This document shows, piece by piece, positions 1 through 5,850 of a stretch of DNA of 5,850 nucleotides. Where the stretch lies: the IMG/VR virus record IMGVR_UViG_2698536449_000009; one strand, given 5' to 3'. How positions within the stretch are numbered: position 1 is the stretch's first letter; each line of letters starts with the position of its first letter. Made by a program: the position numbers and the translations under genes. Under the pieces are notes generated by a model, which did no database searches, was not told the origin of the DNA, and worked only from the letters and a program-made list of their open reading frames with translations. This DNA comes from a virus. Lineage: Duplodnaviria > Heunggongvirae > Uroviricota > Caudoviricetes.

Positions 1-2
1 TC

Positions 3-419
3 CAGTATCCGGATGGTAAGCCGCCGGTATGGGCAAAGTGTACGAAAGGTGTGTATCCGTCTTACTGGGAAGAATGGAAAAAAGTCAGGGAGGTGGTAAA
101 AGTTGCCTGTCCGGAGTGTGGCGGAAAGGGTGAGGTTTCCACCGCCTGTAAGGATTGCCGTGGGCGTGGTGTCGCCATTCATCGTGAAGAGTCGGTAAAA
201 CGTGGTATGCCTGTTATCAGAGACTGCCAGCGTTGTGGTGGTCGTGGCTATGAAAGACTACCATCAACGGAGGCATTTAATGCTATATGCGAGGTGACAA
301 ACCAGATAACACGCGCGTCATGGGAAAAAACAGTTAAGAAATTCTATGATGCGCTGGTGACTCGGTTTGATATTGAAGAAGCATGGGCTGAGCGGCAGTT
401 AAAAAAGGTAACTAGGTAA
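3..419 (+). CDS. Q: Antitermination protein Q, lambda family, C-terminal part (5' end lies upstream of the window)
   Basis: Frame is open from position 3 to TAA at 417-419. Translation has paired CxxC zinc-finger motifs (CPECGGKG...CKDCRGRG...CQRCGGRGY) and the C-terminal pattern TVKxxYDALV...VTR, which matches my recollection of lambda Q. Followed immediately by a PR'-like promoter and a terminator. Confidence 0.8.
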   Translation, partial: QYPDGKPPVWAKCTKGVYPSYWEEWKKVREVVKVACPECGGKGEVSTACKDCRGRGVAIHREESVKRGMPVIRDCQRCGGRGYERLPSTEAFNAICEVTNQITRASWEKTVKKFYDALVTRFDIEEAWAERQLKKVTR

Positions 420-424
420 CAAGG

Positions 425-452
425 TTGATTTTTCCGGAATCTGTGGTAAATT
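425..452 (+). promoter_or_regulatory. PR'-like late promoter (-35 TTGATT 425-430, 16-bp spacer, TG-extended -10 TAAATT 447-452)
   Basis: Hexamers and spacing read directly; it sits just after the Q stop as in lambdoid phages. The Q-binding (qut) site would overlap this region, which is an inference. Confidence 0.6.
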
Positions 453-458
453 CGTCAT

Positions 459-524
459 AACAATGGGCGTTTTATGCCTGACGTTAGAAGAGTTTCTACA
501 ACCCGCCGCCGAGCGGGTTTTTTA
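459..524 (+). ncRNA. Short PR'-initiated, tR'-terminated leader RNA of about 65-70 nt (lambda 6S / StxS-like)
   Basis: Predicted start about 7 nt after the -10, ending at the intrinsic terminator 501-524. Position and size resemble the short PR' transcripts described for lambdoid and Stx phages. Inferred from promoter and terminator only. Confidence 0.35.
501..524 (+). terminator. tR'-like intrinsic terminator
   Basis: Stem ACCCGC (501-506) / GCGGGT (513-518) with a 6-nt loop, followed by a T6 run. Confidence 0.7.
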
Positions 525-643
525 TGACTGAAATCGCGTCAGTACAGTAAACGCGCTGGTGGCGGTGAATACCTGTCTTTCAGCTTGCTGGCTTTTTCGA
601 CAAGAGTTATTGGTGTGTCACGTTAACCGGAAAAGGAAAAGAC

Positions 644-841
644 ATGCTAAAACAGCAGGATATGACAGAAACCGCCAGAGTGGTGTTTAATGAATTAAGC
701 GTTACCGAACCGGCGACAGTCGGGGAGATAGCGCAGAATACTTACCTTTCACGCGAACGCTGCCAGTTAATACTGACCCAGCTGGTTATGGCGGGTCTGG
801 CAGACTATCAGTTCGGTTGTTACAGACGCCTTCCGCAGTGA
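644..841 (+). CDS. Small hypothetical protein (65 aa), predicted winged-helix DNA-binding fold
   Basis: ATG at 644 has an AGGAAAAG Shine-Dalgarno-like sequence about 6 nt upstream. The pattern ...TVGEIAQNTYLSRERCQLILTQLVMAGLADYQ... looks like a helix-turn-helix recognition helix plus wing. Function not recognised. Confidence 0.5.
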   Translation: MLKQQDMTETARVVFNELSVTEPATVGEIAQNTYLSRERCQLILTQLVMAGLADYQFGCYRRLPQ

Positions 842-868
842 AGGCTTTTTTATTTGTGGTAAATGGGC

Positions 869-899
869 GGCTGGTGGGTGTTAGGGGCACCCACCAGCC
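869..899 (+). promoter_or_regulatory. Perfect 12-bp stem / 7-nt loop hairpin in the intergenic region upstream of the methyltransferase
   Basis: GGCTGGTGGGTG (869-880), loop TTAGGGG, CACCCACCAGCC (888-899). No U-tract follows, so it is not a canonical intrinsic terminator. Confidence 0.4.
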
Positions 900-991
900 A
901 TCTGCTCATGCGTTGGGTTCACAAGCAAACCTCAGGCCCACTGCTTTGCGCAAAAGCAGAATGAGCCTATCAGAGACAGGCTTAATGATCC

Positions 992-2050
992 ATGCTTAAT
1001 ACTGTAAAAATATCCAGTTGTGAGTTAATCAACGCCGACTGCCTGGAATTTATCCGGTCGTTACCCGAAAATTCTGTTGACCTGATAGTCACGGACCCGC
1101 CGTACTTTAAAGTGAAGCCTGAGGGCTGGGATAACCAGTGGAAGGGCGACGATGATTACCTGAAGTGGCTGGACCAGTGTCTGGCGCAGTTCTGGCGGGT
1201 GCTGAAACCTGCCGGAAGTCTTTACCTGTTCTGTGGTCATCGCCTGGCATCTGATATCGAAATCATGATGCGTGAACGCTTCAGTGTGCTGAACCATATT
1301 ATCTGGGCGAAGCCGTCCGGACGCTGGAACGGATGCAACAAGGAAAGCCTGCGGGCGTATTTCCCCGCCACAGAGCGCATTCTGTTCGCGGAACATTATC
1401 AGGGGCCGTATCGTCCGAAAGATGCCGGGTATGCGGCGAAGGGCAGTGCACTGAAACAGCATGTGATGGCCCCGCTGATTTCTTACTTTCGTGATGCGCG
1501 AGCTGCCCTGGGGATAACGGCAAAACAGATTGCAGATGCCACAGGAAAGAAAAACATGGTGTCGCACTGGTTCAGTGCCGGTCAGTGGCAGTTGCCGAAT
1601 GAAAGCGATTATCTGAAATTACAGGCGCTGTTTGCCCGGGTGGCAGAAGAGAAGCATCGGCGTGGTGAACTGGAAAAGCTCCACCACCAGCTGGTGGATA
1701 CGTATACCTCACTGAACCGGCAGTATGCGGAGCTGCTGAGTGAATATAAACATCTGCGGCGGTATTTTGGCGTGACGGTGCAGGTGCCGTATACCGATGT
1801 GTGGACGCATAAACCGGTGCAGTTCTATCCCGGGAAACATCCGTGCGAAAAACCGGCAGAAATGCTGCAGCAGATAATCAGCGCTAGCAGTCGTCCGGGT
1901 GACCTGATTGCAGATTTTTTCATGGGGTTGGGTTCGACAGTGAAAGCGGCACTGGCGCTCGGGCGTCGTGCAATTGGCGTTGAGCTGGAGACTGAACGTT
2001 TTGAGCAGACGGTTCGGGAAGTACAGGATTTAGTCAGCCAGAACGGATGA
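992..2050 (+). CDS. DNA methyltransferase, beta-class N6-adenine/N4-cytosine family (motif IV before motif I)
   Basis: N-terminal ...SVDLIVTDPPY (DPPY at nt 1094-1105), an HPCEKP motif, and a C-terminal AdoMet-binding FxGxG motif (DFFMGLGST), then GVELE. 352-aa ORF. No adjacent restriction endonuclease gene, so it looks like an orphan phage methylase. Confidence 0.9.
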   Translation: MLNTVKISSCELINADCLEFIRSLPENSVDLIVTDPPYFKVKPEGWDNQWKGDDDYLKWLDQCLAQFWRVLKPAGSLYLFCGHRLASDIEIMMRERFSVLNHIIWAKPSGRWNGCNKESLRAYFPATERILFAEHYQGPYRPKDAGYAAKGSALKQHVMAPLISYFRDARAALGITAKQIADATGKKNMVSHWFSAGQWQLPNESDYLKLQALFARVAEEKHRRGELEKLHHQLVDTYTSLNRQYAELLSEYKHLRRYFGVTVQVPYTDVWTHKPVQFYPGKHPCEKPAEMLQQIISASSRPGDLIADFFMGLGSTVKAALALGRRAIGVELETERFEQTVREVQDLVSQNG

Positions 2051-2090
2051 TATTGAAGAATTAATTACGCGTCGTTATTATGCGGCTCCC

Positions 2091-2125
2091 GGCCCTTTAG
2101 CTCAGTGGTGAGAGCGAGCGACTCA
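2091..2125 (+). pseudogene. tRNA-Ile 5' half (positions 1-35, ending in the anticodon loop), non-functional fragment
   Basis: 35 nt identical to the 5' part of the intact tRNA at 2298-2332, then an abrupt switch at 2126 into sequence identical to the Q 3' end (383 onward). Confidence 0.75.
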
Positions 2126-2159
2126 ATGGGCTGAGCGGCAGTTAAAAAAGGTAACTAGG

Positions 2160-2187
2160 TTGATTTTTCCGGAATCTGTGGTAAATT
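2160..2187 (+). promoter_or_regulatory. PR'-like promoter, second copy (-35 TTGATT 2160-2165, -10 TAAATT 2182-2187)
   Basis: Same hexamers and 16-bp spacer as the first copy; it lies upstream of the intact tRNA genes and the cargo ORF. Confidence 0.55.
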
Positions 2188-2235
2188 CGTCATAACTATG
2201 GGCGTTTTATGCCTGACGTTAGAAGAGTTTCTACA

Positions 2236-2259
2236 ACCCGCCGCCGAGCGGGTTTTTTA
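2236..2259 (+). terminator. tR'-like intrinsic terminator, second copy
   Basis: Same hairpin ACCCGC / GCGGGT followed by a T6 run. Confidence 0.65.
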
Positions 2260-2297
2260 TTGCGGAATTAATTACGGACCGTTATTATTCTGCTCCC

Positions 2298-2373
2298 GGC
2301 CCTTTAGCTCAGTGGTGAGAGCGAGCGACTCATAATCGCCAGGTCGCTGGTTCAAATCCAGCAAGGGCCACCA
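2298..2373 (+). tRNA. ileZ: tRNA-Ile, anticodon CAU (lysidine-type, reads AUA); phage ileZ-like
   Basis: 76 nt. Acceptor GGCCCTT / AAGGGCC, D-stem GCTC / GAGC, anticodon loop CTCATAA (CAT at 2331-2333), T-arm GCTGG-TTCAAAT-CCAGC, discriminator A and CCA. Close to E. coli tRNA-Ile2 as I recall it. Confidence 0.9.
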
Positions 2374-2473
2374 TCACAAACCGCCATTAGCTTATCAGGA
2401 AGAGCAGACGACACGATAACAGGGTTGTTGGTGCGGGGGCGGGTCCCCGATGGCGGTCCATTATCGGTATTCA

Positions 2474-2550
2474 GCGTTGTTAGCTCAGCCGGACAGAGCA
2501 ATTGCCTTCTAAGCAATCGGTCACTGGTTCGAATCCAGTACAGCGCGCCA
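2474..2550 (+). tRNA. argN: tRNA-Arg, anticodon UCU (reads AGA/AGG); phage argN/argO-like
   Basis: 77 nt. Acceptor GCGTTGT / ACAGCGC (one G-U pair), D-arm GCTC...GAGC, anticodon stem ATTGC / GCAAT with loop CTTCTAA (TCT at 2508-2510), T-arm ACTGG-TTCGAAT-CCAGT, discriminator G and CCA. Confidence 0.9.
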
Positions 2551-2687
2551 TATTCATTCTTCCAGATTCCTTCCGGCAGAGCCTTATACTGAAATATACC
2601 TGGCTCAGGATATTGTTGAAAATATTTTATGTTTGTCAAAAATAAAAGTTCTGTTAAGTATTGATTGAGTGTTTGTTATACGGTCTA

Positions 2688-3014
2688 ATGGTTTTTTCAG
2701 CATTAAATATTTATCATTCATATGGTGTGGGTAGAGTGAATATTGATGAGGCGTCGGGGTGTTTCATCCTTAGGCAGCGTATTGATATAGTCAATGCAGC
2801 ACGAGCAAAGGCCTTCAGCCGTTTGACAGTTTTGTTCTGTACTCCTGATCGTCTTTCGGGAAGAGACGTTATTATTCTGAATAGTGATGCTATACAGAGG
2901 GTTTGCGATGAGTTCATGGTTGCTAATTCAGAATTATTTGCTCTTGTTCAGGAGTACAACAGAATAGCCAGGACCTGTGGTATGGATGAACTTCGGATTA
3001 CTCATCTGGGGTAG
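2688..3014 (+). CDS. Hypothetical cargo (moron) protein, about 108 aa from ATG 2688; the frame is open from 2661
   Basis: AT-rich ORF directly downstream of the tRNAs and on the same strand, in the position Stx phages use for stxAB. By my count 6 of 12 Arg codons are AGA/AGG and 3 Ile codons are ATA. No clear Shine-Dalgarno, so the start is uncertain (ATG 2688 or GTG 2736). No recognisable family. Confidence 0.45.
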   Translation: MVFSALNIYHSYGVGRVNIDEASGCFILRQRIDIVNAARAKAFSRLTVLFCTPDRLSGRDVIILNSDAIQRVCDEFMVANSELFALVQEYNRIARTCGMDELRITHLG

Positions 3015-3066
3015 ATACATATCTGGATTATCACCTGTTACGGTAAAAAGTGATTGCTTACTGTTT

Positions 3067-3096
3067 TTGTGAATGGCATTGCAGCAGCCGGATAAT
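3067..3096 (+). promoter_or_regulatory. Candidate sigma70 promoter (-35 TTGTGA 3067-3072, 18-bp spacer, -10 GATAAT 3091-3096)
   Basis: Hexamers read directly. Predicted start near 3103 at the beginning of the 307-bp repeat, giving a roughly 325-nt transcript to the terminator at 3407-3429. Speculative. Confidence 0.25.
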
Positions 3097-3118
3097 GTCA
3101 GTGCTGGCTGACGGTGTG

Positions 3119-3425
3119 CTGGTGGCGGGTGTGGTGGTTGTTGCTTTCCCGTTGCTGAAAAAGAAAACGCCAGACTGTTAGCCGGGTATCAGTTAGCGGG
3201 AGAAATTTTTAAATACTTCACAATTCAGGCGGTTGACTGTTGTCTGGTTTGCGGGGAGTTTGTTAAAAGAAACTGGCATGGTGAATCCCCCTGTGCGGAG
3301 GGGCAATCAGCGAGTAGGTATATGGGATAATCGCGGATTCAGGTGCTGGTACTGAATTCACCGGGAGGCACCCGGCATCATGCAATGGCACATAGCGCCA
3401 CTCTCCAGCCCTCTCCGGAGGGGCT
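3119..3425 (+). repeat. 307-bp direct repeat, copy 1 (structured, ends in an intrinsic terminator)
   Basis: About 99% identical to 4754-5061 (one substitution, one 1-bp indel). Contains several hairpins and no ORF with a start codon spanning it. Confidence 0.9.
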
Positions 3426-3429
3426 TTTC
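3407..3429 (+). terminator. Intrinsic terminator at the end of repeat copy 1
   Basis: AGCCCTC - TCCG - GAGGGGCT (one-base bulge) followed by TTTTC. Confidence 0.6.
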
Positions 3430-3657
3430 TGTGCCGGATACATCACAGTTTCTGGAACCTTAGGTACTACAGTATCAGTCAGGGTGCTATATTTTCAGAT
3501 GTGATGAAAGCCTGTCAGCAGGCAGGGCGTATCGGAAATGACCCAGTAGAGAAAACGTTGACTCAGATACCGGTGCTGAGTTACCGGGAAACCGGCATCA
3601 CATGACCGCTATCCTGAGGTGTACTGGCAATAGCGGACACTACCATTTGTTCTTTTT

Positions 3658-4476
3658 TTAAGCAGCCATCTGATGATATTTTTCCCTGAAGGCTGCCGGG
3701 GAGATATTCCCCAGACGAGAGTGACGACGCTGACGATTGTAGAAAATCTCAATGTATTCCCGTATTACTGAGATGGCTTCATCCCGGTTATTAAAACGAT
3801 AGTGGCTCAGGCTCTCATTTTTCAGCGTTCCCCAGAAGCTTTCCATCGGAGCGTTGTCGTAACAGTTACCTTTACGCGACATTGATGTTTTCAGACCAGA
3901 CTGCTCCTGTATGACCCGGTAATCGTATGCGCAGTACTGTGAACCTCGATCAGAGTGGTGGATTAGCCCGGCAGGTGGGCGCTGGCTCCTGAGCGCCATA
4001 AACAGGGCTTTACCTGTCAGCTCTTTTGTCATGCGCTCTCCCATGGCGTAGCCGACAATTTCGCACGTATAAACATCTTTGATGCCAGCGAGGTACAACC
4101 ATCCCTCCTGTGTGGCAACATACGTCAGGTCCGCCACCCAGACCTGATTTGGTGCTGTAGGAGCGAACGTCTGGTTCAGCAGATTTGGCGCAACTGGCAG
4201 ATTGTGGTTCGAGTTCGTAGTCGCTCTGAACTTGCGTTTCTGCTTACAGCGTAGCCTTAGCTCCTTACGAAGACGTGCCAGTCGGTCACGACCAACGATG
4301 ATGCCATTCTCTGCCAGCTCCGTCTGGAGCCGCCGGGTTCCATATGTTTCGCGAGTGCGGATATGTGCCACCTTAATCTCCAGTTTTAGCCGCTCATCAC
4401 TTTGTTTTCTGTCTGAGGGTTCATGCTGTACCCAGTTGTAATAACCGCTCCTGGATACACCAAATACCTGACACAT
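3658..4476 (-). CDS. IS3-family transposase OrfB (DDE integrase domain); in vivo made as an OrfAB fusion by -1 frameshift
   Basis: 272-aa ORF starting MCQVFGVSRSGYYNW and containing HSDRGSQY and SMSRKGNCYDNAPMESF motifs. The orfB frame stays open upstream to the A7 slippery site. Confidence 0.9.
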   Translation of the reverse strand: MCQVFGVSRSGYYNWVQHEPSDRKQSDERLKLEIKVAHIRTRETYGTRRLQTELAENGIIVGRDRLARLRKELRLRCKQKRKFRATTNSNHNLPVAPNLLNQTFAPTAPNQVWVADLTYVATQEGWLYLAGIKDVYTCEIVGYAMGERMTKELTGKALFMALRSQRPPAGLIHHSDRGSQYCAYDYRVIQEQSGLKTSMSRKGNCYDNAPMESFWGTLKNESLSHYRFNNRDEAISVIREYIEIFYNRQRRHSRLGNISPAAFREKYHQMAA

Positions 4477-4511
4477 CGCTTCAATGGGAAATTGTTGTCG
4501 CCATTGTTCGA

Positions 4512-4753
4512 TTAACGCGTATTTTTCAGCGACTCCTGTGCAAAATACGCTGTTGCTTTTTTTAATATATCTCGCTCAAGGCGAGCTTCATTTAACGCCT
4601 TACGCAGTTGCAGAATTTCAGATTCCAGTTCAGCCACCGTGCGGGAACCAGGAGTACCGAGCCCTTTTCTGGCGGCGGTAACCCATTGTCCTAAAGTGCC
4701 TTCAGGAAGAGATAATCGGGAAGCGCCTTCACTGATCGAAAGTTGATTTTCAA
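4512..4753 (-). pseudogene. IS600-like orfA, 5'-truncated (no start codon, N-terminal DNA-binding region lost)
   Basis: orfA frame ends at TAA (forward 4512-4514). Upstream the frame runs into the 307-bp repeat without a plausible start codon. Confidence 0.75.
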
Positions 4754-5061
4754 CTGGTGGCGGGTGTGGTGGTTGTTGCTTTCCCGTTGCTGAAAAAGAA
4801 AACGCCAGACTGTTAGCCGGGTATCAGTTAGCGGGAGAAATTTTTAAATACTTCACAATTCAGGCGGTTGACTGTTGTCTGGTTTGCGGGGAGTTTGTTA
4901 AAAGAAACTGGCATGGTGAATCCCCCTGTGCGGAGGGGCAATCAGCGAGTAGGTATATGGGATAATCGCGGATTCAGGTGCTGGTACTGAATTCACCGGG
5001 AGGCACCCGGCACCATGCAATGGCACATAGCGCCACTCTCCAGCCCCTCTCCGGAGGGGCT
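4754..5061 (+). repeat. 307-bp direct repeat, copy 2
   Basis: Begins exactly where IS identity stops (4753/4754) and ends at the terminator hairpin. Confidence 0.9.
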
Positions 5062-5069
5062 GTTTATAT
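5042..5069 (+). terminator. Terminator hairpin at the end of repeat copy 2; possibly bidirectional
   Basis: Perfect 8-bp stem AGCCCCTC / GAGGGGCT with loop TCCG, followed by GTTTATATT. The stop of the convergent minus-strand gene is about 30 nt away on the other side. Confidence 0.5.
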
Positions 5070-5096
5070 TGATTTTGTCAGATGTGAGTAAACTCC

Positions 5097-5432
5097 TTAT
5101 GGACTTTGTTGTTTTAGTCCATAAGGACATATTTGCAGAGTGCAACGGTTATTAAAGCATTCATTCAATACGTTATCTGTATTTGTAGGGCATTCCTGGC
5201 TATTTTTGATTGAATTCCAGAATGTTTTATTGAATGGTACTACGTTGTAAATGGTTACAGGTAGCACTTTGTTATTGAGCATGATGCCTGTGTGAGTCAG
5301 TGTAAATATACTTTCAGGAGGTAAGAAAGCATCCGATTGATACCAGATTATTAATTTTATTTTACTCCATATGACTGAAAAAGATATTCCGCATGATGGC
5401 TGGATAACTGTATCAATCACAATCCACTTCAT
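5097..5432 (-). CDS. Hypothetical protein (111 aa), AT-rich orphan moron gene convergent to the late operon
   Basis: Strong Shine-Dalgarno on the minus strand (AAGGAAACTAA then ATG). Five cysteines, Asn/Ile/Lys-rich. About 260 bp of AT-rich sequence upstream with candidate -10 TATACT (forward 5473-5478). No family recognised. Confidence 0.55.
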
Positions 5433-5692
5433 TTAGTTTCCTTGTTTATGCCTTGCTGGTGATGTTCTGAAAAGTATAAATGATATTTTTGAATGTAAAC
5501 CATAGAGCAGAATTATTTTTCTGATGTTGTTTATTGTTTATTTAAATGCAGGGTGGTTTATATCTCGTCTTGTAGTTTATCCATGCATATCTGCTTGATA
5601 ATCAGGTTTTTATTTAAGGTATGGTTTTGTGTTTTTTCTGTATTACATGTCAGGTATTTTAAAGAATTATTTTTCAGATGGTGGAAAGAACC

Positions 5693-5819
5693 ATGGCATT
5701 TAAACACTATGATGTTGTCAGGGCGGCGCCGCCGTCAGATCTTGCGGAAAAGCTGACACATAAACTGAAAGAGGGCTGGCAGCCGTTTGGTAGTCCGGTG
5801 GCCATAACCCCTTATACCC
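5693..5819 (+). pseudogene. 5' part of a small conserved lambdoid late-region gene, interrupted by IS insertion at 5820
   Basis: ATG at 5693 encodes MAFKHYDVVRAAPPSDLAEKLTHKLKEGWQPFGSPVAITPYT, then the IS end TGAGGTG... begins. I recall this N-terminus from small proteins just upstream of holin genes in E. coli prophages (DUF1737-like, from memory only). Confidence 0.55.
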
Positions 5820-5850
5820 TGAGGTGTACTGGCAATAGCGGACACTACCA
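5820..5850 (-). mobile_element. Terminal 31 bp of a second IS600-like copy, same orientation as the first; continues beyond the window
   Basis: Identical to 3615-3645 (TGAGGTGTACTGGCAATAGCGGACACTACCA). Confidence 0.75.

Follow-up and report, generated by a model that had tools for sequence, protein, structure and literature searches.

The lambda late promoter pR' carries AACGAT at +1 to +6, followed by a discriminator-like GGG sequence (PMC4005639). A short RNA derived from PR' has been described for Stx1 and Stx2a phages. This RNA, StxS (EcOnc15), binds Hfq and is produced when RNase E cuts a 258-nt transcript to 74 nt (PMC7547250). Two late-promoter units stand in tandem in the DNA analysed here, a stretch of 5,850 nt from a Caudoviricetes record (IMGVR_UViG_2698536449_000009), referred to below, at its full length, as the window. 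A preliminary description had interpreted the pair as a duplicated segment. Allele identities, and joints found nowhere else, indicate instead that the pair brings together alleles of two prophages, designated P1 and P2, and is not one locus copied. The two copies are probably the PR'-tR' modules of two lambdoid prophages, brought into tandem when stretches of P1 were patched into the late region of P2.

Layout of the repeats

A repeat search and pairwise alignment of the 5.85-kb window confirmed that the 143-bp segment 383-525 recurs as a 135-bp segment at 2126-2260, both on the plus strand, as had been described. This likeness far exceeds chance in 5.85 kb. The copies show two differences, an 8-bp indel and one substitution (A462 versus T2197). 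The indel, AACAAGGT, occupies positions 418-425 of copy 1, just 5' of the -35 hexamer, and is missing in copy 2. Copy 1 harbours the last 12 Q codons, PR'(1), a leader and the terminator tR'(1). It is the 8-bp-plus allele, matching P1 of Shigella sonnei, plus a private A at 462. Copy 2 harbours a 35-nt untranslated Q tail, PR'(2), a pause element, a leader and tR'(2), and is the 8-bp-minus allele, matching S. sonnei P2.

A second repeat, absent from the preliminary description, abuts the first: 2051-2125 is 91% identical to 2258-2332. A tRNA promoter-like site and a tRNA leader lie in it, together with the 5' half of tRNA-Ile2(CAT) as far as the anticodon loop. The overall structure is thus A (383-525), B (526-2050, wHTH and methylase), C (2051-2125), A' (2126-2260) and C' (2258-2373, with the full tRNA). 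A and A' are ~99% identical, C and C' 91%. In C (plus strand) the tRNA promoter-like site reads TTGAAG-17-TATTAT (2053-2081) and the tRNA is cut in the anticodon loop; ARAGORN called no tRNA at 2051-2125, and the truncated tRNA is dead. C' and the native P2 sequence that continues it (2258-2550, plus strand) contain a tRNA promoter-like site followed by two tRNAs, an intact tRNA-Ile2(CAT) at 2298-2373 and a tRNA-Arg(TCT) at 2474-2550.

The genes between and behind the repeats are arranged as the earlier reading of the sequence had it. Copy 1 lies upstream of a wHTH-like ORF (65 aa, 644-841) and an N6/N4 DNA methylase gene (992-2050), copy 2 upstream of the two tRNAs and a 117-aa cargo ORF (2661-3014). 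The wHTH ORF and the methylase gene form a module found in P1 only (526-2050, plus strand). Pfam matches in this module were to PF01555 (E 7.9e-42) and, weakly, to TrmB (E 0.0026). A terminator scan located a terminator-like hairpin with a T tract (828-845) in the same module.

Q gene, late promoters and predicted leader RNAs

The window opens with the 3' part (138 codons, 3-419, plus strand, stop TAA at 417-419) of a Q antiterminator gene of the lambda-Q family (Pfam PF03589, E 9.5e-32); the N-terminal part of Q falls outside the window. A full-length homologue of this Q shares 32% identity with lambda Q (BLASTP, E 4e-41). Allele comparison showed that the window's Q is of P2 type at two synonymous sites, 344 and 362. 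The gene lies directly 5' of copy 1 only, while for copy 2, which retains the 35-nt Q tail, it lies 1.7 kb upstream.

The putative sigma-70 promoter PR'(1) (425-452, plus strand) has a -35 hexamer TTGATT (425-430), a 16-nt spacer and a -10 hexamer TAAATT (447-452); a TG at 443-444 within the spacer was read as part of an extended -10 (TGgTAAATT). The corresponding hexamers of PR'(2), read from the same strand, are at 2160-2165 and 2182-2187. In both copies the -10 is that of lambda pR', and the spacer between -35 and -10, the presumed Q-binding region, is identical. The hexamers fit the consensus at 8 of 12 positions; a generic promoter scan with a threshold of 9 therefore did not flag them.

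A sigma-dependent pause element, AACNATGGG, is located six bases past the -10, the same offset as in lambda pR'. In copy 1 it reads AACAATGGG (459-467, plus strand; AACAAT followed by GGG) and in copy 2 AACTATGGG (2194-2202, plus strand). The counterpart in lambda is AACGATGGG, as it is in homologues including that of Salmonella phage F1055. Both copies retain A at the second and T at the sixth position of the element, and both depart at +4 from the family consensus AACGAT. The A of copy 1 at this position (462) was present in no other sequence compared.

Each unit ends in an intrinsic terminator on the plus strand. tR'(1) (500-525) consists of a 7-bp GC-rich stem (500-519) and a T6 tract (520-525), tR'(2) (2235-2260) of a stem at 2235-2254 and a T6 tract at 2255-2260. 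By analogy with lambda, transcription is predicted to start at A459 and A2194, which would give plus-strand leader RNAs of ~67 nt (putative ends 459-526 and 2194-2261), within the 65-70 nt proposed earlier. Leader RNA 1 would fold into two small hairpins followed by the terminator (-19 kcal/mol). The z scores of the leaders range from -1.4 to -1.7, and with a z of -1.4 the fold is unexceptional. The two predicted RNAs differ solely at +4 (A versus U). An Rfam search found no family for the leader, giving only weak, terminator-driven matches to Trp_leader (E 0.056 and 0.6), and a literature search with promoter and leader sequence strings retrieved no papers.

Conservation of the unit is highest in the promoter. 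The -35 to -10 region is 98% conserved over seven lineages, with 1 of 28 columns variable, a near-invariance no more than suggestive of a Q-binding element in the spacer, and +1 to +41 is 94% conserved versus 79% for the Q 3' coding sequence, 76% for the terminator and 49% downstream. The terminator hairpin and U tract are kept in all eight lineages, with altered stems. With a lambda-family Q, the lambda -10 and pause element, a conserved -35 to -10 region and a retained terminator, both copies fit their earlier assignment as Q-3'/PR'/tR' units.

The PR'-pause-tR' unit is an ordinary module of a known kind, one that prophages of E. coli and Shigella carry very often. It was found in 2,496 of 5,426 complete E. 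coli genomes, in one to four copies per genome. The copy 2 layout, with Q, PR', tR' and tRNA directly adjacent, occurs in ~1,236 E. coli genomes and in phage mEp460; the copy 1 layout, with wHTH and methylase between tR' and tRNA, is native in ~1,052 E. coli genomes. The remark that two copies of the Q target are unusual was borne out: the promoter core occurs just once in each of the 33 related loci containing it.

Two parental prophages and their joints

P1 and P2 occupy separate loci, with one PR' each, in every S. sonnei genome examined, for example at about 2.10 Mb (P1) and about 1.31 Mb (P2) in HE616528.1. The order in P1 is Q-PR'-tR'-wHTH-methylase-tRNAs-STnc100-IS600 and that in P2 is Q-PR'-tR'-tRNAs-cargo-STnc100-PmrD-like-DUF1737::IS600. 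Across the window the segments alternate as P2/P1/P2/P1/P2. Nine S. sonnei P1 loci match positions 526-2125 at 100% identity, and two S. sonnei P2 loci (L022 and L027) match positions 2126-3377, also at 100%. Positions 4754-5850, too, are 100% identical to P2 loci of these genomes, which have IS600 inserted at the very same point in DUF1737. A four-way alignment placed a homologous crossover from P2 to P1 in the interval 3248-3377 (plus strand), inside an STnc100-like element; P2 markers end near 3247 and P1 markers begin at T3378. An IS600-family element on the minus strand (3615-4753), which is without ~125 bp at its orfA end, came with this second P1-derived piece (3378-4753).

The two returns to P2 are blunt, non-homologous joints. 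At J1 (2125-2126), according to a three-way comparison, the P1 tRNA anticodon loop (…GCGACTCA) is joined to the P2 Q 3' end (ATGGGCTG…), with GCGACTCAATGGGCTGAGCGG as the spanning 21-mer. J2 (4753-4754; spanning 21-mer TTGATTTTCAACTGGTGGCGGG) joins the interior of IS600 to P2 sequence. It re-enters P2 at the equivalent of 3119, resulting in a 293-bp direct repeat (3119-3411 and 4754-5046). No ORF spans J1. The exact J1 string was absent from genome, viral and metagenome contigs and from the related loci retrieved, and the exact J2 string from genome and metagenome contigs. BLAST searches gave no contiguous match across J1 in phages and 5,426 complete E. coli genomes, nor across J2 in the same 5,426 genomes. 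Both joints were absent from phage, viral, metagenome and species-representative collections. Exact-protein lookups with the methylase, the cargo ORF and the PmrD-like ORF gave matches limited to canonical P1 or P2 loci, and for a 53-aa ORF across the STnc100 crossover such a lookup found no record. The tandem arrangement rests on one sequence.

Origin of the tandem pair

Under the proposed patching of P1 DNA into P2, two near-identical late promoters stand 1.7 kb apart because pieces of two resident prophages were spliced together. From the left end, the mosaic would run with P2 alleles to about 362-417, then with P1 to the tRNA anticodon loop at 2125, followed by a blunt return to P2 sequence at 2126, in the Q 3' end, and P2 continuing to STnc100. 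A homologous change to P1 within 3248-3377 would lead through P1 into IS600 up to 4753, with a second blunt return to P2 at 4754. For both P1 pieces the exit from P2 would thus have taken place via homology and the re-entry shortly upstream of the exit, a pattern that would fit template switching in repair synthesis or homology-anchored illegitimate recombination. A further reading, which is unlikely, is that the P2/P1/P2/P1/P2 order with re-entries near the exits is a clean natural case of template switching over several rounds, with paralogous prophages as the templates. Counting against the patching, two blunt joints and five alternations of segments in 5.8 kb could also come from a chimeric assembly. 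The tandem layout looks like a recent one-off recombination scar, or else an assembly error, and not like an evolved control device.

An assembly or library chimera, with P1 and P2 separate in the organism and the tandem pair existing in this record alone, is possible but rather doubtful. It would account for the fact that every segment matches, exactly or with one base different, one or the other of two loci present together in S. sonnei genomes, for the absence of J1 and J2 from all collections searched and for five alternations in 5.8 kb. However, graph assemblers join at shared k-mers, while J1 and J2 lack shared sequence. Moreover, both re-entries are on the same strand and in the same locus, at ~35 bp and ~130-260 bp from the exits, unlike random chimeras, and the private base A462 is found in neither parent. 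At first sight the A-B-C-A'-C' order, in which a repeated unit seems to have lost its interior, suggests that the unit was duplicated in place within one prophage and that its second copy later lost the methylase module. This is extremely improbable given the 91% identity of C and C' versus ~99% for A and A', the 100% match of A-B-C to the P1 allele and of A' onward to the P2 allele, and the position of A' directly before C', which is a common native layout. Simple tandem duplication was rejected on the basis of the two parental loci and the unequal divergence along the unit.

It is very unlikely that the pair was retained by selection, either for a doubled dose of a regulatory short RNA or for separate control of methylase and cargo. 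Both units are intact, and PR'-derived short RNAs act as regulators in other phages, as exemplified by StxS (PMC7547250), but the arrangement is a singleton in a decayed prophage. Its copies are undiverged from their parents, which leaves no time for selection. A doubled short-RNA dose had been put forward in the preliminary description; reference S. sonnei genomes, with both alleles at two loci, have the same dose already, and the number of copies in E. coli genomes is one to four. Separate control is also at odds with the expectation that tR'(2) should not halt polymerase that Q has modified at copy 1. A reading of the repeat as just a Q tail and a terminator, with no promoter and no short RNA beginning inside it, could draw on the 8/12 hexamers, the unremarkable leader fold (z -1.4 to -1.7) and the lack of an Rfam family match. 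It is nevertheless highly improbable: the -10 is exactly that of lambda with AACNATGGG at lambda's offset, the -35 to -10 region is near-invariant while the adjoining coding sequence drifts, and the site right after a lambda-family Q is where the promoter would be expected.

Predicted expression and implications

Since each copy has all lambda-type parts, it is reasonable to predict a short terminated RNA from each and read-through in response to Q. Without Q, each copy would make a constitutive, terminated RNA of ~67 nt. With Q, polymerase loaded at either copy would read through, and the methylase module would be expressed from copy 1 only and the tRNA and cargo region from both copies. The suggestion that the pair uncouples methylase from cargo does not agree with this scheme: without Q both lie behind terminators, and with Q, copy 2 should not stop polymerase that was loaded at copy 1. 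Because the prophage has decayed by IS600 insertions, it is possible that no Q is produced at all. It appears unlikely that the ~67-nt PR' leader is an unrecognised trans-acting short RNA of lambda-Q-type prophages, to which the patchwork would have added a second expressed allele and a chimeric RNA. Judging from the sequence, such a chimeric RNA could run from the orphaned tRNA promoter (2053-2081) to tR'(2) and contain the tRNA 5' half followed by Q tail and leader.

If real, the arrangement means that paralogous prophage remnants in an IS-rich, Shigella-type genome swap kilobase patches, and that such exchange can stack late promoters, terminators and a tRNA promoter without selection for that outcome. 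Duplicated control elements of this kind caution against inferring design. The PR'-pause-tR' unit itself should yield a constitutive ~67-nt RNA, and on whether that RNA has a function the tandem pair adds little.

Comparison with known systems

The window shares with the lambda late unit a Q of the PF03589 family (32% identity), a putative promoter just after Q with an identical -10 (TAAATT), a -10-like AACNAT followed by GGG 6 nt past the -10 and an intrinsic terminator that would end a short constitutive transcript. The lambda leader (6S RNA) is 194 nt long, in contrast to ~67 nt here, and there is no similarity past +9. The lambda spacer, the presumed Q-binding region, differs from that of the window, and the Q type of the window has a large DnaJ-like zinc-finger insertion, unlike lambda Q. 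At +4 lambda has a G and the window an A or T, and lambda has one unit while the window has two in tandem.

The comparison with StxS made in the preliminary description holds as an analogy. As in StxS phages, a short RNA from a constitutive PR' would be terminated at tR', and the unit occupies the slot between Q and the ileZ/arg tRNAs. Homology of sequence is absent: BLASTN of 383-540 against the Q-to-ileZ region of Sakai Sp5 gave a 24-nt terminator-like match with a different hairpin, and homology to StxS was rejected. The Q type of the StxS phages differs from that of the window, and the primary transcript here, predicted to be ~67 nt already, would need no processing step.

Phage mEp460 and the E. 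coli prophages have just one of the two native layouts per locus, whereas the window holds both. The closest relatives are the P1 and P2 remnants of S. sonnei, which share 99.9-100% identity with the window, including the IS600 insertion sites, and both lack A462, the base private to the window. In S. sonnei these remnants are separate loci, whereas in the window P1 pieces are interleaved into P2 via J1 and J2.

Repeat structure

The 143-bp segment 383-525, holding the 3' end of Q, the predicted late promoter PR' and the terminator tR' (copy 1), recurs at 2126-2260 (135 bp; copy 2), exactly as claimed in the preliminary description. A repeat search and pairwise alignment revealed two differences only: an 8-bp indel (AACAAGGT at 418-425, found in copy 1 alone and lying immediately ahead of the -35 hexamer) and a substitution (A462 in copy 1, T2197 in copy 2). 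A further repeat adjoins, unmentioned before: 2051-2125 versus 2258-2332 (91 % identity), with a promoter-like site (TTGAAG-17-TATTAT), a tRNA leader and the opening half of a tRNA, as far as its anticodon loop. Copy 1 is followed by block 526-2050, which encodes a 65-aa wHTH-like ORF and a 352-aa N6/N4 methylase (Pfam), by the upstream member of this repeat, by copy 2 and, from 2258 onward, by the downstream member carrying the full tRNA. Intact tRNAs were found in the window by ARAGORN and Rfam only at 2298-2373 (anticodon CAT; homologues are annotated as tRNA-Ile in RefSeq) and 2474-2550 (Arg-TCT). The promoter-like site that precedes the tRNA is doubled (2053-2081 and 2260-2288, TTGAAG/TTGCGG-17-TATTAT), and the first one now faces the truncated tRNA and then PR'-tR' copy 2. 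A tRNA promoter was reported at the equivalent position in Sp5, the Stx2a phage of E. coli O157:H7 Sakai (PMC7547250).

Two parental prophages

Exact-protein look-ups led to Shigella sonnei chromosomes with two separate prophage remnants. P1 (e.g. HE616528.1 near 2.10 Mb; loci L001-L010) reads Q-PR'-tR'-wHTH-methylase-tRNAs-STnc100-(IS600)-nanS-p-like, and P2 (e.g. HE616528.1 near 1.31 Mb; loci L021-L030) reads Q-PR'-tR'-tRNAs-cargo-DUF3927-STnc100-PmrD-like-DUF1737::IS600. Segments of the window were compared one by one with these loci. Segment 1-382 carries the P2 allele at both of its diagnostic sites, 344 and 362, which are synonymous; 383-525 has the 8-bp allele of P1 type, and 526-2125 matches P1 at 100 % identity. 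At joint J1 (2125/2126) P1 sequence stops in the tRNA anticodon loop and P2 sequence resumes at the 3' end of Q, the two abutting bluntly with no bases in common. Segment 2126-3377 is 100 % identical to P2 (L022, L027) and includes a 117-aa cargo ORF (2661-3014, plus strand; no Pfam match, widespread in P2-type prophages) and a 43-aa DUF3927 ORF (3050-3181, plus strand). The switch from P2 back to P1 is a homologous crossover at a point within 3248-3377, inside the first of two full STnc100 matches (RF02076; 3247-3436 and 4882-5071, 122 and 132 bits, gathering score 47); a third match (3475-3663) is weak and degenerate (E 0.14). Late regions of P1/P2-type prophages appear to include this sRNA-like element as standard. 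Segment 3378-4753 is again P1 and includes an IS600-family element (3615-4753, minus strand) that lacks ~125 bp at its orfA end. It ends at joint J2 (4753/4754), where the IS interior runs bluntly into P2 at what corresponds to position 3119, creating a 293-bp repeat (3119-3411 and 4754-5046). The remainder (4754-5850) is 100 % identical to P2, with a PmrD-like 111-aa ORF (5097-5432, minus strand; PF11183 in source annotations) and a second IS600-family copy (5820-5850, same orientation as the first) that breaks the DUF1737/nanS-p-like gene (5678-5819) exactly where it does in the S. sonnei P2 loci. Duplication in place was rejected, since this mapping makes copies 1 and 2 alleles of two different prophages.

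Recombination scar or chimera

The Q-PR'-tR' module was found in 2,496 of 5,426 complete E. coli genomes, at 1-4 places per genome, and each of its two native layouts is common. The methylase-tRNA layout occurs in ~1,052 complete genomes and the layout with directly adjacent tRNAs in ~1,236, as well as in phage mEp460. The suggestion that two copies of the Q target are unusual was borne out: no second tandem instance was found, and each of the 33 related loci with the promoter core has it just once. BLAST gave no contiguous match across J1 or J2 in complete E. coli genomes or phage records, nor were the exact junction strings found in species-representative genomes, IMG/VR or JGI metagenomes.

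Both P1 pieces exit P2 within homology (Q/PR' region 362-418; STnc100 3248-3377), and each re-entry into P2, at positions 383 and 3119, keeps to the same strand and falls a little upstream of the exit. Such a structure probably results from template switching during repair between paralogous prophages, or from homology-anchored illegitimate recombination. The main rival is a chimeric assembly, suggested by the uniqueness of both joints and by the fact that each segment equals one of two loci in one genome. However, the sides of the joints have no k-mer in common, the re-entry positions do not look random and the window has a private base at 462; an assembly error is regarded as the less likely reading. 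Base 462 is A in the window, G in S. sonnei P1 and T in S. sonnei P2; A (AACAAT) was found in no other sequence, most homologues having G like lambda (AACGAT), and the best E. coli matches reach 99.3 %, never 100 %. A462 could be a mutation from the rearrangement or a sequencing error. The tandem arrangement occurs only once; it is probably a recent recombination scar, or else perhaps an artefact, and shows no sign of selection. Recombination recurs in this region, a hot spot of mosaicism. Sakai Sp5 (L039; NC_002695.2 ~1266640-1266730) has kept homology to the final ~90 bp of the methylase gene directly upstream of the ileZ leader; the methylase-tRNA junction is therefore taken as ancestral, with the Q/PR' side swapped.

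Anatomy and conservation of the unit

The ORF that stops at 419 encodes the C-terminal portion of a lambda-Q family antiterminator (PF03589, E 9.5e-32); its 273-aa full-length homologue shows 32 % identity to lambda Q (E 4e-41) and has a DnaJ-like zinc-finger insertion. The 8-bp indel sets the end of Q. With the 8 bp, the stop at 417-419 gives 273 aa; in the allele lacking them (S. sonnei P2) the annotated Q has 284 aa, 11 codons more, so that its reading frame crosses both the -35 and the -10 of the promoter that Q itself targets. In copy 1 the putative -35 TTGATT (425-430) lies five bases past the stop codon, followed by a 16-nt spacer ending in TGg, the putative -10 TAAATT (447-452) and, six bases further, the pause element AACAATGGG (459-467). 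The hexamers match 8 of 12 consensus positions, and a generic promoter scan did not list the site. In lambda, AACGAT at +1 to +6 is a -10-like sigma-dependent pause element, followed by a GGG discriminator-like sequence, with the pause at +16 (PMC4005639). By analogy, A459 and A2194 are the predicted starts. With hairpin 500-519 and T6 (520-525) of tR'(1), a terminated RNA of ~67 nt is predicted, which fits the 65-70 nt proposed earlier. Its fold is unremarkable (z -1.4 to -1.7), and an Rfam search returned no family matching the leader.

The substitution between the copies sits at +4 of the pause element (G in the family consensus and lambda, A in copy 1, T in copy 2); the most critical positions, A2 and T6, are intact in both. 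Within leader +1 to +27 (459-485, 2194-2220) the AACG 5' end pairs with CGUU around the first hairpin in most homologues, a stem that is extended in Salmonella phage F1055; because +4 is changed, the G4-C pair is lost in both window leaders.

An alignment of eight lineages (both window copies, S. sonnei P1, mEp460, four E. coli prophage types, phage Evi and F1055) showed that -35 to -10 is near-invariant (one of 28 columns variable, mean pairwise identity 98 %). Identity is 94 % for both +1 to +9 and +10 to +41, 79 % in nearby Q coding sequence, 76 % in the terminator and 49 % in downstream DNA. Hairpin and U tract are kept in every lineage while stem sequences differ. This pattern supports assignment as a lambda-type promoter unit.

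Predicted expression

Without Q, both promoters would fire constitutively and terminate, giving two ~67-nt RNAs that differ at +4. A terminator-like hairpin with T tract (828-851, hairpin 828-845) overlaps the stop of the wHTH-like ORF, which together with tR'(1) places the methylase behind two terminators; the methylase looks like a Q-dependent late gene. With Q, polymerase from copy 1 would pass tR'(1), this hairpin, the methylase, the tRNA fragment and tR'(2), and copy 2 would supply further polymerase for the tRNA/cargo region. The proposed uncoupling of methylase and cargo is therefore not expected, as copy-1 polymerase would also run into tRNA and cargo. Nor would the rearrangement raise the short-RNA dose, because reference genomes already carry both alleles. 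The orphaned tRNA promoter (2053-2081) could yield a ~170-nt chimeric RNA ending at tR'(2). IS600 cuts the late region short, so lysis output is not expected.

Comparison with known systems

Lambda pR' (TTGACT-17-TAAATT, 6 nt, then AACGATGGG) has the same -10 and the same gap to the pause element, and differs from the window unit in the -35 (TTGACT versus TTGATT), the spacer (17 versus 16 nt) and pause element +4 (G versus A/T). The description of both copies as Q-3'/PR'/tR' units is supported by the lambda-Q family gene, the lambda-like -10 and pause element and the terminator; on this sequence evidence the unit is predicted to work like a lambda-type Q/pR'/pause-element/tR' module. StxS, the PR'-derived sRNA of Stx phages, is 74 nt long and is released by RNase E from a transcript of 258 nt (PMC7547250). 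Membership of the StxS family was rejected: sequence comparison found no similarity to the Sp5 PR'-tR' region, the Q type differs and processing is not needed. The proposed likeness to lambda 6S RNA and StxS holds for position and origin only, not for sequence homology to StxS. The preliminary observation is confirmed and its interpretation partly supported: the window element is an uncharacterised, ordinary example of a known module type.

Follow-up and report, generated by a model that had tools for sequence, protein, structure and literature searches.

The gene order of Stx phages is reportedly established (Plunkett et al. 1999, as referenced in PMC6266700); stxAB lies 3' of Q, PR', tR', and the tRNA-Ile2 and tRNA-Arg genes and 5' of the holin gene. 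It is in the slot between Q and the lysis genes that Escherichia coli gains Shiga toxin, along with several regulators that act on acid resistance and virulence. The behavior of PR' and tR' has been described (PMC7547250), and in EHEC, prophage AraC regulators of the PsrA/PsrB/PatE class govern both GAD acid resistance and type III secretion (PMC10877973). Here, we compare with these systems a stretch of 5,850 nucleotides (the window) that makes up the late-control region of a lambdoid prophage from E. coli or Shigella, and we focus on a small gene located in this slot.

A cargo gene in the slot occupied by stxAB in Stx phages

The features of the window are listed in Table 1. A first-pass annotation had seen an uncharacterized, AT-rich cargo gene in a slot equivalent to that of stx, and both parts of this view were borne out. 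The order found was Q, PR'/tR', tRNA-Ile2, tRNA-Arg(UCU), the 92-amino-acid (aa) gene, and the lysis genes. The gene lies on the same strand as Q/PR'/tR' and 3' of them, and it lies 5' of the holin and endolysin genes; in relatives free of insertion sequences (IS), the holin, YdfR, and lysozyme genes come next downstream. The interval from 2551 to 3060 had a GC content of 38.4%, compared with 47.9% for the whole window. The gene belongs to the accessory ("moron") genes with which lambdoid prophages of Enterobacteriaceae fill the variable cargo slot that separates Q from the lysis genes. Besides its atypical composition, it has a patchy distribution: of 5426 complete E. coli genomes, 1187 (approximately 22%) contained the window type. 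Among 50,697 phage records, only 1 carried a member of the close family, and no Stx phage carried the gene. With regard to transcription signals of its own, only weak sigma-70-like matches were found, and no terminator follows the gene in the window.

The gene keeps its slot across lineages. When related prophages were compared (homologue loci and their allele types are designated by L numbers), the same Q-to-lysis slot was found in L006, L008, and L097. The general order of this slot in E. coli and Citrobacter was Q, a methyltransferase gene and/or an AraC-family gene and/or tRNA genes, the gene, TciA/TciB, and holin. The exact arrangement of the window, with its truncated IS3-family element between two repeat copies and a second IS end in the DUF1737 gene, was found in no complete E. 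coli genome, the best coverage being 77%, and this hints that the host is rich in IS, as Shigella is. The gene resembles stxAB in its position and in being AT-rich, and by analogy it is presumably also read by Q-modified polymerase. It differs from stxAB in that there is no sequence or structural relation between them, in that the window protein has no signal peptide, and in that its family also occurs on plasmids without Q.

Table 1. Features of the 5,850-nt window, in order of position
Feature	Coordinates	Strand	Remarks
Q antiterminator, 3' part	51-419		Pfam Antiterm, E = 6.5e-32
PR'/tR'-like block, first copy, after Q			Intrinsic terminator at 500-519
65-aa winged-helix-like (wHTH) ORF	644-841		
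N6/N4 DNA methyltransferase gene	992-2050		
PR'/tR' block, second copy	2149-2267	+	Intrinsic terminator at 2235-2254
tRNA gene with CAU anticodon	2298-2373	+	Ile2, decodes AUA
tRNA-Arg(UCU) gene	2474-2550	+	Decodes AGA, less well AGG
AT-rich spacer separating the tRNA-Arg gene from the conserved gene module	2551-2657		
In-frame open stretch	2658-2735	+	Contains TTG 2661 and ATG 2688
Best-supported coding sequence of the cargo gene	2736-3014	+	GTG start, 92 aa
DUF3927/TciB-like 43-aa ORF	3050-3181	+	
Two STnc100 copies flanking a truncated IS3-family element			3' of the DUF3927/TciB-like ORF
IraM-like anti-adaptor gene	5097-5432	-	NCBIfam NF007393, 158 bits (cutoff, 121 bits)
DUF1737 gene, start only			Cut by another IS end

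The small open reading frame is under purifying selection

The open reading frame (ORF) had been taken to extend to position 3014 from either TTG 2661 (117 aa) or ATG 2688 (108 aa). Its presence on the plus strand held up, and sequence comparisons identify it as a genuine protein-coding gene under purifying selection. Frame +1 was the only one of the six frames without internal stops in 11 of 11 homologues. The ratio dN/dS, determined by the Nei-Gojobori method over the 92-codon core that is defined below, lay between 0.22 and 0.31 in pairs whose dS was about 1, and the closely related L006 and L016 gave 0.10. The intact frame was also conserved among close relatives, with the core uninterrupted in 84 of 84 near-identical copies from IMG/VR and genomes, representing 20 alleles. 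In the 74 of these 84 loci that aligned across 2274-3200, the core had 3.6 variable sites per 100 nt, compared with 9.0 in the upstream in-frame stretch, 11.2 in the spacer, and 9.8 in the DUF3927 ORF. Six of the single-nucleotide polymorphisms in the core were synonymous, and five were nonsynonymous.

Could the frame be a nonfunctional chance ORF or a conserved noncoding or RNA element in AT-rich DNA? Such a reading would fit the weak ribosome-binding site and the non-ATG start, as well as the recovery of a 118-codon stop-free stretch in 0.8% of dinucleotide shuffles of 2551-3060. It would also fit the annotation record, since the window-type ORF was left unannotated by PGAP in every RefSeq genome inspected. 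However, dN/dS was well below 1, a single one of six frames stayed open in all homologues and was maintained down to 22% identity, the predicted fold was a confident one, and a 92-aa relative is annotated by RefSeq. An RNA element was likewise rejected: no Rfam match was found in 2551-3060, and RNAalifold gave only -3 kcal/mol for the conserved leader, with no covariation. We consider a noncoding explanation very improbable, and a nonfunctional ORF is essentially excluded. A selected gene in the slot of approximately 22% of the complete E. coli genomes, whose commonest allele is unannotated in RefSeq, represents a small annotation gap.

Two further observations concern annotation at this site. 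In L099 (NZ_CP025903.1, strain 300709), the locus tags CXV43_RS07565 to RS07575 skip RS07570 exactly at the ORF; our guess is that an earlier gene call may have been dropped on reannotation. In mEp460_ev081, a minus-strand ORF corresponding to 2605-2721 is annotated upstream of the cargo gene. An antisense coding frame was considered and rejected, as it was open only in the L006 type and contained 2 to 8 stops in the other homologues.

GTG 2736 is probably the start codon

The start had probably been set too far upstream in the first-pass annotation. GTG 2736, giving a protein of 92 aa, is the start best supported by sequence comparison. Distant homologues start within about 3 residues of the position matching GTG 2736, and L008, L011, and L012 have stops 1 to 3 codons upstream of their ATG. 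In the L006 type, the upstream extension has no canonical start codon, and AGGAG is found 4 bases 5' of the homologous GTG; the RefSeq call for a relative of this type is also 92 aa long (WP_001017777.1), with a start homologous to GTG 2736. The alignment with Sb55 of Salmonella phage ST64B begins at this same point. Shine-Dalgarno pairing in the window was -4.5 kcal/mol at 2736, -2.4 kcal/mol at 2688, and -0.4 kcal/mol at 2661, and it reached -6.9 kcal/mol at the orthologous GTG of L006, L016, and L097.

The stretch upstream of GTG 2736 showed other properties. Its variable-site density was like that of the noncoding flanks, and one copy had a frame-breaking indel within it while the core remained intact. 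When the 117-aa form was modeled with AlphaFold2 (AF2), residues 9 to 23 had a pLDDT below 50. The homology of the L003-type locus to the window starts only at 2659. The stretch from 2658 to 2735 is probably a 5' leader and not coding. ATG 2688, the start used by the PHROG profile described below, might also be used in the window lineage.

The product is predicted to be a soluble helical hairpin of a catalogued family

The 92-aa protein has a mass of 10.4 kDa, a pI of 5.7, and no transmembrane or hydrophobic segment. An AF2 model of the 92-aa core, based on a 12-sequence alignment, had a pLDDT of 91.4 and a pTM of 0.76. The predicted fold consists of a helix (residues 3 to 34), a beta-hairpin (39 to 46), a second helix (50 to 81), and a short tail. 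The slightly acidic product would, according to this model, be a soluble hairpin of two antiparallel helices with a short beta-hairpin as its cap. The most conserved residues were R23, S28, V32, P37, D38, N64, L70, Y74, N75, and A78. Beta-class subunits of prefoldin have the same order of helix, beta-hairpin, and helix; prefoldin, which is defined by sequence homology and by a hexameric jellyfish assembly through beta-hairpins, was rejected as a relative.

The ORF had been said to resemble neither Stx nor anything else recognizable, which proved correct with respect to characterized proteins. No matches were obtained in Pfam, NCBIfam, and PADLOC scans or in a sequence search of the PDB; none of 13 family members scanned matched a Pfam family, and fold searches returned nothing informative. 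No relation to Stx was found. Matches were obtained to catalogued PHROG families. The protein gave a significant, full-length match to the profile of phrog_2873, with an E value of 3.8e-70 for the 117-aa form (residues 10 to 117 on profile positions 1 to 108) and 5.6e-58 for the 92-aa core (profile positions 17 to 108). This family occupies the same prophage slot as the window gene. Its profile of 108 positions corresponds to a start of the ATG 2688 type, which is not favored here, and it has no function attached. WP_001017777.1 is approximately 61 to 63% identical to the window protein, and full-length members in other E. coli prophages are 56 to 63% identical. An exhaustive HMMER search yielded 21 cluster representatives, in which members of 91 to 106 aa were 22 to 41% identical to the window ORF. 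According to this search and another of 5.8 billion proteins, the family is confined to Enterobacteriaceae (E. coli, Shigella, Citrobacter, and Salmonella).

Remote relatives were found in phrog_4827, including Sb55 of ST64B (hhalign probability, 96.5%) and a Mu-like member located beside Mu-type baseplate genes (97.2%). Sb55 resembles the window protein in its length class and its late-region location. It differs in having only about 20% identity and in lying after the lysis genes, beside a KilA-N protein and an HNH endonuclease, instead of between Q and holin. All members are named "hypothetical protein" in databases, apart from one evidently spurious UniRef label, and a literature search found no paper on the PHROG families, the member accessions, or Sb55. 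The family is therefore already catalogued (PHROG 2873 and RefSeq hypothetical proteins) but uncharacterized, and what is gained here is a corrected gene model (GTG 2736, 92 aa) and a defined family with remote relatives such as Sb55.

Codon usage gives no evidence of a match to the adjacent tRNA genes

In the first-pass annotation, the codon usage of the gene was thought to be matched to the adjacent phage tRNAs, on the basis of 6 AGA/AGG codons among 12 Arg codons and of ATA codons. The 6 AGA/AGG codons were confirmed, but the long ORF has 11 Arg codons (55% AGA/AGG), and the 92-codon core has 5 AGA/AGG among 10 (50%); ATA accounts for 3 of the 11 Ile codons. An AGR share of approximately 42% is expected from base composition, and the observed share was not above that expectation. 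Neither AGR use (Fisher P = 0.14) nor ATA use (P = 1.0) significantly distinguished the gene from eight homologues without an adjacent tRNA-Arg, in which 13 of 52 Arg codons were AGR. At the four Arg columns shared with L003 and L006, including one invariant Arg, the codon was CGN wherever Arg was kept, the one exception being an AGA in the Mu-like remote relative. None of the five core AGR codons was at a conserved column; at these variable positions, the residue in relatives is mostly Lys, Gln, Asn, Leu, Gly, or Glu. Such a pattern is the mark of amino acid replacements, of the Lys-to-Arg type, within AT-rich DNA and does not indicate synonymous adaptation to the tRNAs, and the argument for codon and tRNA coadaptation is thereby removed.

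The gene and the two tRNA genes nevertheless travel as one block. Among the 77 window-type loci with enough upstream sequence, the tRNA(CAU) gene was upstream in all 77, and tRNA-Arg(UCU) was linked in 75. In near-identical loci, PGAP names the CAU tRNA tRNA-Ile. The phage tRNAs may still help translation of the gene. A different tRNA gene, tRNA-Thr(UGU), was found upstream of distant members (L005, 2595-2670; L008, 3691-3766; L011, 5349-5421), with no tRNA-Ile or tRNA-Arg. In porcine E. coli, one type of the family resides on IncF plasmids, with PapB-type regulators as its neighbors, and this copy in a plasmid and fimbrial context also lies behind tRNA-Thr, which suggests derivation from a prophage fragment.

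Expression from PR' under Q is plausible

No terminator-like site was found between tR' and the cargo gene, and read-through by Q-modified polymerase is the natural inference. Expression from PR' under Q on induction, as originally suggested, is plausible on the basis of this layout: Q-modified RNA polymerase starting at PR' would read through tR' and the tRNA genes into the gene. One weak terminator-like site lies inside the ORF, and on inspection the matching stretch of L003 cannot form that hairpin. Two sigma-70-like sites were present in the spacer (2616-2643 on the plus strand, with 9 of 12 matches, and 2639-2612 on the minus strand, with 10 of 12 matches), and such matches were no more frequent than in shuffled sequences. 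In L011, a plasmid-type relative, a terminator and a promoter-like site are found upstream. Relatives on IncF plasmids or behind upstream terminators must be expressed without Q, from promoters of their own. These relatives, lacking any Q context, suggest that the window gene could possibly also be transcribed at a low level in the lysogen from a weak promoter of its own.

A host-directed, protein-binding accessory is the favored function

From the comparisons and the structural model taken together, we lean toward the view that the gene is a moron reached by Q read-through, whose 92-aa soluble hairpin product would serve as a host-directed, protein-binding accessory. The protein, itself small, would bind another protein, of the host or the phage, through its coiled-coil surface and would modulate it in this way. 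Since it lacks membrane segments and any motif for catalysis or DNA binding, action by binding another protein is the most likely one; a modulator of this kind, and not a toxin or an enzyme, is what the model most readily suggests, at low confidence. The gene is intact amid IS insertions and deletions in evidently defective prophages, which suggests a benefit to the host cell.

The location of the family might instead suggest a factor of the lytic cycle supporting late genes, lysis timing, or virion assembly. Members were always found in late regions, either between Q and holin or, in ST64B, between the spanin and the HNH/terminase genes, and one remote relative lies just 5' of Mu-type DNA-circulation and baseplate genes. 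We consider a lytic role unlikely, however. The near absence of the close family from the phage records, including almost all sequenced lambdoid phages, indicates that the gene is dispensable. In addition, defective prophages and plasmids have retained the gene, and its position varies relative to that of the lysis genes.

Two other rival explanations involve sets of neighboring genes. The first set is the TciA (TerB-like)/TciB (DUF3927) membrane-stress or exclusion module. The order gene, TciA, TciB was found in 5 of 5 L008-type loci, and TciA/TciB lie downstream in 7 of 16 L006-type loci, although the two types share only about 40% identity; in the Citrobacter type, TciA/TciB were present in 5 of 5 loci and followed by holins. 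The TciA of these relatives is 87% identical to P1 tciA. In the window type, the 3' half of tciB lies directly downstream in 70 of 71 loci: compared with L006/L016, approximately 600 bp holding tciA and the 5' half of tciB have been lost, and the 43-aa RefSeq "DUF3927 family protein" corresponds to the 3' half of tciB joined to an unrelated N terminus. If the gene worked with this module, the window copy would be an orphan. Yet the window type is intact and under purifying selection without tciA, and both ST64B and the L003 type have the gene without tci. P1, conversely, has tciABC without this gene; the genes adjoining its tciA are plp and upl, encoded on the opposite strand, with no homologue beside tciA, and P1 was absent from all family protein searches of the phage collection. 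For Tci itself, a function is assigned only "by homology." A joint function with TciA/TciB seems improbable to us.

The second set consists of regulators. In the L003 type, found in non-O157 STEC, a YdeO/GadX-like AraC-family gene was upstream in 8 of 8 loci and a methyltransferase gene in 6 of 6, with no tRNA genes; the 241-aa AraC-family gene ends approximately 94 nt before the GTG start. The L006 type had the methyltransferase gene in 22 of 22 loci and an AraC-family gene in 3 of 22. These AraC proteins match the YdeO and GadX models, below the cutoffs, and other relatives adjoin regulators of the PapB, GerE, or KilA-N type. ANR proteins are small proteins that bind AraC-family activators. 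By analogy, the 92-aa protein might be an ANR-like partner or modulator of YdeO/GadX-like AraC regulators, the class of EHEC PsrA, PsrB, and PatE with its control of acid resistance and type III secretion, and the window allele would then have lost its regulator neighbor. Against this, an AraC-family gene was near only 2 of 77 window-type loci and near none of the L008-type or Sb55-type loci. The protein gave no match in the Pfam scan, the nearby regulators come from unrelated families, as expected in a mosaic slot, and adjacency may only reflect a shared cargo hot spot. We regard a dedicated AraC partnership as rather unlikely. The site beside psrA in EDL933 was also considered; the CP-933N region examined contained neither an AraC-family gene nor this gene.

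Gene context supports each of the lytic, TciA/TciB, and AraC explanations in certain lineages but not in the rest. No single partner gene accompanies all members, and the sole constant across the family is its residence in late-region cargo hot spots. For the protein-binding accessory that we favor, a more specific role, which we regard as improbable, can be imagined: a small regulator of lysogenic conversion, of a new class, that would bind a host regulator, such as an AraC/GadX-type activator or a component of the RpoS/acid resistance system. The IraM-like gene, which has 34.5% GC and lies in the same cargo slot, and the Psr/YdeO-like AraC regulators suggest that the slot collects modulators of RpoS and acid resistance. 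If this were true, the protein would tune stress resistance or virulence gene expression, and it would be expressed from defective prophages in about one-fifth of E. coli strains, including many ETEC, EAEC O104:H4, and non-O157 STEC. The gene is a reasonable candidate for a lysogenic-conversion function. It adds a further moron to a cargo slot that is already well known, with no sign of a toxin or a new mechanism.

Among the loci compared, L016 (JAEWMQ010000075.1) is a 2.7-kb contig of a "Bacillota bacterium" metagenome-assembled genome, consisting of the end of the methyltransferase gene, the gene, TciA, TciB, and holin. It is probably a misbinned contig holding an enterobacterial lambdoid segment.

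Repeats and insertions in the window

The 3' end of Q and the PR'/tR' block are duplicated in the window (383-532 and 2126-2267, 96 to 100% identical), and so is the 5' half of the tRNA-Ile2 gene (2051-2125 and 2258-2332). The wHTH ORF and the methyltransferase gene form a module between the duplicate copies, as if inserted by recombination. The duplication of the PR'/tR' block gives the locus two units of late promoter and terminator, each amounting to an StxS-like short-RNA unit.

Full-length STnc100 RNAs (Rfam RF02076) were identified at 3247-3436 and 4882-5071, with 122 and 132 bits, respectively, for a gathering score of 47. At least three-quarters of each copy, on the 5' side, lies inside a 293-nt perfect direct repeat (3119-3411 and 4754-5046). 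Since STnc100 was also found in L003, this small RNA family appears, from its sequence matches, to occur regularly in this slot of the prophages. Between the repeat copies lies the truncated IS3-family element (3610-4754), with orfB (3658-4476) and an orfA remnant (4512-4637) both on the minus strand. The terminal sequence of this element (3610-3645) is present again at 5815-5850 and disrupts the DUF1737 gene there.

Follow-up and report, generated by a model that had tools for sequence, protein, structure and literature searches.

A duplicated element in a lambdoid prophage matches the STnc100 family of Hfq-binding small RNAs and contains a covarying pseudoknot

The 307-bp direct repeat in a 5,850-nt stretch of viral DNA (IMG/VR record IMGVR_UViG_2698536449_000009, Caudoviricetes; the whole stretch is here called the window) very probably carries, in each of its two copies, a complete gene for STnc100, an Hfq-binding sRNA family of lambdoid prophages. 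Both copies were matched by the Rfam model RF02076 over model positions 1-206, well above its gathering score of 47 bits (Table 1), and in an Rfam scan of the window no family except STnc100 matched the regions of the repeat copies. G-U pairs are common in the helices of an 80-core alignment, which indicates that the STnc100 RNA is read from the + strand. A first-pass annotation, made from the sequence alone, had suggested an unannotated regulatory RNA. A regulatory sRNA gene is indeed present, but it belongs to a known family, which is long catalogued and widely dispersed, and the finding is real but ordinary. Annotation based on Rfam and Infernal would label the element automatically, and the window itself is of little import. 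What our sequence comparisons appear to add to the curated family is only a covarying pseudoknot, together with a modular layout of conserved domain and variable linker.

Table 1. Coordinates of the features of the window. Helices P1 to P5 and the pseudoknot are given for copy 1.
Feature	Position	Strand	Evidence or remark
Antiterminator Q	51-419		PF03589
Promoter-proximal terminator	after Q		
Small ORF, then DNA methyltransferase	992-2050 (methyltransferase)		
tRNA-Ile2(CAT) and tRNA-Arg, then unannotated ORF	between methyltransferase and DUF3927		
DUF3927 family small membrane-protein gene, 43 aa	3050-3181	+	Pfam PF13064, E=1.7e-27
Repeat copy 1	3119-3425	+	DUF3927 3' end, spacer with predicted promoter, STnc100 sRNA gene
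Predicted sRNA promoter, copy 1	3240-3269	+	putative -35 TTGTCT 3240-3245; putative extended -10 TGtTAAAAG 3261-3269
Rfam RF02076 STnc100, copy 1	3247-3436	+	122.5 bits, E=2.3e-27
Conserved structured core, copy 1	3276-3383	+	covariation in 80 homologues and permutation tests
P1, closing stem	3276-3283/3376-3383	+	covaries
P2 hairpin	3288-3292/3299-3303	+	invariant, uninformative
Pseudoknot	3306-3312 with 3344-3350	+	AUCAGCG, just after P2, with UGCUGGU in the P4 loop; covaries
P4 hairpin	3335-3342/3352-3359	+	covaries
P5 hairpin	3361-3365/3371-3375	+	invariant, uninformative
Variable 3' linker, putative seed region	3384-3406 (copy 2: 5019-5040)	+	identity comparison among family members
Intrinsic terminator, copy 1	3407-3433 (hairpin 3407-3425, T-rich tail)	+	stem one C short relative to copy 2 and other genomes
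ATCC 11775-type prophage flank downstream of copy 1	3426-3614	+	100% identity to 348 E. coli records as far as the point of IS insertion
IS600 (IS3 family), truncated	3615-4753	-	100% identity to S. sonnei IS600; rve and HTH_Tnp_1 domains
IS600 orfB	3658-4476	-	
Repeat copy 2	4754-5061	+	5'-truncated DUF3927 remnant without promoter, plus intact STnc100 gene
Predicted sRNA promoter, copy 2 equivalent	4875-4904	+	by equivalence with copy 1
Rfam RF02076 STnc100, copy 2	4882-5071	+	132.4 bits, E=6.4e-30
Conserved structured core, copy 2	4911-5018	+	same helices can form
Intrinsic terminator, copy 2	5041-5070 (hairpin 5041-5062)	+	perfect 9-bp stem, then TTTATATT
iraM-like gene	5097-5432	-	annotated as anti-adapter protein IraM at homologous loci; no Pfam match
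DUF1737 gene, interrupted by IS600 end	5690-		Pfam match
Second IS600 end (IRR), within DUF1737 gene	5820-5850	-	36-nt repeat with 3610-3645

The two repeat copies had been described as about 99% identical, and a self-comparison of the window agrees, giving about 99.3% identity overall with 293 nt identical. They differ by one substitution (3378 T in copy 1, 5013 C in copy 2) and by a 1-nt indel, which is one C in the 5' strand of the terminator stem, missing in copy 1. Both changes are private to copy 1, where they turn a G-C pair of P1 into G-U and weaken the terminator stem; copy 2, unlike copy 1, has the common E. coli sequence. The repeat had also been treated as one structured element with no ORF with a start codon spanning it. 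This view does not hold for the whole of its length, since the repeat is a composite. Its first 63 nt are the 3' end of the DUF3927 gene, which is annotated at the homologous loci of E. coli 042, 300709 and E2348/69. They are followed by about 95 nt of spacer containing a conserved predicted promoter, and the last 155 nt or so are the sRNA gene. The 307-bp repeat is not a functional unit, and its boundaries reflect a rearrangement.

The window represents late-region DNA of a lambdoid prophage, and the element lies in the 'moron' region that separates Q from the lysis genes. The gene order is Q, terminator, small ORF, methyltransferase, tRNAs, ORF, DUF3927, STnc100 copy 1, a rearranged segment, the iraM-like gene and DUF1737. 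The loci of E. coli 042 and 300709 have a matching layout: the same element is found behind DUF3927, in a single copy and with no IS, and is followed by holin and lysozyme genes. In prophages of this type the iraM-like gene is the native downstream neighbour of STnc100. The 370-nt region under study was matched in 2,718 of 5,426 complete E. coli genomes, at a median of 2 and a maximum of 12 places per genome, and the only RefSeq labels at homologous loci are 'DUF3927 family protein' and, beneath the element on the minus strand, a pseudo 'hypothetical protein'. Homologues were collected by searching for two core motifs in one genome per species and in IMG/VR, and this gave matches in over 120 viral contigs and in Enterobacterales of at least 25 genera. 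IpeX is a DLP12 prophage sRNA of E. coli K-12, and is likewise an RNA of the interval between Q and the lysis genes. Homology to IpeX was rejected, as DLP12 of MG1655 (571000-579000) contains no STnc100 match at the gathering threshold.

Covariation was analysed in a structure-blind MAFFT alignment of 80 diverse cores. For all helices together, including the pseudoknot, 89.5% of cells are paired, compared with 79.9% in shuffled and 41-49% in slid controls, and the covariation score of 0.309 compares with a maximum of 0.071 in the controls. P1 and P4 each contain five pairs that have changed on both sides, with 90% and 97% of their cells paired, respectively. P2 and P5 served as the search motifs, and their invariance is in part an outcome of this choice. 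There is no support for the inner U-A pair of the Rfam P2: in the 80 cores it is paired in 45 and unpaired in 35, with no compensation. All of the conserved helices can form in both copies in the window. The folding energy of the single sequence is unremarkable when compared with shuffles (z = -0.44), so the description of the element as structured cannot be made from the window sequence alone.

The structural case originally made for the element was based on nested inverted repeats, namely GGTGAAT/ATTCACC, CCCCT/AGGGG and CCGGG/CCCGG. These are all present where they were reported (3280-3286 with 3356-3362, 3288-3303 and 3361-3375). Covariation among homologues, which had been proposed as the check, is found for P1, P4 and the pseudoknot, but not for GGTGAAT/ATTCACC. 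This pairing was rejected as a conserved helix, as no compensatory change is seen among the 80 homologues, 60 of which cannot form its sixth pair. It competes with the covarying helices P1 and P4, and could represent an alternative conformer.

In the supported fold, P1 closes a junction of P2, P4 and P5, and the strand next to P2 makes a tertiary pairing with the loop of P4. When this pseudoknot is analysed on its own, 69.6% of cells are paired, compared with 52% in shuffled and 26-45% in slid controls, and the covariation score is 0.423 against at most 0.111 in the controls. In a permutation test of self against non-self partners, the observed value was not equalled in any of 10,000 permutations, and the helices were of 43 distinct types. 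The pseudoknot is absent from the RF02076 consensus structure and from the cited papers on the STnc100 family. Across at least 25 genera the loops hardly vary in sequence, and it is common for 2-6 units to be arrayed in tandem. The junction with its tertiary pairing, the near-invariant loops and the tandem arrays suggest a further reading, which we regard as possible though on the doubtful side: that the 5' domain of about 105 nt is a pseudoknotted module with a function of its own, reused across the prophages of Enterobacterales with interchangeable 3' seed linkers. Such a function could be protein or ligand binding, protection from nucleases, or a role in conflict between phage and host.

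Several members of the family have been studied experimentally. EcOnc27, from prophage Sp5 of E. coli O157 Sakai, was crosslinked to Hfq, with a CRAC peak at 1268411-1268490 (PMC4104026), and gives northern bands of about 235 and 247 nt, of which the longer is destabilised in the absence of Hfq (PMC4104026 supplement). The STnc100 match in Sp5 (207.7 bits) lies just behind stx2B, and contains both the EcOnc27 CRAC peak and the northern probe site. The Hfq peak also includes sequence upstream of P1. EcOnc27 is the same as sRNA103 of EDL933, whose overexpression raises fimZ and espA transcripts (PMC7873438, PMC12711010). In EDL933 all 11 STnc100 copies are transcribed, one of them verified by northern blot (PMC5331693).

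RF02076, EcOnc27 and sRNA103 resemble the window copies in the full-length match to the model and in the core motifs GGUGAAUCCCCCUGUGCGGAGGGGC and CACCGGGAGGCACCCGGCACC. EcOnc27 and the window are also alike in genomic position, downstream of pR', tRNAs and moron and upstream of the lysis genes, and in the intrinsic terminator at the end. They differ in the sequence of the 3' linker and in the upstream gene, which is stx2B in Sp5 and DUF3927 in the window; and the window has two copies, 1.6 kb apart, with an IS600 fragment between them. A further difference is at the 3' end, where in Sp5 the terminator of STnc100 is directly adjoined by AsxR, convergent on the other strand. AsxR and AgvB (RF02703 and RF02702), the anti-sRNAs of the prophage 'sRNA dyads' (Tree et al. 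2014), occupy the same prophage compartment, but the window contains no match to either family at E<=1 (the Sakai positive control gave 88 bits). Its terminators are backed instead by the iraM-like gene or by IS600.

PasD1 and PasD2 of EPEC are Hfq-dependent RNAs of 172-173 nt with targets identified by RIL-seq (PMC8550237), and a 2026 preprint argues that they are homologous to STnc100. Our comparison confirms that they are related: PasD2 and PasD1 score 41.4 and 37.7 bits against the STnc100 model, both lie behind DUF3927 genes, and RNA-seq places the 5' ends of the two transcripts at model position ~30, the base with which P1 begins. PasD1/PasD2 (EPEC E2348/69; homologue EcOnc13 in Sakai Sp3) share with the window the DUF3927 gene upstream and the location in a lambdoid late region, as well as the order of promoter (predicted in the window), structured 5' domain, linker and terminator and a match, albeit weak, to the STnc100 covariance model. 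They are unlike the window copies in scoring below the STnc100 gathering threshold and in having degenerate P2 and P5 motifs. The core found in the window is of the canonical STnc100 type and not of the degenerate PasD type.

The first-pass annotation had placed a candidate promoter for copy 1 at 3067-3096 (TTGTGA/GATAAT). This proposal is not supported, as the sequence is a 9-of-12 match that is not part of the repeat and falls within the DUF3927 ORF, and 7 promoter-like matches were found in this region, compared with 6.0 +/- 2.1 expected in shuffles. A different promoter is predicted, immediately upstream of the core (Table 1). In an alignment of both window copies, Sp5 EcOnc27, the second ATCC 11775 unit and PasD1/2, it aligns with the TTGACT-17-TTAAAA found upstream of the PasD1/2 RNA-seq 5' end. 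A TAnnnT box at one fixed distance from the core is present in 41% of 111 unique upstream sequences, drawn from many genera, against a background of about 2%. By consensus the predicted promoter is weak: its -10 has no final T, and it was not called by a consensus scan. On the basis of the PasD 5' ends and the extended -10, transcription would start at about 3276 (4911 in copy 2), yielding a transcript of about 155 nt. The 235 and 247 nt bands of EcOnc27 suggest that there may also be a longer form, beginning near the stop codon of DUF3927. In certain contexts, then, STnc100 may be a longer species, perhaps derived from a 3' UTR, and what looks like a -10 in the conserved A-rich box could instead be an ARN site for Hfq.

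Downstream of the core the sequences diverge sharply. Identity among family members is 0.28 in the linker, compared with 0.90 in the adjacent core, and in the family units this hypervariable segment has a median length of 26 nt. In PasD, both the seed UGUGAG and the RIL-seq chimeras lie in the segment that corresponds to the linker of the window, which would make the linker the likely seed region in the window copies as well. The PasD seed itself is not present there (no TGTGAG in 3384-3430 or 5019-5065). The element had been said to end in an intrinsic terminator, and this is correct for both copies, each of which has a hairpin with a T-rich tail. Among 123 unique units, 69% have a terminator-like hairpin within 110 nt, compared with 7% in shuffles, and the median predicted RNA length in the family is 168 nt.

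By analogy with these homologues, the STnc100 RNA of the window copies would bind Hfq and may act in trans, with the variable linker pairing with mRNAs and the conserved 5' domain perhaps serving as a scaffold or stabiliser. The STnc100 terminator probably also ends DUF3927 transcription in the lysogen. An unlikely alternative is that the upstream moron (DUF3927, or stx2B in Sp5) has the element as its structured 3' UTR and terminator, any sRNA being processed from the moron mRNA or from the Q-antiterminated late transcript. Its role would then be mainly in cis, stabilising the mRNA 3' end and insulating the lysis genes from moron transcription. In E. coli the element does lie directly behind DUF3927 or stx2B; the EcOnc27 bands are longer than core plus terminator, with an Hfq peak that starts upstream of P1; and the predicted promoter is weak. 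However, the PasD 5' end is at the start of P1, behind TTGACT-17-TTAAAA, and the -10-like box is fixed in position across genera. A dependence on the upstream gene also fits poorly with the arrays of 2-6 units, which have no intervening ORF, with units that lie directly behind tRNA genes, and with copy 2 in the window, which has lost the start and promoter of DUF3927 while the unit remains intact. In addition, STnc100 promoter regions show RpoD/RpoN binding patterns in ChIP-exo data from Salmonella LT2 (Figure 6D of PMC10794520).

The conserved block might alternatively act mainly as DNA, either as a portable patch of homology or a boundary for recombination in mosaic lambdoid phages, or be a degraded coding remnant, with any RNA structure being incidental. 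The block lies at a mosaic boundary, where the prophage types cease to be homologous at the terminator stem and each type has its own flank on either side; RefSeq has a minus-strand pseudo 'hypothetical protein' across it; and its single-sequence folding energy is unexceptional. This explanation is nevertheless very improbable and is largely refuted by compensatory changes, which have preserved P1, P4 and the pseudoknot in 25 or more genera. The frequent G-U pairs make the structure specific to one strand, no ORF is conserved, and the homologues have demonstrated transcripts and Hfq binding. An sRNA gene of the STnc100 family is the reading that we retain for both copies.

The first-pass annotation noted that copy 2 starts where the IS600-like sequence breaks off, and tied the duplication to a rearrangement of the IS. 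Both observations are upheld: a truncated IS600 lies between the copies, its identity ends exactly at 4753, and copy 2 begins at 4754. The IS600 has lost its last 125 bp, including IRL and the start of orfA, and the joint at 4753/4754 connects the interior of IS600 to the interior of DUF3927 with no microhomology. The sequences downstream of the two copies are of different types. Copy 1 is followed by a flank (3426-3614) that in the ATCC 11775-type prophage forms the spacer between two natural STnc100 units, and the flank from 5062 onward, with the iraM-like gene and DUF1737, is of the 042/300709 type. There is also a second 'restart' scar, where the 3' end of Q and its terminator recur at 2126-2267, right after a tRNA fragment that ends at 2125, and no IS is present at this scar. 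From the different flanks, the truncated IS600, the 4753/4754 joint and the second scar, it is concluded that the window is a patchwork of two related prophages, in which STnc100 is a shared homology block and the 307-bp repeat a by-product. In the course of events that we envisage, the two prophages would have been joined by homologous exchange within or next to STnc100, IS600 would have inserted, and an illegitimate joint would have formed between the interior of IS600 (4753) and the middle of DUF3927 (4754). A simple tandem duplication is ruled out, because the downstream flanks of the copies differ. Of the complete E. coli genomes, none covers as much as 80% of the window, and the 4753/4754 junction was not found in GTDB species representatives or in IMG/VR. 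As the IS600 is 100% identical to copies from S. sonnei, the DNA probably comes from a Shigella or from an E. coli rich in IS600.

Target duplications made by IS3-family elements are 3-4 bp long. The repeat flanks the IS600 fragment and copy 2 begins at the break in the IS, which might suggest that the 307-bp duplication is a by-product of IS600 transposition, as a target-site duplication or a flanking repeat made by the transposase. We give this explanation almost no credence. At 307 bp the repeat is far longer than such target duplications; the IS is truncated by 125 bp at the joint, which therefore does not coincide with an IS end; copy 1 lies 189 bp away from the intact end of the IS, with foreign prophage flank in between; the downstream flanks of the copies differ; and a second, independent scar, at 2125/2126, is free of IS. 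The prophage patchwork remains our explanation, and the duplication can be regarded as a rearrangement scar in an IS600-rich genome.

STnc100 units also occur in natural tandem arrays: ATCC 11775 has two units, and certain viral contigs have as many as 5-6. In these arrays the units are diverged and spaced by about 250-470 nt, whereas the window copies are 99% identical, include coding sequence and have a truncated IS between them, which indicates that the duplication is a recent rearrangement and not an array. A third STnc100-like match in the window (3475-3663, 21.8 bits) was rejected as a unit: this region is the inter-unit spacer of the ATCC 11775 type, in which a true second unit would fall beyond the IS insertion point.

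The covarying pseudoknot, the hypervariable linker, which in PasD holds the seed, and the widespread tandem arrays could guide experiments on EcOnc27 and PasD. One machine-learning study placed SNPs in the Sp5 copy of STnc100, behind stx2B, among its strongest predictors of HUS (PMC12711010).

The STnc100 RNA contains a covarying pseudoknot, which is formed in copy 1 between the strand 3' of the P2 hairpin (3306-3312) and the loop of the P4 hairpin (3344-3350), and which is lacking in the Rfam RF02076 consensus structure. The sequence GGUGA at 3280-3284 has two alternative partners, at 3358-3362 or 3376-3379, both of which are conserved, contain CACC, and lie on either side of the P5 hairpin. 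Only the distal pairing, namely the closing stem P1, is lengthened by covarying pairs. These alternative pairings may constitute a conformational switch. In many E. coli genomes, the RefSeq/PGAP annotation of the strand opposite STnc100 includes a partial pseudo 'hypothetical protein'. Given the covariation of the STnc100 RNA, this minus-strand protein is probably an annotation artefact. Coordinates are collected in the table.

In the E. coli variant of STnc100 found in the window, the sequence of the P2 hairpin (CCCTGTGCGGAGGGGC) is 75% similar to that of the terminator hairpin (CCCTCTCCGGAGGGGC), a likeness that is not general in the STnc100 family. A palindrome, TGACAG-N4-CTGTCA, is located immediately 5' of the STnc100 promoter in Sakai Sp5 (L168, approximately 1905-1925) and in unit 2 of the ATCC 11775-type prophage (L002); the window copies carry a degenerate form of it (TGACTGTTGTCTGGTT, 3234-3249). 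The palindrome may act as an operator or, within the longer transcript, fold as an RNA hairpin.

Natural arrays of STnc100 occur in prophages of several Enterobacterales genera, and consist of 2-6 units at a spacing of approximately 250-470 nt. The units carry individual variable linkers, and isrI (RF01392) and tRNA genes are at times interspersed among the units.

Features located in the window and in comparison loci (L numbers) of other genomes
Feature	Location	Coordinates	Remarks
Pseudo 'hypothetical protein'	L001	5206-5331	minus strand; homologous to window ~3266-3391
Pseudo 'hypothetical protein'	L002	3846-3971	as for L001
Pseudo 'hypothetical protein'	L003	4559-4684	as for L001
Tandem STnc100 units	L002	3827-4017, 4295-4504	
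Tandem STnc100 units	L013, L021, L025, L035, L038, L064, L077, L114		
Pseudoknot equivalent	window, copy 2	4941-4947 with 4979-4985	
P2/terminator hairpin likeness	window, copy 1	3289-3308, 3409-3428	
P2/terminator hairpin likeness	window, copy 2	4924-4943, 5045-5064	
Second IS600 end	window	5820-5850	same orientation as first IS600; breaks DUF1737 gene (5690-5819)

The window contains a second rearrangement scar, seen as repeats of 383-532 at 2126-2267 and of 2051-2125 at 2258-2332. The segment 2126-2267 is a recurrence, 1.74 kb downstream, of the 3' end of the late antiterminator gene Q and the pR'-proximal terminator, and is directly preceded by a tRNA-Ile2 fragment cut off at its CAT anticodon, with 3 nt of microhomology between this fragment and Q at the joint (GCAT|GGGC). 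The left copy has a Q-hyp-methylase-tRNA arrangement and the right copy a Q-tRNA arrangement; in consequence, the region of the short, promoter-proximal terminated transcript is present twice.

The tRNA gene at 2298-2373 is called tRNA-Met(CAT) by ARAGORN; Sakai Sp5 carries an identical gene under the annotation ileZ2, a tRNA-Ile with a lysidine-modified CAT anticodon. Between tRNA-Arg and the DUF3927 gene lies a candidate moron ORF of 117 codons (2661-3014), which gave no match in a Pfam search and for which neither 042 nor 300709 has a CDS annotated at the equivalent place.

The two IS600 copies lie within 2.2 kb and are each identical to Shigella copies, which suggests a Shigella-like host, rich in IS.

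Follow-up and report, generated by a model that had tools for sequence, protein, structure and literature searches.

[quoted passage not shown] The identity of the gene, its promoter and its context are established. This particular copy is predicted from its sequence to be expressed and active, and it is expected to bind RssB and stabilize sigma-S on the strength of published results with CFT073 IraL and with an S. sonnei deletion. RssB binding, the effect on RpoS half-life and the transcript start have been demonstrated elsewhere, for a protein differing by one residue or for the S. sonnei gene. As a discovery, iraL here matters little, since a 2014 publication already covers the gene, its product, its RssB partner, its promoter and its phenotype, and a crystal structure exists for the family. 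The features around the gene are as follows.

4882-5071, plus strand: STnc100 sRNA gene (Rfam RF02076; cmscan 132.4 bits, gathering score 47, model positions 1-206)
5041-5062, plus strand: hairpin with T-run, the STnc100 intrinsic terminator (9-bp stem, 7 G-C pairs), 34 nt past the iraL stop
5097-5432, minus strand: iraL coding sequence, 111 aa, ATG start; RssB anti-adaptor of the IraM/IraL/RssC family
5433-5465, minus strand: 5'UTR of 33 nt, +1 at 5465 (published 5'-RACE sequence)
5443-5439, minus strand: Shine-Dalgarno AAGGA, 6 nt before the ATG and inside the published 5'UTR (PMC4045071)
5473-5499, minus strand: sigma-70-type promoter, with inferred -35 TTTACA (5499-5494), 15-nt spacer and -10 TATACT (5478-5473)
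5433-5692, no strand: AT-rich intergenic region (29.6% GC) separating the divergent iraL and DUF1737 genes and holding the iraL promoter
5693-5818, plus strand: 5' part of the DUF1737 gene (translation MAFKHYDVV...), first gene on the late/lysis side, interrupted by the end of an IS600 copy
5819-5850, no strand: IS600 terminus, 32 nt (TGAGGTGTACTGGCAATAGCGGACACTACCA...); the same terminus also stands at 3614-3645

Gene identity and family

The ATG start and 111-aa length given in the original prediction held, and the protein matched the NCBI curated 'anti-adapter protein IraM' model, NF007393, at 162 bits, above its cut-off of 121. Residues 1-110 align to model positions 1-113/114, a full-length match, so the ORF is not a fragment of a larger disrupted gene, a possibility that had been raised for it. 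Residues 1-78 matched the IraM(1-78) chain of PDB entry 8TWD (phmmer, chain 8twd_A, E 6e-31), which identifies a PmrD-like N-terminal domain. The protein is 61% identical to K-12 IraM over 107 aa, gap-free, and IraL is the name given to the ~60%-identical IraM paralogue of uropathogenic E. coli and Shigella (Hryckowian et al. 2014, PMC4045071). CFT073 IraL agrees with the window protein at 110/111 aa, the sole change being L74S. The coding sequences agree at 334/336 nt (99.4%; differences at 5212 and 5202), and the 681-nt iraL locus shows 6 differences between the window and CFT073. Hryckowian et al. (2014) assign genes to iraL if they share ≥95% of their nucleotides with CFT073 iraL across the full coding sequence and are ≥96% identical to the CFT073 upstream region from -100 to +1. 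The window gene lies above the first threshold, and within 5466-5565 it carries one upstream difference (5466, position -1). It also lies in a lambdoid prophage, unlike the K-12 iraM locus, which is next to e14/icdC.

The best matches of the window's iraL prophage are in Shigella sonnei. The S. sonnei allele, present in 53G and many further assemblies, encodes the window protein without any change, and positions 4754-5850 are 100% identical to finished S. sonnei iraL loci, where they are contiguous. RefSeq applies the label 'anti-adapter protein IraM' to the same DNA in 1446/5426 complete E. coli genomes, and its location there is almost always chromosomal. A current Pfam-A scan of the window protein gave no significant family, only a sub-threshold Nairovirus NSm hit (E 0.056), whereas PF11183 (PmrD) is precomputed for the same protein in large protein collections; the discrepancy is probably a difference between Pfam versions.

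The ORF had been described as an orphan with no nameable family, and the homology check turned up a named, characterized family instead, of which it is a clear member (NF007393, 8TWD, CFT073 IraL). We therefore give practically no credence to a novel orphan lysogenic-conversion gene with its own terminator, such as a toxin, a phage-exclusion factor or a virulence factor. The low-GC cassette, the promoter of its own, the orientation against the late genes and the Pfam-A result would suit such a gene; the curated-model, PDB and literature matches, the precomputed PF11183 assignment and a hairpin that is in fact that of STnc100 all speak against it.

Expression signals of iraL

The 260-bp upstream region was correctly described as AT-rich: GC content is 29.6% in 5433-5692 and 34.5% in the ORF, compared with 49.5% over positions 1-5040. 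Read from position 5465 on the minus strand, the window reproduces the published 5'-RACE sequence, ACATCACCAGCAAGGCATAAACAAGGAAACCA, with a single mismatch; CFT073 reproduces it with none. Sigma-70 -10 and -35 elements were predicted for iraL, and its transcript start was determined by 5' RACE in CFT073 (PMC4045071); from that prediction and the sequence, we infer TTTACA and TATACT as the hexamers, and both are undamaged in the window copy. A simple promoter scan (spacer range 16-18) did not pick up this promoter because the real spacer is 15 nt, and it was placed through the published RACE sequence instead. Single-base changes relative to CFT073 fall at 5466 (promoter position -1) and 5435 (5'UTR). 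The Shine-Dalgarno sequence, previously called textbook, is present as AAGGA at the proper place but is good rather than textbook.

The promoter mapped in CFT073 (PMC4045071) bears out the functional class originally proposed, an autonomously expressed lysogen gene. By way of calibration, a small, convergent ORF of low GC that occupies the cargo slot between the Q and lysis genes of a lambdoid prophage was in this case a genuine lysogen-physiology gene. With 100 bp of its own upstream DNA, iraL raises log-phase sigma-S in K-12 (PMC4045071). In strain JJ1886, the TTTACA -35 element of the second iraL copy is damaged by a 1-nt lesion, which agrees with a remark on a -35 mutation in the same study (PMC4045071). 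IraL is more abundant in a CFT073 fur mutant (PMC7157518), and iraL mRNA rises by 1.6 log2 in CFT073 on a shift to 37 degrees C (PMC12890032).

The hairpin and the sRNA STnc100

A hairpin does lie just past the iraL stop, as the original prediction had it, but it is not the gene's own terminator. The terminal stem of RF02076 aligns to 5041-5062 and the U-tail of the model to the T-run, which makes the stem the end of STnc100. A terminator-like site was found at the hairpin on the plus strand only, where alone a T-run follows. Fold energies indicate that the stem can still form on the iraL strand, where GAGAGUGG comes next instead of U's. A bidirectional terminator, with the stem stopping iraL transcripts as well, finds no support in the sequence, as the minus strand has no U-run. 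A second STnc100 copy at 3247-3436 (plus strand; 122 bits, gathering score 47) contains a near-copy of the hairpin at 3405-3428, and no iraL follows it. The apparent terminator of such an ORF can thus belong to a neighbouring sRNA on the opposite strand.

iraL and STnc100 are convergent, with 3' ends ~25 nt apart. If iraL transcription passes the stem, the iraL 3'UTR would be antisense to STnc100, a recognized prophage sRNA related to PasD (bioRxiv 10.64898/2026.05.13.724894) that sits 75 nt downstream of stx2 in Stx2 phages (PMC12370729). A weaker idea concerns the opposite direction: Q-dependent late transcription must cross the STnc100 terminator and would then run antisense over iraL, so that induction would silence iraL by transcriptional interference.

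RssB contacts, proposed function and comparison with IraM

The IraM-RssB crystal structure (8TWD, PMC10844676) has three contact clusters and an N-terminal PmrD-like beta-barrel, and since the IraM alignment is gap-free, residue positions in the window protein correspond one to one. In cluster I, which contacts the RssB N-domain (I4, I6, W22, K26, I42), 5/5 residues are identical. Cluster II, with the C-domain contacts, retains 3/5 (T13S and L75I in the window protein), and cluster III, with the contacts to the linker and helix alpha-8, retains 2/4 (H63N and I64V). Conservation of cluster I together with partial change in clusters II and III would fit the N-domain-only binding reported for IraL. 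An AlphaFold2 model from a 14-sequence alignment (mean pLDDT 53, tail < 35) showed seven strands and a helix at 69-76, consistent at low confidence with a PmrD-like domain; it is poor and therefore says nothing about the geometry of the four tail cysteines discussed below.

Published work on IraL gives a consistent picture. Deletion of iraL lowers log-phase sigma-S in CFT073 and in S. sonnei, and in CFT073 it shortens the sigma-S half-life from ~5 to ~2.5 min; IraL co-purifies with RssB, and in two-hybrid assays it binds the N-terminal receiver domain of RssB only (PMC4045071). By extension to the window copy, iraL would have its own sigma-70-type promoter (start 5465) driving transcription while the lysogen grows exponentially, and the PmrD-like beta-barrel N-terminal domain of the 111-aa product would bind RssB, a response-regulator-type adaptor. 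RssB occupied by IraL would not hand over sigma-S (RpoS) to the ClpXP protease, RpoS would be stabilized, and the general stress regulon would be partly on even in log phase.

K-12 IraM (b1160) has the same family, fold and length as the window protein and has in common with it four tail cysteines and all five RssB N-domain contacts. The two differ in deployment: Mg2+ starvation induces IraM, which makes contact with both domains of RssB, whereas IraL acts in log phase and bound the N-domain only in two-hybrid assays. We regard it as very unlikely that the window gene is a functional orthologue of K-12 iraM, that is, activated by PhoP, induced by Mg2+ starvation and contacting both RssB domains. 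The NCBIfam and RefSeq names, both IraM, and the 61% identity would agree with that, as would a PhoP-box-like direct repeat, TGTTTATTGTTTATTTA, at 5528-5544 (plus strand), 63-79 nt upstream of the iraL start. However, the upstream regions of iraL and iraM are not alignable, so the homologous PhoP-controlled upstream region that would mark a K-12-type iraM is absent. The PhoP-like match (1 mismatch) is compatible with chance, as at least one match occurred in 26/200 shuffles of the AT-rich DNA, and the same consensus misses the genuine iraM locus; on both counts, we discarded the repeat as evidence. Log-phase sigma-70 expression, N-domain-only RssB binding and the separation of iraL and iraM into sequence groups without overlap (PMC4045071) argue in the same direction, as do the partly substituted C-domain and linker contact clusters. 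The RefSeq label 'IraM' on iraL masks a paralogue with different regulation.

The C-terminal cysteine tail

The five cysteines noted earlier were confirmed at residues 14, 81, 92, 97 and 102. Four of them form the tail pattern C81-P, x10, C92, x4, C97, x4, C102-P-Y-G (residues 81-111; window 5097-5192, minus strand), and Cys14 is not conserved in the family. The four tail cysteines are invariant among 14 close homologues. In a set of 47 full-length Enterobacteriaceae representatives, each <50% identical to the others, these cysteines, W72 and P103 are the most conserved positions (46-47/47), exceeding every RssB-contact residue except W30 (44/47), and the residues between the tail cysteines vary freely. 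Another 18 representatives are without the tail, and most of these look frameshifted or truncated.

We tentatively raise the possibility, which we hold to be less probable than its opposite, that the four cysteines, instead of belonging to a flexible tail that can be dispensed with, make up a conserved metal-binding or redox-sensitive module. Such a module could govern how stable or how active the anti-adaptor is. Residues 79-107 of IraM were removed for the crystal and the tail was described as less conserved and flexible (PMC10844676); the tail was cut off because full-length IraM was proteolysed. Structural work may have overlooked the pattern because the crystal used residues 1-78 and the tail was called less conserved. 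A literature search for cysteine or zinc in papers on the IraM, IraL and RssC anti-adaptors returned nothing relevant; its coverage was incomplete, and it is weak evidence.

Prophage context and state of the window copy

The gene order in the CFT073, 042 and JJ1886 prophages is Q antiterminator, tRNAs, DUF3927, (STnc100), iraL on the minus strand, DUF1737, holin and lysozyme, so the neighbourhood is conserved, one of the checks originally proposed. The window order matches that of the CFT073 potB prophage (Q, tRNAs, DUF3927, iraL on the minus strand, DUF1737, holin). As had been noted, iraL is directed against the late operon, opposed to the plus-strand DUF1737, holin and lysis genes. Its cassette (5066-5692) stands out with a GC content of 32%, compared with 49.5% over positions 1-5040, and iraL is thus a moron, a low-GC cargo cassette between STnc100 and the DUF1737/lysis genes of a lambdoid prophage. 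A tblastn search for an iraL remnant in the iraL-less prophage found none. CFT073 iraL (c1429, WP_000871291.1) has the same promoter, transcript start, 5'UTR and Shine-Dalgarno as the window gene and the same neighbours, STnc100/DUF3927 on one side and DUF1737/holin on the other, in a lambdoid prophage; the window differs in L74S, in the changes at 5466 and 5435, in the IS600-cut DUF1737 gene and in the rearranged prophage.

Past 5818, the alignment with strains 042 and JJ1886 diverges. S. sonnei loci likewise encode a 57-aa DUF1737 product abutting an IS3-family element, and IS600 is annotated at 100% identity on S. sonnei plasmids. A second IS600 copy, at 3614-4753, is missing ~120 nt at one end, including the orfA start. 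Because the DUF1737 gene is cut by IS600, the prophage is probably defective.

The window also alternates between two S. sonnei prophages, one of methylase/nanS type and one of iraL type: positions 1-2125 and 3206-4753 match the former, and 2126-3428 and 4754-5850 the latter. Both joints are non-homologous. The first (2125/2126) cuts a tRNA within its anticodon loop, and the sequence resumes at the Q gene 3' end. The second (4753/4754) leads from the IS600 interior into the middle of DUF3927, and it creates a perfect 293-nt direct repeat (3119-3411 = 4754-5046). Neither joint turned up in a public contig, and a query across the second (4734-4772) had no match in GTDB representative genomes or JGI metagenomes. 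The mosaic may reflect either a rearrangement peculiar to the strain or a chimeric assembly, and its joints leave iraL, its promoter and STnc100 untouched. Duplicated segments also flank a DNA adenine-methyltransferase module (992-2050) and a 65-aa ORF (644-841), namely the Q gene 3' end (383-532 and 2126-2267) and the lead into tRNA-Met (2051-2125 and 2258-2332).

Given this state of the prophage, we considered whether the window copy could be a decaying, non-functional allele in an IS-ridden defective prophage, possibly within a chimeric assembly. Apart from the IS600-cut DUF1737 gene and the mosaic, the substitutions at 5466 and 5435 would be in keeping with decay, as would L74S, which adjoins contact residue 75 at a site that is hydrophobic, Leu or Ile, in all close relatives. 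More remote family members show a different pattern at position 74, with Ser in 7/47 representatives and Thr in 12/47. Furthermore, the ORF is full length, the -10 and -35 hexamers are intact, the same allele has become fixed across many S. sonnei genomes (4016 index blocks), and the published S. sonnei iraL deletion lowers sigma-S (PMC4045071). A decaying allele therefore appears highly improbable, and we retain the reading of the window gene as a probably working iraL.

Imperfect repeats of the form ATTTT(G/T)(T)CAGATG(T/G)G bracket the iraL cassette (5072-5092 and 5670-5689), with another at 5509-5529. A repeat at 3489-3509 likewise precedes the first ORF after STnc100 in the iraL-less copy. 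The bracketing repeats may be module-junction or insertion scars.

Relatives in other Enterobacteriaceae and in Stx2 phages

Salmonella RssC and other Enterobacteriaceae 'IraM' proteins belong to the same family by profile search and have the same length and the same four-cysteine tail, at <50% identity; rssC is reported to be 49% identical to iraL (PMC4045071). The taxa include Salmonella, Citrobacter, Enterobacter, Kosakonia, Pantoea, Phytobacter and Franconibacter. According to the IraM structure paper, PmrD, the connector protein protecting phospho-PmrA, shares the beta-barrel fold of the N-terminal domain. Both proteins bind a response-regulator receiver domain; PmrD is, however, ~85 aa long, lacks the four-cysteine tail and targets PmrA, not RssB.

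An IraM-like ORF of Stx2 phages ('iraM' in LC567829.1) is 71-73% identical to the window protein. We found no functional data on this variant. It occupies the same slot in the same orientation, convergent with and just downstream of stx2/STnc100 and upstream of nanS-p/holin (PMC12370729). In the Stx2a phage LC567829, the same Q, methylase and tRNA module precedes stx2 as in the window; the ORF there, 73% identical, directly follows stx2AB, whereas the window has a 117-aa ORF and DUF3927 in that place. In Stx2a and Stx2c phage records (e.g. NC_049944.1, AP012530.1, LC7278xx) the homologue, which lies just downstream of stx2, mostly has no annotated feature.
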